The translations under genes and the position numbers were made by a program. Below, piece after piece: positions 1-64,000 of a stretch of DNA of 64,000 nt (its first letter is position 1; the number at the start of each line of letters is the position of its first letter). The stretch lies in NCBI GenBank assembly GCA_947471565.1, contig CANIVT010000001.1:132612-196611 (forward strand), read 5' to 3'. This DNA comes from Spartobacteria bacterium (GTDB lineage Bacteria > Verrucomicrobiota > Verrucomicrobiia > Chthoniobacterales > UBA6821). Below the pieces are notes generated by a model, which had not been told where the DNA came from, searched no databases, and saw nothing but the letters and a program-made list of their open reading frames with translations.

Positions 1-641
1 ATGGCGCTGCAACCATCAATGAAAGCATCGGCAAGACCCGCTGGCTCAAAGGCAAGGCGCCGGAGGCGAGCGTCGGCTTCCTGGAACTCAATGCCGGCAC
101 ATTTGATTTCCAGCGCGGCCTGAATCATGCGATCGAAATGAACGCAGCCTACCGGCACGGAGATCTCATCCGTGCGGTCGGGATGCCGAATGTCTCGCAA
201 CCGTGGGGGATTTACCAGACCGACTGGAAAGCCGTGCTCTGGACGCAGGGGAACATCTATTATACGCCCGCCAAAATCTGGTTCCAAGCCGCATACTACG
301 TGGACTGGATGATCGCCGACTCGTGGGCATCCGATGCGGTGGCTGTCGATGCCCCTGCGACATTGGACGTATTCGCGGCCAAAAAGTCCGACGGATCGAA
401 GGTGGTACTTCGTGTGGTGAACGACGCGCCCAGAGAGCAGCCGGTTACGCTGGATTGGCATGGCATCACCCACATAGCGGCGACTGCACGCGTCACGACA
501 CTCGCCCATGCCCACCTCCAGGACATCAATACCGAAAACGAACCGGAAAAGATCAAGCCTGTTACCAGTGAAGAGACATCATCAAAACACGTCTTCCCAC
601 CATATTCCTTCACTGTCATCGAGTTGCCGGCAAAACCGTGA
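1..641 (+). CDS. glycoside hydrolase, C-terminal part (5' end cut by window edge); arabinofuranosidase-C-like beta-sandwich
   Basis: Frame 3 is open from nt 3 to the stop at 639-641, and track ORF 138..641 is its tail. The C-terminus ...HVFPPYSFTVIELP resembles the last strand of GH C-terminal sandwich domains. A GH95 gene lies next to it. The family call is from memory of motif style only. Confidence 0.45.
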   Translation, partial: GAATINESIGKTRWLKGKAPEASVGFLELNAGTFDFQRGLNHAIEMNAAYRHGDLIRAVGMPNVSQPWGIYQTDWKAVLWTQGNIYYTPAKIWFQAAYYVDWMIADSWASDAVAVDAPATLDVFAAKKSDGSKVVLRVVNDAPREQPVTLDWHGITHIAATARVTTLAHAHLQDINTENEPEKIKPVTSEETSSKHVFPPYSFTVIELPAKP

Positions 642-936
642 AGGATCAATGATCCATGTAAAGTAGCCACCTGTGCGAGGAGGTGAACCCCCTGACTCCG
701 GGACCCATATGCGTGCCAGTGGATCAGTGTGCGGTAGTACATACCTTTTGAATGACAATGTATTTCACTTGGATCTTGAGCCATTCAGTATAGCTCGGTG
801 CATCCTTGTACCCGTGACCGCTGTAACTCTGAAACTTTTCAGCAATTCAGCCCTGTTCGAGCGCTGCACTGCATGTTGCTCTCATATAGCCCAAACACCT
901 GTTTTCTTTCTATCGCTCATAGATACCCCTGATACT

Positions 937-3393
937 CTATAATTCCTTCAATTGTCCGTCGAATTGTCTGGTCTGACCAAGAATAAATTGAAGCTCCTGC
1001 ATTTGCCCTCCATAACGAAGCCCGCAATGGGTGCCTTTCAAACTCTTGACCTTGACGCTCTTGAGCTTGCCGGACTGCCAGGACAAGTCCACGACAAAGC
1101 CGCCTCGTGTGCGCACGCCTTGAAGCGATCCATCTTGCCAGGCCTTGGGTAGGGCTGGCAGCAGGTCTATCATAAACGCCTCGTAGGCTTGATTGGATGT
1201 CGCCGTCGGCAGGATGGTGCACTCGGTGTGGCTTTGCACCAGCATCTCGCAAACAGCAGCCGTGTATCCGAAATTGCCATCGATCTGAAACGGTGGGCAA
1301 GAGTCAAAAAGGTTGGAAAGAACGCTGGTCTTGATCCAGCCCTTGAGGAGGTCGTACGCACGGTCTCCATCGGCAAGCCGGGCCCAACAACATATCTTCC
1401 AAATTCTGCTCCAGCCAGTGGCCCCATTTCCCCGCAAATCAAGCGATTTGCGGGCGGCAGTCGACCAAGAGACGGTTGTTAAGGGTGTAATCTGCTTGCC
1501 GGGATACAACGCCCAAAGATGCGAAAGATGGCGATGCCTTTCTTCGGAAAGCTTCCAAGGTTCGATCCACTCCTGCACGCTCCCGTCGGGCGCGATCTTC
1601 ACCGGAGGCGACAACTTACAAAGACGATCCTGGAGTTGGGCTACAAAATCCGCATCGACGCCAAGAATGTGGGCTGCCTTGATTGTGTTTCTAAACAAGT
1701 CATGGGCAATTTGTTGATCGCTTGCGGTGCCCGCACTGTGGAAATAACGCTGCCCATCTGAAGAGATGAACCCGACTTCCGGCGAACGGGAAGGTGAAAT
1801 CACAAGGTTGCCGTCCCGGTAGGGCATCAGCATATCCATGGTAAATTCACAGGCCTCTTTCATCACGGGGTACGCCTGTTCCCTCAAATATGTGGTGTCT
1901 CCGGTGAAAAGATAATGGTCAAAGAGATTCTGACAGAGCCATCCTCCAGCGCCCATCCACAACCATCTAGGGCCGGCGTATGCCCAGGGGTTAGAGTAAA
2001 CGGATACATAGAATCCCCGCGCATTGAAATAGTCCTTGGCCGTTTGCCGTCCGGCTGGACGCAAAAACGAGACGTAACTGGCGAAGGGCCCAAACGTCTC
2101 CGGCAATGCCGCAGGCCCCGAAAGCCAGTAGTTCATCTCGATATTGATATCCGTATGATAATCACAATCCCACGCCGGCTTCGGGGAGTCGTTCCAGATG
2201 CCCTGCAAGTTTGCGGGCAACCCACCTGCGCGGGAAGAAGCGATCAGCAGATAACGGCCGAACTGGAATAGCAGCGTTTCCAATGCGGGGTCGCCTCCAT
2301 TTTGTTTTCGATAATCGGCCAACCTGCGATCCGTTGGCATCGCAAGCTGCGAATCGGAGGTTCCAGGGATACAGAATTTCACCCTCTCAAACAGAGCCCC
2401 ATAATCGGCCACATGCGACTGGCGCAATTGCGCTATGGAGCGCTCAGCGGCTGCATGGATCTGATTGGCTACAACCTTGGACGGATCGCGCCCTGAACTG
2501 CATTCCGGCCACACCATGGCGTGGTCTGTCGCCGCAGCCAAAACGATGGTGACCGTATCGGCTCCTTTGACAATCACCCGTCCTTCCAAGCGTTCGCTGG
2601 ACCCGCCAGAGGTAATTACCCGAAGCCTGGAGGCATAACGGAGATTGCTTATGGGCATAGCCCCGACACCCACCAGATCACCACTTTCCCCCGGAGTGAT
2701 GCTTCCACCCGGTTGTGCCAAGGTTTGGGCAATGGTGACATTGATTTGACCGGGCTTGTCCGCTTTGAGATGCACTACCAAAACCTGGTCTGGAAAGCTG
2801 GAAAAATATTCTCTGGTGAACAGCACTCCTTGTCGCCTGTAGCTGACACTAGCAATGGCCGTGTTTAGATCGAGTACCCTGCGATAATCCGTAACAGGCC
2901 CCTGATCTGGGAAGGTTAACGACACATCCCCAAATGGCTGATGGGCGCCGAAGGATGGTCGGGAGACGTTACCTGCTGCCTTGAGCAGTTCCTCTGCCTC
3001 CTTGATTGAACCCGCCGCAAGCAATGCACGAACCTTGGGAAGACAGGTCTGAAGCTGAGCTTGCGTGGGGGTCGTGTCGCGAGAGCCAGACCACAAGGAA
3101 CTCTCGTTAAACTGGAGGCGATCCAATTCCACTCCTCCAAAAACCATGCCCCCCAAGCGTCCATTGCCAATCGGTAGTGCCTCTGACATCCACTTTGTGG
3201 CAGGCTTGTCATACCAGAGATGCAACTGATCCTCCGCACCGGACGCATGTTCGGCCAGTGCAAAAATCCAGCAGATACAGACGGCAAAACTCTTTAAAAC
3301 GATATTTCGAAACAACACTGCCGCGTCTCCAAAGCGAGTGTAGCGCGTTATTATGTTTTCGGTTTTCGAATACTGGGAATGTGCTAATAACAT
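937..3393 (-). CDS. GH95-family glycoside hydrolase (alpha-L-fucosidase-like)
   Basis: 818-aa ORF. The N-terminal region WYDKPATKWMSEALPIGNGRLGGMVFGGVELDRLQFNESSLWSG is the hallmark GH95 N-terminal motif. A hydrophobic signal-like stretch precedes it. The exact start codon is uncertain. Confidence 0.8.
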   Translation of the reverse strand: MLLAHSQYSKTENIITRYTRFGDAAVLFRNIVLKSFAVCICWIFALAEHASGAEDQLHLWYDKPATKWMSEALPIGNGRLGGMVFGGVELDRLQFNESSLWSGSRDTTPTQAQLQTCLPKVRALLAAGSIKEAEELLKAAGNVSRPSFGAHQPFGDVSLTFPDQGPVTDYRRVLDLNTAIASVSYRRQGVLFTREYFSSFPDQVLVVHLKADKPGQINVTIAQTLAQPGGSITPGESGDLVGVGAMPISNLRYASRLRVITSGGSSERLEGRVIVKGADTVTIVLAAATDHAMVWPECSSGRDPSKVVANQIHAAAERSIAQLRQSHVADYGALFERVKFCIPGTSDSQLAMPTDRRLADYRKQNGGDPALETLLFQFGRYLLIASSRAGGLPANLQGIWNDSPKPAWDCDYHTDINIEMNYWLSGPAALPETFGPFASYVSFLRPAGRQTAKDYFNARGFYVSVYSNPWAYAGPRWLWMGAGGWLCQNLFDHYLFTGDTTYLREQAYPVMKEACEFTMDMLMPYRDGNLVISPSRSPEVGFISSDGQRYFHSAGTASDQQIAHDLFRNTIKAAHILGVDADFVAQLQDRLCKLSPPVKIAPDGSVQEWIEPWKLSEERHRHLSHLWALYPGKQITPLTTVSWSTAARKSLDLRGNGATGWSRIWKICCWARLADGDRAYDLLKGWIKTSVLSNLFDSCPPFQIDGNFGYTAAVCEMLVQSHTECTILPTATSNQAYEAFMIDLLPALPKAWQDGSLQGVRTRGGFVVDLSWQSGKLKSVKVKSLKGTHCGLRYGGQMQELQFILGQTRQFDGQLKEL

Positions 3394-3512
3394 CTTATCT
3401 CAGTCTCCCAGAAAATCCCTGCCACCGACAATCAACAAGTGATTTAGAAACGAGATGTTTGATGAGGTAATCATTGAGCTTATTAGCTTCCCCCGATGAT
3501 TAGGCCAAAGCT

Positions 3513-3562
3513 GGTTTGAGTTATTGCCCCCAAGGGTACCCTTGGGGGCAATAACTCAAACC
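3513..3562. repeat. perfect 50-bp palindrome (25+25, centre GGTACC)
   Basis: ggtttgagttattgcccccaagggt / acccttgggggcaataactcaaacc is an exact reverse complement with no spacer. Checked base by base. Confidence 0.95.
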
Positions 3563-3567
3563 CAGAC

Positions 3568-3706
3568 CATGAAGAAAACACGACATACGGAAGAGGCGAT
3601 CATCCAGGTGCTTAATGAGGCACGAGCTGGAGAAGAGAAGCGGTCATGCTTCTTTCCTACCACTCCGCCGCTCTGGTGCAACAGACTTTCTTTGCCGGCG
3701 AGTTGA
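3568..3706 (+). pseudogene. IS3-family transposase OrfA N-terminal remnant (about 22 codons recognisable)
   Basis: MKKTRHTEEAIIQVLNEARAGE resembles the start of IS3/IS407-group OrfA (MKKSRFTEEQI..L.EAEAG). The rest of the 60-aa ORF is unrelated, and there is no orfB. It starts 5 nt after the palindrome. Confidence 0.35.
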
Positions 3707-3806
3707 TTCCTAGGCAGTCGGAAATGTCGATATCAGCTTCAGCGGCGGTTTCCATCGAGTTTTCAGCTCTGTCTGGGCAATCCTCCCAGCGGAAGCATCA
3801 AGAGGG

Positions 3807-3959
3807 CTACATCGATTTCTGAACTGCTCCGGCGCCCTGAGTGACACTGCGACCTGTAGCGCTGACATCTTGACCGACGCCCTTCATGGTATTGCAGCCC
3901 GTGAGGGTAATGGTAACGGCAAGGACAAGGGCTAGGATGGTGAGTGAGGTTGTTTGCAT
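3807..3959 (-). CDS. entericidin A/B-family small lipoprotein
   Basis: 50 aa from the internal ATG at 3959: MQTTSLTILALVLAVTITLTGCNTMKGVGQDVSATGRSVTQGA... matches the EcnB pattern LTxCNTxRGxGEDIsxxGxxIsxAA, including the lipobox LTGC. Confidence 0.75.
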   Translation of the reverse strand: MQTTSLTILALVLAVTITLTGCNTMKGVGQDVSATGRSVTQGAGAVQKSM

Positions 3960-4103
3960 GATGGAAGCTTCCCACAGCGACGGCCCCATTTCCATTGGTA
4001 GAAACGCTTAGTTACCGCTCTGTCCGTGCTAAGCGGATTCCTTAGCGTCATCTTAGCGTTTCCCCATCTATCGAGGAAAGTCCGGGGGGCGTAGAGTGAC
4101 ACT

Positions 4104-4286
4104 ATGAAAACAATCTCCCTGATCGGAATCGCCAGTCTTCCACTCACTCTCCTGCTGACATCGTGTTTTTCGTTGAGCACGACTAGGACAGCCGTACCGG
4201 AAAGAACGACCACCATTTCTCAACAGACTAGGAGTTCATCGCAGTCACCGACCACGACGACCACAACGCGCTCCACCACTTATTAA
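4104..4286 (+). CDS. small Thr/Ser-rich lipoprotein, hypothetical
   Basis: 60-aa ORF with a signal peptide and lipobox-like LLTSC, followed by a T/S-rich tail. No homology recognised. Confidence 0.3.
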   Translation: MKTISLIGIASLPLTLLLTSCFSLSTTRTAVPERTTTISQQTRSSSQSPTTTTTTRSTTY

Positions 4287-4340
4287 TCAAAGATCCCAAC
4301 GTCACTTCACTAAAAGTCAAACCCTCAACCTACAAACATC

Positions 4341-4490
4341 ATGCTCTACACAATCGCCATTGTTCTTCTTGTCCTCTGGGCGCTCGGACTCGTCAGCGCC
4401 TACACGATGGGAGGATTTATCCACATCCTGCTTGTCTTCGCCTTGGTGGTACTTCTTATCCAGATCATCCAGGGAAGAAAGATCGGCTGA
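4341..4490 (+). CDS. lmo0937-family small membrane protein
   Basis: 49-aa ORF, below the track cutoff: MLYTIAIVLLVLWALGLVSAYTMGGFIHILLVFALVVLLIQIIQGRKIG. This is the typical two-helix sequence of the lmo0937 family (MLxTI..IL.VLWLLG....GG.IHILLV.A....I..I.GR). Confidence 0.7.
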   Translation: MLYTIAIVLLVLWALGLVSAYTMGGFIHILLVFALVVLLIQIIQGRKIG

Positions 4491-4513
4491 GATGGCTGCT
4501 TGGCCATCATTCC

Positions 4514-4597
4514 ATGGTAAAAAATCCACAAAACCTCCTCTTGGCAGCAGGCGTCATCCTGACTGCGCTTGCCTGCATTTTATTTGGAGTGGGATGA
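4514..4597 (+). CDS. possible 27-aa single-TM peptide
   Basis: MVKNPQNLLLAAGVILTALACILFGVG. It starts 24 nt after the lmo0937-like gene and lies in the same small-peptide cluster. No other support. Confidence 0.2.
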   Translation: MVKNPQNLLLAAGVILTALACILFGVG

Positions 4598-4651
4598 ATT
4601 AGCCGCTTTTCTCTTCGCCTTTCAGAACACTGTGAGCAGTCTTATAAAACA

Positions 4652-5185
4652 ATGAAATCAGCCCTCTTCACGATCCTACTTTGCCCCGTGGTACTCTTAT
4701 GCGGCTGTCTGTCGACCTCACCTAAAAAGGTCCCCCTGAAAACGGTCGCTTACGTCGATCTGCCCCGCTTCATGGGGGACTGGTATGTCATCGGAACGAT
4801 CCCGTGGATCGTGGAGAAGAACAACGTGGGAACAATGGATATTTACAAGATGAGGCCAGATGGTCGCATCGACATCACCTACGCTTTTCACAAGAATGAT
4901 CTCTCGGCAAAGCACCAAGAGATGCACGCAGTTGGCACCGTGTTGGATACAAAGACCAATGCCCGGTGGGGAGTCCAGTTTATCTGGCCTTTCAAAGCTC
5001 CTTACCTCGTCATCGATCTGGCACCTGATTACAGCACGACGACGATTGGCTACCCATCGAGGGATCTGATTTGGATTATGGCCCGTACACCGACACTGCC
5101 TGAAAGCACGTATCAGGAACTGCTTCAGAAGGCATCCAACCAAGGATACGATATCCATCGGATTGTTAAAGTTCCCCAGAAATAG
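4652..5185 (+). CDS. blc: bacterial lipocalin (outer-membrane lipoprotein Blc family)
   Basis: Lipoprotein signal ending LLCGC, and the lipocalin motif VDLPRFMGDWYVIGTIP. 177 aa. Confidence 0.8.
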   Translation: MKSALFTILLCPVVLLCGCLSTSPKKVPLKTVAYVDLPRFMGDWYVIGTIPWIVEKNNVGTMDIYKMRPDGRIDITYAFHKNDLSAKHQEMHAVGTVLDTKTNARWGVQFIWPFKAPYLVIDLAPDYSTTTIGYPSRDLIWIMARTPTLPESTYQELLQKASNQGYDIHRIVKVPQK

Positions 5186-5285
5186 GGTCTTTGATTGTTA
5201 GGATGACGGACTGATTACCCGTGGCCGCGTGTCTTATCGCCTGGAGTTGATGGATCCCCTCCATCGCTGCAAGAATCTCCCGCGC

Positions 5286-5663
5286 ATGATCCGTTTCCTC
5301 GCCATCCTGCTCTTCACGGCTTCCTGCGCCTATGCCGGTGATGTCATTGCGGTGATCAAGAGTCCCTCCACGGTCTACCGCCTGAAGGGATCGAACGGCG
5401 CCTTTCTCGGGCAGATCCAGCCTTCCGGAGGTGCGATCTCCGTCGGTTGCGACGGGGAGACGATCGCGGTGCTGAATTCGCACGGCGTCGTGAACCGCTA
5501 CAATGCCGAGACGGGGGCCTTCATCGGACAGAATCAGCCCAGCGGAGGAGGCCCCTTAACCGACGTTCAGGTCTCCGGCGGCGTGATGATCGTCCGCTCA
5601 CCTCATCTTGCCCGCCGCTACAGCGCACGCACGGGTGCCTTCTTGGGACAGAGCCAGTTCTGA
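5286..5663 (+). CDS. secreted protein with three ~36-aa internal repeats, hypothetical
   Basis: Start moved to the ATG at 5286 (MIRFLAILLFTASCAYA signal). There are three repeats of the form Y(R/N)xxxxxGAF(L/I)GQxQPSGG. Confidence 0.5.
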   Translation: MIRFLAILLFTASCAYAGDVIAVIKSPSTVYRLKGSNGAFLGQIQPSGGAISVGCDGETIAVLNSHGVVNRYNAETGAFIGQNQPSGGGPLTDVQVSGGVMIVRSPHLARRYSARTGAFLGQSQF

Positions 5664-5665
5664 GC

Positions 5666-6370
5666 ATGACATTGCCGGAACTTAAAACAGTGCTCCGGTC
5701 CATGGCCTCGCCCGAAAGGGAGAAGGTGACACGGAGTTTCTTCAAGACAGGACCCGGGGAGTATTCCGAGGGAGACAAGTTCCTTGGGATCCGGATTCCC
5801 GATCTGCGGTCACTGCTCAAGAAAGCCGATGCCATTTCCTTGAAGGAGGCCCTGACTCTGCTCCGCTCAGAGTGGCATGAGGAACGCTTCACGGCTCTCC
5901 TGCTACTGGAGCGTCGCTTCGAGCATGCTGAGGAGGAATCAGTACGGGAGGAGATCGTGAAGGCCTATCTCGCCAATACCCGTTGGGTGAACAACTGGGA
6001 CCTCGTTGATACGAGTGCCCCGACCATCCTCGGTGCATGGTTGCTCCCTCGGAAGCGGTCGGTGCTAGATGAGTTGGTTCGCTCCGAAAATCTCTGGGAA
6101 AGACGGATTGCGATCGTTGCCACGCAGACACTGATCCGTGCGGGCGAGTTCCGGGAGACGCTCCAACTCACCGAGCGACTGTTTGGTGATCCCGAAGACC
6201 TGATGCATAAGGCCTGCGGCTGGATGCTCCGCGAGGTGGGGAAGATGGACAGAAATATCCTGATCTCCTTTCTGGAAAATCACGCGCCACGGATGCCCCG
6301 GACGATGCTCCGCTACGCCATCGAGCGCTTTCCAGATCAGGAACGCAGAGTCTGGCTTGCGCTCCGCTAA
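5666..6370 (+). CDS. DNA alkylation repair protein (AlkD-like HEAT-repeat family)
   Basis: The ATG at 5666 (MTLPELKTVL...) follows the upstream stop. Diagnostic motifs: FFKTGPGEYSEGDKFLGIRIPDLR, NNWDLVD, LWERRIAIV, KACGWMLRE. The track's upstream extension overlaps the previous gene and is Arg-rich junk. Confidence 0.75.
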   Translation: MTLPELKTVLRSMASPEREKVTRSFFKTGPGEYSEGDKFLGIRIPDLRSLLKKADAISLKEALTLLRSEWHEERFTALLLLERRFEHAEEESVREEIVKAYLANTRWVNNWDLVDTSAPTILGAWLLPRKRSVLDELVRSENLWERRIAIVATQTLIRAGEFRETLQLTERLFGDPEDLMHKACGWMLREVGKMDRNILISFLENHAPRMPRTMLRYAIERFPDQERRVWLALR

Positions 6371-6385
6371 TACCCCGGACGGAGC

Positions 6386-7093
6386 CTACTCCATGAAGCG
6401 GGTGAATTCCGCAGCTGTTTCCCTCTCGGTGCGCAGGGTGTTTTCGATCCTGGAGGTATCCTCGTAACCAAGGGCCATGCCGCAGACGATCATCCGCTCG
6501 TCGGGAATCTCCAGATGCCGGGCAATGAGGCGGTGGTATTTGCAGAAGGCCGCCTGCGGGCAGGTGTCGAGGCCGCGCGCCTTGGCGGCGATCATCACGT
6601 TCTGGAGGAACATCCCATAGTCGAGCCAACTGCCCTGTCCCATCACGCGGTCGATCGTGAAGAAGAGTCCGACCGGTGCCCCGAAGAAGGTGTAATTCCG
6701 CGCGAACTGCCGGTTCATGAGTTCCCGTTCCCCCTTGGCGATGCGAAGTAGTCCGTAGAGGTCGTAGCCGACCTTACGACGACGATCGATGTAGGGAGGA
6801 ATCCACTTTTCCGGGTAGTAGGAGTATTCCTGCGTGTGCTCTGCGTCGCGGGTGGGATCGAGTGCGATCTCGACCAGTTCTTTGGAGAGGGCTTCCTTTT
6901 TTTGTCCGGTTATGACGATGGCCTGCCACGGCTGGGTGTTGGTGCCCGAGGGGGCGCGGGCTGCTACATCAAGGATCTCCAGGATGGTTTCCCTAGGTAC
7001 AGGCGTCGGCAGGAATGCGCGGATCGACCGGCGCTCCCGGATCACCCCGTCAACAATTGTCGTGATCTCGGATTGGGAAGGAGTTCTGCTCAT
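6386..7093 (-). CDS. nitroreductase-family oxidoreductase
   Basis: RRSIRAFLPTPV and TNTQPW are nitroreductase-fold motifs. The ATG at 7093 is preferred over the upstream TTG. Confidence 0.75.
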   Translation of the reverse strand: MSRTPSQSEITTIVDGVIRERRSIRAFLPTPVPRETILEILDVAARAPSGTNTQPWQAIVITGQKKEALSKELVEIALDPTRDAEHTQEYSYYPEKWIPPYIDRRRKVGYDLYGLLRIAKGERELMNRQFARNYTFFGAPVGLFFTIDRVMGQGSWLDYGMFLQNVMIAAKARGLDTCPQAAFCKYHRLIARHLEIPDERMIVCGMALGYEDTSRIENTLRTERETAAEFTRFME

Positions 7094-7133
7094 ACCTCTC
7101 CTCAAAGCCTTTAGTCTTCAGCCTTCAGACCTA

Positions 7134-8462
7134 CTATGGTTCCGGATATTTACTGATGAACTTGGAGAACCAGATTGCCGCGGGGCTGGGAATGCGGTCA
7201 TGGGTCTTGGCATCGAAGGCAAAGAGTCCGAACTTGGGCCCCCAGCCGTCGGTCCACTCGTAGTTGTCCACGAGCGTCCAGGGGAAGTAGCCGCGCACAT
7301 CCACGCCGTCGGCCTGCGCTCTGCGCAGTTGGGCGATGTGCTCCCGGAAGTAGCGGATTGATTTCTGGCCGCTTTGGGTGCCAATGCCGTTCTCGGTGAC
7401 GACGACCGGCTTGTGGTAGCGGGCATCAATCTCCTTAAGGACATGATAAATACCGGTCGGTGCGATCTCCCATCCGAGCTGGGTATAGTTCGAGTTGCGC
7501 TCACCGACGGGACGGAAAATGAAGCGCAGGGCGCTGGCCTGCTGGGTGTAGTAGTAATTAACGCCGATGATGTCGCAGGTGTCGGCCACCATGTCGAGGT
7601 GGTCGAAGTTCTGGTGCTGCATCAGGTGGTAGACGGAGCGGGTGGGGTCGAGATAACGGGCCTTCTGCCAGTAGGGCAGGGACCAGATGCCCATGATCCG
7701 TGCATCGGGCCGCTCTTCGCGCACGATCGTGGCGGCGTCGCGGAACATGTCGGCGCAGACCCGCATCGCTTTTTTGTAGGAACCCGGGTGAAAGAGCAGT
7801 CCCGGAGGCCAGTGGGCACCGACCCATCCCAGCTGGAGGGCTCCGTTGGGTTCGTTCTGGGGGACGTAGATGCGGACATCGGCCTTAGTAGCCCTGACGA
7901 CACGGCGCACATGGGCGCGCCATGCCTCTTGGACATCGGGGTGGAGGAAAGTCGCCTTGGACTTGTCCCTGGGGTAGAGCCAGTCGGGAAAGGTGAAATG
8001 CCAGAGTGTGAGGATTGGCTCGATGCCAGCAGCCCTCACCCGGCGGGCCATCTCGGCGTATTGACGTAGAGCCGCCTGATTAATCTCTCCCTTGTGCGGT
8101 TCAATGCGCGCCCATTCCACTCCGAAGCGGAAGTGGGAGACCCCCAGGTATTTGATGGCGGCGATATCCTTGTCGAAGTCACTCCAGGAGAAGACAGCCT
8201 TGTCGCCACGCGCAGGTGCACCTCCATCCTCGGCAAATCGGTCCCAGTCGGTCTTGAAATACCACTTGGATCCCTGCGCAAACCCCTTGTCCTCGTTCTG
8301 GAACGGGGCGGTGGAAGTTCCCCACCAGAAGGGTTCCTTAGGAAGCGGTTTGAGCGTCGGGGCGGACTTGGGAGGGGAGTAGGGACGTGGTGCGGCAATG
8401 CATCCTGCCAGAATCAAAAGAAGCGGCAGGATCAGGAGTCTCGGGATGGTTGCTTGCTGCAT
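7134..8462 (-). CDS. GH1-family glycosidase lipoprotein (beta-glucosidase-like)
   Basis: Lipobox LILAGC after the ATG at 8462. The GH1 acid/base motif is present (YVPQNEPNG), as is the nucleophile motif (VVVTENGIG). The N-terminal motif WWGTSTAPFQNEDKG is also present. Confidence 0.75.
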   Translation of the reverse strand: MQQATIPRLLILPLLLILAGCIAAPRPYSPPKSAPTLKPLPKEPFWWGTSTAPFQNEDKGFAQGSKWYFKTDWDRFAEDGGAPARGDKAVFSWSDFDKDIAAIKYLGVSHFRFGVEWARIEPHKGEINQAALRQYAEMARRVRAAGIEPILTLWHFTFPDWLYPRDKSKATFLHPDVQEAWRAHVRRVVRATKADVRIYVPQNEPNGALQLGWVGAHWPPGLLFHPGSYKKAMRVCADMFRDAATIVREERPDARIMGIWSLPYWQKARYLDPTRSVYHLMQHQNFDHLDMVADTCDIIGVNYYYTQQASALRFIFRPVGERNSNYTQLGWEIAPTGIYHVLKEIDARYHKPVVVTENGIGTQSGQKSIRYFREHIAQLRRAQADGVDVRGYFPWTLVDNYEWTDGWGPKFGLFAFDAKTHDRIPSPAAIWFSKFISKYPEP

Positions 8463-8500
8463 GGGCCAATGCCTAGTAGCTACAGGGTGAACGATCAATC

Positions 8501-9409
8501 ATGAAGCGACGATTCCTTCCAGTTCTCCTTGTGGCGGCGACCCTCGGATTGCGCGCGGCCGATTCCAACGTGAATCTGGATCCCGACACGATCTTCATGA
8601 ACGACGGGACGGCCAAAAAGGGTCTGATCATCCGCAACGATCGGACCGAGGTGGTCCTCCAGCAGCGGATGGGTGAGGTGATCATCCCCAAGTCCTACAT
8701 CCGCCGCATCGACGACGAGGTGAACGATGTCTACTTCGCGGATATGGTAAAACCGGGCAAACTGCCACCCTGGCGCATGATCGTCGCGGACCTCCGCTCC
8801 GACGACAGCATCCGCTCTTTTCGTCAGATTCCCGCCACGACGATCACCAACGGATATCTGAGAAATATTCCCTATCTCTCCTTCCGGATCAACCGGCGCG
8901 TCGAGATGAACGTCTACGGAAATCCCGAGGACCCGGTTGCCATCGAGTTTGGCATCTACGAGCGAAAAGCCTCGGAGATTACGAAGTTCAAGAAAATCAC
9001 CCGCACATTTCTGGCAGGCCTCCTCGACAATCGCCGCGAGATTGCGGCGCTCTACTCCCTGAAAGACAAAGGTGGGGAAAAAACGGTGGGTGACCTCACC
9101 TTCCAGGTGACGCCTCCTGAGGCACCCGATGCGTACGGGGGATGGTGGATCTCCATCTACGAGCACAAGCGGCTTGATGCCTTCCGGGTTCCCGATGCGA
9201 TTTACAAGAATAACACCCTGCCCTTCTCGAAGGTGAATCACGGCAATGGTTCGCTGCGCGAGGGACAAGGGGACTTTTTCGACAAGTTTCTGCAATCCAA
9301 CATGACGGCATGGCAGGGCATGATCCCCGATCTCCGCGGATTCTACCGCAACAAGGTAGGGGATCTGAAACTCCTTTTTACGAAGAAGCCCGCCTCCACC
9401 CATCCATGA
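8501..9409 (+). CDS. secreted hypothetical protein
   Basis: 302-aa ORF with an N-terminal signal (MKRRFLPVLLVAATLGLRA). Its stop overlaps the next start (ATGA at 9406-9409). No family recognised. Confidence 0.5.
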   Translation: MKRRFLPVLLVAATLGLRAADSNVNLDPDTIFMNDGTAKKGLIIRNDRTEVVLQQRMGEVIIPKSYIRRIDDEVNDVYFADMVKPGKLPPWRMIVADLRSDDSIRSFRQIPATTITNGYLRNIPYLSFRINRRVEMNVYGNPEDPVAIEFGIYERKASEITKFKKITRTFLAGLLDNRREIAALYSLKDKGGEKTVGDLTFQVTPPEAPDAYGGWWISIYEHKRLDAFRVPDAIYKNNTLPFSKVNHGNGSLREGQGDFFDKFLQSNMTAWQGMIPDLRGFYRNKVGDLKLLFTKKPASTHP

Positions 9410-10764
9410 TGTTCCCACGACCTTTCATCCCTATCCTCTGGAGCGCACTGATCCCCCTTCTTCTCTCGGGGTGCGCGATCCATCCACTCGGTCCCCTTGA
9501 CAAGGCACCTGAGCACCAGGTTAAGAAACTGACGGGTTACCGAGGATTTGCGTGGGGAATCTCCACGAGCAGCCTTCAATACGAGGACAAGGGAGTTGCT
9601 CCGGGAAACAAGGAATACTTCGTCCGCGACTGGGACCTGCTGGTGAAGGACGGGAAGGCGCCGGTCGTCGGCAATGCTCTCTACACTTGGATTGACTTCG
9701 ACAAGGATCTCTCGGCGCTGAAGAAGATCGGTGTCACCCACTACCGCTTCAGCATCGAATGGGCACGCGTTGAGCCGCAACCCGGACATTACAACGAAAA
9801 GGCCGTTCAGGGGTACGTCCGCATGTGCCGCAAGCTCCGTGAGGCTGGCATCGAGCCCGTCGTGACCCTGTGGCATTTCACCTTTCCGGCATGGCTGACG
9901 GATAAGAAGGATTCCTCCAAGACCAACTGGCTGCACCCTCTGGCGCGTGAACGGTGGAATCTCTACGTGAAGAAGATGGTGAAGGCCACTTCCCCGTACG
10001 TGAACTACTACGCCCCCGAGAACGAGCCCAACGGTCAGGTGCTCACAGCCTACATCATCGGCCTGTGGCCTCCCTGCCACACGTTCGACTTCAAGGGCTA
10101 CAAGGCCGCCACGATCGCCAGTGCCGATATGTTCCGTGATGCGGCAGGCATCATCAAAGGTGAGAAACCCTCCGCCAAGGTGTTGAGCGTGGAGGCTCTG
10201 CCGTGGTGGAAGCATGGTCCGCTTGATCCGGGTGGACTGCTTTACAACACCGTGATGCACTCGAATTTCGACCATCTCGACCGTGTCTGGGATGTCTGTG
10301 ACATCATCGGATTCAACTATTACTACAGCCAGCAGGCCGGCCCCGTGAGTTTTCTGTCCGAGGGAATGAGGCATGGTCCCAACTTCACGATGATGGGGTG
10401 GTGCATCGACCCGAAGGCGCTGGGCAAGCAGATCCGCTATGTCGCCAAGCGTTACGACAAGCCGATGATGATCACCGAGAACGGAGTCGCCACCAAGAAT
10501 GAGGAAAAGCGTCACCGATACCTTAGTGAACACATTGCCCAGATCCGGAAGGCGATGGATGAGGGCTACGATGTCAGGGGGTATTTCGTCTGGTCGCTCG
10601 CCGATAATTACGAGTGGCACTACGGCTATGTCCCCAAGTTCGGGCTCTGCACCATGGATCCGGTGACCAAGGTCCGTGTGCTCAAGCCGTCGGCAAACTA
10701 TTACCGCGATGTGATCCGCGCCTCCCAGGCCGCGGGGCATGTCGTGCCGGAACCTTCCAAGTAA
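9406..10764 (+). CDS. GH1-family glycosidase lipoprotein, paralog of 7134..8462
   Basis: MMFPRPFIPILWSALIPLLLSGC lipoprotein signal. GH1 motifs YAPENEPNG and MMITENGVA are present. It aligns along its whole length with the divergent upstream GH1. Confidence 0.75.
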   Translation: MMFPRPFIPILWSALIPLLLSGCAIHPLGPLDKAPEHQVKKLTGYRGFAWGISTSSLQYEDKGVAPGNKEYFVRDWDLLVKDGKAPVVGNALYTWIDFDKDLSALKKIGVTHYRFSIEWARVEPQPGHYNEKAVQGYVRMCRKLREAGIEPVVTLWHFTFPAWLTDKKDSSKTNWLHPLARERWNLYVKKMVKATSPYVNYYAPENEPNGQVLTAYIIGLWPPCHTFDFKGYKAATIASADMFRDAAGIIKGEKPSAKVLSVEALPWWKHGPLDPGGLLYNTVMHSNFDHLDRVWDVCDIIGFNYYYSQQAGPVSFLSEGMRHGPNFTMMGWCIDPKALGKQIRYVAKRYDKPMMITENGVATKNEEKRHRYLSEHIAQIRKAMDEGYDVRGYFVWSLADNYEWHYGYVPKFGLCTMDPVTKVRVLKPSANYYRDVIRASQAAGHVVPEPSK

Positions 10765-10821
10765 GGGTTTTCCCGCACCGGGAAGCTGGAAGGAGTGCCC
10801 GATTCTGTCCATGATCGGGTA

Positions 10822-11826
10822 ATGAAAGTCGCGGTCTTCAACACCAAGCGTTTCGAGAAACCCTTTCTCGAGGCTGCCGCGCGTGATGCCGGGATTACCC
10901 TGACGTATCTCGAGCCGCGTCTCGATGCCACCACCGCTCCCTTGGCAGCTGGGCATGATGCCGTCCTGATTTTCGTCAATGACGTGGCCGACCGGGCCTC
11001 GCTGGAAAAACTCTCCGCCGGGGGCGTGCGTCTTTTGGCCACACGCAGCGCCGGGTTTAACCAGATCGACTTCTCCGCCGCCCGAGAACTCGGCATTAGC
11101 CTTGCCTATGTCCCCGAGTATTCCCCCAACGCGGTGGCGGAGTTCACGATCGGTCTGATCCTGACTCTGGGGCGTCATATCCACGAGGGGCACAACCGCG
11201 TGCGCCGCGCTGATTTCAGCCTTGAGGGACTTTGCGGATTCGAACTCAGGGACAAGACCGTCGGTGTCTGCGGCACCGGGCGCATCGGCACGGAAGTGGT
11301 GAAGCTCCTCTCGGGATTCGGATGCCGCATCCTCGCCTACGACGACGCCCCCAGCGAGGAGGTGACCCTCCTCGCCTCCTGCGTCGATTCCAAGGAGGAG
11401 CTCTTCCGCTATTCCGACATCCTGACCCTGCACGTTCCCCTGATGCCTTCGACGTATCACCTGATCGATGCGCCAGCGCTCTCGACCATGAAGGACGGGG
11501 TCTTCCTCATCAACACGAGCCGAGGCGGTCTCATCGACACGCGTGCGGCTGTCGAGGCTCTCAAAAATCGCAAGATCGGCTTTCTGGCAATCGACGTCTA
11601 CGAAGAAGAGGCCTCGCTCTTCTTCGAGAATCGCTCCTCGGACATCATCGCCGACGACACCTTCGCGCGACTCCTGACCTTCCCCAATGTGATCGTCACG
11701 GGTCATCAGGCCTTTCTGACGGATCACGCCCTGCGCAATATCGTGGAGACGACTTTTCAGAGCCTGAAGGAATTCGCCGAAGGAAAGCCTCTCACGCATG
11801 CCGTTCCGGCACCGCCCACGGAATGA
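10822..11826 (+). CDS. ldhA: D-lactate dehydrogenase / D-isomer-specific 2-hydroxyacid dehydrogenase
   Basis: MKVAVFNTKRFEKPFL..., RSAGFNQID, VPEYSPNAVAEF, FSLEGLCGF and GVCGTGRIG closely parallel E. coli LdhA. Confidence 0.75.
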   Translation: MKVAVFNTKRFEKPFLEAAARDAGITLTYLEPRLDATTAPLAAGHDAVLIFVNDVADRASLEKLSAGGVRLLATRSAGFNQIDFSAARELGISLAYVPEYSPNAVAEFTIGLILTLGRHIHEGHNRVRRADFSLEGLCGFELRDKTVGVCGTGRIGTEVVKLLSGFGCRILAYDDAPSEEVTLLASCVDSKEELFRYSDILTLHVPLMPSTYHLIDAPALSTMKDGVFLINTSRGGLIDTRAAVEALKNRKIGFLAIDVYEEEASLFFENRSSDIIADDTFARLLTFPNVIVTGHQAFLTDHALRNIVETTFQSLKEFAEGKPLTHAVPAPPTE

Positions 11827-13403
11827 GGGTTTGGCTGAGCGCTGCTACCGCCTGCCTGCTGCTCCTGCTGAACGGGTGTAGCGGGACCCGAAGCAGGGCA
11901 GATCTGACGCTCATCAACGGGGCCGAACCTGAGACGCTCGATCCCGCCCTGATCACAGGACAGCCTGAGGGAAGGATCGTGAATGCTCTCTTCGAGGGGC
12001 TTCTTCGTTTTGACCGCTTTGGGCACAGCGGTCCCGGCGTCGCCTCGTCGTGGGAGACCTCTTCCGACGGCCTGACCTACACCTTTCATCTCCGGCCAGA
12101 CGCATGCTGGAGCGATGGAAAGCCGGTGACGGCGGGTGACTTCCTCGAGTCATGGAGGCGTACCCTCGAACCGCAGACAGCGGCGGCCTACAGCTACCAG
12201 CTTTTCCCCGTGAGCGGAGCCGAGGAGTTTGCCAACGGGAAAACCGAGGATTTCTCCACCGTCGGTGTCAAAGCCCCCGATGACCGCACTCTCGTCGTCC
12301 ATCTGGCGCATGCCACCCCCTATTTCCTCGATCTCTGCGCCCTGCCTCCTCTCTATCCGGTGAGGACGGATCTCATCGCCGCTTACGGGGATGACTGGGT
12401 GAAGCCGGGGAAGTTTGTGGGCAACGGGGCTTACAGGTTGGAGTCTTGGCGCATCAATGACTCGATCCGCCTGACGAAAAATCCCTTCTTCTGGGACCAG
12501 GCGAATGTCCGCCTAGGGACGGTCGACGTCCTGCCGATCAGCAAGGCGAACGTCGCCTACAACTTCTACGCGGCCGGCCAGGCGGATCTGATCATGGACA
12601 AGGGGCTGGCCCCGCCCTCCCTGCTGGACGCCCTCAAGCAGGGTCCCGATTTTCATGCCGCGCCCTTCCTCGGTTCCTACTTCCTACGGTTCAACTGCTC
12701 CAAGCCCCCGTTCTCCGATCAGCGCGTCCGCAAGGCCTTCTCCATGGCGCTCGATAGGAAGAGGATCACCGACAAGATCACGCGGGCAGGAGAGCAGGAT
12801 GCCTTGAGCTTCGTGCCTCCGGGTCTGCCGGGGTATCAACCCCCTGAGGGACTTCCTGAGAATGCGAGCGAAGCGAGGCGTCTGCTTTCCGACGCAGGAT
12901 ATCCGGGCGGCAAGGGATTCCCCCTGACGACTTATCTCTACAGTGAGGGTGAACTCAACGAGGGAGTGGCTGTCGAACTTCAGTCGATGTGGAGCGAGGT
13001 GCTCGGCGTCCATATCCAACTAGCCCGTCAGGAGTGGAAAGTTTATCTCAACTCGCTCGGCTCCCTTGACTTCGGGATCGCCCGCTCCAGCTGGGTGGGG
13101 GATTACCCTGATCCCAATACCTTCCTCGATCTCTTTCTCTCCGGCGGCGGGAATAACCGCACGGGCTGGGCCGATCCGGCTTACGATTGGATGATCGCGT
13201 CTGCGGCGGGTGAGGGGAATCCCGCTGCTCGATTCGCTCGCCTCCGTTCGGCTGAGCAGTATCTTGTAAGGGATCAGGCACCGATCGCCCCGCTTTTCTT
13301 CTACGTGGGGATCCAGCTCTACGACGGCACGAAATTCGGAGGCATCGAGGCGAATGTCCTCGACGAGCATCCGATCCGGGAGATGTATCGGCGGGCTTTC
13401 TGA
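11823..13403 (+). CDS. ABC transporter substrate-binding lipoprotein, family 5 (peptide/nickel, OppA/DppA-like)
   Basis: The ATG at 11823 shares ATGA with the ldhA stop. Signal MRVWLSAATACLLLLLNGC. Typical SBP_bac_5 layout (SWxxSxDGLTYTFHLR..., WSDGKPVTAGDF). Confidence 0.75.
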   Translation: MRVWLSAATACLLLLLNGCSGTRSRADLTLINGAEPETLDPALITGQPEGRIVNALFEGLLRFDRFGHSGPGVASSWETSSDGLTYTFHLRPDACWSDGKPVTAGDFLESWRRTLEPQTAAAYSYQLFPVSGAEEFANGKTEDFSTVGVKAPDDRTLVVHLAHATPYFLDLCALPPLYPVRTDLIAAYGDDWVKPGKFVGNGAYRLESWRINDSIRLTKNPFFWDQANVRLGTVDVLPISKANVAYNFYAAGQADLIMDKGLAPPSLLDALKQGPDFHAAPFLGSYFLRFNCSKPPFSDQRVRKAFSMALDRKRITDKITRAGEQDALSFVPPGLPGYQPPEGLPENASEARRLLSDAGYPGGKGFPLTTYLYSEGELNEGVAVELQSMWSEVLGVHIQLARQEWKVYLNSLGSLDFGIARSSWVGDYPDPNTFLDLFLSGGGNNRTGWADPAYDWMIASAAGEGNPAARFARLRSAEQYLVRDQAPIAPLFFYVGIQLYDGTKFGGIEANVLDEHPIREMYRRAF

Positions 13404-13415
13404 AAAAGACTGATA

Positions 13416-13675
13416 GCCACAAGATGCACAGAAAGTACAGGGGGGGAGGGGTGTTAAAACGTTACAGTGTTAGAAAGTGAAAAAGTATCGAGAGACAAAC
13501 GGTTTGATGACGCCATCCTTCGCTCCATTCACGTCCCGCGCCTGGACATCTCAACACATGTTGGAGTCCAGTTGTTTGACCCCCCGTTTTAACGGTAAAA
13601 CATTTTAACCTTTTTAACTAATCCCCCATCTTCCTCCCGCCATTTTTGTAACTCTTGTGCCTTTTGTGGCCTACC
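13416..13675. repeat. MITE-like intergenic element: imperfect inverted arms built from 8-9-bp words
   Basis: The left arm is gccacaaga-tgcacagaaa-gtacag...gttaaaac-gttacagt-gttagaaa-gtgaaaaa. The reverse complement of the right arm reads ggccacaaaag-gcacaagag-ttacaaaaa...gttaaaaag-gttaaaat-gttttacc-gttaaaacg. Confidence 0.7.
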
Positions 13676-13685
13676 GCCTCATGAC

Positions 13686-14534
13686 ATGCTCCAAGCCTCG
13701 ATGAATCGACGTTTCGCTATCCAAGGCTGCACCGCGCTGGTGACCGGAGCCACCGCCGGACTCGGCGCCGAGTTTGCCCGCCAACTAGCCCCGAGAGCCC
13801 GCCATCTCATTCTCGTCGGTCGCCGCAAGGAACGGTTGGCCTCCCTGGCGGAATCGCTCCGAAAAGACTTCTCAGCCCTCTCCATCGAATCGATACCCGC
13901 AGATCTGGCCATGCCCGAGGAACGGGAGCGTCTCGCCTCACATATCATCCGCTCGGAGATCCCGCTCAACCTGCTCGTGAACAATGCCGGCCTGGGGGAT
14001 CTTGGCCCCTTTGACACGGCGGAATGGACGCGGCTGGAGCCGATGCTCTCGGTGAATGTCACAGCACTCACCCACCTGACTCATCTTCTGCTTCCGATGC
14101 TTCGGGCGCACCCTCCCTCGGCTGTCCTAAACGTCAGCTCCATCGCCGGCTTCTTTCCGCTGCCCGAGATGGCTGTGTATGCTGCGACGAAGGCCTATGT
14201 GACGAGCTTCAGCGAGGCGCTTCGCATGGAGTTGGAGCCCCACGGCGTGGTAGTGACGGCCCTTTGCCCGGGCCCGGTGCCGACGGAGTTTTTTGAGGTG
14301 GCAAGCCGCGAGGGCAAAACGATCCGTGCGATGGACCGCTCTCACCCCGCGTTTGCGTCGCCGCCGGAATTGGTGGTGCGTCAGGCTCTTGCCGGATTGG
14401 AGCGAAATCGACCCGGAGTCATCCCGAACTCCCTCCTGGCCGCCGTCGTGCGAACTGTCCGACTGCTTCCCTTCCCGTTAATTCGTGAGGCGATCCGCCT
14501 AGGAGCTGGTCCCAAGAAGCCTGTCGAAGAATAA
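13686..14534 (+). CDS. SDR-family NAD(P)-dependent oxidoreductase
   Basis: Cofactor motif TGATAGLG, NNAG, and catalytic YAATKAY (YxxxK). Confidence 0.75.
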   Translation: MLQASMNRRFAIQGCTALVTGATAGLGAEFARQLAPRARHLILVGRRKERLASLAESLRKDFSALSIESIPADLAMPEERERLASHIIRSEIPLNLLVNNAGLGDLGPFDTAEWTRLEPMLSVNVTALTHLTHLLLPMLRAHPPSAVLNVSSIAGFFPLPEMAVYAATKAYVTSFSEALRMELEPHGVVVTALCPGPVPTEFFEVASREGKTIRAMDRSHPAFASPPELVVRQALAGLERNRPGVIPNSLLAAVVRTVRLLPFPLIREAIRLGAGPKKPVEE

Positions 14535-14803
14535 GGATTTTTACAGGGATGAGGGGGATGGATTTGTTTTAAACCACGAAAGGCACGAACGGACACGAAA
14601 GTTGTATCTGCACGGAGATTGGGATCTCCCTCGGACTGCGGTTCGAACAGTCTCACAGCCTACAGTCTAAAAAGCTTCCCCAGGAACAACTCCTGTCGTG
14701 GTGATCTGATAGTCTCCGGTGGATTCGAACCATGAATTCGAATCCATTCCCTCCTCGCCACCTTCCTCTCTGACCGTTATCTGTCAGACACCGTTTTCCA
14801 CCC

Positions 14804-16408
14804 ATGGCCCGTCCCAAGAAATCTTCCTCTTCCTCTTCCAAGGACTCCTCGGCCAATCTCGGCTTTGAGGCGAAGCTCTGGCTCGCCGCTGACAAGCTCC
14901 GGAACAACATGGATGCGGGCGAGTACAAGCACGTCGTCCTTGGCCTCATCTTCCTGAAGTACATCTCCGACAGCTTCGAGGAGCATCATGCCAAGCTCAT
15001 TGAGGGAGAGGGTGAGTACGCCGGGGCCAATCCCGAGGACAAGGACGAGTACCTCGCTGCCAACGTCTTCTGGGTTCCGAAGGAGGCCCGCTGGTCCTTC
15101 CTCCAGGGGAGTGCCAAGCTCCCGTCGATCGGCAAGCTCGTCGACGACGCCATGGTCGCCCTCGAACGGGACAACCCCCGACTCAAGGGCTCCCTGAACA
15201 AGAACTACGGACGCGCCGACCTCGATAAGAACCGCCTCGGCGAGCTCATCGACCTCATCGGCTCCATCCAGCTCGTAGATGCCGCCAGCCGGTCCAAGGA
15301 CCTCCTTGGGCGTGTCTTTGAGTACTTCCTTACTCAGTTCGCCAGTGCCGAGGGTAAGAACGGCGGCCAATTCTACACACCCTCCTGCGTCGTCCGCCTC
15401 CTTGTCGAGATGGTCGCCCCGTACAAGGGACGCATCTACGACCCGGCCTGCGGCTCGGGCGGCATGTTCGTCCAGAGTGAGAAATTCGTGGAATCCCACG
15501 GCGGCAAGCTGGGCGACATCAGCGTCTACGGCCAGGAGAGCAACCCCACCACCCGCCGCCTCGCCATCATGAACCTCGCCCTCCGGGGCATCGAGGCAGA
15601 CTTTGGACCCGAGAATGCAGACACGTTCCGCCGACCACTCCACCCCGACCTCCGGGCTGACTTCGTCCTGGCCAATCCTCCCTTCAACGACTCCGACTGG
15701 TACCGCAAAGACGATGACGTCCGCTGGCAGTATGGCGTCCCGCCTAAGGGGAATGCGAACTTCGCCTGGGTTCAGCACTTCATTCACCACCTTGCCCCAA
15801 AGGGAATGGCCGGCTTCGTTCTCGCGAATGGCTCAATGTCCTCAAACCAATCCGGAGAGGGGGAAATCAGGAAGGCCCTGATTGAGGCAGACCTCGTCGA
15901 CTGCATGGTCGCACTCCCTGGACAGCTCTTCTACTCCACCCAGATCCCCGTCTGCCTCTGGTTCCTCACGAGGAGCAAGAACGATGGAAAGCGCCGTGAC
16001 CGCCGCAAGGAAACCCTCTTCATCGATGCCCGGAGGATGGGCACCCTCATCGACCGTGTCCACCGCGAGCTTACGGAGGCCGACCTCGTGAAGATCGTCT
16101 CCACTTACCACGCATGGAGAGGGGATGAGATTCCTCAGGTTTCAGGTCTCAAGTCTCAGGTTTCCTCGTCGGCCTACGCCGACATCCCCGGCTTCTGCAA
16201 ATCTGCCACCACCGCCGAGATCGCCGCCCATGGTCATGTCCTCACACCTGGCCGCTACGTCGGAGCCGAGGAGATCGAGGATGATGGAGAGCCCTTCGAG
16301 GAGAAAATGCCCCGACTTGTTGCCGAGCTGAATATCCAGTTCGCCGAGTCTGCGAAACTCGAGCTGGCCATCAAGGCCAACCTGAAAGGACTTGGGTATG
16401 AAATCTGA
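14804..16408 (+). CDS. hsdM: type I restriction-modification system, DNA methyltransferase subunit M
   Basis: HsdM N-terminal domain ([32 protein letters not shown]). AdoMet motif [10 protein letters not shown]. Catalytic LANPPFN. Confidence 0.9.
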
Positions 16409-16480
16409 GGGTTCTCTTGCAAAAACTGGCTTGCCAATTCTTGACAATTTATTGGTTCCGCAGGATGGTAAAGCCAGTAA

Positions 16481-16532
16481 ACCCGCCGGGCCTCTGTCGA
16501 AAGATACGCTATCTCACGGCGGGTCTTTTTTT
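16481..16532 (+). terminator. terminator-like hairpin plus T7 run between hsdM and the Abi gene
   Basis: acccgccg (16481-16488) pairs with cggcgggt (16517-16524) and is followed by c+ttttttt. The loop is long (28 nt), so function is uncertain. Confidence 0.35.
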
Positions 16533-16550
16533 GCCCAGGGGAAGTGAACG

Positions 16551-17474
16551 ATGAAAAACGAGAAGCGTCATCACACCATCCAAGAACAGGTTCAGCTACT
16601 TCTGGCACGAGGGCTTGAAGGAGATCCTGACCTCATGGCATCTCGTTTGGCCGTGGTGAACTACTACCGACTGAGCGGCTACTGGTTTCCAATGCAAATG
16701 GGGGCTAGTTACCCCGAAATCATCGGCGCTACTCCAGAAACATTCCGGCCCGGATCAACTTTTGAAAACGTCTGGAGGAGATATACCTTTGATCGGGAGT
16801 TGCGACTTCTTGTTCTGGATGCAATTGAGCGATTCGAAGTTGCAGTCAGAACTCAGCTTGCCTACCACCACGCTTTCATCCACGGCCCTTTTGGCTATGC
16901 GAATGACCCAAAATCTAGGCCGAAATTGAAGCGAGAGGATTTTGCCAAATTTTACGCCGGATTACTGGAAGAGTTGGGAAGGAGTAAGGAACAATGCATA
17001 AAACATTATTTTAAGAAATATGGTGATGAACATGATGTTCCGCCCATCTGGCAGGCTGTGGAAGTCATGAGCTTTGGGAACATCGTCACCCTCTATCGGC
17101 ACACAACCAGTAAAGTGAAACAGGGGGTAGCCAGCACCTTTGGTATTCCTGATACCGTGATGGAGTCCTGGTTGCTTTCTCTCAACACCATTCGCAACAT
17201 TTGCGCTCATCACTCCCGGCTTTGGAATCGAGAATTGGGCAATAGGCCGATGATCCCTCGCTTGGAGGAATTTCCCGACTGGCATCTCCCGGTTCAGATC
17301 CGTAATGAGAAATTGTTCGGGATTCTAACCATCCTGAAATACTCCATGAATAGAATTGCCCCTCAGAGCCAGTGGGCACTTCGCTTCCATCAATTTCTCG
17401 CCGACTATCCCGACATCCCCATTGCCGATATGGGGTTCCCTGAGAATTGGGATCAAAACCCGATCTGGAAATGA
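16551..17474 (+). CDS. Abi_2-family (AbiD/AbiF-like) abortive-infection protein
   Basis: HTIQEQVQLLLARGL..., VNYYRLSGYWFP and YTFDRELRLLVLDAIERFEVAVRTQLAY follow the Abi_2 family pattern. The gene is embedded between hsdM and hsdS. Confidence 0.7.
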   Translation: MKNEKRHHTIQEQVQLLLARGLEGDPDLMASRLAVVNYYRLSGYWFPMQMGASYPEIIGATPETFRPGSTFENVWRRYTFDRELRLLVLDAIERFEVAVRTQLAYHHAFIHGPFGYANDPKSRPKLKREDFAKFYAGLLEELGRSKEQCIKHYFKKYGDEHDVPPIWQAVEVMSFGNIVTLYRHTTSKVKQGVASTFGIPDTVMESWLLSLNTIRNICAHHSRLWNRELGNRPMIPRLEEFPDWHLPVQIRNEKLFGILTILKYSMNRIAPQSQWALRFHQFLADYPDIPIADMGFPENWDQNPIWK

Positions 17475-17504
17475 GCCACACCTTGAACATAGGAGGACTG
17501 GGGT

Positions 17505-18815
17505 ATGGTGACTGAGTTTCAACAGCACGAAGTCGCAAAACTCATCAGCGACGGAACGCTGATGATCAACGACGGCTATCGCGCCAAAAACAGCGAACTG
17601 TCACATGCTGGCATTCCTTTTGCCCGAGCGGGAAACATTGATGGGGGCTTTCATTTTGAGGACTCCGATCGGGTTCCTGCTGAGACTCTTGCAAAAGTGG
17701 GTCAAAAAAAGAGCCAGGCTGGAGATGTAGTTTTTACATCAAAGGGAACAGTAGGACGGTTTGCTTTTGTTCGAGAGCACACCCCAGAGTTTGTCTATTC
17801 GCCTCAACTCTGTTTCTGGCGCTCCTTAGATGCCTCCCTCATCGACCCTAGATGGCTCTTCTACTGGATGAATGGTCGGGAGTTCTATCTTCAGTTCAAA
17901 GGCGTATCAGGACAGACCGACATGGCAGAGTATGTCAGTCTTCGTGACCAGCGGGCCATGAAGATGACCCTCCCACCCCTCTCCGAGCAGAAGCGAATTG
18001 CGGAAGTGTTGGGAGCTCTGGATGACAAGATCGAACTGAACCTGAGGATGAATGCCACGCTTGAGGCCACCGCCCGAGCCCTCTTCCAGAGCTGGTTCAT
18101 CGACTTCGATCCCGTCCGCGCCAAGCTCGACGGCCGAAAGCCCTCCGGCATCGATCCAGCCACCGCAACCCTCTTCCCCGACTCCTTCGAAGAATCCCCC
18201 CTCGGCCACATCCCCAAAGGGTGGGAAGTCCGACCACTAGCCAGTTTAACAACATATCTTAGCCGTGGTATCGGCCCCTCATACCTTGAACAGGGAGGGG
18301 TGTGCGTTCTGAATCAGAAATGCGTTCGTGACCATCGAGTAGATTTTACCAAATCCCGAAGACACGATTCCGTAAAAAAGCCCATCAATAAGCGCGGTTT
18401 GCAGCTTCACGATGTCTTGGTGAACTCTACTGGAATGGGAACGCTTGGACGAGTAGCTCAACTCTTTTATTTGCCTGAAGCGACAATTGTAGACTCGCAC
18501 GTCACCATCGTGCGTGCGGCCTCAAATACTGATCCATTCTTTCTAGGCATTAACCTGACTGGACGTGAAACTGAGATCGAGGAGTTAGGGGAAGGTTCTA
18601 CCGGTCAAACTGAACTTAGCCGCATAAGGCTAGGAGGACTTAAACTCATTACTCCTTCGTTTGACCTTCAAAAGGCGTTTGGATCAGCAGTTGCTCCACT
18701 CCTGATGAGTATGTCTGAAAACGAAAAGCAATCCCGCACCCTATCCACCCTCCGCGACACCCTCCTCCCAAAACTCCTGAGCGGGGAGTTGAGCGCAAAA
18801 GCACTTCAGATATAA
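17505..18815 (+). CDS. hsdS: type I restriction-modification system, specificity subunit S
   Basis: Two target-recognition domains are separated by conserved helices (LPPLSEQKRIAEVLGALDDKIELN... and ...LSTLRDTLLPKLLSGEL). AGGAGG lies 9 nt upstream of the ATG. Confidence 0.85.
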   Translation: MVTEFQQHEVAKLISDGTLMINDGYRAKNSELSHAGIPFARAGNIDGGFHFEDSDRVPAETLAKVGQKKSQAGDVVFTSKGTVGRFAFVREHTPEFVYSPQLCFWRSLDASLIDPRWLFYWMNGREFYLQFKGVSGQTDMAEYVSLRDQRAMKMTLPPLSEQKRIAEVLGALDDKIELNLRMNATLEATARALFQSWFIDFDPVRAKLDGRKPSGIDPATATLFPDSFEESPLGHIPKGWEVRPLASLTTYLSRGIGPSYLEQGGVCVLNQKCVRDHRVDFTKSRRHDSVKKPINKRGLQLHDVLVNSTGMGTLGRVAQLFYLPEATIVDSHVTIVRAASNTDPFFLGINLTGRETEIEELGEGSTGQTELSRIRLGGLKLITPSFDLQKAFGSAVAPLLMSMSENEKQSRTLSTLRDTLLPKLLSGELSAKALQI

Positions 18816-18824
18816 AGGACTCTA

Positions 18825-19580
18825 GTGATTTCTTCCGTAACGATTGTTGAAGTGCTGGAAAGAGCCCAACAGGGAATCACCAAGCCGTTTCTTTGCCGAG
18901 GTGATGATGACAGGCTTTACTACGTTAAAGGGAGGGCAGCCGGTTGTCGTTCTCTCTGTTGTGAGTGGATTGCAGGGAATCTTGCTAGAGACGTAGGCTT
19001 ACCAATACCCGAGTTTTTGATTGCGGAAGTGCCAGAGACTTTGGTGAGGGATAGCTCCCATTCCGAAATCAATGATCTCGGTTCTGGCTTTGTATTTGCA
19101 TCTTTACGAGTTGAGGGAGCACAGGAAATAACATGGCCAGAAGCCCAGGGATGTAAGATAGATGAAAAGGCATTGGTTCTTATCTTCGATTGGTGGGTGC
19201 AAAACGAGGATCGCTCTCTTTCAGTACATGGAGGAAACCCTAACCTCCTCACAACACCTTATAAAAATAAGGATATTAAATTATGGGTTTTCGACTTTAA
19301 TCTGGCTTTTGATCTCAATTTCTCAGAGGAGAAATTCAGATCAAATCATCTATTTTATGACCTTCTGTCTGAATGGCCATTGGGTTTTCGCCAGAACGTG
19401 ACTGGAAAGATGAAGGTTGCTGTTGAGCGTCTTGATGAGCTGTTTGCAGCCCTTCCTGAGGAGTGGCTCTATTTTCAGGGGGATAAAAATCTTGCGGTGC
19501 ATTTGGATAAAAATCTGGTATCAGTTATTCTCTCCATACCGTTCACCGAACCCGACCGTTTTTGGAAAAGCCTGCTATGA
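18825..19580 (+). CDS. short HipA-like (PI3/4-kinase-fold) kinase, kinase core only
   Basis: 251 aa from a GTG 9 nt after hsdS. Motifs: RLYYVKG (Lys), FDWWVQNEDRSLSVHGGNPNLL (DRH-x-x-N-like catalytic loop) and LWVFDFNLAF (DFG-like). It lacks the HipA N-terminal domains. Confidence 0.6.
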   Translation: MISSVTIVEVLERAQQGITKPFLCRGDDDRLYYVKGRAAGCRSLCCEWIAGNLARDVGLPIPEFLIAEVPETLVRDSSHSEINDLGSGFVFASLRVEGAQEITWPEAQGCKIDEKALVLIFDWWVQNEDRSLSVHGGNPNLLTTPYKNKDIKLWVFDFNLAFDLNFSEEKFRSNHLFYDLLSEWPLGFRQNVTGKMKVAVERLDELFAALPEEWLYFQGDKNLAVHLDKNLVSVILSIPFTEPDRFWKSLL

Positions 19581-20410
19581 ACCGCCCTGTCAAATATGCC
19601 TGCAATTATGCGGTGCTTCGATTCCGTCCCTACCCGGAAACGGCAGAGTTCGTGAATCTGGGGGTTGTGATGCACTGCCCAATGCTGGGTTTTTTCGATA
19701 CTCAGATTGAAACCCATAAAGTCGCAAGGGTCACAAATTTCTTTCCAGAGTTAGATCGTAAGACCTTTGCGGCGGCACGGAGGACAATTTTGGAAGAGGT
19801 GGATCGGATTAAAACAATGATTGCTCATCAAAAAGATGTTGAGGCTGGGCGCATCTTATTTGGTGAGTTGGTTCGTCCGCGTGAAGCGGTATTCCGCTTT
19901 GGAGAAATTCGCACGATTCTAACGGATGATCCAACTACTCTGGCTGGACACCTTTTTGCACAATATGTGCTTCGTCATTTTGCACAGGTCAAAGAGTATC
20001 AAGAAAACGTGATGGCTGATCGCTTCTTTAAGGCATTAAAGGAGTTTCGCCCGAACCAAACTTTTCATCGCAATAAAGCCGTAGGGACAGAAGAGTATCG
20101 AATTCGGATTCCAATATGTTCTGATTGGCGGAATCCAGAAGGTGTTCCCATGCGAGCCGTCAAGCCGTTGGATCTACAGAAGAAAGAGACTACTGATATC
20201 ATTGAGCATGGCGATTTGTGGGCTCAGCGACTTCGTAGGTTACGAATGGTAGAAAGACTTCCAGAAAGATTAATTTTTGCCGTAAGGCATCCAAAAGATA
20301 TTGCCGGTAAAAAAGCGGCTGGAGATGTGTTGGCGTCATTAAAAGACGCAGGGGGAATTTTGGTGGACGCTGCAGATACAGAAAGAATTCTCGAATTAGC
20401 AGCAGACTAA
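19577..20410 (+). CDS. DUF3037-like protein, function unknown
   Basis: The ATG at 19577 overlaps the kinase stop (ATGA). The N-terminus VKYACNYAVLRFRPYPETAEFVNLGVVM fits the pattern Y.YAV.R..P....EF.N.GV that I associate with DUF3037. 277 aa. Confidence 0.6.
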   Translation: MNRPVKYACNYAVLRFRPYPETAEFVNLGVVMHCPMLGFFDTQIETHKVARVTNFFPELDRKTFAAARRTILEEVDRIKTMIAHQKDVEAGRILFGELVRPREAVFRFGEIRTILTDDPTTLAGHLFAQYVLRHFAQVKEYQENVMADRFFKALKEFRPNQTFHRNKAVGTEEYRIRIPICSDWRNPEGVPMRAVKPLDLQKKETTDIIEHGDLWAQRLRRLRMVERLPERLIFAVRHPKDIAGKKAAGDVLASLKDAGGILVDAADTERILELAAD

Positions 20411-20421
20411 ATTGACTGCTG

Positions 20422-20541
20422 ATGAGCGGTCTGAACGAATCCCATCTCGAGGAGGCCGCGCTGGAGTGGCTGGCTGAGCTGGGCTATGCCCTCGGCCACG
20501 GGCCCGACATGGCACTGGGGAAATTCCTGATTCCTGACTGA
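20422..20541 (+). pseudogene. hsdR 5' stub (39 codons), duplicate of the start of the intact hsdR
   Basis: [33 protein letters not shown]... compared with Hsd[33 protein letters not shown].... Nt 20431-20514 align with 23712-23795 at 78/84 identity, and all 6 differences are synonymous. The stub then diverges and stops. Confidence 0.85.
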
Positions 20542-20557
20542 TTAATAGGAGAATCCC

Positions 20558-21868
20558 ATGAGCGACGAGACCCCTCAGAAAGAACTCACCCGCGAGGAAC
20601 TCTACGAGAAGGTCTGGTCGACTCCAGGGACGAAACTAGCAGAGGAACTGGGGATCTCGGATGTGGCGATCACGAAGCGCTGCAAGAAGCTGAATGTCCC
20701 CCGTCCCTCCCGCGGCTACTGGGCAAAGCTGGCGGCAGGGAGGAAATCCCCGAAGCTCCCGCTCCCTCCCACACCTGATGAGGTCTTTCTCAAGTCGGCG
20801 GAGCAATCTGTCGGCAATGAGCTTTCCCTGCCTGAATCCATGGAATCCCTTCATGAGCTTGCCGCCGCGCTGATCGCTAAGATCAAGAAGGCACATGTCG
20901 ATTCTGACAAGCGAGCCAGCTTTTACGGTGATCGCACGCTACCGGAGGTCAAGGTGACGAAGGCTCAGGCGGAGCGAGCGGCACAGGCATTCCATGTGAT
21001 TCTTCAGAAGGTGGAGCCGCTGGGGATTACGTTCCGGAAGGCCCAGAGTTCCTATGGCCCCGCCTATTTCCAGAAAAGCCATGACCGGCTGTATCTCAAG
21101 ATCGAGGAGGAGATGATCGAGAAGACACCTACAGCGAGGCGGAGTCGGTATTCCGGATATGGCTATGGACTGAGGGAGGAGAAGGTTCCCTCGGGGCGGC
21201 TGATCTTTTCCCTCAAGACGGATCGCTACGGCTCGAGTGATGAGAAGGAGTTCACCGAGAGCGAGAGGCTGCCTCTCGATAAGGTGCTCGCCCGCGTGGT
21301 CAACGAGATCCGCAGTCACTATGTGGCCGCGCAGAAGCGGCGGAAGGCCGAGGCCATCCAGCGGGAGAAGGATCGGATCGAATCGGAAATTCGCCATAAG
21401 AAATATCTCGAGGAGAGGGCCATCAAGGAAGCAGAGGAGGCGAAGAAGAATCATGCCAAGGCGCTGAAGAAAACTGCCAAGAAGCGGCAGGATGATTTCC
21501 TGAAGGCCTCCGAGTGGTGGAGGATGTTCGAGTCGGCAAATGCATTCATCGTGGCGTGTGAGCACCGATGGAAGGAGAGCCAGAGTGGGGAGCTAACCTC
21601 CGAGCAGGTGGAGTGGATCACATGGGCGCGTAACATCTCAAATGACCTATCCCCGTTTGCCTTGGGGTACCCTGAGCCATCCAAGGATGGAGCCTTCAAC
21701 CCAGAAGAGGTGCCTTTCGGAGGCCCCTATCCTGAGATACGTGACTTTCCCCGGCCCCCGACGATGCCGAAGATCCCGCCTCCTGTCGTCGAGCAGAGAG
21801 GCTATGGCTACTCCTCAACCCCAGCGCCAACCCGCTACCCCTTCTGGCTCAGGCATCAGGGCCGATGA
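20558..21868 (+). CDS. hypothetical protein: N-terminal HTH-like motif, K/E-rich coiled-coil, Pro-rich tail
   Basis: 436-aa ORF with AGGAGA upstream. The N-terminus is ELYEKVWSTPGTKLAEELGISDVAITKRCKKLNVPRPSRGYWAK. The central part is KRRKAEAIQREKDRIESEIRHKKYLEERAIKEAEEAKK. No enzymatic motif recognised. Confidence 0.55.
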   Translation: MSDETPQKELTREELYEKVWSTPGTKLAEELGISDVAITKRCKKLNVPRPSRGYWAKLAAGRKSPKLPLPPTPDEVFLKSAEQSVGNELSLPESMESLHELAAALIAKIKKAHVDSDKRASFYGDRTLPEVKVTKAQAERAAQAFHVILQKVEPLGITFRKAQSSYGPAYFQKSHDRLYLKIEEEMIEKTPTARRSRYSGYGYGLREEKVPSGRLIFSLKTDRYGSSDEKEFTESERLPLDKVLARVVNEIRSHYVAAQKRRKAEAIQREKDRIESEIRHKKYLEERAIKEAEEAKKNHAKALKKTAKKRQDDFLKASEWWRMFESANAFIVACEHRWKESQSGELTSEQVEWITWARNISNDLSPFALGYPEPSKDGAFNPEEVPFGGPYPEIRDFPRPPTMPKIPPPVVEQRGYGYSSTPAPTRYPFWLRHQGR

Positions 21869-21973
21869 GGGTCATTATCACAAATCCCTGATGGAGAGAT
21901 TCATGAGACGAAACTACTAATTATAAACGTTTTAGTAGTTGGCTAGTAGTTACAGGACTATACGGAATATATA

Positions 21974-22019
21974 TCGCCATAACTGGCGAAATATCTTGAT
22001 TAAAGCGATCAATTCGCCA
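21974..22019. promoter_or_regulatory. putative HipB operator half-sites (TCGCCA) upstream of hipB
   Basis: TCGCCA-taac-TGGCGA is an inverted repeat at 21974-21989. A third TTCGCCA lies at 22013-22019, 14 nt before the hipB ATG, in an AT-rich stretch. Confidence 0.3.
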
Positions 22020-22032
22020 TATTTGACGCATT

Positions 22033-22398
22033 ATGAAGATCTCTCTGGAGATGAATGATGGTACGATCCTCCGGGAGCTCGGGGAGAGGCTTGCCCATGC
22101 CCGCTTGGAGAGGAATCTGACGCAGGCGGCGCTGGCCGAGCAGGCCGGAGTCGCCAAGAGGACACTCGAGCGACTGGAGTCGGGTGAGGTGGCGGCTCAG
22201 CTCTCCGCGTTTCTCCGTGTCTGCCGGGTGCTTGGTCTGCTCGATCGCCTCGACGCCCTAATCCCGGAAGCCAAGCCCGGCCCGATGGAGTTGCTGAGGC
22301 TTCAGGGTAGGAAGAGGCAACGTGCCTCCAAGGCCTCTGTCCAGAAATCTGCCAGGGTCAAGGAGGGCTCCCGCTGGAGCTGGGGGGATCCGTCATGA
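22033..22398 (+). CDS. hipB: XRE-family HTH antitoxin (HipB-like)
   Basis: LRELGERLAHARLERNLTQAALAEQAGVAKRTLERLESG is a classic XRE HTH. The stop overlaps the hipA start (ATGA, 22395-22398). Confidence 0.75.
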   Translation: MKISLEMNDGTILRELGERLAHARLERNLTQAALAEQAGVAKRTLERLESGEVAAQLSAFLRVCRVLGLLDRLDALIPEAKPGPMELLRLQGRKRQRASKASVQKSARVKEGSRWSWGDPS

Positions 22399-23699
22399 TC
22401 GCGGAGGTCCGGCTCTGGGGCAGGCGGATCGGTGCTCTCTCTATGGATGAAGGGCGGGAGGTTGCGGCTTTCCAGTATGATCCGGAGTTCGCTGGGAGCG
22501 GGATTGAGATCGCTCCGCTGATGATGCCGCTGGGCGAGCGGGTGCATGAGTTCCCCGCGTTGTCCCGGGAGTCGTTTCACGGTTTGCCCGGAATGCTCGC
22601 GGATTCCCTGCCGGATAAGTTCGGCAATGCGCTGATCAATGCGTGGCTGGCAACGCAAGGGCGGACGCCGGGGAGCTTCGGTGCGCTGGAGCGTCTCTGC
22701 TACACGGGTTCCCGCGGGATGGGTGCGCTGGAGTATCTTCCCGCGCTCGGGCCGAGGCCGCGTCGTGCGGTGAAGGTGCGCATCGATGCCCTGGTCGATC
22801 TGGCCTCGGAGGTGCTCTCCCATCGGGGGGATCTGCAGGGGCATTTTCATGACGAGGGTAAGGCGAAGGCGCTGGCCGATATCCTGCGCGTGGGGACGTC
22901 GGCGGGCGGGGCCCGGGCGAAGGCTGTTATCGCTTGGAATGAGGAGACTCACGAGGTGCGCTCCGGACAGATCGAGGCCGGGGATGGCTTTGGCTACTGG
23001 CTGCTGAAGTTTGACGGGGTCTCGGGCAACCGTGACAAGGAGAATGAGGATCCCCGGGGATACGGGGTGACCGAGTATGCCTATCACCTTATGGCATGCG
23101 CGGCGGGGATCGCGATGAGCGAGTGTCGTCTGATGGAAGAGGGAGAGCGGAGGCATTTCATGACGCGGCGGTTCGACAGGCTGCCGGGTGGGGAGAAGCT
23201 GCACATGCAGTCGCTGGCGGCGCTGGCACATCTCGATTTCAACCGTGCCGGGGCTCATTCATATGAGCAGGCCTTTCTGGTGATCCAGCAACTCGGTCTG
23301 CCGATGGCCTCGGTGGAGGAGCAGTTCCGCCGGATGGCCTTCAACATCGTTGCCCGCAATCAGGACGACCATGTGAAGAATATCGCCTTCCTGATGGATC
23401 AGGATGGGGGGTGGTCGCTTTCGCCTGGCTTCGACCTGACCTACAGCTTCAATCCCGGAGGTGCCTGGACGGCCTCGCACCAGATGACGATGAACGGAAA
23501 GAGGGAGGGGTTCACGAGGGGGGATTTCGACGCCTGTGCCAAGGCGGCTGGAATGAAACGTGGGCGTGCAGGCACAATCCTCGACGAGGTGATCGCCGCC
23601 GTGAAAGACTGGCCACGCTTCGCCATACAGGCGAAGCTCTCGGAGTCGACGATGAGCAAGATCCAGAAGGTCCACCTACTCGATTTTCCGAAACAGTAA
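22395..23699 (+). CDS. hipA: type II toxin-antitoxin system HipA-family serine/threonine kinase toxin
   Basis: 434 aa. N-terminal coupling domain (VRLWGRRIGALSMDEG...FQYDPEF). GLPGMLADSLPDKFGN. Kinase core with ARNQDDHVKNIAF and LSPGFDLTYS. Confidence 0.85.
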   Translation: MIAEVRLWGRRIGALSMDEGREVAAFQYDPEFAGSGIEIAPLMMPLGERVHEFPALSRESFHGLPGMLADSLPDKFGNALINAWLATQGRTPGSFGALERLCYTGSRGMGALEYLPALGPRPRRAVKVRIDALVDLASEVLSHRGDLQGHFHDEGKAKALADILRVGTSAGGARAKAVIAWNEETHEVRSGQIEAGDGFGYWLLKFDGVSGNRDKENEDPRGYGVTEYAYHLMACAAGIAMSECRLMEEGERRHFMTRRFDRLPGGEKLHMQSLAALAHLDFNRAGAHSYEQAFLVIQQLGLPMASVEEQFRRMAFNIVARNQDDHVKNIAFLMDQDGGWSLSPGFDLTYSFNPGGAWTASHQMTMNGKREGFTRGDFDACAKAAGMKRGRAGTILDEVIAAVKDWPRFAIQAKLSESTMSKIQKVHLLDFPKQ

Positions 23700-23705
23700 C
23701 CGCCC

Positions 23706-26700
23706 ATGTCCCTGAACGAATCCCATCTCGAGGAAGCCGCGCTGGAGTGGCTGGCCGAGCTCGGCTATGCCCTCGGCCATGGACCCGACATGGCTCCGGG
23801 AGAGGTTGCTGCCGAGCGGGAGACCTTCTCCGAGGTGGTACTGAAGGGGCGTCTACGTGAGGCGATCCATCGACTCAATCCCGCGATCCCTGCCGAGGCA
23901 CGCGAGGAGGCTCTCAGGAAGGTCCTGCGCCACGAGACGACCTCCCTAATCGGGAATAACCGGGCCTTCCACCATCATCTGCGCGACGGGGTGCCGGTGG
24001 AGTATCGCCGGGCTGATGGATCTATCGCTGGGGATCGGGTACGGCTGGTGGACTTCGCTGATCCTGCCGCCAATGACTGGCTGGCGGTGAATCAGTTCAC
24101 CGTGATCGAGGGCCAGCATAACCGCCGTCCCGATGTGATCCTCTACCTGAACGGTCTGCCTCTCGCCGCGATCGAGCTCAAGAATGCTGCCGATGAGGAG
24201 GCGACGATCTGGAGCGCCTTCTCCCAGCTCCAGACCTACAAGGCGGAGATTCCCTCCCTGATGAACTACAACGAGATCCTCGTGGTCTCCGATGGTCTGC
24301 AGGCCCGGATCGGATCGCTGACGGCGAATCAGGAATGGTTCAAGGTCTGGCGCACGATCGATGGTGACGGGGATGCTCCCAAGAGCGCCCTGGAGCTGGA
24401 GGTGCTGATCCGGGGAGTCTTTGACCGGAAGCGCTTCCTCGGGCTGCTGGAGCATTTCGTGACCTACGAGGAGGACCCTGACAACGGGTCGGTCCATAAG
24501 ATCATTGCTGGGTATCATCAGTTCCACGCGGTGAATGCCGCCGTCGAGGAGACGATCCGTGCAAGCGGGATGGGCGACGAGAACCGAGCCAAGGAAGGAG
24601 ATGGGGCCTACTGGTCGGGTCGCATGGAGGAGGGAGCGCCGGGTGACCGTCGCGCCGGGGTGGTCTGGCACACGCAGGGAAGCGGCAAGAGTTTCTCGAT
24701 GCTTTTTTATGCCGGACGGATGGCCCGTCACCCTGCGATGCAGAATCCGACCCTCATTGTGCTGACCGACCGGAATGATCTCGACGATCAGCTCTTCGGC
24801 CAGTTTCAGCGCTGCCATGAGACGCTGGGTCAGATGCCCATTCAGGCAGAGAGCAGGGAGCATCTCCGAGAACTCCTCAATCGTGCCAGCGGCGGAGTCA
24901 TTTTCACAACGATTCACAAATTCGCCGCTGAGAAAGACTCGGCAAAGAAAGCCCTCTCCGAGCGCCGCAATATCGTCGTCATCGCCGACGAGGCCCATCG
25001 TTCCCAATACGACCTGATAGATGGATTCGCCCGCGACATGAGGGATGCCGTGCCCCATGCCTCGTTCATCGGATTCACCGGGACGCCGATCGAGAAGGCG
25101 GATGCCAATACGCGGGCGATCTTCGGCAACTACATCTCCGTCTATGACATCCAGCGGGCCGTGGCTGATAAAGCAACAGTCCCAATCTACTATGAGAGCC
25201 GGATTGCCAAGCTGGGGCTCAATGCCTCGGAGCTGCCGAAGCTCGACGCGGAGTTCGAGGAGATCACCGAGGGCGAGGAGGAGGGGAGTCGGGAAAAGCT
25301 CAAGACGAAGTGGGCCGCGCTGGAGGCTCTGGTCGGAGATCCGAAGAGGATCGCCCTGATCGCCAAGGATCTCGTGGAGCACTTCGAAAAGCGTCTCGAG
25401 GCGATGGATGGCAAGGCGATGGTCGTCTGCATGAGCCGCCGCATCTGCGTCGATCTCCACGAGGCGATCCTGAAGCTTCGCCCCGAGTGGGCCAGTGCCA
25501 AGGATGACGATTCCGAAGGCGAGAAGGGGAAAGCGTGCGTGGTGAAGGTCGTCATGACCGGAAGTGCCAGCGATGGCCCCGAGTGGCAGCAGCACATCCG
25601 CAACAAGGAGAAGCGCCGAAAGCTCGCCAACCGCTTCAAGGACAGCAAGGACCCCTTCCGTATCGTGATTGTCCGAGACATGTGGCTGACGGGATTCGAC
25701 GCTCCGTGCCTTCACACCATGTATGCCGACAAGCCGATGCGCGGCCACGGGCTTATGCAGGCGATCGCTCGGGTGAACCGGGTCTTCCGCGACAAACCGG
25801 GTGGACTGATTGTCGATTACCTCGGGCTAGCCGATCAACTTAAGCAGGCGCTGGCCACCTACACGGAGAGCGGAGGCCAGGGTCATCCCACCTATGACGA
25901 GAAGCAGGCCATCGCGATCCTTCTGGAGAAGCACCAGATCGCCTCCGACATGCTCCATGGCTACGACTGGTCCAAGTGGGCGACGGGTTCCTCGGCAGAA
26001 AAAATCAAACTCATCCCCGGAGCGCAGGAGCATATTCTGGAACAGGAGGACGGGAAGAAACGCTTCGTCCAGGTCGTGACGGAACTCTCGCGGGCCTTTG
26101 CCCTTTCGGCGGCCAGCGATGAGGCCACGGCCATCCGGGATGACGTCGCCTTCTTCCAGGCCGTACAGGTGGCCCTCAACAAGCAGGAGAGTAAGAGCGG
26201 TAAGAATCCCGAGCAACTCGACGCGGCCGTTCGCCAGCTTGTCTCCAAGGCGATTACGACAGAGGGACAGGTGATCGATGTCTTTACGGCGGCGGGACTA
26301 CCCCGTCCTGACATAGGCATCCTCTCGGACAAGTTCCTCGCCGAGGTGAGGGGGTTGAAGCACAAGAACGTCGCCGCCGAACTGCTGGAGAAGCTCCTCA
26401 AAGATGAGCTCAAGGTCCGATCCAAGCGGAATTTCGTCCAGGCCAAGCAATTCAGCGATAAGCTGAAGCAGACCCTCAACGGCTACCATAACCGCGCCAT
26501 CTCCACGATGGAGGTGATCGAGGAGCTGATCAAGCTGGCCAAGGAACTCGACTCCGCCACCAAGCGGGGCGTCGATCTCGGGCTCACCGATGACGAGGTG
26601 GCTTTCTACGATGCACTCGCCGCCAATGAGTCAGCCGTCCGAGCGCTCGGCAATGAGCAACTCAAGGTGATCGCCAGCGAACTCATCACTCAGGTACGCA

Positions 26701-26864
26701 AGAGTGCCACGATCGACTGGACCCTCCGGGAAAGTGCCCGAGCCAAGATCCGCGTCATCGTGAAGCGCATCCTTAACAAATACGGCTACCCACCAGACCT
26801 CCAGGACCCAGCCGTCCAAACCGTCCTCCAACAGGCCGAACTCCTCTGTGCTGAGGTGGTGTAA
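23706..26864 (+). CDS. hsdR: type I restriction-modification system, endonuclease/helicase subunit R
   Basis: 1052 aa. N-terminal nuclease region ([19 protein letters not shown]). Walker A-like [12 protein letters not shown] box [10 protein letters not shown]. Motif VI-type QAIARVNR. Confidence 0.9.
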
Positions 26865-26947
26865 CGGTAACACATCACCTTTACTGAGTTTCAGATTCAA
26901 AATCCCCCTGCATTGACTGGGCACCTCTCTTCGCAGAGAATCGACCT

Positions 26948-27982
26948 GTGAAAAGCGTTTCCAGATGGTCCGCGCGTGAAATTGATCCCAGGGCAAACAC
27001 TGCCTTCCTTTCTGCCATCGAGCTGATCGGTCCCGAGCTCTACTCTGTCGAGGAGAGGATCCGTGAGCAGTCCAAGGCCGTGGATGCCGGCATCGAGCAC
27101 TATTTTGAGTATGCGATCGGAGGGAGTGGCAAGCGTCTGCGTCCCGCGCTGGCACTGCTGGCCGGGGGGGCCACCGGGCGCGTGGTCTCCGACCATGTCG
27201 ATCTGGCCGTCATTCTTGAACTCATCCACATCGCGAGCCTCGTCCATGACGACATCATGGATGGCGCCGACAAGAGGCGCGATCGCCCCACCCTCAACGC
27301 CAAATGGGGTAATTCCCTGACCGTGCTGGTCGGTGATGTCCTGTTCGCCCATGCGCTACGACTTTCCACCAAGTTTCCGAACGCCGTCTCGAGGCGTATC
27401 GCGGATGCGGCGGCTGATGTCTGCACGGGGGAGATCCTCCAGACGCAGAAGAGGTTCGATCTGAATCTGCCGCTCTCCGAGTATTACCGGATGGTCCAGA
27501 TGAAGACGGGTGCCCTCTTCTCAGCTGCCACAGAGCTCGGGGCCTACCTGAGCGGCTCCTCTCCCACGGTGATCGGGGCGCTCCGCACCTACGGTGATAA
27601 GGTCGGTATTGCCTATCAGGTGCTCGATGACTGCATCGATCTCGTCGGTGACGAGGAGATGATCGGCAAGACACTCGGAACGGACCTGTCCTGCGGCAAG
27701 TTCACCCTGCCGGTCCTCCTGTTGCTCCAGCGCTCCACCCCTGCACAGCGTGAGGAACTGAGTTCGATGCTTCTGGCCGACGGTGGAATGGATGCCACGG
27801 TTCTTCTGGAACTCGTCCGATCGCGCGGTGCCCTGACAGCTGCTGTCGCCGCTGGCACCTTGCTGGTCGATGAGGCGGAGGCCGCTCTGTCCGTGGTTCA
27901 GGAGAACCGCCATGCCGAGGCCTTGCGCTCCATGACGGAATATCTGCGGGGGGTCTTCGGTTCTTTGGATACGGCGGGCTGA
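26948..27982 (+). CDS. polyprenyl diphosphate synthase (long-chain, IspB-like)
   Basis: First Asp-rich motif LVHDDIMDG and second YQVLDDCID. GKRLRP. GTG start. Confidence 0.8.
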   Translation: MKSVSRWSAREIDPRANTAFLSAIELIGPELYSVEERIREQSKAVDAGIEHYFEYAIGGSGKRLRPALALLAGGATGRVVSDHVDLAVILELIHIASLVHDDIMDGADKRRDRPTLNAKWGNSLTVLVGDVLFAHALRLSTKFPNAVSRRIADAAADVCTGEILQTQKRFDLNLPLSEYYRMVQMKTGALFSAATELGAYLSGSSPTVIGALRTYGDKVGIAYQVLDDCIDLVGDEEMIGKTLGTDLSCGKFTLPVLLLLQRSTPAQREELSSMLLADGGMDATVLLELVRSRGALTAAVAAGTLLVDEAEAALSVVQENRHAEALRSMTEYLRGVFGSLDTAG

Positions 27983-28027
27983 GGGGAGTTGCTGGCTGTA
28001 GTGGGTAACGGGTGCCCTTTTCTCCAA

Positions 28028-28219
28028 GGTGAGTTAGAACCGTTAAAATGTTAGAAGGGTTACAAAGGGCTGAATGAGGCCCCTTGCTCTGGTTCCTCGA
28101 GAAATGCAGGCGCTGCAAGTTCTCGGAATGTTCTGCACCAAAGAATGAGATCGGTATGCTTCGGATCTACCTTGCAACCTTTTAACGATTCTAACCCTTT
28201 TAACATTTCAGCATTCACC
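28028..28219. repeat. inverted pair of GTTAnAA word arrays flanking a ~108-bp core
   Basis: The left array is gttagaacc-gttaaaat-gttagaagg-gttacaaaggg. The reverse complement of the right array is gttaaaagg-gttagaatc-gttaaaag-gttgcaagg. Same word family as 13453-13484 and 56462-56494. Confidence 0.7.
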
Positions 28220-28297
28220 TTCCCCTTGCAGAGTGCGGTGACCGCAGTAGGTTGCCGGGTGATCTCCCCGTGTTTTCGTGAACTTCCCGAGGAGGAG

Positions 28298-28954
28298 ATG
28301 CCCCGGGAGCGTCTCCTTAAGCATGGGGCTGCCATCCTGACTGATGCCGAGTTGCTGGCGATTTTCCTCCGTACCGGAAGGGTCGGGGCCGATGTCATGA
28401 CCGTGGCCAAATCGCTGATTGCCGAATGGGGAACCCTGCGCAGGCTAGCCGGATGCACCCCGCAGGAGCTTTCCCGTATCTCCGGGATCGGCAAGGCTAA
28501 GGCGGCGGAGCTCAAAGCCGCCTTTGAGATGGGTCGCCGGATGGCTCGCCCCGAGGAGGAGAAGGTGCGTGTCGACCGCGCCGGGGTGATCCACTCCCTG
28601 CTTGCGCCGGAGATGCAGGAACTTCCCCATGAGTCGCTCCGGGTCCTACTGCTCGATACACGCCACGGACTGCTTGATGTCCGGGAGGTCTCCAAGGGGA
28701 GCCTCAACGAGAGCATCGCCCATCCCCGGGAGATTTTCCGTCCGGCCATTGCTGCCGGGGCCTATGCGGTGGCAGTTGCCCACAACCATCCCTCAGGGGA
28801 TCCCCAACCCAGCGAGGCGGACCGTCGTCTGACCCGACGGCTCGCCGAAGCCGGAACGCTCCTGCAGATTCCGCTCGTCGATCACGTGATCATCGGTGCT
28901 AGGCGAGGGGAGTTGCCGCCCTACTTCAGCTTCCGCGAGGCGGGACTTTTGTAG
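28298..28954 (+). CDS. radC: RadC-family JAB-domain protein
   Basis: MPRERLLKHGAAILTDAELLAIFLRTG, and the JAMM-like motif VAHNHPSGDPQPSEADRRLT. GGAGGAG lies upstream of the ATG at 28298. Confidence 0.8.
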   Translation: MPRERLLKHGAAILTDAELLAIFLRTGRVGADVMTVAKSLIAEWGTLRRLAGCTPQELSRISGIGKAKAAELKAAFEMGRRMARPEEEKVRVDRAGVIHSLLAPEMQELPHESLRVLLLDTRHGLLDVREVSKGSLNESIAHPREIFRPAIAAGAYAVAVAHNHPSGDPQPSEADRRLTRRLAEAGTLLQIPLVDHVIIGARRGELPPYFSFREAGLL

Positions 28955-29036
28955 GCAATAGGTGATGGGGAATGGGGAATGGGGGGGAGACTGTTAGACT
29001 GAAGGCTAAAGACTGTTAGGAAAGATCGGGGGGGAT

Positions 29037-29111
29037 TTTGACGGCATCCGCCTCCCGGCGGAGGGTGCCGCCGCGCGGGCTACGACTTCGTCGTAGTCTT
29101 ACGCGCGGCTT
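29037..29111. repeat. 75-bp structured repeat, copy 1 (long version continues to 29207)
   Basis: tttgacggcatccgcctcccggcggagggtgccgccgcgcgggctacgacttcgtcgtagtcttacgcgcggctt. It contains a nested hairpin: ccgcgcg..ctacgac-ttc-gtcgtag..cgcgcgg. Confidence 0.85.
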
Positions 29112-29325
29112 GCCTCGCTCACTCCCGCTCACCTCGCCCTTGTGGGCTGTCCTATCGGACAGGCTACGCCGTGACTCCCGTCACTCGTCGGTCCCAGCCG
29201 CTTGTTTGTCTGCCGATCCTCTCGGATCAGGCATCCTAGAATCTGCTGATCCTCGGACTTCTCGGCCTGCACCTCAAATGACATCACCATGGTGAGGCAA
29301 GCAAAGACGCGTTCCCGTAACTTTG

Positions 29326-29400
29326 TTTGACGGCATCCGCCTCCCGGCGGACGGTGCCGCCCTGCGGGCTACGACTTCGTCGTAGTCTTACGCGCGGCTT
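29326..29400. repeat. 75-bp structured repeat, copy 2 (short version)
   Basis: Same 75 bp as 29037-29111 with about 3 mismatches. It is followed directly by cccagccgcttgttt, which in copy 1 lies 81 bp further on (29193-29207). Confidence 0.85.
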
Positions 29401-29455
29401 CCCAGCCGCTTGTTTCATCCTTCATAAATCATCCTTCATCCTTCATAATTCTCTG

Positions 29456-30268
29456 ATGCCCATGATCCACCCCACGGCGATTGTCGATCCTGCTGCCCGA
29501 CTTGCCTCCGATGTGGAGGTGGGTCCAGGAGTGATTATTGAAGCCGGGGCGGTGATCGGAGAGGGGTGCCGGATTCAGGCGCGCGCTATCATCACCGGGC
29601 ATGTGAGAATGGGTGCGCGCAACACGATCGGCTACGGGGCCATCGTGGGATCGGATCCCCAGGATTTTTCCTTCAAGTCATCGACTCCCAGTTTCGTGGA
29701 AATCGGGGACGATAACGTCATCCGCGAATACGCCACACTCCACCGCGCCACCAAGGAGGGTGGGGCGACGCGTCTCGGGAACAACAACTTCCTGATGGTC
29801 GGCGTCCACATGGGCCATGACTCCACAGTCGCTAACCGGGTGGTGATCGCCAACAACTGCCTGCTTGCGGGACATGTCGAGGTGCAGGACGGGGCCGTGC
29901 TGGGCGGAGGCTCGGTCTTCCACCAGTTCCTGCGCGTCGGGAAACTCTGCATGGTCCGGGGAGGCGAGCGCTTCAACAAGGACATCCCTCCCTTCGTCTC
30001 CGCTTACGGCACTAGCCTTGTCTCCGGGATCAACGCCATCGGCCTCAAGCGCGCGGGTTTCTCCGCAGAGACTCGCATGGAGATTAAGAGGGCCTTCAAA
30101 CTCGTGTACCGGGAGGGTTTCAATATTTCCCAAGCCATTGAGGAGTCCAAAAAGCAGTCCTGGGGGACTGAAGCCCAGTACTTTCTCGATTTCATTGCCT
30201 CGGCTCAAAGGCGCGGCGTCAGTTCCGTCGCCCGTCGCGGTGCATTCTTCACTAACGATGATGAGTGA
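29456..30268 (+). CDS. lpxA: acyl-ACP--UDP-N-acetylglucosamine O-acyltransferase
   Basis: MPMIHPTAIVDPAARLASDVEVGPGVII..., hexapeptide repeats, and GNNNFLMVGVHMGHD. The track's upstream extension is repeat DNA. Confidence 0.85.
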   Translation: MPMIHPTAIVDPAARLASDVEVGPGVIIEAGAVIGEGCRIQARAIITGHVRMGARNTIGYGAIVGSDPQDFSFKSSTPSFVEIGDDNVIREYATLHRATKEGGATRLGNNNFLMVGVHMGHDSTVANRVVIANNCLLAGHVEVQDGAVLGGGSVFHQFLRVGKLCMVRGGERFNKDIPPFVSAYGTSLVSGINAIGLKRAGFSAETRMEIKRAFKLVYREGFNISQAIEESKKQSWGTEAQYFLDFIASAQRRGVSSVARRGAFFTNDDE

Positions 30269-30397
30269 AGCCAGCGGGGTGAAATTCCCTATTCAGGCAC
30301 TTCCGCGCTCCTGCGACGAATTCCGTCATCTTTGTAGGGACTAACTACAGCTTTTCTTGCCTGGCTTGTTCTTCACCCGATCCGGCCAAGCCTGAAA

Positions 30398-30676
30398 TTA
30401 GGCCTCGGATTGCGATTGATGGTGATATGCAAGTCCGATGTGGGACATGATCTGCCCCCAAAGAAGGCAGAAATAGAACAAAGTGATGTGTTGGTGAATG
30501 CTAAAGCCATGCTTAATCCATACACCGATGCAGATACAGGTAAGTAATCCCGTAATGCCTCCACTGGAGATCATTCCAACAAGTGAAAATAAAATACCAA
30601 ATAGCAACCACCAGTTTTCTTGTTGACAGGACCAAATAGGTATTCCTGCAAAAGTGCCAGCAGCAAAAAAGAACAT
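30398..30676 (-). CDS. hypothetical small membrane protein (3 predicted TM segments) in an AT-rich patch
   Basis: 92-aa ORF with an ATG start and hydrophobic segments (WWLLFGILFSLVGMI, GLLTCICIGVWI, LFYFCLLWG). No homology recognised. Confidence 0.35.
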   Translation of the reverse strand: MFFFAAGTFAGIPIWSCQQENWWLLFGILFSLVGMISSGGITGLLTCICIGVWIKHGFSIHQHITLFYFCLLWGQIMSHIGLAYHHQSQSEA

Positions 30677-30814
30677 AAAAGATCAGTATCTGAGAGATTT
30701 TTTGTCAAGAGGTCATGTGCTTAGGGAATCCAGCACTATAGGTTTTCTTTGTCGAAGAAATTTTTCTATCGGATTCATTCCTGTCTTCCTGCTTTCCAGA
30801 TTCATAATCACACG

Positions 30815-30843
30815 AAAAAGGCCGCGCCCTTTCGAACGTGGCC
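30815..30843 (-). terminator. Rho-independent terminator after the glutaredoxin-like gene / rpsA unit
   Basis: On the minus-strand RNA: GGCCACG-uucgaaaggg-CGCGGCC (one A.C mismatch) followed by UUUUU, 25 nt downstream of the stop at 30868. Confidence 0.55.
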
Positions 30844-30867
30844 TTCTTGTTGAGTTGATCGGATGCC

Positions 30868-31224
30868 TTAGAAGTTGACCTTGATATTTTGGGCAGCTTC
30901 ACGGGCCATCGCCTCGTGCTGGGCGTCGGTGCAGGGGGCGTTCAGCGGGACGTCGGTCTTGACGTCGTTGGCTGAGACGATTCCCTTCTCAAGCATGTAG
31001 GCCTCAACTTCCTCTCCGCTGATGTCGGGCAGCATAACCCCGTTGATCTCCACGCAGGGGGAGAGGGGTTGGCCGCTCTTCTGCTCCATTTCGAAGCGGA
31101 AGGCCGGGTTCCTGATGATGTCCTTCTCCGTGTAGGGGAGGGAGTATTTGGCAAGAACTGCTCGGACCCCGTTGCTCCACCCGCAGGTGGTCTTGAGGTA
31201 GGCGGTGACTTCGTGCTGTGACAT
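30868..31224 (-). CDS. glutaredoxin-like (thioredoxin-fold) protein with CGWS site
   Basis: 118 aa from the ATG at 31224: VTAYLKTTCGWSNGVRAVLAKYSLPYTEKDI...PCVEINGVMLPD fits the Grx/NrdH fold. Single active-site Cys motif. Confidence 0.6.
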   Translation of the reverse strand: MSQHEVTAYLKTTCGWSNGVRAVLAKYSLPYTEKDIIRNPAFRFEMEQKSGQPLSPCVEINGVMLPDISGEEVEAYMLEKGIVSANDVKTDVPLNAPCTDAQHEAMAREAAQNIKVNF

Positions 31225-31246
31225 GGCTGGTGAGGCGTGATGGGGC

Positions 31247-32938
31247 TTATTTTTTGCCCTGGCCGGGACGATACTCCTCCTCGGCGGCTTGAAGAGCTGC
31301 ACCGAAGCTGACCATGTCCTCGCCGCTCTTGACGCTCTCCAGCGACTCGCTCTCCTTGCGGAGCGCTTCCTCGCTGTAATTGGTCGCCTTGATGGAGAGG
31401 CCGAGACGGCGCTCGGTCTTGTCGATCTTGATGACGCGGGCCTCGACCTCTTGGCCGGGCTTGAGGACGTCCTTGACCTTCTCGACACGGTCCTCGCTGA
31501 TCTGCGAGATGTGGACGAGTCCGTCGATGTCGCCGGGCAGCTCCACGAAGGCGCCGAAGTTGGCGATCTTGGAGACGGTTCCCTTGACGACGTCACCGAC
31601 CTTGAACTTGGACTCGATCTCCTTCCAGGGATCGGTCTCGAGCTGCTTCATGCCCAGGCTGATGCGCTGGTTGGCCTTGTCGATGTCGATAACGACCGCG
31701 TCCACCTCGTCGCCCTTCTTGAGGACTTCGCTCGGGTGGTTGACCTTCTTGGTCCAGCTGAGGTCGGAGACGTGCACCATGCCGTCGATGCCTTCCTCCA
31801 GCTCCACGAAGGCGCCGTAGGCGGTCATGTTGCGGACCTGGCCGCGGACCTGCTTGCCGATCATGTAGCGCTGCTCGATCTCGTCCCAAGGATTGGGCTC
31901 GAGCTGGCGGACACCGAGGGAGATCTTCTGATCCTCCTTGTTGACGCCGAGCACCACGGCCTCGACTTCCTGCCCGAGGGTAAGGACGTCGGACGGGCGG
32001 CTGATGCGCTTGGTCCAGCTGAGTTCGGAGACGTGGATGAGTCCCTCGATGCCGTCCTCGAGCTGCACAAAGGCGCCGTAGGGCATGAGGTTCGTGATCT
32101 TGCCCTTGACCTTCTGGCCGATGGGGAAGCGCTCGTCGATGCGCTCCCAGGGATTGGACTGGAGCTGCTTGAGGCCGAGGCTGATGCGCTCCTTGTCCTT
32201 GTTGATCTCGAGGACGACCACGGTGAGGCGGTCGCCGGGCTTGACTGCCTCGCTCGGGTGGGTGAGGCGGGCCCAGGACATGTCGGTGATGTGGAGGAGT
32301 CCGTCGATACCGTCCAGATCGAGGAAGGCGCCGAAGTCGGTGATGTTCTTCACCGTACCCTCGACCTTGTCACCGGCGCTCATGGTGCCGAGGAACTGCT
32401 GGCGGCGTTCGCTGCGCTCGGCCTCGATGAGTTCGCGGCGGCTGAGGACGACGTTCTTGCGGTCCTCGTTGAGCTTCACGATCTTGAAATCGTAGGTGTT
32501 GCCGACGAAGGAGGTGAGGTCCTTCGGGGGATTGATGTCGACCTGGGAGGCGGGGAGGAAAGCCTCGACGCCAACATTGACGATGAGGCCGCCCTTCACG
32601 ACGGACTTCACGCGGCCCTTGATGATGCCCTCGGCCTCGAACAGCTTGACAATCTTGGACCAGTTCTGGCGCTGGGATGCCTTTTGCTTGGAGAGGATGA
32701 CCATGCCCTGGTCGTTTTCGAGGCGCTCGAGGAGGACCTCGACCTCGTCACCGACCTGGATCTCGTCCGGGTCGTCGAATTCGGATGCGGAAACCACACC
32801 CTCGGACTTGTAGCCGATGTCGATGAGGAATTCCTTGGGGCGCTTCTCGAGGACGTGCCCCTTGACGATGCTTCCTTCACGGTAGTTTTTAACCGAGGAG
32901 GCGATGAGTTGCTGAAGTTCAGCGGTTGTAGTTGTCAT
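31247..32938 (-). CDS. rpsA: 30S ribosomal protein S1
   Basis: 563 aa with six S1 repeats (e.g. GxVxxITDFGAFLDLDG..GLLHISD..W). Confidence 0.9.
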   Translation of the reverse strand: MTTTTAELQQLIASSVKNYREGSIVKGHVLEKRPKEFLIDIGYKSEGVVSASEFDDPDEIQVGDEVEVLLERLENDQGMVILSKQKASQRQNWSKIVKLFEAEGIIKGRVKSVVKGGLIVNVGVEAFLPASQVDINPPKDLTSFVGNTYDFKIVKLNEDRKNVVLSRRELIEAERSERRQQFLGTMSAGDKVEGTVKNITDFGAFLDLDGIDGLLHITDMSWARLTHPSEAVKPGDRLTVVVLEINKDKERISLGLKQLQSNPWERIDERFPIGQKVKGKITNLMPYGAFVQLEDGIEGLIHVSELSWTKRISRPSDVLTLGQEVEAVVLGVNKEDQKISLGVRQLEPNPWDEIEQRYMIGKQVRGQVRNMTAYGAFVELEEGIDGMVHVSDLSWTKKVNHPSEVLKKGDEVDAVVIDIDKANQRISLGMKQLETDPWKEIESKFKVGDVVKGTVSKIANFGAFVELPGDIDGLVHISQISEDRVEKVKDVLKPGQEVEARVIKIDKTERRLGLSIKATNYSEEALRKESESLESVKSGEDMVSFGAALQAAEEEYRPGQGKK

Positions 32939-33078
32939 GATGTATTTGATGACTTCCGCGGAGAGATCGTGACCGACCTGTCCGGACGTGGCTCCTTTTC
33001 AGCGACGGCGGAAGAGCAGAAAATCCTATCAATCCCTGCTTGCAGGGCAACGCCTTTTTCTCCTTTTTAGTTGGTTTC

Positions 33079-34152
33079 ATGAAACCCGCTTCCGAGATCC
33101 GTCCCCTGCATTTTCTGCTCAAGGAGGAACTCGAGGAGAGTCTGGTGTCACTTGACCAACCCTCCTATCGGGCCGGACAGGTTCTGGAATGGGCCTACGG
33201 ACGGGAGAAGCGGGTCGAGTCCTGGGATGGAATGACCAATCTCCCTGCCGCCCTCCGGTCGGCTCTTGCTGAGAAGCACCCCATCTCCCTGCCCGAGGTG
33301 GTGACCGTTAGTGGTTCCAAGGACACGACTCGGAAGTTTCTCTTGAGGCTTCAAGACGGTGAGATGATCGAGACCGTGCTCATCCCCGCCTCGCCCGCCC
33401 TCTACGGCGAGGAATCGGACCGCCGTACGCTCTGCGTTTCTTCACAGGTGGGTTGCGCCTATGGATGTAAATTCTGCGCCAGCGGTTTAGATGGATGGAA
33501 GAGGCACCTCTCCGCCGATGAAATCGTTTCTCAGGTGCTGCTGGCTGAAAAGATTTCTGGGGAGCGGATCAATAATCTCGTCTTTATGGGCATGGGTGAA
33601 CCGATGGCCAATTACGACAACTGGCTCCGAGCCGTTTCCATTCTCAATGCCCCCTGGGGCGTTGGTCTTGGTGCGCGCAAGATGACTGTTTCGACGAGCG
33701 GGCTTGTTCCCCGTATCCGTGATCTCGCCGATCAACCCCTCCAGATCCGGCTCGCGATTTCCTTGCACGGGGCCAGTGATGAGGTGCGCGGGCAGATCAT
33801 GCCGGTGAATAAAAAATATCCGGTTTCCGAGTTGATGGATGCCTGTTCCTACTACTGCGACCGCAAGAAGCAGATGATCACCTTCGAGTACATCCTGATC
33901 GAGGGAGTGAACGATGCCGTTGAGGAGGCGCGCCTTCTGGCCGAGAGGGCGAGGGGACTGCGGGCGAAGATCAACCTGATCCCTTACAACACGGTGGAAG
34001 GATTGCCCTGGAAGCGTCCCTCTGAGGCGGTGCAGGAGGAGTTCCTCTCGATTTTGTTGGGACGCGGGATCGCCGCAACGATACGGCGTGAGAAGGGACA
34101 CGACATTGATGCCGCCTGCGGCCAACTGCGCCGACGGATGTCCGCTGCCTAA
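33079..34152 (+). CDS. rlmN: 23S rRNA/tRNA (adenine-C2)-methyltransferase, radical SAM
   Basis: SYRAGQVLEWAY, radical-SAM cluster motif GCAYGCKFCASG, and MGMGEP. ATG at 33079. Confidence 0.85.
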   Translation: MKPASEIRPLHFLLKEELEESLVSLDQPSYRAGQVLEWAYGREKRVESWDGMTNLPAALRSALAEKHPISLPEVVTVSGSKDTTRKFLLRLQDGEMIETVLIPASPALYGEESDRRTLCVSSQVGCAYGCKFCASGLDGWKRHLSADEIVSQVLLAEKISGERINNLVFMGMGEPMANYDNWLRAVSILNAPWGVGLGARKMTVSTSGLVPRIRDLADQPLQIRLAISLHGASDEVRGQIMPVNKKYPVSELMDACSYYCDRKKQMITFEYILIEGVNDAVEEARLLAERARGLRAKINLIPYNTVEGLPWKRPSEAVQEEFLSILLGRGIAATIRREKGHDIDAACGQLRRRMSAA

Positions 34153-34209
34153 CTTTAGGTTTCCGCCGCATTGACTTTCCCTGTTTCCCCTTTTGCAATT
34201 TGTCATCCC

Positions 34210-34884
34210 ATGAGCCATCCCGATTCTGATTCCCAGATCACCGCTCCCAAGAGGACCATCATCATCGGGGATGTGCACGGATGCTTCCACGAATTGAAGA
34301 AGCTTCTCGAGGCAGTGGAGATCCGGCCGAGCGACGAGATCATCAGTGTCGGTGATCTCGTGCGCAAAGGACCAGACAGCGCGGCAGTCCTTCGATGGGC
34401 CATGGAGACGCCTAATCTGCGTTGTGTTCTTGGAAATCATGACGCGAGGCTACTTTTCCGTTGGCTTGAGGGGCAGAAGCCCGATCGCGGCTCGGCAGAC
34501 TGGGAGATGCACCGTCAATTGGGGGATTCCTACAACGATGCCATGGAATACATCCGCTCCTGGCCCCTCTACATTGAGATGGGAGAATTCCTGGTGGTCC
34601 ATGCTGGCCTTGATCCCCGTGTTTCCACGGTACGGTTGCAGTCGCCCCATGACCTCATGACCATCCGGGTGCCCGATGGGATGCATGTTCCGTGGTATGA
34701 AGCCTACACGGGGGAGCAGGTTGTGGTTTTCGGTCATTGGGCGAGGAACGAACCCCTGATCCGCCCCAAGACGATTGGTCTCGATACGAGTTGCGTTTAC
34801 GGAGGGCATCTGACGGCTCTGATTCTTCCGGAGAGACGGCTGATCAGCGTTGCCGCGGAAAAAGTTTACCAGCGGAAGGACTGA
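34210..34884 (+). CDS. PPP-family metallophosphoesterase (ApaH/PrpE-like)
   Basis: The motifs GDVHGC, GDLVRKG and GNHD appear in the canonical order. ATG at 34210. Confidence 0.7.
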   Translation: MSHPDSDSQITAPKRTIIIGDVHGCFHELKKLLEAVEIRPSDEIISVGDLVRKGPDSAAVLRWAMETPNLRCVLGNHDARLLFRWLEGQKPDRGSADWEMHRQLGDSYNDAMEYIRSWPLYIEMGEFLVVHAGLDPRVSTVRLQSPHDLMTIRVPDGMHVPWYEAYTGEQVVVFGHWARNEPLIRPKTIGLDTSCVYGGHLTALILPERRLISVAAEKVYQRKD

Positions 34885-34888
34885 AACG

Positions 34889-36139
34889 ATGAGCGTGCTG
34901 TCATCCTCCGAGAATCCGCCGCAGCTCAGGGGGTTCCTGGGAGGCGTTTTTCTGACGCAGATCGTCGACAGCGCGCTGCATCTCGCCCAACCCCTCCTTC
35001 TTGCCAAGATTTCGGGATCGATGGGAGGTGCAGCTTTTTTCTCGGCCTTTGACACGGGGGTGCACATGGCCGGCACCTATCTCGGCGGGTGGCCCACTGA
35101 TCGCTTCGGTGCCCGGCGCGTTTTGGTGGTCTCCACCTTCCTGCGTGCGGTCGTGCTGGCGTGGATTCCGATCATGATGATCGGGGGATTCATGAATCTC
35201 TGGCTGGCGATGGGATGCTACACGCTGGAGGCCCTCATCCGTGGCTTTGTTGATGCCTCCGTGCACACCGTTCCCCTGGAGTTGGCGCGACACCGCGCTG
35301 AGGAACTCGACCGGATCAATTCGCGCTACGAGTTGAGTTTCGATCTCGGCGGGGTTGCCGGTCCGCTGATGCTCGGGGGACTCATGATCTGGGGAGGGAA
35401 AGTCGTGCCTCATATCATCATTCCGGCGGGATTCGTCCTTTCGTCCGCGTTCTATCTCTTCATTCCAGAGAGGAAGGCGGGGCAAACGATGACTCCGGGA
35501 TTGCACGGAAATGTCCCAAAGCACGGGCACCTACCCTCCGGCGGTTCCTGGGCAGGTATCAGACACATCCTAAGCCATCGTCCCCTGCTCATCGCCTGTG
35601 CCGGGCTGATGTCATTCAGTATCTATCCGCTGCGCAAGTTGCTCAGTGCGTTCTTCGCGAAAGCATTGCTTCGCAATTCTTCCTCGGTGGGTCATGTCGG
35701 TGCCGCCTTTGCATTGGGCGGCGTGATCGGCGCCCTGATCTACTCGCGGACCAAGCACCGTGGCACCGGATTCCTCTGGGTGGCGCTCGGGGCGGCCGGG
35801 ACCTTCCTGCTGGCGGTGGGTTGGATGCCCGCCAATCTTTGGATCATGGTCGTGGTGGTTTTCCTGTTCGGCGTCGCCAATGTCTGCGCCAGGTTAACCC
35901 TAACCCGCAAGAGACAGGAACTCACACCCCTTGAACATGCCGGCGGCGTGACCTCTGCATCCCAGTTCGGGGTGAACGCGGTCTCCGTCGTCATGAAAGC
36001 CATTGTGGGCGCGGCATTCTCACTTGGCTTTGGCGCGTATGCTGCTTTCGGTATTGTCGGAGGTGTTCTCGGGTTGCTCGCCGGGGGGCAGTTCTTTTTG
36101 GCGAGATACTTGGCAAGGCATGAAATCTCCAAGCCCTGA
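34889..36139 (+). CDS. MFS transporter
   Basis: About 12 hydrophobic segments. The loop motif GGWPTDRFGARR is MFS-type (D-R-x-G-R-R). Confidence 0.65.
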   Translation: MSVLSSSENPPQLRGFLGGVFLTQIVDSALHLAQPLLLAKISGSMGGAAFFSAFDTGVHMAGTYLGGWPTDRFGARRVLVVSTFLRAVVLAWIPIMMIGGFMNLWLAMGCYTLEALIRGFVDASVHTVPLELARHRAEELDRINSRYELSFDLGGVAGPLMLGGLMIWGGKVVPHIIIPAGFVLSSAFYLFIPERKAGQTMTPGLHGNVPKHGHLPSGGSWAGIRHILSHRPLLIACAGLMSFSIYPLRKLLSAFFAKALLRNSSSVGHVGAAFALGGVIGALIYSRTKHRGTGFLWVALGAAGTFLLAVGWMPANLWIMVVVVFLFGVANVCARLTLTRKRQELTPLEHAGGVTSASQFGVNAVSVVMKAIVGAAFSLGFGAYAAFGIVGGVLGLLAGGQFFLARYLARHEISKP

Positions 36140-36154
36140 TCCGATTAGGGCTTG

Positions 36155-37561
36155 TCAGTTATGTGAGGGATCCAGGCAAACGGTCTGGTCCGCATAGATT
36201 CCGGGCTTCACCACTAGTGGAGATTCCCCCGGATTTTCAAAGGTCACATCGCCCCGCACGACGACCCCTTTCTCGATCAGGACGGGTCCGTGGATCGTGA
36301 GTGAGCGGCACTCGATCAGGCTCGGGGTACCGAGTTGATCGAGATGATCAACAAGTTTGTATTCGCCAGAGAGGGAGATCTTGGGCGGGATCCCGTTTCT
36401 GGATGCAGCGAGCGAGACCTGTCCATCTTCTCTGATCTCGTAAGCATCTGAGCGCAGGGCCAGCAGGTCGGCTGTTGTTTTGACCGGGGCGAAGCGGTTG
36501 CGCGGCACCTCGATGGCGGTCGCGCCCTCAAAGCACTCGATGGCCGCTCCCATCGCTGTTTCCAATTGCAAGACGGGCCTGGAGTTCTTGTCACGCGGGT
36601 CGACGGTCTTGGTATTGCGGATCATGGGCAGCGGCAGGGCCCCGCCATTCTTATCGAGCTCCGATTTGAGTAGATCGAGGCGGATCCAGAGATTGTTGGT
36701 GTTAAAGTAGCGGTGAAGGTTGATGTCTTGGAAGGAACCAAGATCCTCCTCCGGGCATTGGGCCACCTCGCGCAGGAGCAACCTGCCGTCGGATCTCCGG
36801 ACGGCGAGATGACCGCCTTTGCTGTCGGAGGAGGTGCGCCGTGTGACTTCCATCATGAAGGGTGCGTCTGATGCCGCGAAATGGGCAAGAATCACTGGGT
36901 CAAGGATTGCCCCGAGATTGTCCGAATTGGAAACGAAGGCGTAGAGGATTCCTTCGGCAAGAAGGCGATCGAGCCAACCGCTTCCCGCGATCGCGGGATA
37001 GAGATCGCCGTGACCGGGCGGGCACCACTCGAGTTCCGGATCCGTGGGGCAGTCGGCTGGGGCCAGTGTCCCGGAATCGATTTTTGGGATGCGGTTCTGC
37101 ATGAGCTCGATCTCGGTCGGATCGGCAAGTCCCTCTGCACGGTATTTCGCGAGATATGCCATGGTGTCCTGACTCGTGCTGAAGCTGTTCATCAACAGGA
37201 GACGCACGGGACTTTGGCTCCTGCGCCGGAGTTCCAACGTTTGGCGAACGATGAGATCCAAGAAATTCAACCCGCCTGCCACGGTCAGAAGACTTTTTGG
37301 ACCTTGGAGCCCCATGCCCGTGCCCAGTCCCCCGTTGAGCTTGATCACCACGGTTCGGGAGAGCAGTGAGTGATCCGTCACGTCGGGTTTCGGGAGACTC
37401 TCCAGGGGAAGGATTTTCTCCGCCGGAGTGATCGCTGTTTCCGGGATCATGCCGGTTTCGTTCCTAAGGAGAGACTCGTAGTTCCTATGGAATGCTTTGA
37501 TGACGGGCTCGCCCATTCCGGCGGCTCTCATCTTGTTCTGGAAAAGGGAGAAATCAGTCAT
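36155..37561 (-). CDS. UDPGP-family UTP--glucose-1-phosphate uridylyltransferase (eukaryote-type fold)
   Basis: VIKLNGGLGTGMG signature. 468 aa, with a beta-helix-like C-terminus. Confidence 0.7.
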   Translation of the reverse strand: MTDFSLFQNKMRAAGMGEPVIKAFHRNYESLLRNETGMIPETAITPAEKILPLESLPKPDVTDHSLLSRTVVIKLNGGLGTGMGLQGPKSLLTVAGGLNFLDLIVRQTLELRRRSQSPVRLLLMNSFSTSQDTMAYLAKYRAEGLADPTEIELMQNRIPKIDSGTLAPADCPTDPELEWCPPGHGDLYPAIAGSGWLDRLLAEGILYAFVSNSDNLGAILDPVILAHFAASDAPFMMEVTRRTSSDSKGGHLAVRRSDGRLLLREVAQCPEEDLGSFQDINLHRYFNTNNLWIRLDLLKSELDKNGGALPLPMIRNTKTVDPRDKNSRPVLQLETAMGAAIECFEGATAIEVPRNRFAPVKTTADLLALRSDAYEIREDGQVSLAASRNGIPPKISLSGEYKLVDHLDQLGTPSLIECRSLTIHGPVLIEKGVVVRGDVTFENPGESPLVVKPGIYADQTVCLDPSHN

Positions 37562-37698
37562 GGGAGCGAGTCGAAATCCAAGGAATGCCGTGACAGACCG
37601 CTGCGGTCACGCCGAAAAGTCGGGAGAATCGCGTTGCCGTGAGGGATGGGCTTGGATACCCAAGAGGATTCCCTCTACTTTTCAACACACCACAAACC

Positions 37699-38457
37699 AT
37701 GAGCATCTCCACCAACCCCTTCCAGGATCAAGTAGCCATTGTCACCGGAGCCGGACGCGGCATCGGCGAGTCCATCGCCCGCCATCTCGTGGAGGCCGGG
37801 GCCAAGGTCGCTGTCGTGAGCCGTAGCGAGGCCAATTCCTCCAAGGTTGCCGCAGCCCTTGATGCGATCCGTCCGGGATCTGCCAAGGGTTATGCCGTTG
37901 ATGTCGCCGACTTTGACGCCGTCCAGAAAGTGGGCGAGCAGATCGTGGCCGACTTTGGCCGCGCCGACATCCTTGTCAACAATGCCGGTATCACGCGCGA
38001 CAATCTCCTCATGCGCATGTCCTCCGAGGAGTGGGATGCCGTCCTCGACACCAACCTGAAGGGCGCCTTCAACTTCATCCGTGCGATCCTTCGCACGATG
38101 ATCAAACAGCGCTCGGGGCGCATCATCAATATCAGCTCGGTCAGCGGCCTGATGGGGCTTGCCGGTCAGACCAACTACGCCGCCAGCAAGGCCGGCATGA
38201 TCGGGCTCACCAAGGCGCTCGCCAAGGAGGTTGCCAGTCGCGGCATCACGGTGAACGTCGTTGCACCTGGCTTTATCGAGACCGACATGACGGCCGTCCT
38301 CAACGAGGAGATCCGCAAAGGAGCCCTCTCCCAGATCCCGCTGGCACGATTCGGTCAACCCGAAGAAATCGCGGGCGCCGTTTCCTTCCTCTGCGGCCCA
38401 TCCGCCGGATACATCACAGGCCAGGTGCTTGCGGTCGACGGTGGCATGGCGATGTAG
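37699..38457 (+). CDS. fabG: 3-oxoacyl-ACP reductase
   Basis: VAIVTGAGRGIGESIA, NNAGITRD, YAASKAG and GYITGQVLAVDGGM. ATG at 37699. Confidence 0.85.
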   Translation: MSISTNPFQDQVAIVTGAGRGIGESIARHLVEAGAKVAVVSRSEANSSKVAAALDAIRPGSAKGYAVDVADFDAVQKVGEQIVADFGRADILVNNAGITRDNLLMRMSSEEWDAVLDTNLKGAFNFIRAILRTMIKQRSGRIINISSVSGLMGLAGQTNYAASKAGMIGLTKALAKEVASRGITVNVVAPGFIETDMTAVLNEEIRKGALSQIPLARFGQPEEIAGAVSFLCGPSAGYITGQVLAVDGGMAM

Positions 38458-38470
38458 AGCGGTGCAGCCG

Positions 38471-38580
38471 CAAGACTAAAGCAGTTTAGACTGAAGACTG
38501 AAGGAACATGCAGGAACGTAATCCGCTCCACTTTCTCTTTTCAGTACGAACAGCCTAATAGTCTTCAGCCTTCAGCCTAG
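38471..38580. repeat. inverted pair of CTGAAG/AGACT word arrays
   Basis: Left array: caagactaaagcagtttagactgaagactgaaggaac. Right array: cagcctaatagtcttcagccttcagcctag. Related strings occur at 7108-7131 and 28988-29020. Confidence 0.65.
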
Positions 38581-38586
38581 ATTTCC

Positions 38587-39057
38587 ATGCTCCTCTACCT
38601 CCTTCGACATGCCGAGGCGGAGCCTCATCGCGATGATGATTTCTCACGCCGCTTGACCGAGAAGGGATACAAACAGGCACGCCAGGTGGGCTGCATCATG
38701 AAGGAGCAGTGCCTGAGGCCCGATCTCATCCTCTCCAGTCCCGTCATTCGTGCACGTGATACGGCTGGAATCGTTGCCAAGCTTTTGGGGAAAATTGATG
38801 TAACCCAAGTACCTTGGGCCGCCTGCGGCATGCATCCCGAAAGGGCGCTTGATGAGCTTGCTTCCTACAGCAAGTTCAAGAGTATCCTTCTTGTCGGTCA
38901 TGAGCCTGATTTTAGCACTCTGATCGCCTCCTTGATCGGTCTGATGCGGAGTCCCTCCATTCAAGTGGGAAAGGCTTCCTTGATCGGCATCAACCTTCCT
39001 CGCCTTCAGGTTGGATCGGGAATTCTCGAGTTTATCCTGCCCGTGAAGTTTCTCTGA
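38587..39057 (+). CDS. sixA: phosphohistidine phosphatase SixA
   Basis: MLLYLLRHAEAE (RHG/RHA motif), LVGHEP, 156 aa. Confidence 0.75.
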   Translation: MLLYLLRHAEAEPHRDDDFSRRLTEKGYKQARQVGCIMKEQCLRPDLILSSPVIRARDTAGIVAKLLGKIDVTQVPWAACGMHPERALDELASYSKFKSILLVGHEPDFSTLIASLIGLMRSPSIQVGKASLIGINLPRLQVGSGILEFILPVKFL

Positions 39058-39075
39058 AAACAATCCTTAGACCCG

Positions 39076-40281
39076 ATGAAAACCCTTCTTCTCACGAACG
39101 AGTACCCACCCCATATCTACGGCGGTGCCGGCGTCCATGTCGACTACCTGAGCCGTGAATTGGCCAAACTCATGGAGGTCGAGGTGCGCTGCTTCGGTGA
39201 GCAGAAGGAGGATTTGGCCAATCTTATCGTCCGAGGTTTTGGGACAGGATCTCCTGCCATGGAATGCCCCAAGACACTGCAAAGTCCTCTCGGAGCTTCA
39301 CGCCGATGCGTCGATTTTAACGGGGCTGGAATCAACGCCGATCTGGTGCACTGTCACACCTGGTACACCCACCTCGGCGGGATCATGGCCAAGCTGAACT
39401 ACGGGATCCCGCTTGTGATCACGGTTCATTCGCTCGAACCCCTCCGTCCCTGGAAACGCGAGCAGCTCGGAGGAGGCTATGATTTCAGCCTCTGGGTGGA
39501 GAAGACGGCCCTTGAGTTGGCCGATGCCGTTATCGCCGTCTCCGAAGAGACCAAACGCGACATCCTTTCTCTTTTCAACATCCGTGAGGAACGGATCAGC
39601 GTGATCCACAACGGCATTGATCTCGGAGAATACAAGTCGACCCGTGATGACGAGTCTTTACGTGCTCTTGGGGTCGATCCGAAACGCCCCTACATTCTCT
39701 TCGTCGGCCGCATCACGCGGCAGAAGGGGATCATCCATCTGGTCAGGTCGATCAGGTATCTGAATCCCGGCTTTCAGGTCGTGCTCTGCGCTGGGGCCCC
39801 TGACACTCCCGAGATTGCCGCCGAGATGCAGCAGGCGATTGCTGCTGCCCGCGAGTATCACGGGGAGATCATCTGGATCGAGAAAATGGTCAGCCGCCCG
39901 GAGGCGATCGCTCTCTACTCAGGCGCTGGTGTCTTTGTCTGCCCCTCGATCTATGAACCCTTCGGCATCATCAATCTCGAGGCCATGGCCTGCGGCACCC
40001 CTGTGGTGGCCAGTGCCGTCGGCGGCATCAAGGAAGTCGTGGTGGATGGGGAGACCGGCTATCTGGTTCCGCTCCAGCAGATGACCGAAAGTCCCTTTGA
40101 GGCAACGGAACCCGAAGTCTTCGCCGCTGATCTTGCGGCCAAGGTCAACCTGCTGATGGCCGACCCTGAACTTGCTGCCAGAATGGGTGCTGCTGGACGC
40201 CGTCGCGCGGAGGAACTCTTCGGCTGGGATGCGATTGCCAGGAAAACGGAGCGACTTTACCGGAATCTTCTGAAATCCTGA
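39076..40281 (+). CDS. GT4-family glycosyltransferase, glycogen-synthase-like (actinobacterial GlgA type)
   Basis: LTNEYPPHIYGGAGVHVDYLSREL, C-terminal E-x7-E region (PSIYEPFGIINLEAMACGTPVVAS). Confidence 0.65.
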   Translation: MKTLLLTNEYPPHIYGGAGVHVDYLSRELAKLMEVEVRCFGEQKEDLANLIVRGFGTGSPAMECPKTLQSPLGASRRCVDFNGAGINADLVHCHTWYTHLGGIMAKLNYGIPLVITVHSLEPLRPWKREQLGGGYDFSLWVEKTALELADAVIAVSEETKRDILSLFNIREERISVIHNGIDLGEYKSTRDDESLRALGVDPKRPYILFVGRITRQKGIIHLVRSIRYLNPGFQVVLCAGAPDTPEIAAEMQQAIAAAREYHGEIIWIEKMVSRPEAIALYSGAGVFVCPSIYEPFGIINLEAMACGTPVVASAVGGIKEVVVDGETGYLVPLQQMTESPFEATEPEVFAADLAAKVNLLMADPELAARMGAAGRRRAEELFGWDAIARKTERLYRNLLKS

Positions 40282-40285
40282 CCGC

Positions 40286-41452
40286 ATGTTCGTCGATCGC
40301 GTCAGGATTCATGCCAAGGCAGGTGACGGAGGGGATGGCTCCGCCAGCTTCCGCCGTGAGAAGTTCATTCCCAAGGGCGGACCTGATGGCGGTGATGGAG
40401 GCGATGGCGGTGATGTCATCCTCCGTGCAGACACGCACACCGACCAACTCGCCAATCTTTTCTTCGAGCCGATTCTGAAGGCCAAGCCGGGCGGTCGCGG
40501 ATCCTTCCGGCAGCGCCACGGCAAGTCAGCCCCTGATCTGGTCATCCCCGTCCCGATCGGGACGCTTATCTATCGTTTTCCCGAACCCGAGCCGCTTGAT
40601 CCTTTTGCCGAACCGACCGAGGAGGAGCCTTCCGAACAACCACGCAAGAAGGGAAAACTGCCCGATCCGAAGGCTGAGGATCTTGTTGCCGACCTGGACG
40701 AACTTGGAAAAGAGTTCATCATCTGCCACGGAGGGAAGGGTGGGCTTGGAAACATTCACTTCAAGAGTTCCCGCAACCGTGCTCCACGACGTTTCACCGA
40801 GGGGACTCCCGGCGAGGAGGGATGGTTCCTTCTGGAGATGCGCTCCATTGCCTTCGCGGGACTGGTCGGTTACCCCAATGCGGGTAAGTCAACACTCCTG
40901 AGGGCCATCTCGCGCGCCCATCCGAAGGTCGGTTCCTACGCCTTCACGACCCGCCATCCCCAGGTCGGGGTGGTTGATCTCGAGGATTACAAAAAGACCA
41001 CGGTTGCCGATATCCCCGGACTGATCGAGGGTGCTCACGAGAACCGCGGACTCGGACACCAGTTCCTGCGGCACGTCATGCGTTGCGCCTACCTGCTTAT
41101 GGTCCTCGATATGGGAGGGACGGAGGCGCGTGATCCTCTCGATGATCTCAAGGCGCTCCGCAAGGAGTTGGAACTCTATAATCCCGAACTTGCCGCACGC
41201 CCCTGGTGCATCGTCGCCAACAAAATGGACATGCCCGAGGCCGCCGCGAATCTCAAGCGCTGCAAGCGCAAGCACAAGGGGATCACCATCGTTCCGGTTT
41301 GTGCCGAATTGGGTGAGGGGATCCCTGAGTTAAAGGCCTTCCTGCAGGAAAAAGTGGAGGAACAGGAAGCCGAGACAGTTGCTGCCAAAAAAGCACTGAC
41401 AACGCAGTCGGGTAACGGGGAAACCACGACGGTTGACGGGTTCACTTACTGA
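40286..41452 (+). CDS. obg: GTPase Obg/CgtA
   Basis: MFVDRVRIHAKAGDGGDGSASFRREKFIPKGGPDGGDGGDGGDV. G1 motif GYPNAGKST, DIPGLIEGA and NKMD. Carries an acidic/Pro-rich insertion. Confidence 0.9.
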   Translation: MFVDRVRIHAKAGDGGDGSASFRREKFIPKGGPDGGDGGDGGDVILRADTHTDQLANLFFEPILKAKPGGRGSFRQRHGKSAPDLVIPVPIGTLIYRFPEPEPLDPFAEPTEEEPSEQPRKKGKLPDPKAEDLVADLDELGKEFIICHGGKGGLGNIHFKSSRNRAPRRFTEGTPGEEGWFLLEMRSIAFAGLVGYPNAGKSTLLRAISRAHPKVGSYAFTTRHPQVGVVDLEDYKKTTVADIPGLIEGAHENRGLGHQFLRHVMRCAYLLMVLDMGGTEARDPLDDLKALRKELELYNPELAARPWCIVANKMDMPEAAANLKRCKRKHKGITIVPVCAELGEGIPELKAFLQEKVEEQEAETVAAKKALTTQSGNGETTTVDGFTY

Positions 41453-41467
41453 ACAGTTCCCGTCATC

Positions 41468-41541
41468 TCGGGCCGGCGGGATTCGAACCCGCGGCCTCCT
41501 CGTCCCGAACGAGGCGCTCTACCAAGCTGAGCCACGGCCCG
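41468..41541 (-). tRNA. tRNA-Pro (anticodon CGG)
   Basis: The reverse complement folds as a cloverleaf. Acceptor stem: CGGGCCG/CGGCCCG. D arm: GCTC-AGCTTGGTA-GAGC. Anticodon arm: CCTCG-TTCGGGA-CGAGG. T arm: GCGGG-TTCGAAT-CCCGC. Discriminator: A. No encoded CCA. Confidence 0.9.
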
Positions 41542-41669
41542 ATGGATGGGTTGTGCCGGTACTAAAACCAGCTAATTTTTTTATTTGAATAAGAAAAGAT
41601 CCTCTTTGCAAGAAGAATTACCGAAAAATCTGACAGAAATCTAAATATAAAGATTATATTAAATTCAAT

Positions 41670-42578
41670 TTATTTTCGAGAGCAGAAAATGTTTGTATAA
41701 GCCTTGCCTTGGTATGTCTTAATTAAAAACTGATTATCAGATAAATCAACAATCTTTCCCTGTAAACTAATGTAGGATATATTGAATCCTAGTTTATTCA
41801 GTTTATTTAGGAATTCAAGAGGGTCGGTACCTGCAGCACGCAGTCCCTCAGGCCAGAATTCAATCATCAGGGTTATTAGCGGTTTTTTCTTCAGGATTTC
41901 CATACACCCTTCAACGACGTCTGCTTCGAATCCCTGCACATCAATTTTAATGAGATCAGGAAGGGGGAGGTTCATTTCATGAAACAAGCTATCCAGCGTG
42001 ACACAACGAACCGTTATTGAATCCCAGTTCTTGGGGTTATCAACCTGATGATGATCCGCCAATCTATTGTCTCCGCAATTGCTGCTGGACACATGAAAGG
42101 TGGAATAGCCATTTCTAGCGGAGGCTGCTAATTGGAAAAGATGATATAGAGGACCAGGATTTGCCTGGGTTGTCTTTACAAGCAAAACCTGATTTTTAGG
42201 TTCAGGTTCTAAGGCAATAATTGTTCCTTGCTGACCAACCAAAGAAGAAGCTATTGCGCTAAAGTAGCCTATATTCGCACCAACATCTAGAAATGTCATT
42301 CCTGGCTTAAGCAGTTTTTTGAAAATAATCGTTTCTGGAACTTCAAAAAGTCCTAGTAAAAGGAGTGTATTTAGCACTGCATCGTTCCGGTTTAGATAAA
42401 TATAAACGTTCTCAATGGACAATCTGTGAGGTGATAAAAATCTTATGATACCGTAGGTAATATTTTCAATTAGAGGACTTCGTAGAATAAGATTGTAAAA
42501 AAATTCAGCAAAACGCAAAGCCTTGGTTCGGATTGTTATTCCAAATGAGTTTCTAATATTCAGCTCCTGAGTTAGCAT
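41670..42578 (-). CDS. FkbM-family methyltransferase (AT-rich gene)
   Basis: FLDVGANIGYFS and the C-terminal half (DLIKIDVQGFE) are typical of FkbM. The gene is visibly AT-rich compared with its neighbours. Confidence 0.7.
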   Translation of the reverse strand: MLTQELNIRNSFGITIRTKALRFAEFFYNLILRSPLIENITYGIIRFLSPHRLSIENVYIYLNRNDAVLNTLLLLGLFEVPETIIFKKLLKPGMTFLDVGANIGYFSAIASSLVGQQGTIIALEPEPKNQVLLVKTTQANPGPLYHLFQLAASARNGYSTFHVSSSNCGDNRLADHHQVDNPKNWDSITVRCVTLDSLFHEMNLPLPDLIKIDVQGFEADVVEGCMEILKKKPLITLMIEFWPEGLRAAGTDPLEFLNKLNKLGFNISYISLQGKIVDLSDNQFLIKTYQGKAYTNIFCSRK

Positions 42579-42622
42579 GGGTTAAATCAATAAATAGATT
42601 AATACTTAATAAAATCTCTTAA

Positions 42623-45610
42623 CTATCTCTTTTTTAGCGAGGATTTTTTAGGGGCCTGCTGCTTGGAAACGGCATCCTGGATTGATTTCATCAGGCCCTG
42701 TTCTAGCGGATTGGCCGAGGGACTTTCAGAGGGTTGCTCCCCTTTGACCGCCTGCTGGAATCCCGGATCTTGGGCAACCTGCTGAAAGAGTTGCTCTCGA
42801 CCGATCTGCTGGAGCGCTCCATTGCCCCCCAATCGGACCGCGCGGGCCAGATTGGTGAAGCATTCTTGGCGATGACCGGCAAGAAGCTCGTACTTGGCGA
42901 TCGTGAAGGGAACGTCCCATTGGTCGGGTTGGGCCTTCTCGAGTGCCTTGGCTACTTCCAAGGCCTGGGGAATGCGTCCCTGGGTGGCATAGAAGTTGAT
43001 CATGTCACGCAGGAAGGGAGCGTCGTTCGGGGTCACGGCGATCGCGTTTGAGATGAGCGTGTCTGCATCCGGGACCCTTCCGAGGATCATCAGACTCTGC
43101 AGGACCGCAGCCAGTGCCTGCCTGTTGGTCGGCGAACTCTGAAGTGCAACCTGTTGGGAGGGGAGTTGTTCCGCCGCCTTCATGCGTGCCTCGGTCGCCG
43201 CAACAAGGCGCTGGAGCACCTTGCTGTTGGGATCGAGAGGGAGGTATCCGACAACCAGGTCGTGCGCATCCTTGAATCGTCCCTGACGGGTGTAGAGGTT
43301 CACGAGGTTGCTCGTGGTCTCCGTGTTGCCCGGCCAGAGATAGAGCGCCTGTTTGTAGGCTTTCTCCGCCGCATCGTTCATATTTCGGAAGGCATAGATG
43401 TTGCCTCCCGTATTGCGGAGTTTCGCGAAGGAGTGCTGGGCCAGATCGTCGTGTCGCAAGCCGGGCACCGCCTCGAGTTTTTTAATGTAGTCATCCCACC
43501 AGGCGATGTCTTTCTCTGCCGTTCCGGGTGGCAGGGCGTCGAGCTTGTCGTGGTTGATCTCGTAGCAGAGGCCGTGAGGGATGGCGTAGGGATAGGACCA
43601 CTGCATCGGGAAGCTTTCCTCGACATAGAAATGCCGCGGTGTTCCATCCTTCTTGTCCCTGTTTCGAAGGAAGATCCATTCCGCCACGGCGGAGTTCAGA
43701 GCGACGGGGTCGCTCTGCGGATTGGGCATGGCCGAGGGATTGGCCTGATACTGACGCATGAGGACCTCGAAGAGGGACATGATGTCTTCCCGGTGAGGGA
43801 GCGTGAGTCGCTCCTCGGGATAGGTTTTGTCGCGACCGAGGAGTTTTTCATACCATGAGAACGTGGTCGGTCTCTCCGAAGTGTAATGGGAGCGGATGTA
43901 TCTGTTGTAGAAGGTGTCGGCGAGAGCGTTCTGGGTCACGATGTAGAGATCGCGACGATCGAACTTCGGATCTCGCTTCGAGTTCTCGAAGCTTTCGCCA
44001 AAGACCATGTAGGTGGGAACGAAACGTCCAGGATCCGTGCCTCCGAAAACAAAGCTGTCCTTTTCGACATCGGCCAGCATGTCGTGTCCGTACATCCACC
44101 CGAACCAATGGCCACGCTGGGAACTGTTCGGCAATGAAATGACGAATGTATATATTGCGGTTGTTATTGCCAAAGCAGGCACCCCCCATTGGCTAAAGCG
44201 TTTCCAAGACTGAATTTGAGAAATCAGTACAGATGCCCCTAGGCCAGCCGTGAGGCAAAAAAAGCCGTAGCAAAGACCCTGCCACGGTTTCTGTGAGCTC
44301 CATCCAGCATTATCATAACCAAGCGGGAATGAAATTGGTTGCAAGAAAGCTGTGAGCAAAAATCCAATGACCAGAAGGTAAAACCAAATTCTTTGTTCAC
44401 GCGAAAGGCGCCAGAACAGAAGAAAGCCAGCAAGCACTGCCAACATTGGCAAAGGAGAAATATTTTGGGCAAGCACTCCCCAAAACACCTTGCAGAAACC
44501 TTTGAAAGACTGGAGTGTTGTCTCCTCGTCGGGAGATTTGGGGCCCTTTTGTTTTTCGGTCGGAGGCATTCCAACAATCCTGCCAATGCAAGCCTGAAGT
44601 TGGTCAACAAGAGTGCCTCCGTATTGGGATCTATTGATGGCGTAAAAGAACCCCTCTCTGGTGCTGGTGTAACTCCAATTCATCGGGGGGTTCGTTGATG
44701 AAGCCAGTGGCATGTAAAGATAGGGTAATAACCCGACCATCACGGCAACGGGTATTAGTAAACCTCGACGCCACTCTGTAAGTCTTCGGCGAATCAAGAC
44801 CAACAATAGAAAACCCGTCCATGCAATGTAAAATAATCTTAAAGATGTCTTCCAAACATCTGGGATCTGCGAGAGCACCGCAAATCCCATGTAAAGAATA
44901 CTGGCTACAATCAGGCTATAGACCGTGTATTCCCAAAACAGATCAGCATGGAGTAGAAGAATGACAAGCAATGGCAGCAGAGCCATTGCCAATGTCATAT
45001 GGTGATTGCTCATTCCGATTGAAAAAATGAACACAACCCATACAAAAGCATTTTTCCAATGGGGGCGTCTTATCCAGATGTAGCAAATCGAGATAAACAC
45101 CATCATGAGGCAGACATGGAGGGCGTAGAGACCTTTTCCGATTACTGCCTGAGACCAAACGGGAGTTGCCCAGATAAAAGTGAGCGTAATGGCTGCCGAG
45201 AGAATGGTCGCGGGCTTTTTTGCGACTCCGACCCAACGGGTCGCGCTCAGCGAGACGAGTGAGAAAAACCCTGCGGCGATGGCCGTGCAGAGACCTGAGA
45301 AGAGATTGATCTTCCAGGAGCCGTTGCCGAAGGGAAGAAGGTGACTCCAGAGCCCGGCCAGAATCGTCCAGAGCGGGTAGCCCGAGGGATGCATCACTCC
45401 GAAGTGCAGGGCCGCCGTCGCCATCTCCCCGTCGTCGTTCAGGCCGATATTCGGCATCACGGTCGACCAATAGGTGACCAAGGCGACAAGGAATGCGATC
45501 AGGGCATTCCAGCGCTCATAGGCGTCGAATACCCGGAAGGGATGGACCCGTTCCTCCTTTTCGAGGGCGGTCTCGGGGTTCTTGGCGAGGTCGGTGGTGG
45601 TGGAACTCAT
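42623..45610 (-). CDS. DUF2723-type GT-C membrane glycosyltransferase with C-terminal TPR repeats
   Basis: 995 aa. The N-terminal half is polytopic, with an early D-D-G-E loop (IGLNDDGEMATA) as in PMT/DUF2723 GT-C enzymes. The C-terminal part has TPR-like repeats (AEKAYKQALYLWPGN...). Confidence 0.65.
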   Translation of the reverse strand: MSSTTTDLAKNPETALEKEERVHPFRVFDAYERWNALIAFLVALVTYWSTVMPNIGLNDDGEMATAALHFGVMHPSGYPLWTILAGLWSHLLPFGNGSWKINLFSGLCTAIAAGFFSLVSLSATRWVGVAKKPATILSAAITLTFIWATPVWSQAVIGKGLYALHVCLMMVFISICYIWIRRPHWKNAFVWVVFIFSIGMSNHHMTLAMALLPLLVILLLHADLFWEYTVYSLIVASILYMGFAVLSQIPDVWKTSLRLFYIAWTGFLLLVLIRRRLTEWRRGLLIPVAVMVGLLPYLYMPLASSTNPPMNWSYTSTREGFFYAINRSQYGGTLVDQLQACIGRIVGMPPTEKQKGPKSPDEETTLQSFKGFCKVFWGVLAQNISPLPMLAVLAGFLLFWRLSREQRIWFYLLVIGFLLTAFLQPISFPLGYDNAGWSSQKPWQGLCYGFFCLTAGLGASVLISQIQSWKRFSQWGVPALAITTAIYTFVISLPNSSQRGHWFGWMYGHDMLADVEKDSFVFGGTDPGRFVPTYMVFGESFENSKRDPKFDRRDLYIVTQNALADTFYNRYIRSHYTSERPTTFSWYEKLLGRDKTYPEERLTLPHREDIMSLFEVLMRQYQANPSAMPNPQSDPVALNSAVAEWIFLRNRDKKDGTPRHFYVEESFPMQWSYPYAIPHGLCYEINHDKLDALPPGTAEKDIAWWDDYIKKLEAVPGLRHDDLAQHSFAKLRNTGGNIYAFRNMNDAAEKAYKQALYLWPGNTETTSNLVNLYTRQGRFKDAHDLVVGYLPLDPNSKVLQRLVAATEARMKAAEQLPSQQVALQSSPTNRQALAAVLQSLMILGRVPDADTLISNAIAVTPNDAPFLRDMINFYATQGRIPQALEVAKALEKAQPDQWDVPFTIAKYELLAGHRQECFTNLARAVRLGGNGALQQIGREQLFQQVAQDPGFQQAVKGEQPSESPSANPLEQGLMKSIQDAVSKQQAPKKSSLKKR

Positions 45611-46368
45611 GATGTCGGTGAGGAAAGTTTGCTGCGGAGACGGGGTGACCTGCGAAGGCCGTTGGCGAAAAGAAGCCCCCAGACCATCAGGAGGGCCTCG
45701 ACCACGATCTTTTTGGACATCTTGGAGGTTCCCTCGACGCGGTCGGCAAAAATGATCGGCACTTCGGCGATAAGGAGTCCGCTCTTCCAGACCCGGTGGT
45801 TCATCTCGACCTGAAAGCCGTAGCCGTTGGATCTGATGCTGCTCAGGTTGATCGCTTCAAGTGTTTGCCGTCGCCAGCACTTGAAGCCGCCGGTCGGATC
45901 CCAGATGTCCATACCCGTGATCCACTTCACGTAATAGGAGGCACCAACGCTCAGCACGAGGCGATTCAGGGGCCAGTTAATGACGCGGATGCCACCCACG
46001 TACCGTGATCCGATCGCGAGATCGGCTCCCGTACGGCGGATCCCGGCGATGAGTTTGGGGACATCCTCGGGTGAGTGGGAAAAATCCGCGTCCATCTGGA
46101 TGACCAGGTCGTAACCTCGGGAGACAGCCCAGTCGAATCCAGCCACATAGGCGCGACCCAAGCCGTTTTTTGCGGTTCGGGCCAGCAGGTGGAGTCGCGG
46201 TTCCGCCGCGGCTTTCTCGGCAACCCATTCGCCTGTTCCGTCCGGTGATCCGTCGTCGACGACCAGAATCTCGATCCCGTCGGGCAATGCAAGAAGCCTC
46301 TCCACCATTTTAGGCAGATTGTCCCTCTCGTTATAGGTGGGGATGACGGCGATGATTCTCTCTGACAT
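45607..46368 (-). CDS. polyprenol-phosphate mannosyltransferase (GT2, Dpm1/Ppm1-like)
   Basis: IIAVIPTYNERDNLP, VVDDGSPDGT and QMDADFSH. The stop overlaps the downstream start (ATGA). Confidence 0.75.
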   Translation of the reverse strand: MSERIIAVIPTYNERDNLPKMVERLLALPDGIEILVVDDGSPDGTGEWVAEKAAAEPRLHLLARTAKNGLGRAYVAGFDWAVSRGYDLVIQMDADFSHSPEDVPKLIAGIRRTGADLAIGSRYVGGIRVINWPLNRLVLSVGASYYVKWITGMDIWDPTGGFKCWRRQTLEAINLSSIRSNGYGFQVEMNHRVWKSGLLIAEVPIIFADRVEGTSKMSKKIVVEALLMVWGLLFANGLRRSPRLRSKLSSPTS

Positions 46369-46454
46369 GGCTGGGGAAAAGGGGCTGAAGAAAAGAGTAG
46401 GCGATCAAACTAATCCAGAGATGGCCTCCGTCGAGTGTCAAAAACAGGGGGAAA

Positions 46455-47990
46455 TCAGGGGGTTGGCGTCGCTTCATTCGGAAGAGCACACTTTTCCGAG
46501 GGAATACCATAACGGGCCATCAGATGAGCCTCCTCAGAGTCCAGGCTGTCTGCCTCTAGGAAGATGGAACCGACGCCGCCGGCCAGATCGATTCGGTGAA
46601 ACCTTCCAAGGGGATGTTTCCTTGCCTCGGCAACATCCGAGAGAGAGTTGATCGGAACGCCATTAATCTTCTCCACATGATGGTTTTTGAGGTGCTCCGC
46701 CCCCAACGTTTGTTCTGAGGGAAGAACGCCGGAGAGGATCACATAACGATTCCGGTTACCTGTCTCCTCGTTCTGGAAGACATCAAGTGCCACGAGGTTC
46801 TGGGGCGCTTCGGATGGCCAGTTGTTACCCCATTCGCGGAGATAGGGGCGTGAAAGTTCCTGAAGAAGGAGCCCCCCATAGAAGGTGTACGGCACGGTTT
46901 TGCCCTCGAGCAGGGCGGGTGAGATCTCCGTTTCCGGGGTCCTTCCCTCCAGGATCAGGGTGGCAGTGCCCGTTGATCCGTGCCCTTTGCCGTCTGGACG
47001 GAAATAGCCTACCTCGAGTCGATCCCCCGGGGCTGATCCCATGCTCACAAGGTTGCCAAAGCAGGTTTTCCCGAAAACCGGATCTTCGTAGTTCCCCTCT
47101 GCATCGATCGCCTTGCCCCCCAGTGTCAGGATGACATCCCCTTTTTTGAGGCCGGCCTTCTCTGCCGGTCCTTTCCGGTCGGGGGCGATCGCGACGCCTC
47201 CCTGGTCCTTGCTTAATCCGAACCATTCCCGAAGTGTCGCGCCACGTAAGGGAGCCCAGATGATGCCGGCACGCGCGAGCCCCCGGAAGCCGGGTTTCGA
47301 GGCCTCCCTGAGAAAACGTTCAATCAACGGGGAGGGAATAATGTCGGCGGCCTGAGTCCTCGGGTCGTAGCGCATGACGAGTCCAGCCAGTTTGCCCTCG
47401 TGGAGCGCGGGAATTTCGTAGCTTCCGTCTCGCTGGGGAATGGTCGTCGTGATGCGGTACATCAGGTAGGAGTTGCCGGAGGGATAGGAACCGAGCGCCG
47501 CCGTCGTGATGGAGGCGGTGCTGAGGGCTGCGGAACCGTTGCCTTCCAACTGCAGGATCTTCAGGGTTGTTCCGGCGGGGAGAGGGCCATCGAGGGCAAG
47601 TGCCCTGCGATCCTTCAGGATCTCTTCTCCGGAAGGGCGGAGAATTGCCAGATTGCACTCCTCATCCACCGCCTCGACGGTTGCGGTGGAATGGACCTTC
47701 TTGTCCGGCGTCTCAAGATCGATGCAGGTGGTGTGGGCAGCCATGTCGGCCGTCACCAGGATTCGTCCCCCGGAAATGATGGTTCCTAGTCCCTCACGGG
47801 TGAAGGGCTGCTTCTTCAGCCAGGGTCGCTTGACGTCGGGATACTGGACCGTCGAGTGCACCCTGAGGACAGAATTGCCGGGGGTGTCTCCGATGAAGGG
47901 GATGTCTAGTGACCAGTGGCACCCGCAGAGAAGAAGGGATGCGGTGAAAACCGTTGCGGCGGCGATCTGTCTCGAGGAATAAGAAACCAT
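46455..47990 (-). CDS. Deg/S1C-like lipoprotein with PDZ region, catalytic His and Asp replaced (probable pseudoprotease)
   Basis: Lipobox LLLCGC from the ATG at 47990. It aligns with the upstream protease, but TNAHVV becomes TADMAA and DCDLAMI becomes ECNLAIL. Confidence 0.55.
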   Translation of the reverse strand: MVSYSSRQIAAATVFTASLLLCGCHWSLDIPFIGDTPGNSVLRVHSTVQYPDVKRPWLKKQPFTREGLGTIISGGRILVTADMAAHTTCIDLETPDKKVHSTATVEAVDEECNLAILRPSGEEILKDRRALALDGPLPAGTTLKILQLEGNGSAALSTASITTAALGSYPSGNSYLMYRITTTIPQRDGSYEIPALHEGKLAGLVMRYDPRTQAADIIPSPLIERFLREASKPGFRGLARAGIIWAPLRGATLREWFGLSKDQGGVAIAPDRKGPAEKAGLKKGDVILTLGGKAIDAEGNYEDPVFGKTCFGNLVSMGSAPGDRLEVGYFRPDGKGHGSTGTATLILEGRTPETEISPALLEGKTVPYTFYGGLLLQELSRPYLREWGNNWPSEAPQNLVALDVFQNEETGNRNRYVILSGVLPSEQTLGAEHLKNHHVEKINGVPINSLSDVAEARKHPLGRFHRIDLAGGVGSIFLEADSLDSEEAHLMARYGIPSEKCALPNEATPTP

Positions 47991-47994
47991 GGCA

Positions 47995-49491
47995 TCAGAG
48001 GTTGCGGTCCGAGGCGATTCCATAGTTTTTCATGATCCGGGGATTCGCTGAGAGGACATCCGTCCGCCTCAGGACAATCGGGAGTCCGATTCCCTCCAGC
48101 ATGATGACATCATGCTTTGCCGGTTGGGCGAAGGCTGCGGCGACGTCCCCAAGCGAGCGGATCGTGACACCATTAATCGTATCCACGATGCCTGTCCTGA
48201 GTCCGTCGCAGTCAGCATTCACGGGATCGGGAAGGATTCTGCTGAGCACGACATACTCCGGACGCTTCAGGTAGAGATGGCGTTCCACAAACTCGTCGAA
48301 TGTCCTGCTGATGCGGAGGTCACTGTTTCCGATCATCTCGACGAGATTGCGGTCGAGAGGTTGGAAAAGGAGTCCTCCATGCAACAGGTATCGGGGAGCC
48401 GTGTCATAGGCCTTGGATTGCATCCGGAAGGGCCATGTTCCCTTAAGGGGGAACTCGACCACGATCCGTTTCCCGTCCCTGAGCACGTCGAAGCGGACTT
48501 TATCACCGTCAAATTTCCTTTCCACGACCTCCGTCATGTCGACCGACTCGCCGTCAAGATCGACGCGACCGTCGCAGGCGACCGGATGCCCGTCGATGGA
48601 GAGCAAGACGTCATCCTTGCGTAGAAATCCGTTGGCCGACCCCTTCTCGTGAACATCGGTGACGAGGACGCCCGCATTTTCCAAGGGCACGCCCAGGGCC
48701 TTCCTGGCCGTGGGACTCAGCAGTGGGGCGATCCCCACGGCGAGGTCGGTATAGCCTGTGTAGCTCCCTTTGGAGAGATCCTGAAGAAAGCGTTTGATGA
48801 CCGGCGTGGGGATCATGAACCCGACATTCTGGGCGACATCTCCGGAGTATCCCTGGAAGGCGACACCGACGACCTTGCCATCCTGCAGCACCGGGCCGCC
48901 ACTGTTGCCTGGATTGATCGCCGCATCGATCTGGATAGCGAGGTGGGAGTCGACTCCAGAGTGCGTGTAGAGTTCGCTGTCGATGCGCGAAACGATCCCG
49001 CGGGTCACGCTGATGCGCTCTCCGCCAAGAGGATAGCCATAAACACTGACCGCGCTCTCAAGCGGGGGAACGCCTCCAAGGGCGAGGGGGCGTGTCCCCT
49101 CGAAGAAAGCCGGATCCTCTACCGCGATCATTGCCAGGTCGCAGTCATGGCCGATGAATTCGGCCCGGGCACGGAAGGGATGGTTCACGCCTTCGCGTGT
49201 CACCGTGATGAAGCGGGCATTGCTTACCACATGGGCGTTGGTGACGATCCTCTTGCCCCGACCGGGAATCTCGAGAATGAATCCCGAGCCGATCCCTCCG
49301 GCAACACGGCCGGCATTCCATGGCGAGCGGTAGTCTGGGGTCTGGTCGGCCACCTCGATCCGCACGACGCTTGCAGCGAAGGCTGGGAACGGTGATTTTT
49401 TCGATCCTTCCTCTGCGGCAGGAGCCTTTGATTGGACACATGGGATCCCGAGCAGAAGGAAAAGCAGGCAGATGACCCTGAAGAAACGCAT
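47995..49491 (-). CDS. trypsin-like (S1C/Deg-type) serine protease with PDZ domains
   Basis: Signal peptide. The catalytic triad context is intact: IVTNAHVV, DCDLAMI and NPGNSGGPVL. Confidence 0.75.
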   Translation of the reverse strand: MRFFRVICLLFLLLGIPCVQSKAPAAEEGSKKSPFPAFAASVVRIEVADQTPDYRSPWNAGRVAGGIGSGFILEIPGRGKRIVTNAHVVSNARFITVTREGVNHPFRARAEFIGHDCDLAMIAVEDPAFFEGTRPLALGGVPPLESAVSVYGYPLGGERISVTRGIVSRIDSELYTHSGVDSHLAIQIDAAINPGNSGGPVLQDGKVVGVAFQGYSGDVAQNVGFMIPTPVIKRFLQDLSKGSYTGYTDLAVGIAPLLSPTARKALGVPLENAGVLVTDVHEKGSANGFLRKDDVLLSIDGHPVACDGRVDLDGESVDMTEVVERKFDGDKVRFDVLRDGKRIVVEFPLKGTWPFRMQSKAYDTAPRYLLHGGLLFQPLDRNLVEMIGNSDLRISRTFDEFVERHLYLKRPEYVVLSRILPDPVNADCDGLRTGIVDTINGVTIRSLGDVAAAFAQPAKHDVIMLEGIGLPIVLRRTDVLSANPRIMKNYGIASDRNL

Positions 49492-49579
49492 GGATTACGG
49501 AGTTTCATGCGCTCCCGTCCGTTCTGCAACCCCAAGAATCCCATTGCGCACTACCCGTCTCATCCCCTTTCATCCTGCC

Positions 49580-50242
49580 GTGCAATCATCATGGGGAGTT
49601 CTTTTCGACTGGGACGGCGTCATCATCGACTCCTCCTCCCAGCATGAGCGTTCCTGGGAACTTCTTGCCGCAGAGGAGGGGCTTACCCTTCCCGAAGGGC
49701 ATTTTAAGGCGGGCTTCGGTAAAAAGAACGAGGTCATCATCCCGGCTCTCGGTTGGACGCAGGACCCTGTCGAGGTGACACGCCTTGCCGACCGCAAGGA
49801 GGAACTCTACAGGGAGTTGGTTGCGGCCGAGGGTGTGCTGGTCCTTCCCGGGGCAAGGGAACTTCTCTCGGCACTTCAGGAGGAAGGGATTCCCCGTGCC
49901 GTGGGATCAAGCACCCCGCGTGGTAATTTGGATACACTCTTTACCGTCACTGGTCTGGACGTCCTGTTCGATGCGGTGGTCTGTGGCAGTGACGTGACCC
50001 ATGGCAAACCCGACCCCGAGGTCTTTTTGAAAGGAGCGGCCTGCCTTAACCTCAGTCCCGGGCAATGCATTGTCGTGGAGGATGCCTTTGCTGGAATCGA
50101 AGCCGCACGCCGCGGCGGGATGAAGGTTGTCGGTGTCGCCACGACCAATCCGTTGGAATCCCTTCTCGATTGTGATCTCGCCGTGACCACGCTCTCCGAG
50201 GTTTCGCCTTCCCGTCTGGCAGGACTCTTTTCAGCCCAGTAA
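49580..50242 (+). CDS. HAD-superfamily hydrolase (beta-phosphoglucomutase family)
   Basis: GVLFDWDGVIIDS (DxDG motif), GSSTPR, and VVEDAFAGIEAARRGGM. GTG at 49580 is chosen because the upstream in-frame part overlaps the divergent protease start region. The start is uncertain. Confidence 0.6.
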   Translation: MQSSWGVLFDWDGVIIDSSSQHERSWELLAAEEGLTLPEGHFKAGFGKKNEVIIPALGWTQDPVEVTRLADRKEELYRELVAAEGVLVLPGARELLSALQEEGIPRAVGSSTPRGNLDTLFTVTGLDVLFDAVVCGSDVTHGKPDPEVFLKGAACLNLSPGQCIVVEDAFAGIEAARRGGMKVVGVATTNPLESLLDCDLAVTTLSEVSPSRLAGLFSAQ

Positions 50243-51558
50243 TGCAGAGCAACGACGTCTTTCAGCCCCTTTTCGTTACCGAACAGATACTCGGTATCTT
50301 CCTGGTTCTGGTCATCTTGATTCTTCTTGGTGGGATCTGCGTCCTCTCCGATGTGGTCCTCCTCAAGCGACGCGGCGACTCCGAGGGGATTTCCTCCTTC
50401 CTTGGAACGGGTTCCCGTCCCAGACCCGGACTACGCCTTGCCTCCGTATTCCTTTTCACACTCTCCTCGATCCTGACAGCCAGGGGGCTTCTTTCCCTGC
50501 CACCTCTTTCCTCTCCCGGGGTTTCGGCCATCGCCATCGGCATAGCTGCCACGGCTCTCTCCTTCCTGATCCTGCTGTTTGGAATCCTGCTACCCCGTGC
50601 ACTCGGAGAGGTCTTCCATGACGCTCTACCGGTCCGTGCGCTTGCCAAATCCGCACGTTGGCTAACTATCTGGATCGATCCGCTGGCCGAGTTGGGATGG
50701 TCTTTTGTGGCAGCGATTCTTGCCATGATGGGGATCGACCCCAAGCGCACCGCCGAGCAGAGCGAGGAGGAGGTACTCCAGATCCTCGACGAGGGGCTCG
50801 AGTCCGGGGCTTTCGACCGTGTCGAAAAGGAGATGGTGGAGGGGGTGCTCGATCTTGACGAGCAGTCAGCCGCGGAGCTCATGACACCTCGATCCCGCGT
50901 CACCTGGCTCGATCTGGACGAACCCGACGAGGTGAACTGGCGCCGGATCGCCGGAGCAGGGCATTCCGACTATCCCGTCTTTCAGGGAACCCATGACAAC
51001 ATCCGCGGCATCGTCTCGGTGAAATCCCTTTGGGCAAATGTCTCCATGACCGGATCCGTCCGCCTGGTCGATGTTCTCAATCCTCCGCTCTTCGTTCCCG
51101 CCACGATGACGGCCACCCGCCTTATCGAAGAGTTCCGGAAAATCCGACGCCATGTCGCACTTGTCGTGGACGAGTTTGGGGTCGTCGAGGGGATGGTCAC
51201 GCTCAAGGACGTCGTCGAAGCAATCGTCGGGAGATTGCCCGAGCGAGGTGTGCGCCAGCACTACCCCGAGATCATCCGACGCGACGACGACAGCTGGCTG
51301 GTCGATGCCCAGGTCGACTTCGAGGAAACGGCCCGCGAGATCGGTCTCGATCTTCCGGGCGAGGATGAAGCGGAGAATCGTTTTCAGACCATCGGCGGCT
51401 TCGTCCTTCACCACCTCGGTCACATTCCCGAGGAGGGGGAAAAAGTCGATTGGAAGTCCTTTCGCTTTGAGATCGTCTCCATGGAGCGCCAGCGCATCGA
51501 CAAACTTCTCATCACCCGATCAGCGCCTCCTGAGGAAGTCGGCACGACAACGGATTGA
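50242..51558 (+). CDS. CNNM/hemolysin-family protein (DUF21 - CBS pair - CorC_HlyC)
   Basis: N-terminal TM domain, ELMTPRSRVTWLD, a CBS pair, and C-terminal GGFVLHHLGHIPEEGEKV. Confidence 0.75.
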   Translation: MQSNDVFQPLFVTEQILGIFLVLVILILLGGICVLSDVVLLKRRGDSEGISSFLGTGSRPRPGLRLASVFLFTLSSILTARGLLSLPPLSSPGVSAIAIGIAATALSFLILLFGILLPRALGEVFHDALPVRALAKSARWLTIWIDPLAELGWSFVAAILAMMGIDPKRTAEQSEEEVLQILDEGLESGAFDRVEKEMVEGVLDLDEQSAAELMTPRSRVTWLDLDEPDEVNWRRIAGAGHSDYPVFQGTHDNIRGIVSVKSLWANVSMTGSVRLVDVLNPPLFVPATMTATRLIEEFRKIRRHVALVVDEFGVVEGMVTLKDVVEAIVGRLPERGVRQHYPEIIRRDDDSWLVDAQVDFEETAREIGLDLPGEDEAENRFQTIGGFVLHHLGHIPEEGEKVDWKSFRFEIVSMERQRIDKLLITRSAPPEEVGTTTD

Positions 51559-51624
51559 GTGATCCGGAGTGAAGCCTTCGTTGCCCTTCCTCAAGGGCTC
51601 TGCTATTGAGGATCGCGTTCCAAG

Positions 51625-51696
51625 ACCCCGTAGTTCAACGGATAGAATAGAGGTTTCCTAAACCTTTGATGGTGGTTCGATTCCACCCGGGGTCAT
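51625..51696 (+). tRNA. tRNA-Arg (anticodon CCU)
   Basis: Acceptor stem: GACCCCG/CGGGGTC. D arm: GTTC-AACGGATA-GAAT. Anticodon arm: GAGGT-TTCCTAA-ACCTT. T arm: GGTGG-TTCGATT-CCACC. Discriminator: A. Confidence 0.88.
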
Positions 51697-51781
51697 TTTC
51701 TTACGCAAATCGTCATTTCCTGCATGACGTGCTCCATTCTTCAGCTAGAGTCTGCGGCCCGCGTAGCCCGTTTTTTTCCTC

Positions 51782-52513
51782 ATGCTCCTCTGTATCGACT
51801 TCCAACCCGCCTATGAGGAGGCGTTTGCGCATCTGCTCGATCCGTTGAGGGAGCGGATCATGAAGGCTGTCCGGGATGGTGAGGAGGTTCATTTCATCTA
51901 CAATGATATCCTCTCTCTGGAAGGTGAGGAACTTGGGGATTCTCCGGAGCGTCTGATCTCCTGGTGCGTGCAACAGGGGCTTCCGGTGGGGCATCTGAAG
52001 TTGATCCGAAAGAACTTCGGCTGGGTTTCCCATCTCTTTCGCTCAGGACATGAACGGACGGTGGCGACCATGATCCTGAGGCACCTCATGGTGGAAGGGG
52101 CGGAAGGGGGTGAGGGGATCGCGGATAGTTCCAAGATCTCGAGACCCATTCTGGAGCGGATCGTGGCCGCCTCTCACGAGGACTTCGAGGGCTTCTGGGA
52201 CTGCTCGCCCGACGCTTGGAATGAGATGCTCACGGGTGCTGTCGCCATGCCGTACCTCTTTGAAGGTGGGATGGTTCCCTGGTTGAAGTCACTGGACGGC
52301 TGCATTCCTGAAATCGCCGGAGGATTTCGACACCGATGTCTCGACGAGATGTGCATGATGCTCGAGGCGTACGGCATCCCCTATCGGAACAATGATTCCC
52401 TGATCTATGGTGTTCCTGAGGAGGATCCTGAGACTGTTGAGCCCTCTTGGCGGGAGTGCGAATTCATTTCCCCGAGTCTGTTTCCTTTGACCGCTGCCGG
52501 GATCGCGGCCTGA
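51782..52513 (+). CDS. hypothetical protein (weak isochorismatase/cysteine-hydrolase-like features)
   Basis: 243-aa ORF. The N-terminus MLLCIDFQPAY and the later IAGGFRHRCLDE recall the D...K...C layout of cysteine hydrolases. The similarity is weak and unverified. Confidence 0.4.
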   Translation: MLLCIDFQPAYEEAFAHLLDPLRERIMKAVRDGEEVHFIYNDILSLEGEELGDSPERLISWCVQQGLPVGHLKLIRKNFGWVSHLFRSGHERTVATMILRHLMVEGAEGGEGIADSSKISRPILERIVAASHEDFEGFWDCSPDAWNEMLTGAVAMPYLFEGGMVPWLKSLDGCIPEIAGGFRHRCLDEMCMMLEAYGIPYRNNDSLIYGVPEEDPETVEPSWRECEFISPSLFPLTAAGIAA

Positions 52514-52562
52514 TCAAACAAATCAAGCGCAAATCAAGCCGAGTCAGGGAAAAGGGTTGGTG

Positions 52563-52994
52563 TCAGAGATAGCGGATGACGAAATATTTACTGACTTCCT
52601 GTTCGATGGGCGCGGTCATCAGATCCGTTCCTGAGCTGAGCTGAGTGGCGTTGCCTGGTGCCCGCCATCGCATCCCACGGCGGTCGAATTTCAGGATCAA
52701 GGCATCTCCTCCATGCTGTTTGGCGAGCGAGGCGATCTGGTAGTGCTTGGCGCACATGGCGAGCATGCCGAAGGGACGATTATCGGTGATCAGTCCGATG
52801 ACTTCGAATTTTCGGTGAGGGAGCCCTGCTGTCCAGAGATCGATGCCATGGAGGGAGGTCTTTTCTCCACCCGCGCCGGTCATCAGTGCAGTCCGGGCAA
52901 AGTCATGGTATTCGGTGGCACATCCCGGAAGCAGGGCCATCAGGGCCACGAGCAGAATCATCCGCACGGGATGGACTGAATTCCGTTCGGACAT
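52563..52994 (-). CDS. hypothetical lipoprotein
   Basis: 143 aa with a signal and lipobox (LMALLPGC). No family recognised. Confidence 0.5.
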   Translation of the reverse strand: MSERNSVHPVRMILLVALMALLPGCATEYHDFARTALMTGAGGEKTSLHGIDLWTAGLPHRKFEVIGLITDNRPFGMLAMCAKHYQIASLAKQHGGDALILKFDRRGMRWRAPGNATQLSSGTDLMTAPIEQEVSKYFVIRYL

Positions 52995-53012
52995 GCGGCG
53001 GTTGTCCTTGCC

Positions 53013-54122
53013 TTAGTATGTCTCGACCGGGGAACGCTTGCCGTCCTCGGGACTGCGCTGGGCTGCCTGCTCGGCGCCGAGTGTGGCCACGCGCAAATCC
53101 CAGACGCCTTGGTCGAGTTTCCGAAAGGCTTCTTCACTGAAGGGAGTGGGGGAGGCAAGCTTGGCTTTGAATGCGGCGATTGATGCATAGGCGCGTTCCA
53201 GTTGGTCGGCAGGGCAGGTTTCCAGCACTTTGGCTGCCTGCTCGGCGAGTTCCGTCCGGTGGCAGATCATCAGGAGATCATTGCCAGCGGCGAGTCCGAG
53301 TCGGATCATCTCGTCGAATCCGTAGTGGTTCAGGATCGCTCCCATGTCGAGGTCGTCCGTCATGACGAGGCCGCGGAATCCCATCTCCTCCTTCAAGAGC
53401 TTGGTGGTGATGGCGGGTGCCAGGGAGGCGGGGATGCCAGAGAGATCTAGTTCGGAGAAAGCGATGTGCCCAATCATCATGCTGTCGACGGGATTCTCTC
53501 CGGTGCAGAAGCGCCGGAACACCTTCAGCTCATGGGCCTCGAGTTCCGTGCGCGGGCGGGGGAGAGCGGAGAGTTCGTGATGAGGGTCGCTGTCAGCGCA
53601 GGAATAGCCGGGGAAGTGCTTGCCGCAGGAGAGGACGCCGGTTTTGCGCAGTGCCTCGTTGAAGACACCCGCCATCTCGATCACCTGATCGGCGTTTGTT
53701 CCGTAGCAGCGGCCGCGCAAGGAGTTGTCGGCCTCATCGTCGAAGGCGATGTCGAGCACGGGGCAGAGGTCGAGGTTGAAACCAAAAAGACGCAGTAGAT
53801 CCCCGGTGAGTTCCCCATGACGGGCGATGAGCGTGAGGTCCCCCTTATCGCGGAGTTGGCGGGCGTTTGGAGGCTCGTTTCCGAGGAGCTTGAGACGGGA
53901 GACGCGTCCCCCTTCCTGATCGATGGTGATGATCGGCTCGATCTCGCTGAGCTCGCGGAGGCGGTCGGTGAGAGCCCTGAGTTGTGAGGGGCTCTGGATG
54001 TTGCGACCGAAGAGGATGAAGCCTCCCGGCTGGATCCTGCGGACGAAGTCTGCGTAGGCCTCGTCGATTTCGTAGCCAGGGACACCGAGGAGGAGAAGTT
54101 GACCGGGAGAGGGGCATTTCAT
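53013..54122 (-). CDS. nagZ: GH3 beta-N-acetylhexosaminidase
   Basis: IDQEGGRVSRL, KHFPGY and MTDDLDMGA motifs. 369 aa. Confidence 0.8.
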   Translation of the reverse strand: MKCPSPGQLLLLGVPGYEIDEAYADFVRRIQPGGFILFGRNIQSPSQLRALTDRLRELSEIEPIITIDQEGGRVSRLKLLGNEPPNARQLRDKGDLTLIARHGELTGDLLRLFGFNLDLCPVLDIAFDDEADNSLRGRCYGTNADQVIEMAGVFNEALRKTGVLSCGKHFPGYSCADSDPHHELSALPRPRTELEAHELKVFRRFCTGENPVDSMMIGHIAFSELDLSGIPASLAPAITTKLLKEEMGFRGLVMTDDLDMGAILNHYGFDEMIRLGLAAGNDLLMICHRTELAEQAAKVLETCPADQLERAYASIAAFKAKLASPTPFSEEAFRKLDQGVWDLRVATLGAEQAAQRSPEDGKRSPVETY

Positions 54123-54175
54123 AGCGTCCAGCCAACCAGATCCTTGCTTTCCTGACGAAACGATTTCTCACCACC

Positions 54176-55360
54176 ATGCGACGCCTTCTTCCACTTCTCC
54201 TATCCGCTCTTCTCCTGCCGGCTTTCCCACTTCATGCCGTGGAACTCGGAATCGATGTCCTGCAGAAGAACAATTTCGATCTCCTGCGAGGCAAGCGCGT
54301 GGGCCTTGTCACCAATCAGACCGGCGTGAACTCCTCGGGTGAGAAAACCCGTCTCATCCTCAGAAAGCACGTCAATCTGGTTGCCCTCTACACGCCTGAG
54401 CACGGACTCGACGGCACGGAGAAGGCAGGGGTTGAGATTCGCTCCCGCAAGGATCCCCTGACCGGACTCAAGGCCTGGTCCCTCTACGGCGATACGCGCA
54501 AGCCGACACCCGAGATGCTGGCGGGGATCGATGTGCTGGTCCTCGATATGCAGGATATCGGATGCCGCAGCTACACCTATATCAGCACCATGGGAAAGTG
54601 CCTTCAGGCGTGTGCGGAGCAGGGAAAGGAGTTGGTCATTCTGGACCGGCCGAATCCACTCGGGGGCAATAGGGTCGAGGGGATGGGAATCGATCCGAAG
54701 TGGATTTCTTTCGTGGGTCAGTTCCCTGTCCCTTATGTCCATGGCATGACGATGGGAGAGTTGGCTCTCATGGCCAATGCCAAGGGTTGGATGGGCCCCC
54801 GATGCAACCTGCAGGTTGTGAAGATGCGCGGTTGGTCGCGCGAGATGACCTGGCCCATGACCGGCCTGCGCTGGGTGCCGACCTCCCCGAATATTCCGCT
54901 GGCCATGTCGCCGAACTATTATGTCATCACGGGAATCGTCGGCGGACTAGCCGGGGGACTCGATCTGGGACTCTTTTCTCCAAGGGCTTTCCAGGTGCTC
55001 GGGGCGGCTTGGATGAAGCCGGGAAAGATGATCTCCTACGTGCGATCGAGGGTTCCTGGGATTGGGATTACACCCGCATCGACTTCTTCAGGTCCGGCCG
55101 TGTTGTTCGAGGCTAATCCGGCCGGAGGAGGGGATCTTACGGCAGCAGCTCTCTACACCCTGGCCGAATGCGACAAGCAGTCCCGAGGTATGATCTTCAC
55201 CAAGGCGGGAAAGAGCATGATGAACCTCTTCTACAAGGTCTACGGGAGCGACACCATCCGCAGGGATCTGGTGACCAAAGGGCCGGAGCGGATCGTTGCG
55301 TCCTGGCAGCCCTTCCTCGCTCATTTCCGATCGGAGAGGCAGCCCTTCCTGCTCTACTGA
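54176..55360 (+). CDS. DUF1343-family protein (exo-beta-N-acetylmuramidase NamZ-like)
   Basis: Signal peptide. LRGKRVGLVTNQTGV, LYTPEHGL and VLDMQDIGCRSYTY are typical of DUF1343. Divergent from nagZ. Confidence 0.7.
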   Translation: MRRLLPLLLSALLLPAFPLHAVELGIDVLQKNNFDLLRGKRVGLVTNQTGVNSSGEKTRLILRKHVNLVALYTPEHGLDGTEKAGVEIRSRKDPLTGLKAWSLYGDTRKPTPEMLAGIDVLVLDMQDIGCRSYTYISTMGKCLQACAEQGKELVILDRPNPLGGNRVEGMGIDPKWISFVGQFPVPYVHGMTMGELALMANAKGWMGPRCNLQVVKMRGWSREMTWPMTGLRWVPTSPNIPLAMSPNYYVITGIVGGLAGGLDLGLFSPRAFQVLGAAWMKPGKMISYVRSRVPGIGITPASTSSGPAVLFEANPAGGGDLTAAALYTLAECDKQSRGMIFTKAGKSMMNLFYKVYGSDTIRRDLVTKGPERIVASWQPFLAHFRSERQPFLLY

Positions 55361-55382
55361 GCAGGAAAATGAAAAAGTCAGA

Positions 55383-56033
55383 ATGAAAAATGAAAAGGGA
55401 ACTGACGTACCGATTCCTGTAAGAAATCCCCGACCTCCCGGGCATGTCCAGCGGGTGGGGATTTTCGGCGGAACATTCGACCCCATTCATCACGGGCATC
55501 TGTTGCTGGCCGAGGCGGCGCTCGAGCAACTTGATCTCGACAGGATCCTCTTCATTCCTGCGGCACTTTCCCCCTTCAAGCAGGATCGCCCCCCCGGTGC
55601 CTCGCCGGAACAGCGCGTGAGGATGCTGCGACTGGCGACGGCCGCCGAGCCTCGATTCGAGGTGGATGACAGGGAACTTCACAGGGAAGGACCTTCCTTC
55701 ACCTTGGACACGGTGCGCTCCCTGCTCTGGGATCATCCGGGAGTCCGCTTTCTTCTGCTGATCGGAGCCGACAATCTGGGGGAACTCGACCGCTGGCACG
55801 GAATCGACGAGTTGAGGAATCTCGTCGATTTCGCCGTGCTCGACCGGGACGGCGATCCGGCCGTGGCCTCGTGCGGCTTTCCCGTGGTGGAGCGGAGGAT
55901 TGATCTTTCCTCCACCGAAATCCGCGAGCGTCTGGGCCAAGGCCTTTCCGTTCGCTTCATGGTGCCGGCTGCTGTATATGAGGTGATCATGACTGAGCAT
56001 CCGTACCCAGACCTTTCCCATGGCCACGCGTAA
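55383..56033 (+). CDS. nadD: nicotinate-nucleotide adenylyltransferase
   Basis: VGIFGGTFDPIHHGHL and SSTEIR. The start is uncertain: ATG at 55383, or a GTG just before GIFGG. Confidence 0.8.
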   Translation: MKNEKGTDVPIPVRNPRPPGHVQRVGIFGGTFDPIHHGHLLLAEAALEQLDLDRILFIPAALSPFKQDRPPGASPEQRVRMLRLATAAEPRFEVDDRELHREGPSFTLDTVRSLLWDHPGVRFLLLIGADNLGELDRWHGIDELRNLVDFAVLDRDGDPAVASCGFPVVERRIDLSSTEIRERLGQGLSVRFMVPAAVYEVIMTEHPYPDLSHGHA

Positions 56034-56448
56034 ACCAGCCACCACTAGTACCGGCTCTCGCGCCACCTCTCGGGCAAAGAAAAAGCCAGCCGCCCCTGTT
56101 GATCCGGAGGAGACATTGGCGAGACTTTGCGCTGATGCGGCCCTGGACAAGAAGGCCGAGGATGTCGTGATCCTCGACATGAGGGGGATTTCCAGTTTCA
56201 CCGATTTCTTTGTTATCGTCTCGGGGACTTCCGAGCCTCAGCTCAAGGCGATTGCGGGCTCCATCAGGGAGCGTGTGCGCGAGGCGACGGGTCAGCGTCC
56301 GACGGCAGAGGATGGTTTTCCTGTCAGCCAGTGGGTCATCGTCGACTACGGATCGGTCATCGTTCACATCTTCCATTCCGAGAAGCGTCCCGTGTACGGC
56401 CTCGAGGATCTCTGGAACGACGCAAAGCGGATCGAGGTCACTCATTAG
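56020..56448 (+). CDS. rsfS: ribosome silencing factor RsfS (iojap-like)
   Basis: DKKAEDVVILDMRGISSFTDFFVIVSGTS and VIVHIFHSEKRPVYGLEDLW. Conserved nadD-rsfS adjacency. Confidence 0.85.
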   Translation: MATRKPATTSTGSRATSRAKKKPAAPVDPEETLARLCADAALDKKAEDVVILDMRGISSFTDFFVIVSGTSEPQLKAIAGSIRERVREATGQRPTAEDGFPVSQWVIVDYGSVIVHIFHSEKRPVYGLEDLWNDAKRIEVTH

Positions 56449-56460
56449 GGAAGCGCTGAC

Positions 56461-56604
56461 AGTTAAAACCGTTGAACGGTTAAAACGTTACAAAGTGGAC
56501 AGTCTGACCCGAGCGTTGAGATGAATGTCGTGTCATGCTCCAACGTCCCAATACGTGCGTTGAGTCTGGTTTCATCCTTCATCATTCTGAATTCATCCTT
56601 TTCG
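56461..56604. repeat. intergenic word arrays: GTTAnAA series (left) and TCATCCTTCA series (right)
   Basis: Left array: gttaaaacc-gttgaacg-gttaaaac-gttacaaa-gtggaca-gtctgac (56462-56508). Right array: tttcatccttcatcattctgaattcatcctt (56570-56600). The latter word also occurs at 29411-29450. Confidence 0.65.
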
Positions 56605-56608
56605 CTCC

Positions 56609-56797
56609 ATGGACTGGCTTGAGGAGATCCTGATCGAGTGTCCCCAGTGCGGGGAATCCTTTGCGATCCAGATCGAGACAGCCGAGGAAGGGACTGTTGG
56701 GATGATCGAGGACTGTGCTGTCTGCTGCAGACCAGCCGCCGTATCCATTACAGTCAAAGAGGGTGAGGTGACTTGTGTCACCGTGGAAGCTTCCTGA
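56609..56797 (+). CDS. CPXCG-motif cysteine-rich small protein
   Basis: 62 aa with ECPQCG ... CAVCC, a zinc-ribbon-like pair. Confidence 0.7.
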   Translation: MDWLEEILIECPQCGESFAIQIETAEEGTVGMIEDCAVCCRPAAVSITVKEGEVTCVTVEAS

Positions 56798-56854
56798 GGC
56801 ACCACGGGTCCTTAGTCGTTTTCTCGCTTCACCATTTCGCCGCTTCAAAGCACC

Positions 56855-57685
56855 ATGCCGACCATGTCTTCCCGAACCGATGCGCTCGTCCGTCTCTTCC
56901 GGGACGATGATCCCGAGACGGTGGGATTGGTGAAAGAGCAGTTGATCCTCCAGGGAGAGGCTGTTGTTCCCGAACTGCGGGATCTTTTGAATGCCGATTC
57001 GGCGATCGTGGCCGCCCATGCACAGGAGGTGCTCCATCAGATCGAGGGCACCAAAGCTGCCTCACGAATGGAGGAGATGATCCGCAGCGGGCGGGACCTG
57101 GACTGGGAGGAGATTTCCCTTCTGGTGGCCTCGGCCCTTCTCCCTTGGCTCGATCCTGACGATACACGATCCCAGCTCGATGCCTGGGGTGAGGAACTCC
57201 GCTCCCGGCTCTCCCTTGATCCCAAGAATCCGGTTCCTGTCATCACGACCTTCCTGCACGGATCGCTCGGCTTTGACGGGAATGCGGCCGATTACTACAA
57301 CCACGAGAACTCGCTTCTTCCCACCGTGATTGAGAATAGGAAAGGGCTACCGCTGACCCTGACCCTGCTCTACCGATTTGTGGCTGCCCGTGCCGGACTC
57401 GAGATCGAGGGAGTGAATCTGCCCGGGCATTTCATTGCCCGTTGCGGGGAGGTGTATTTCGATCCCTTCCATGGAGGGCGCATCCTGAGTCTGGCTGATT
57501 GCGCCGACATCCTTGCCAGGCAGGGATTGGAACTCGACGACGAGCACCTCGAGGCACCCGGATCCCGTGAGGTCGTGGCCAGGATGCTTGCCAATCTGGG
57601 GCATGCCTACTCGGTTGAGGAGTCTCGCTGGCAGAAATCGATGGTCGACCGATGGCTTGGCCTCCTGACCGGCTCCGAGCAATGA
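56855..57685 (+). CDS. transglutaminase-like / SirB1-family protein
   Basis: NRKGLPLTLTLLYRFVAARAGLEIEGVNLPGHFIARCGEVYFDPFHGG matches the SirB1/UPF0162 core as I remember it. Confidence 0.5.
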   Translation: MPTMSSRTDALVRLFRDDDPETVGLVKEQLILQGEAVVPELRDLLNADSAIVAAHAQEVLHQIEGTKAASRMEEMIRSGRDLDWEEISLLVASALLPWLDPDDTRSQLDAWGEELRSRLSLDPKNPVPVITTFLHGSLGFDGNAADYYNHENSLLPTVIENRKGLPLTLTLLYRFVAARAGLEIEGVNLPGHFIARCGEVYFDPFHGGRILSLADCADILARQGLELDDEHLEAPGSREVVARMLANLGHAYSVEESRWQKSMVDRWLGLLTGSEQ

Positions 57686-58917
57686 GGATCGAGCTCCTCA
57701 ATACCGGTAGCGAACTCCTGCTGGGAGCGGTTCGCGATGCCCATCTTCAGTGGCTGGCCCAGGAGATGTTCCCCTTGGGCCTGCGGATCGGCAGGCAGGG
57801 AACCGTTCCTGACGGATCCCCGATCAGGGATCTTCTCCAGGAGGCCTCGGGCCGCTCTGATCTGCTGATTGTGACCGGTGGGTTGGGGCCGACGACCGAC
57901 GACATCACCCGGGAGATTGCTGCGGAGTTGACGGGGCGAAAGCTCCATCTTCATCAGGAAACACTCGATCGGATCCAGGAGCGTTGCCACCGCAGGGGAT
58001 TCGCTTTTCAGGAACGGATGGCGCGCCAGGCCATGGTTCCGGAGGGTGCCAATGTCCTCCCGAATGACAACGGCACAGCGCCGGGGCTTCATCTACCCGC
58101 CCGGGACGGCCTTCCTGATATTTTCCTCCTGCCCGGGCCCCCGAGGGAACTGCAGCCGATGGCGAGGGAGCACCTGATCCCGTTTCTTCAATTAAAGACC
58201 GCCGGTCAGGATCGCCACGAGTGCAGGATCTATCGGATTGTCGGGATGGGAGAGTCGATGCTGGAAGTGAAGGTCGGATTGGAACTCTCCAAACGGCAGG
58301 ATCTCGAGGTCGGCTATTGCGCCCGGCCAAATGAGGTTGATTTCCGCCTGATCGGTCCCAAGGAGGTGCTCGATGCCGTCGAGCCGCTGGTACTTGAGGC
58401 TGTCGGCGATCACCTCCTTCCTTTGGAGGATGATTCGATGGAAGAGAGCGTTGTCCGGTTGCTTGGTGAAAGGAAGGCAACGCTTGCCACCGCCGAATCC
58501 TGCACGGGCGGTCTGCTGGCGAACCGAATCACCGATGTGCCCGGAGCCTCGGCTGTATTCCTCGAGGGGGTGGTGACTTATAGCAATAACTCCAAGACAG
58601 AGTTACTCGGTGTCCCCGCAGAACTCATCGCCACCCATGGAGCGGTGAGTGAGGAAGTCGTGCGGGCCATGGTTACCGGCGTGCTTCGCAGAAGCGGGGC
58701 AACTCATTCGCTCGCCACCACAGGTATTGCGGGTCCGGGAGGAGCGTCCGATGAGAAGCCGATCGGAACGGTCTGGCTGGCGATGGCGACAAAGGGTGGA
58801 GAGACTGTTTCCTGGAAGCAGCATCTGCCCCTCGATCGTAGGGCCTTCAAGCAAGCCGTCACCCAGTCTGCCCTCGACCGCCTCCGCAGGCATCTGGAAT
58901 CATCTTCCAACCCATGA
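57682..58917 (+). CDS. cinA: CinA-family protein (MoCF-like domain + nicotinamide-nucleotide amidase domain)
   Basis: MRIELLNTGSELLLG, TGGLGPTTDDIT, and C-terminal ATAESCTGGLLA...TGIAGPGG. ATGA overlap with the upstream gene. Confidence 0.85.
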   Translation: MRIELLNTGSELLLGAVRDAHLQWLAQEMFPLGLRIGRQGTVPDGSPIRDLLQEASGRSDLLIVTGGLGPTTDDITREIAAELTGRKLHLHQETLDRIQERCHRRGFAFQERMARQAMVPEGANVLPNDNGTAPGLHLPARDGLPDIFLLPGPPRELQPMAREHLIPFLQLKTAGQDRHECRIYRIVGMGESMLEVKVGLELSKRQDLEVGYCARPNEVDFRLIGPKEVLDAVEPLVLEAVGDHLLPLEDDSMEESVVRLLGERKATLATAESCTGGLLANRITDVPGASAVFLEGVVTYSNNSKTELLGVPAELIATHGAVSEEVVRAMVTGVLRRSGATHSLATTGIAGPGGASDEKPIGTVWLAMATKGGETVSWKQHLPLDRRAFKQAVTQSALDRLRRHLESSSNP

Positions 58918-61616
58918 GCACCTCATCGAGAGAACCGAGCGCCGAGGAGATCCGTCTGGGCGAGGATGCGCGTCGCGAGCGCTTCTGGAAGCTCTGGGGA
59001 ACCTATCTCTCCGAGCGTCAGTGGGGAACCGTACGCGAGGATTACTCGGCCAATGGTGATGTCTGGACTTCGTTTCCCTTTGACCAAGCGCGCAGTCGAG
59101 CCTACCGCTGGGGTGAGGATGGCATCCTGGGATTAAGTGACCGTTTTGGGCGGATCTGCTTCGGACTCACTCTATGGAATGGGAAAGACTCGATCCTGAA
59201 GGAACGGCTCTTCGGTCTTTCCGGCCCTCAGGGGAACCATGGCGAAGACGTCAAGGAGCTCTACTACTACCTCGACGCCACACCCACCCATTCCTACTGC
59301 AAAGGTCTCTACAAGTACCCGCAGTCTGAATTTCCTTACGAGAAGCTTATCGAGGTCAACGCCAAGCGCGGTCAAACTGAACCCGAGTACGAGCTTGTGG
59401 ACACCGGCGTTTTTGATGAAGACCGCTATTTCGACGTCCAGGTCGAGTACGCCAAAGGCTCGATCAGGGACATTCTGGTCCGTGTCACCATCAGCAATCG
59501 TGGGCCTGATCGGGCCGACTTGGTTTTTCTTCCCACGATTTGGTATCGCAACACCTGGTCCTGGGGGCCTATCGCCGAGGAATGTCTCGTGGAGCCCCGC
59601 CTCTCTCTGGCGAGGCCCGGGGTGATTCATAGCAATCACAAGGTTATGGGCGAGGGGGAGTTAACCTTTGAGAAAGGACCGGACGGGAAGTTGCCCGAAT
59701 TTCTTTTCACGGACAACGAGACCAATACCGAGCGGCTTTATGGGGTCCCTTCCAAGAGGCGCTACACCAAGGATGCGTTTCATGATGCGGTGATTCACGG
59801 GAAGGCCGATGCGGTGAACCCTCAGCAATACGGCACCAAGGCCGCGGCACGATACAACCTCAGTATTCCCGCCGGAGAGTCTGTCACCCTGCGGATGAGG
59901 CTCACCAGTCTCGGGGAGTCGGAAGGCGAGGCCCTGGATGACAGTTTCGATGATATTTTTGCGACCAGGATCAAGGAGGCTGATGAATTCTACGCTGCGA
60001 TCCTTGCTCCGACCCTTACCCCGGAAGAGAAGAATGTGTCCCGCCAGGCCTACGCAGGCCTTCTCTGGTCAAAGAAGTTCTACAATCTGGTCCAAAACGA
60101 ATGGCAGAAGGGCGACTCCACGGAACCGGCTCCTCCCGCCGGGCATGCGGTTCGAAACGCCGATTGGGACAATATCTTCAACCGCGATCTCCTCTCCATG
60201 CCCGATGCGTGGGAGTATCCCTACTACTGCTCCTGGGACTTGGCTTTCCACACGGTCGCGCTGAACCGCATCGACCCATTCTACTGCAAGGACCAGCTCA
60301 TTCTGCTCCTGCGCGAATGGTACACCCATCCGAATGGTCAGATCCCTGCCTACGAGTGGAACTTCTCCGATGTGAATCCCCCCGTGCATGGCTGGGCCGC
60401 CGTGATGCTTTACTATTCCGAGAAGAATCGAGGTCGTCGCGATACGGTCTTTTTGGAAAAAATCTTCCAGAAGCTCCTGATTAATTTCACCTGGTGGGTG
60501 AATCGCAAAGACAGCGACGGAAACAACCTCTTCGAGGGTGGCTTCCTGGGATTTGACAACATCTCCGTCTTTGACCGATCCAAGCCGCTTCCCACCGGTG
60601 GGCGACTCAAGCAGGCCGATGGTTCTTCTTGGATGGCGTTCTACTGCCTCCTGATGCTGCGCATGTCGCTGGAACTTGCATTGGAGAATCCGGTCTATGC
60701 CGACATGGGGACAAAGTTCCTGACTCACTTCACCCGCATCGTGGAGGCGATCAACGACTTCGGCGGCACGGGCCTCTGGGATGAAGAGGATGGATTCTAC
60801 TACGACCATCTGAAGCTCGAGGATCGGAGCGTGCCTATCAAGGTACGCTCGATCGTCGGTTTTATTCCGGTTCTGGCGGGTGGCCTCGTCACACCCGAAA
60901 TGCGGAATTTCAATCCGGGATACAAGAACCGGCTCGAGTGGTTCCTTAAAAACCGCCCAGAACTCTGCCGTAGTTTGCTAGAGACCAATAACGGGATTTC
61001 TGGGGGAGACGATGCATTTCACCTTCTCACGGTGACGCCTAGAAAACGGCTCGAAAGCATCCTGCGTTACATGTTCGACGAGGAGGAGTTTCTCTCTCCC
61101 CACGGTATCCGCTCGGTTTCCAAGTACCACGAGAAGAACCCCTACACCTACACGGTCAACGGGGAGGTCTATTCCGTGGATTATGAACCGGGTGAGGGTA
61201 AGACGCGGATGTTCGGGGGCAACTCCAACTGGCGGGGACCCATCTGGATGCCGATCAACTTCATGATCATCAGGACCCTGAAGATGTACGATCAGTTCTA
61301 CGGGGATTCTTTCAAGGTCGAGTTCCCCACGCGTTCGGGTAACTGGATTACCTTGGGCGAGGCGTCGAATCTTTTGGCTCAGCGGCTCACGTCACTCTTC
61401 CTCCCTGATGCCGAGGGGAACCGTCCATGCCATGGTGGGGATCCCCGATATGCAACGGCAGCTTCCTGGAAAGATCTTCTCCAGTTCCACGAATATTTTC
61501 ATGCCGATACGGGACGCGGATGCGGTGCCAGTCACCAGACCGGCTGGACGGCCCTTGTGGCTGAAATCTTGGCCAACGAAAATCCCGTCCTCCAAGACAA
61601 CCTTCTTCATAAATAA
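58914..61616 (+). CDS. GH63-related (alpha/alpha)6 glucosidase (MGH1-like)
   Basis: 900 aa. WGTVREDYSANGDVWTSFPFDQARSRAYRWGEDGI, GNHGEDVKELYYYLD and WDLAFH are typical of bacterial GH63-like glucosidases as I recall them. Confidence 0.6.
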   Translation: MSTSSREPSAEEIRLGEDARRERFWKLWGTYLSERQWGTVREDYSANGDVWTSFPFDQARSRAYRWGEDGILGLSDRFGRICFGLTLWNGKDSILKERLFGLSGPQGNHGEDVKELYYYLDATPTHSYCKGLYKYPQSEFPYEKLIEVNAKRGQTEPEYELVDTGVFDEDRYFDVQVEYAKGSIRDILVRVTISNRGPDRADLVFLPTIWYRNTWSWGPIAEECLVEPRLSLARPGVIHSNHKVMGEGELTFEKGPDGKLPEFLFTDNETNTERLYGVPSKRRYTKDAFHDAVIHGKADAVNPQQYGTKAAARYNLSIPAGESVTLRMRLTSLGESEGEALDDSFDDIFATRIKEADEFYAAILAPTLTPEEKNVSRQAYAGLLWSKKFYNLVQNEWQKGDSTEPAPPAGHAVRNADWDNIFNRDLLSMPDAWEYPYYCSWDLAFHTVALNRIDPFYCKDQLILLLREWYTHPNGQIPAYEWNFSDVNPPVHGWAAVMLYYSEKNRGRRDTVFLEKIFQKLLINFTWWVNRKDSDGNNLFEGGFLGFDNISVFDRSKPLPTGGRLKQADGSSWMAFYCLLMLRMSLELALENPVYADMGTKFLTHFTRIVEAINDFGGTGLWDEEDGFYYDHLKLEDRSVPIKVRSIVGFIPVLAGGLVTPEMRNFNPGYKNRLEWFLKNRPELCRSLLETNNGISGGDDAFHLLTVTPRKRLESILRYMFDEEEFLSPHGIRSVSKYHEKNPYTYTVNGEVYSVDYEPGEGKTRMFGGNSNWRGPIWMPINFMIIRTLKMYDQFYGDSFKVEFPTRSGNWITLGEASNLLAQRLTSLFLPDAEGNRPCHGGDPRYATAASWKDLLQFHEYFHADTGRGCGASHQTGWTALVAEILANENPVLQDNLLHK

Positions 61617-61647
61617 CCCAAGCCACGGGCATTGGCCCGAGTTCAAG

Positions 61648-62871
61648 TTATGCGGGGCGGTGCGTGGCCGTTTTTTGCAGATAGTTCACGACGCTCCTTG
61701 CGGCCCTTGTTCCGGTGGCAAAACAGCCCTGGAGGAGGTAACCGCCCGTCGGGGCCTCCCAGTCGAGCATTTCCCCGGCTAGGAAGAGTCCGGGGAGTCT
61801 GAGGACCATCAGATGATCGTCCAATTCCTTGAAGGAAACGCCTCCGGCCGAGGAGATGGCCTCAGCGATCGGTCGTGGGCCGGTGAGGGGAATCCGCAGA
61901 GCCTTGGCCGCCCCGGCAATCAAAGGAGGGGAGTGGAGGTACTCTTTTGGGGCGTAGGCCTTGAGAAGGGCCGAGCCACCCGCGCTGAGCCTCCACATCT
62001 TAGCGGCGATCAAGAGGATATTATCTTGGTTGGATCCTAAGACCTTTTCGGTCAATTCCTGTGCTGAAAATGTCGGTTTTAAATCAAGAATCAGCTCTGG
62101 ATTCTTCATGGTCCTGAGCTGATATCCAAGTTGGTAGAGGGCGCCTCCTTCCAATCCCGAACGGGTGATCAAAAGTTCTCCCTGCACCGAAACTCCGCTT
62201 GCTGTCACGGTCAGGTTCTTCAGGGGTAGACCCTCTGCAACCCCTAGAATGTCTGAATTCCAGTTTACTTCCCATCCGCAGTTGGCGGGGGTCAGGGGGG
62301 CAACGGAGAGACCCAAGTGATCAAATTGAGAAACCCACGTGCCATCGGAACCGGTTTTAGGCCAGGAGGCTCCCCCTAGTGCCATGATCACGGCGTCATG
62401 AGAGACGGTCTGAAGTCCCTCCTGTGTCTTGAATGAAAGAGTGAAGTGGTCATTATGAGGCTTCAGATCGACACATTGCCACCGCGTTCTGAAGGCAACG
62501 CCCTGATCTTTCAGTTTCTTGATCCAGCGGCGGAGGAGGTGAGCTGATTGGAATTGCTTGGGGAAGACGCGACCACTTGTCCCCACAAAGGTTTCCACAC
62601 CAAGTCCTTGGGCCCATGCTCTCAGTTCCTGATTTCCGAAGTCCGCAAGGAGGGATGTCCAGAACCCATCAGAGTGAGATCCCCTATAGCGGGTGACAAA
62701 GCGCTCTTTCTCTTCGGAGTGGGTCAGGTTGAGGCCTCCCCGTCCTGCGACCAGGAATTTCCTGCCCACTGAAGGTTTTGCCTCGTACAGGATCACAGGG
62801 ACACCGCTACCAGAAAGAACCTCGGCGGCCCTCAGACCAGCGGGGCCACCGCCCACAATGGCGACATTCAC
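61648..62871 (-). CDS. NAD(P)/FAD-dependent oxidoreductase (HI0933/BaiN-like flavoprotein)
   Basis: The GTG start gives MNVAIVGGGPAGLRAAE (Rossmann GxGxxG). C-terminal GLFLAGEMLDWEAPTGGYLLQ. Confidence 0.65.
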   Translation of the reverse strand: MNVAIVGGGPAGLRAAEVLSGSGVPVILYEAKPSVGRKFLVAGRGGLNLTHSEEKERFVTRYRGSHSDGFWTSLLADFGNQELRAWAQGLGVETFVGTSGRVFPKQFQSAHLLRRWIKKLKDQGVAFRTRWQCVDLKPHNDHFTLSFKTQEGLQTVSHDAVIMALGGASWPKTGSDGTWVSQFDHLGLSVAPLTPANCGWEVNWNSDILGVAEGLPLKNLTVTASGVSVQGELLITRSGLEGGALYQLGYQLRTMKNPELILDLKPTFSAQELTEKVLGSNQDNILLIAAKMWRLSAGGSALLKAYAPKEYLHSPPLIAGAAKALRIPLTGPRPIAEAISSAGGVSFKELDDHLMVLRLPGLFLAGEMLDWEAPTGGYLLQGCFATGTRAARSVVNYLQKTATHRPA

Positions 62872-62908
62872 GAGTTTTCTTTGGATTAAAAAGTAGTAAA
62901 AACTACTT

Positions 62909-64000
62909 CTATCCTGTTGTTCTTAAGCCGCTTGCGATGGCATTAATTGAAAGGAGAACACGGGGTAGAAGTTCCTCCGCCTTGGCCGGATTGTCGGTCC
63001 GATTCTTTCTCCACGCGGCCATGGTCTTGATTTGTTCCTCGTGGAGGACGGCCAAAGCGCGGGCGCGAAGTTGCAGGGTCTTGCCCATGCGGGGTCGGCG
63101 TTCCTCAAGGGTTCCACCAAAGACCTTGCGAAGCTGCTTTTGGGTCTTTTTAAAGTCCGTGGAGATGATCTTGAAGATCTTTTCCCGGATCTTTTTATCC
63201 GAAACTAATGTCGAATAACTTTCCATGATGTCGAGATCGGCGCTGGCAATATTAGTCTCCACATTGGAGAGGACGTAATAAAGGAAAGGATAGTTGCGCA
63301 GGTTCTTGCTCAGGGCCTTGAAGAGATCCGGGTGCTTCTTTTCGAGCGACTCCAGGGCGGTGCCCACCCCGAACCATCCCGGCAGGTAGTAGCGGCACTG
63401 GTTCCAGCTGAAGACCCAAGGGATAGCCCTCAGGTCAGCGAGACTCCTCTGGCCGGATCGGCGCTTCGGGCGGGAACCGATACGGCTCGCCTCCAGGGCA
63501 TCGATCGGTGTGGCCTGATCGTAAAAGGTGATGAATCCCTCGGCCTCGATGAGGTTGCGGTAGGCCTTGCGGCTCGACTCGGCGAGGAATGAGGCGATCT
63601 TGGCCTCATTGCCATCGTGTTTGCCGGGGCGTCGCCCAGCCAACGAGGCCTCGGTCACGCCTGCGAGCAGGAGCTCAAGGTGGTAGTTGGCCGTGTCCAC
63701 GTCGGCGTACTTTTGGGCGATCGTCTCGCCCTGCTCCGTCATGCGATGGTCACCCAACAAGGTACCGGGAGGAAGCGCGTCCAGGAAGAGGTGTGTCGGA
63801 CCTGCCCCGCGGCTGATCGTGCCGCCGCGTCCGTGAAAGAATCTCAGGGCGACACCGGCCTCCGCGGCGACGCGGGTCATCTCCTGCTGGGCCTCGTGGA
63901 GGCCCCACTGGCTGGCCATGATCCCGCAGTCCTTATTGCTGTCGCTGTAGCCGATCATGATCTGCTGGACGGGCAGAGCTCCGTGGCGTCGGTCGAGCGA
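62909..64000 (-). CDS. ppc: phosphoenolpyruvate carboxylase, C-terminal part (5' end beyond window)
   Basis: IMIGYSDSNKDCG and FHGRGGTISRGAGP, with the C-terminus ending ...GLRTTG (canonical PEPC end). The frame stays open to nt 64000. Confidence 0.9.
   Translation of the reverse strand, partial: SLDRRHGALPVQQIMIGYSDSNKDCGIMASQWGLHEAQQEMTRVAAEAGVALRFFHGRGGTISRGAGPTHLFLDALPPGTLLGDHRMTEQGETIAQKYADVDTANYHLELLLAGVTEASLAGRRPGKHDGNEAKIASFLAESSRKAYRNLIEAEGFITFYDQATPIDALEASRIGSRPKRRSGQRSLADLRAIPWVFSWNQCRYYLPGWFGVGTALESLEKKHPDLFKALSKNLRNYPFLYYVLSNVETNIASADLDIMESYSTLVSDKKIREKIFKIISTDFKKTQKQLRKVFGGTLEERRPRMGKTLQLRARALAVLHEEQIKTMAAWRKNRTDNPAKAEELLPRVLLSINAIASGLRTTG

Follow-up and report, generated by a model that had tools for sequence, protein, structure and literature searches.

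A mostly verrucomicrobial protein family, probably DNA-binding, among the mobile cargo of defence islands and type I restriction-modification operons

The window, i.e. the whole stretch of DNA that was analysed (64,000 nt from a Spartobacteria bacterium, contig CANIVT010000001.1, positions 132,612 to 196,611), contains a type I restriction-modification (R-M) operon with the following gene order: hsdM, Abi_2, hsdS, HipA_2, DUF3037, an hsdR stub, the target gene, hipB, hipA and hsdR. The cargo is placed between hsdM/hsdS and hsdR and has their orientation. Defence and toxin genes are known to settle between hsdS and hsdR in operons of type I systems, and PrrC, in the EcoprrI locus, is an accessory/abortive-infection gene embedded in a type I R-M system. 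To our knowledge, nearly all the described cargo of this gap consists of enzymes or toxins, and we know of almost no experimental defence biology in Verrucomicrobiota.

Coordinates are those of the window, and the genes, domains and direct repeats given with coordinates are on the plus strand. The target gene (20558-21868, from the ORF list and the sequence) starts with ATG and encodes 436 aa; a Shine-Dalgarno-like AGGAGA (20549-20554) was read 3 nt before the ATG. This ORF and its ribosome binding site had been proposed in an earlier note on the window and both are present, as are, verbatim, the three peptide stretches that the note had quoted from the protein. The target ORF begins 16 nt past an ORF of 39 aa (20422-20541) that aligns to the start of hsdR and is called as a gene in locus L006 and others, in agreement with the earlier description of a start right after an hsdR stub. 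Downstream of the target gene are hipB (22033-22398, Pfam HTH_31), hipA (22395-23699, Pfam Couple_hipA and HipA_C) and the intact hsdR (23706-26864; Pfam HSDR_N, ResIII and T1RH-like_C, assigned on the identical gene of L006). Positions 20300-22200 were scanned with Rfam, which returned nothing relevant; a promoter/terminator consensus scan gave zero promoters, and its terminator-like matches were confined to the hipB operator palindrome and one in-gene site.

A repeat search detected an 89-nt direct repeat (92% identity, spacing 3281) that corresponds to hsdR codons ~3-32. The left copy (20431-20519) is in the stub and the right copy (23712-23800, also found by alignment) is within the intact hsdR. 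One 3,281-bp unit between these repeats of the hsdR 5' end contains the target gene and hipBA, and the suggestion that the gene is enclosed with hipBA by hsdR-homology breakpoints holds for this locus. The stub-gene junction was also found in L082 and L015 (~92% protein identity). Duplications of the hsdR 5' end of the same kind occur in L097 and L025, so that repeat-bracketed cassettes at hsdR were seen in three loci. Among 24 contigs with an identical DUF3037 protein, no 'empty site' without the target gene and hipBA was found: all had the same arrangement.

The target gene is under purifying selection (dN/dS ~0.11). Values of 0.10-0.12 were obtained against relatives 90-93% identical, and an alignment of 45 homologues showed conservation over the whole target length; for these two reasons it was considered a real gene. 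The earlier note had left room for a degraded fragment of a larger gene. A fragment or pseudogene was ruled out by the same dN/dS values and by the full-length alignment to homologues of 430-440 aa.

As judged from sequence comparison, the ORF encodes a complete member of a hitherto undescribed and unannotated family: 430-440-aa proteins, 45-98% identical to the target, in ~100 clusters at 50% identity that are mostly from Verrucomicrobiota. The word-indexed search with the target protein gave at least 283 matches, and the exhaustive search returned 9,853 representative clusters at E≤1e-3, 103 of them at E≤1e-30, which corrects the label 'orphan' that the protein had been given.

Four parts were distinguished in the protein: an RWP-RK-like helix-turn-helix (HTH), an alpha/beta domain, a long and highly charged helix, and a Trp/Pro-rich C-terminal module (AF2 model, pLDDT 81.7). 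The HTH, with a conserved P-x-P-x-RGYWAK cap (20585-20737, aa ~10-60), was delimited with Pfam and AF2, which placed helices at residues 12-21, 24-31, 35-44 and 54-59. Pfam RWP-RK (PF02042) matched the target protein at E=0.0067 and 16.7 bits, with a gathering cut-off of 29.3 bits. The same profile was matched by 37/59 family members at E≤0.1 (best 5.7e-8), and relatives with the HTH module alone exceeded the cut-off (e.g. P0207, 45.2 bits, and P0178, 41.5 bits). PGAP names one relative 'RWP-RK domain-containing protein', and the top PDB sequence match of the target was the HTH of LrpA (E=0.11). The proposal of an HTH-like N-terminus was borne out by the Pfam results, and the suggestion that its motif recurs in many proteins proved sound: the module (aa 8-73) matches thousands of proteins, occurs in ~9,800 protein clusters and is present in up to four copies per protein.

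With RWP-RK proteins the target HTH shares a recognition helix of the form K-R-x-C-K/R and, after it, a P-x-R motif. The RWPxRK signature is missing after this helix: in ...KRCKKLNVPRPSRGYWAK, aligned by eye, PRPSRG stands in its place, only P-x-R is kept, and an invariant YW follows. The target differs further from RWP-RK proteins in scoring below the Pfam cut-off and in being unrelated to the known ones after aa ~75. The target protein is probably DNA-binding.

The alpha/beta middle domain (20840-21262, aa ~95-235) was modelled separately with AF2 (pLDDT 81.0, pTM 0.73), and a Foldseek search for a structural relative in the PDB gave a best E of 1.2. It contains conserved acidic residues (D176, E183 and E184) and, given these and a fold that matches nothing, might conceivably hide a catalytic activity. 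It is followed by a continuous helix of ~100 residues (21275-21580, aa 240-341, AF2 pLDDT 85-94), the core of which (aa 263-312) is of ER/K type: 56% of the residues are charged and 14% hydrophobic, the best register has hydrophobic residues at 3/14 a/d heptad positions, and 26% of the i, i+4 pairs carry opposite charges. By composition, this segment fits an ER/K single alpha-helix better than the coiled coil proposed earlier.

The C-terminal hallmark module (21494-21865, aa 313-436) was defined by invariant or near-invariant columns in alignments of 45 and 59 sequences. It consists of EWWR...CExRW...WxxWA helices, in which W353 is invariant, and of a conserved GYPDP...GGPYP...PPTMPKIP...YPFWL tail, in which GGPYP and PPTMP show little or no variation. 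A proline-rich tail is present, as the earlier note had it; it is not low-complexity filler, and few parts of the family are as well conserved. In P0206 the HTH is joined straight to the C-terminal module, and L255 retains a remnant of this module alone, upstream of IVP-hsdR. When the module was used alone as query, only family fragments and the one decayed copy upstream of IVP-hsdR were retrieved, with zero new architectures.

Searches of Pfam, NCBIfam, PADLOC and PHROGs with the target protein, and of Pfam with 59 relatives, gave the sub-threshold RWP-RK/HTH match only. With PADLOC there was no defence-family match, the best scores (E=0.064 and 0.19) both falling over the charged helix. The PDB sequence-profile search with the target protein had no match below E=0.1, and Foldseek found none at E≤0.001 for the full model against PDB and BFVD or for the isolated middle domain against PDB; the best match of the model (BFVD, E=0.0039) covers the HTH only. 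Weak 'GcrA' and 'HNH/homing endonuclease' matches were rejected as not significant and confined to the HTH. The absence of a catalytic motif, remarked on earlier, is matched by the absence of any enzyme family in the Pfam, NCBIfam, PADLOC, PHROGs, PDB-sequence and Foldseek searches, and the protein is presumably not an enzyme.

The target protein could belong to the hipBA toxin-antitoxin cassette as its own third component, acting as regulator, scaffold or sensor, a role that the earlier note had suggested. The two share the repeat-bounded unit in the window, the same hipBA subtype (HipA 71-77% identical) is near family members in L020, where hipA and the family gene overlap by 4 nt, and in L114, where hipBA is 3 kb away, and hipB or its operator follows the gene in L082 and L015. 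The resemblance to HipBST and canonical HipBA lies in adjacency to the hipBA operon and translational coupling to hipA in L020, the target being homologous to neither HipS nor HipB. Against this role, hipBA is nearby in only 3/34 lineages, with a different order and orientation in each of the three cases, and relatives with a 90% identical protein (L016, L083, L084 and L086) have Fic instead, in the order hsdS-gene-Fic-hsdR. In addition, hipBA has its own HTH antitoxin and its own operator: the palindrome TCGCCA-N4-TGGCGA (21974-21989 in the window, with a partial repeat at 22014-22034) is conserved wherever hipBA occurs, also in L020 and L114, in which hipBA is not preceded by the gene. We consider a dedicated role in the hipBA cassette very unlikely; of the view that the gene travels with hipBA, the single repeat-bounded unit of the window stands and the general association does not.

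The association with hsdR, the gene that most regularly follows family members, is broader. In 12 of the 17 informative lineages of the closer clade (≥47% identity), the family gene is followed on its own strand by hsdR or fragments of it, which it precedes by zero to two genes, and the genes are closely spaced. When the co-occurrence check suggested earlier was made, it thus succeeded for type I R-M and failed for hipBA. Family genes are found with HsdR proteins of two families that are not related to each other (T1RH-like_C type and EcoEI_R_C type), and the placement between hsdM/hsdS and hsdR recurs in independent lineages and with both of them. Identities of family protein and HsdR are uncoupled: 65% versus 25% for L014 compared with L012, and 44% versus 76% for the window compared with L097. 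The neighbours vary and are modules of toxin type, among them hipBA, RhuM, Fic, 23S_rRNA_IVP, Schlafen, TIR/PLD, PIN, KilA-N and AAA_13. R-M genes are absent nearby in five closer lineages, and in all distant ones, so any role of the protein cannot depend strictly on HsdR; in one lineage without hsdR (L022), the family member is flanked by DarTG. The family is thus linked more strongly, and more generally, to the cargo slot next to hsdR in type I R-M operons than to hipBA.

This position, together with the HTH, would suit a controller of restriction comparable to C proteins or RptR, setting the expression of hsdR and of the intervening cargo and shielding the host when R-M specificity or cargo changes. 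The gap between family gene and hsdR is 3 nt in four loci (L018, L019, L028 and L090; three lineages at the 85% cut-off), and type II C proteins are likewise encoded just before the nuclease gene. RptR provides a precedent of an HTH repressor genetically tied to a type I R-M system with embedded cargo; it is 79 aa long, its gene precedes hsdM, and its binding sites are TAGCTA repeats in the promoter of that gene (PMC12255303). In the window, an inverted repeat, AACTACTAA-N11-TTAGTAGTT, with a third half-site (21912-21951, the inverted repeat proper at 21912-21940), was found between the gene and the variable cargo, ~45 nt past the stop codon. It is 100% conserved in all members of the window clade, whether hipB or Fic comes next, and travels with the target gene there. 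This repeat is clade-specific, however, and is missing after the gene in other lineages. Within 150 nt on either side of the gene, no k-mer was shared by more than 5/34 lineages, and there is accordingly no obvious local operator. Intergenic space of its own is usually lacking upstream of the gene (gaps to the preceding gene of -4 to 20 nt in many loci), it accompanies two HsdR families and many loci without R-M, and its 436-aa, operon-internal product with three further conserved modules goes far beyond the needs of a repressor, RptR and C proteins being small HTH regulators (~80-100 aa) whose own promoters carry conserved operator repeats. A controller of restriction appears unlikely on balance.

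A second alternative, to which we give similarly little weight, is a stand-alone anti-phage or anti-plasmid protein of a new type (sensor and/or effector) that resides in defence hotspots. Defence, toxin-antitoxin or integrase genes lie within ~6 kb in 26/34 lineages, and the gene is also found alone in small islets. In the window, the neighbouring HipA_2 and DUF3037 pair matches PADLOC PDC-M66; pairs of a HipA-related kinase with DUF3037/DUF1829 constitute DS-6/HipAD, a validated defence system (PMC13092281). However, an effector domain was not recognised and no PADLOC match was obtained in the target protein, and location in a hotspot is also expected for regulators and for genes of mobile elements.

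Distant members of the family are in integrase-bearing islands, with tyrosine integrases adjoining (5 lineages), an ankyrin-repeat gene, HNH_2 and AbiEi. Relatives at 25-29% identity that share the HTH and the middle domain are plasmid proteins of Rhodobacterales, Methylocystis and Chryseobacterium, and adjoin ParB, integrase, AbiEii or ScpB-like genes. Elsewhere, the HTH module occurs in fusions with a serine recombinase and transposase-type HTHs (P0216). These contexts, and the homologous repeats that bracket cassettes at hsdR in three loci, would be expected of a DNA-handling protein of mobile elements (maintenance, partition-like or recombination accessory) by which the persistence or movement of cassettes or islands is aided. 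KfrA-type plasmid proteins have an N-terminal HTH and a long alpha-helical tail, and the target is like them in its overall design, with a head that would bind DNA and an extended helix, and in its mobile-element context. The target has no sequence or structural match to them in Pfam or Foldseek, and has an additional alpha/beta domain and a conserved C-terminal module. A recombinase is absent from the R-M-embedded loci, and ordinary homologous recombination accounts for the repeats. The hsdR 5' end was rejected as a dedicated recombination site because its nucleotide identity between lineages is no higher than that of the rest of hsdR. A DNA-handling function is highly improbable.

The family has been shown to be mobile accessory cargo of defence islands, and our best guess is that the target protein binds DNA and assists such cargo as a regulator or adaptor, with no enzymatic activity. 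As a whole, the reading that explains the data best, with a probability of roughly 0.55, is a member of a mobile cargo family that sits on DNA and regulates the defence cargo and the hsdR region or serves them as an adaptor. The HTH would anchor the protein on DNA, the rigid charged helix would keep the C-terminal module ~10 nm or more away, and the conserved proline/aromatic motifs of this module may touch a partner protein. Such a protein would serve the defence cargo and the hsdR region and not hipBA specifically; the earlier proposal of a regulator, scaffold or sensor for the hipBA cassette receives no specific support, given the 3/34 lineages and the separate operator.

Known accessory genes embedded in type I R-M loci, such as DarTG2, which in the EPEC RRDM island lies between hsdS and hsdR (PMC12255303), and the HipA-like kinase with DUF3037 of DS-6/HipAD (PMC13092281), resemble the target in several respects. 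Its gene is internal to the operon, has the orientation of hsdR and precedes it; the placement has arisen in independent lineages, the gene moves relative to the R-M genes, and known toxin/defence modules occupy the same slot. It differs from them in having an HTH and non-catalytic-looking modules in place of a toxin or enzymatic domain, in not being in PADLOC and in belonging to a family largely confined to Verrucomicrobiota.

The family newly defined here is conserved, apparently non-enzymatic and predicted to bind DNA, with two modules of no known fold, and it is among the most regular residents of the hsdS-hsdR slot in Verrucomicrobiota. Should cargo and hsdR be regulated or tethered by the protein, the coordination of composite restriction/abortive-infection operons would be explained; should the gene itself confer defence, a new defence family would be added. 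Handles for its study are the inverted repeat that follows the gene and the cassette between the direct repeats.

The 29-mer of the inverted repeat is also present, in identical form, in a family of phages from freshwater. Around the repeat, the phage contig showed no integrase, so that an att site is a tentative reading at most. It is conceivable, but quite doubtful, that the family acts as a DNA-anchored sentinel: its HTH would read a specific site (in the window clade maybe this 29-nt repeat), and the rigid helix and C-terminal docking motifs would couple recognition to HsdR and/or toxin modules, linking restriction and abortive infection in one operon. On the other side of the gene, a leader of ~25 nt (CCTGACTGATnAnTAGGAGAATCCC) is common to the window and to L016, L082 and L015.

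The target ORF occupies positions 20558-21868 of the forward strand (436 aa, ATG start), with an AGGAGA motif 3 nt before the ATG. The ORF as given in the earlier note and the three peptide stretches quoted there were all found in the sequence. Pfam annotation of the + strand gave the following gene order: hsdM (14804-16408), an Abi_2 abortive infection gene (16551-17474), hsdS (17505-18815), a HipA_2 kinase gene (PF20613, 18825-19580), an overlapping DUF3037 gene (19562-20410), a 39-aa hsdR stub ORF (20422-20541) that ends 16 nt upstream of the target, the target ORF itself, hipB (22033-22398), hipA (22395-23699) and hsdR (23706-26864). Because Abi_2 is inserted between hsdM and hsdS, the locus was read as one restriction-modification (R-M) operon with at least four embedded modules: Abi_2, a HipAD-like pair, the target gene and hipBA. 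The HipA_2 + DUF3037 pair (18825-20410) matched PADLOC PDC-M66A/B and has the same domain composition as DS-6/HipAD, a recently validated anti-phage system made of a HipA-related kinase and a DUF3037/DUF1829 partner (PMC13092281). The GC content of this segment (~45%) was markedly below that of hsdM, hipBA and hsdR (~60-65%), and the step to ~58% at the stub supports a mosaic origin of the locus.

The protein had been described as an orphan, a label that had to be dropped: a word-indexed search returned at least 283 proteins at E ≤ 1e-3, all unnamed or 'hypothetical', many of them full-length (430-440 aa, 46-56% identity) and from Chthoniobacter, Terrimicrobiaceae, Pedosphaera and other Verrucomicrobiota. 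When 1.84 billion cluster representatives were scanned exhaustively with HMMER, 9,853 matched at E ≤ 1e-3; of these, 3,620 passed E ≤ 1e-10 and 103 passed E ≤ 1e-30. The weaker matches were confined to residues ~8-73, at times two to four times per protein, and the N-terminal motif pointed out in the earlier note is therefore a widespread module. Conservation ran from end to end of a 45-sequence alignment, proline-rich tail included, and dN/dS was 0.10-0.12 against 90-93% identical relatives. The target ORF is a real gene with homologues. Its family is conserved and undescribed, and consists of probable DNA-binding proteins of non-enzymatic appearance; no enzymatic family was detectable in the target protein.

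AlphaFold2 modelling with the family alignment (mean pLDDT 81.7) predicted a helical bundle (aa 12-59), an alpha/beta domain (aa ~100-233), a single continuous helix (aa 240-341) and a short helix (aa 348-363) followed by a less ordered tail. The N-terminus was the only region known to any library (Pfam RWP-RK, E=0.0067, below cut-off). The RWP-RK match recurred in 37 of 59 diverse relatives, and module-only proteins scored above the cut-off, which bears out the HTH-like reading of this region; one relative carries the PGAP label 'RWP-RK domain-containing protein'. The module also had a weak match (E=0.0044) at the C-terminus of a PHROG that carries an HNH endonuclease annotation. Elsewhere it is fused to a serine recombinase, transposase-type HTHs or a protein kinase, and this pattern fits a portable DNA-binding head. 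Four related proteins of ~560-580 aa (P0176, P0178, P0194, P0202) were made of up to four tandem modules of this kind. Across phyla (Gammaproteobacteria, Acidobacteriota, Planctomycetota) the module was 50-60% identical, unusually high for an HTH, and in one archaeal MAG 45%.

Two modules of the protein have no recognisable fold. The middle domain, modelled alone (pLDDT 81, pTM 0.73), had no Foldseek match in the PDB (best E 1.2), and the full-length model had nothing at E ≤ 0.001 in the PDB or BFVD, the best BFVD match (E=0.0039) covering the HTH only. For the long helix, the coiled coil proposed earlier was replaced by another reading: over aa 263-312, 56% of residues were charged, 3 of 14 heptad a/d positions were hydrophobic and 26% of i,i+4 pairs carried opposite charges, a composition that suggests an ER/K-type single helix acting as a rigid spacer. 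The C-terminal module (EWWR, CExRW and WxxWA, then GYPDP...GGPYP...PPTMPKIP...YPFWL) is the family hallmark, and W353 was invariant across 59 sequences, down to 25% identity.

Loci of relatives (L-numbers) came from GTDB genomes, from metagenomes and from look-ups of exact proteins, and were annotated by phmmer against a locus-protein panel and with Pfam; grouping the full-length members at 85% identity gave 34 lineages. In the closer clade (≥47% identical to the window protein), hsdR or its fragments followed the gene in the same orientation, with no more than two genes in between, in 12 of the 17 lineages with enough flank (3-nt gaps to hsdR in L018, L019, L028 and L090), and hsdM and hsdS lay upstream where the contig extended far enough. 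The accompanying genes varied: RhuM (4-nt overlap with the gene start in L018, L019 and L028; directly downstream in L001 and L091), Fic (L012, L016, L083/84, L095), 23S_rRNA_IVP (L012, L014, L017, L255), Schlafen-HATPase_c_4 (L024, L098), TIR + PLD (L014), and also PIN, KilA-N and AAA_13. DarTG directly followed the gene in L022, which belongs to the closer clade but had no hsdR nearby. In Verrucomicrobiota the family regularly occupies the slot for cargo next to hsdR in type I R-M operons, and so belongs to a known kind of gene, the cargo carried within R-M operons and defence islands. At L255, a 127-aa remnant holding the C-terminal module alone (6001-6384) preceded 23S_rRNA_IVP and an hsdR of EcoEI type, and hsdM/S were absent upstream; the remnant was found on at least 23 contigs and shows that decay of the gene-IVP-hsdR trio in situ is possible.

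Between L014 and L012 the target protein was 65% identical and HsdR 25% (different HsdR families), whereas between the window and L097 the values were 44% and 76%; the two proteins are not co-evolving. A C-protein-like controller of hsdR, for which RptR offers a precedent (PMC12255303), is a rather unlikely reading of the gene. We put at roughly 55% the composite reading that the family is R-M cargo and, bound to DNA, regulates the cargo/hsdR region or serves as an adaptor for it: the HTH would bind DNA, the charged helix would serve as spacer and the conserved aromatic/proline C-terminal motifs would dock a partner. The descriptive side of this reading is far better secured than the mechanism: domain layout, strong conservation, tight operon packing beside toxin-type cargo ahead of hsdR, and mobility that does not depend on the R-M genes are established. 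Defence, toxin-antitoxin or integrase genes lay within ~6 kb in 26 of the 34 lineages; that the protein is itself a stand-alone defence protein of a new type is doubtful.

Distant members (≤45% identity) lay outside R-M loci, with a tyrosine integrase nearby in five lineages, HNH_2 in three, and AbiEi also present. Plasmid relatives had the HTH and middle domain in common with the target (25-29% identity over aa 4-250) and adjoined ParB, integrase, AbiEii or ScpB-like genes. A DNA-handling factor of mobile elements is nevertheless a very improbable role for the family. In five distant lineages, often with a tyrosine integrase nearby, a ~390-aa ankyrin-repeat gene was convergent with the 3' end of the family gene at gaps of -4 to 11 nt (L103 11308-12486(-); L112; L113; L114 11791-12972(-); L122 7768-8925(-)); its product may be a partner specific to these lineages.

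In each of three independent type I R-M loci, an inserted cassette lay between direct repeats of the hsdR 5' end (90-96% identical): the window (20431-20519 / 23712-23800; 89 nt, 92% identity, spacing 3,281 bp, hsdR codons ~3-32), L097 (4470-4705 / 6202-6395; 130 + 51 nt, 95-96%, spacing ~1,700) and L025 (5126-5319 / 6588-6781; 194 nt, 90%, spacing 1,462, with HipA_2 + DUF3037 inside). Such bracketing is what would be expected if a circular segment with its own copy of the hsdR 5' end had been inserted by homologous recombination in a single crossover (Campbell-type), and recombination between the repeats would free the circle again. Compared between lineages, the hsdR 5' end was not unusually conserved, and is thus not a dedicated site.

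In the window, the target gene and hipBA were the sole genes between these repeats, and the stub-target junction was common to the window, L082 and L015. The suggestion that the gene travels with hipBA therefore holds for this unit, but hipBA was near the family gene in only 3 of the 34 lineages. Same-subtype hipBA (HipA 71-77% identical) also occurred by members only 33-50% identical to the window protein: L020 had the order hipB-hipA-gene with a 4-nt overlap, and in L114 hipBA was 3 kb away on the other strand. Window-clade proteins ~90% identical to the target were found in hsdS-gene-Fic-hsdR operons (L016, L083, L084, L086). An operator-like palindrome, TCGCCA-N4-TGGCGA (TCGCCATAACTGGCGA), preceded hipB at 21974-21989 and was partly repeated 40 nt further on (22014-22034). 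All related hipBA loci (L015, L020, L082, L114) had the palindrome ahead of hipB, whatever the position of the target gene; hipBA is therefore self-contained and does not have the target gene as a dedicated regulator, one of the roles suggested in the earlier note. A hipBA-specific component is, given the 3 of 34 lineages, a very unlikely identity for the protein, and hipBA is one of many alternative neighbours of the family.

An inverted repeat, AACTACTAA-TTATAAACGTT-TTAGTAGTT (AACTACTAATTATAAACGTTTTAGTAGTT), was located ~45 nt after the target stop codon (21912-21940, element to 21951), with perfect 9-bp arms and a fixed 11-nt spacer. It recurred in relatives (L016 11362-11390; L084 6038-6066; L175 12809-12837) with either hipB or Fic downstream, and was absent after the gene in every lineage outside the window's own clade. 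Within that clade the 30-32-nt block was 100% identical, against ~50% for adjacent non-coding DNA. Two IMG/VR contigs without similarity in the flanks contained the identical 29-mer, and a further seven contigs from the same freshwater phage family (~50 kb) had intergenic variants with 1-2 mismatches at a similar distance from a common marker gene; no integrase was found near the repeat in the phage contig. Since it has no T-run and its arm variants are not compensatory, the element looks like a protein-binding DNA site that host locus and phage have in common, and might be an operator or the core of an att site. L016 carried a second, tandem variant copy.
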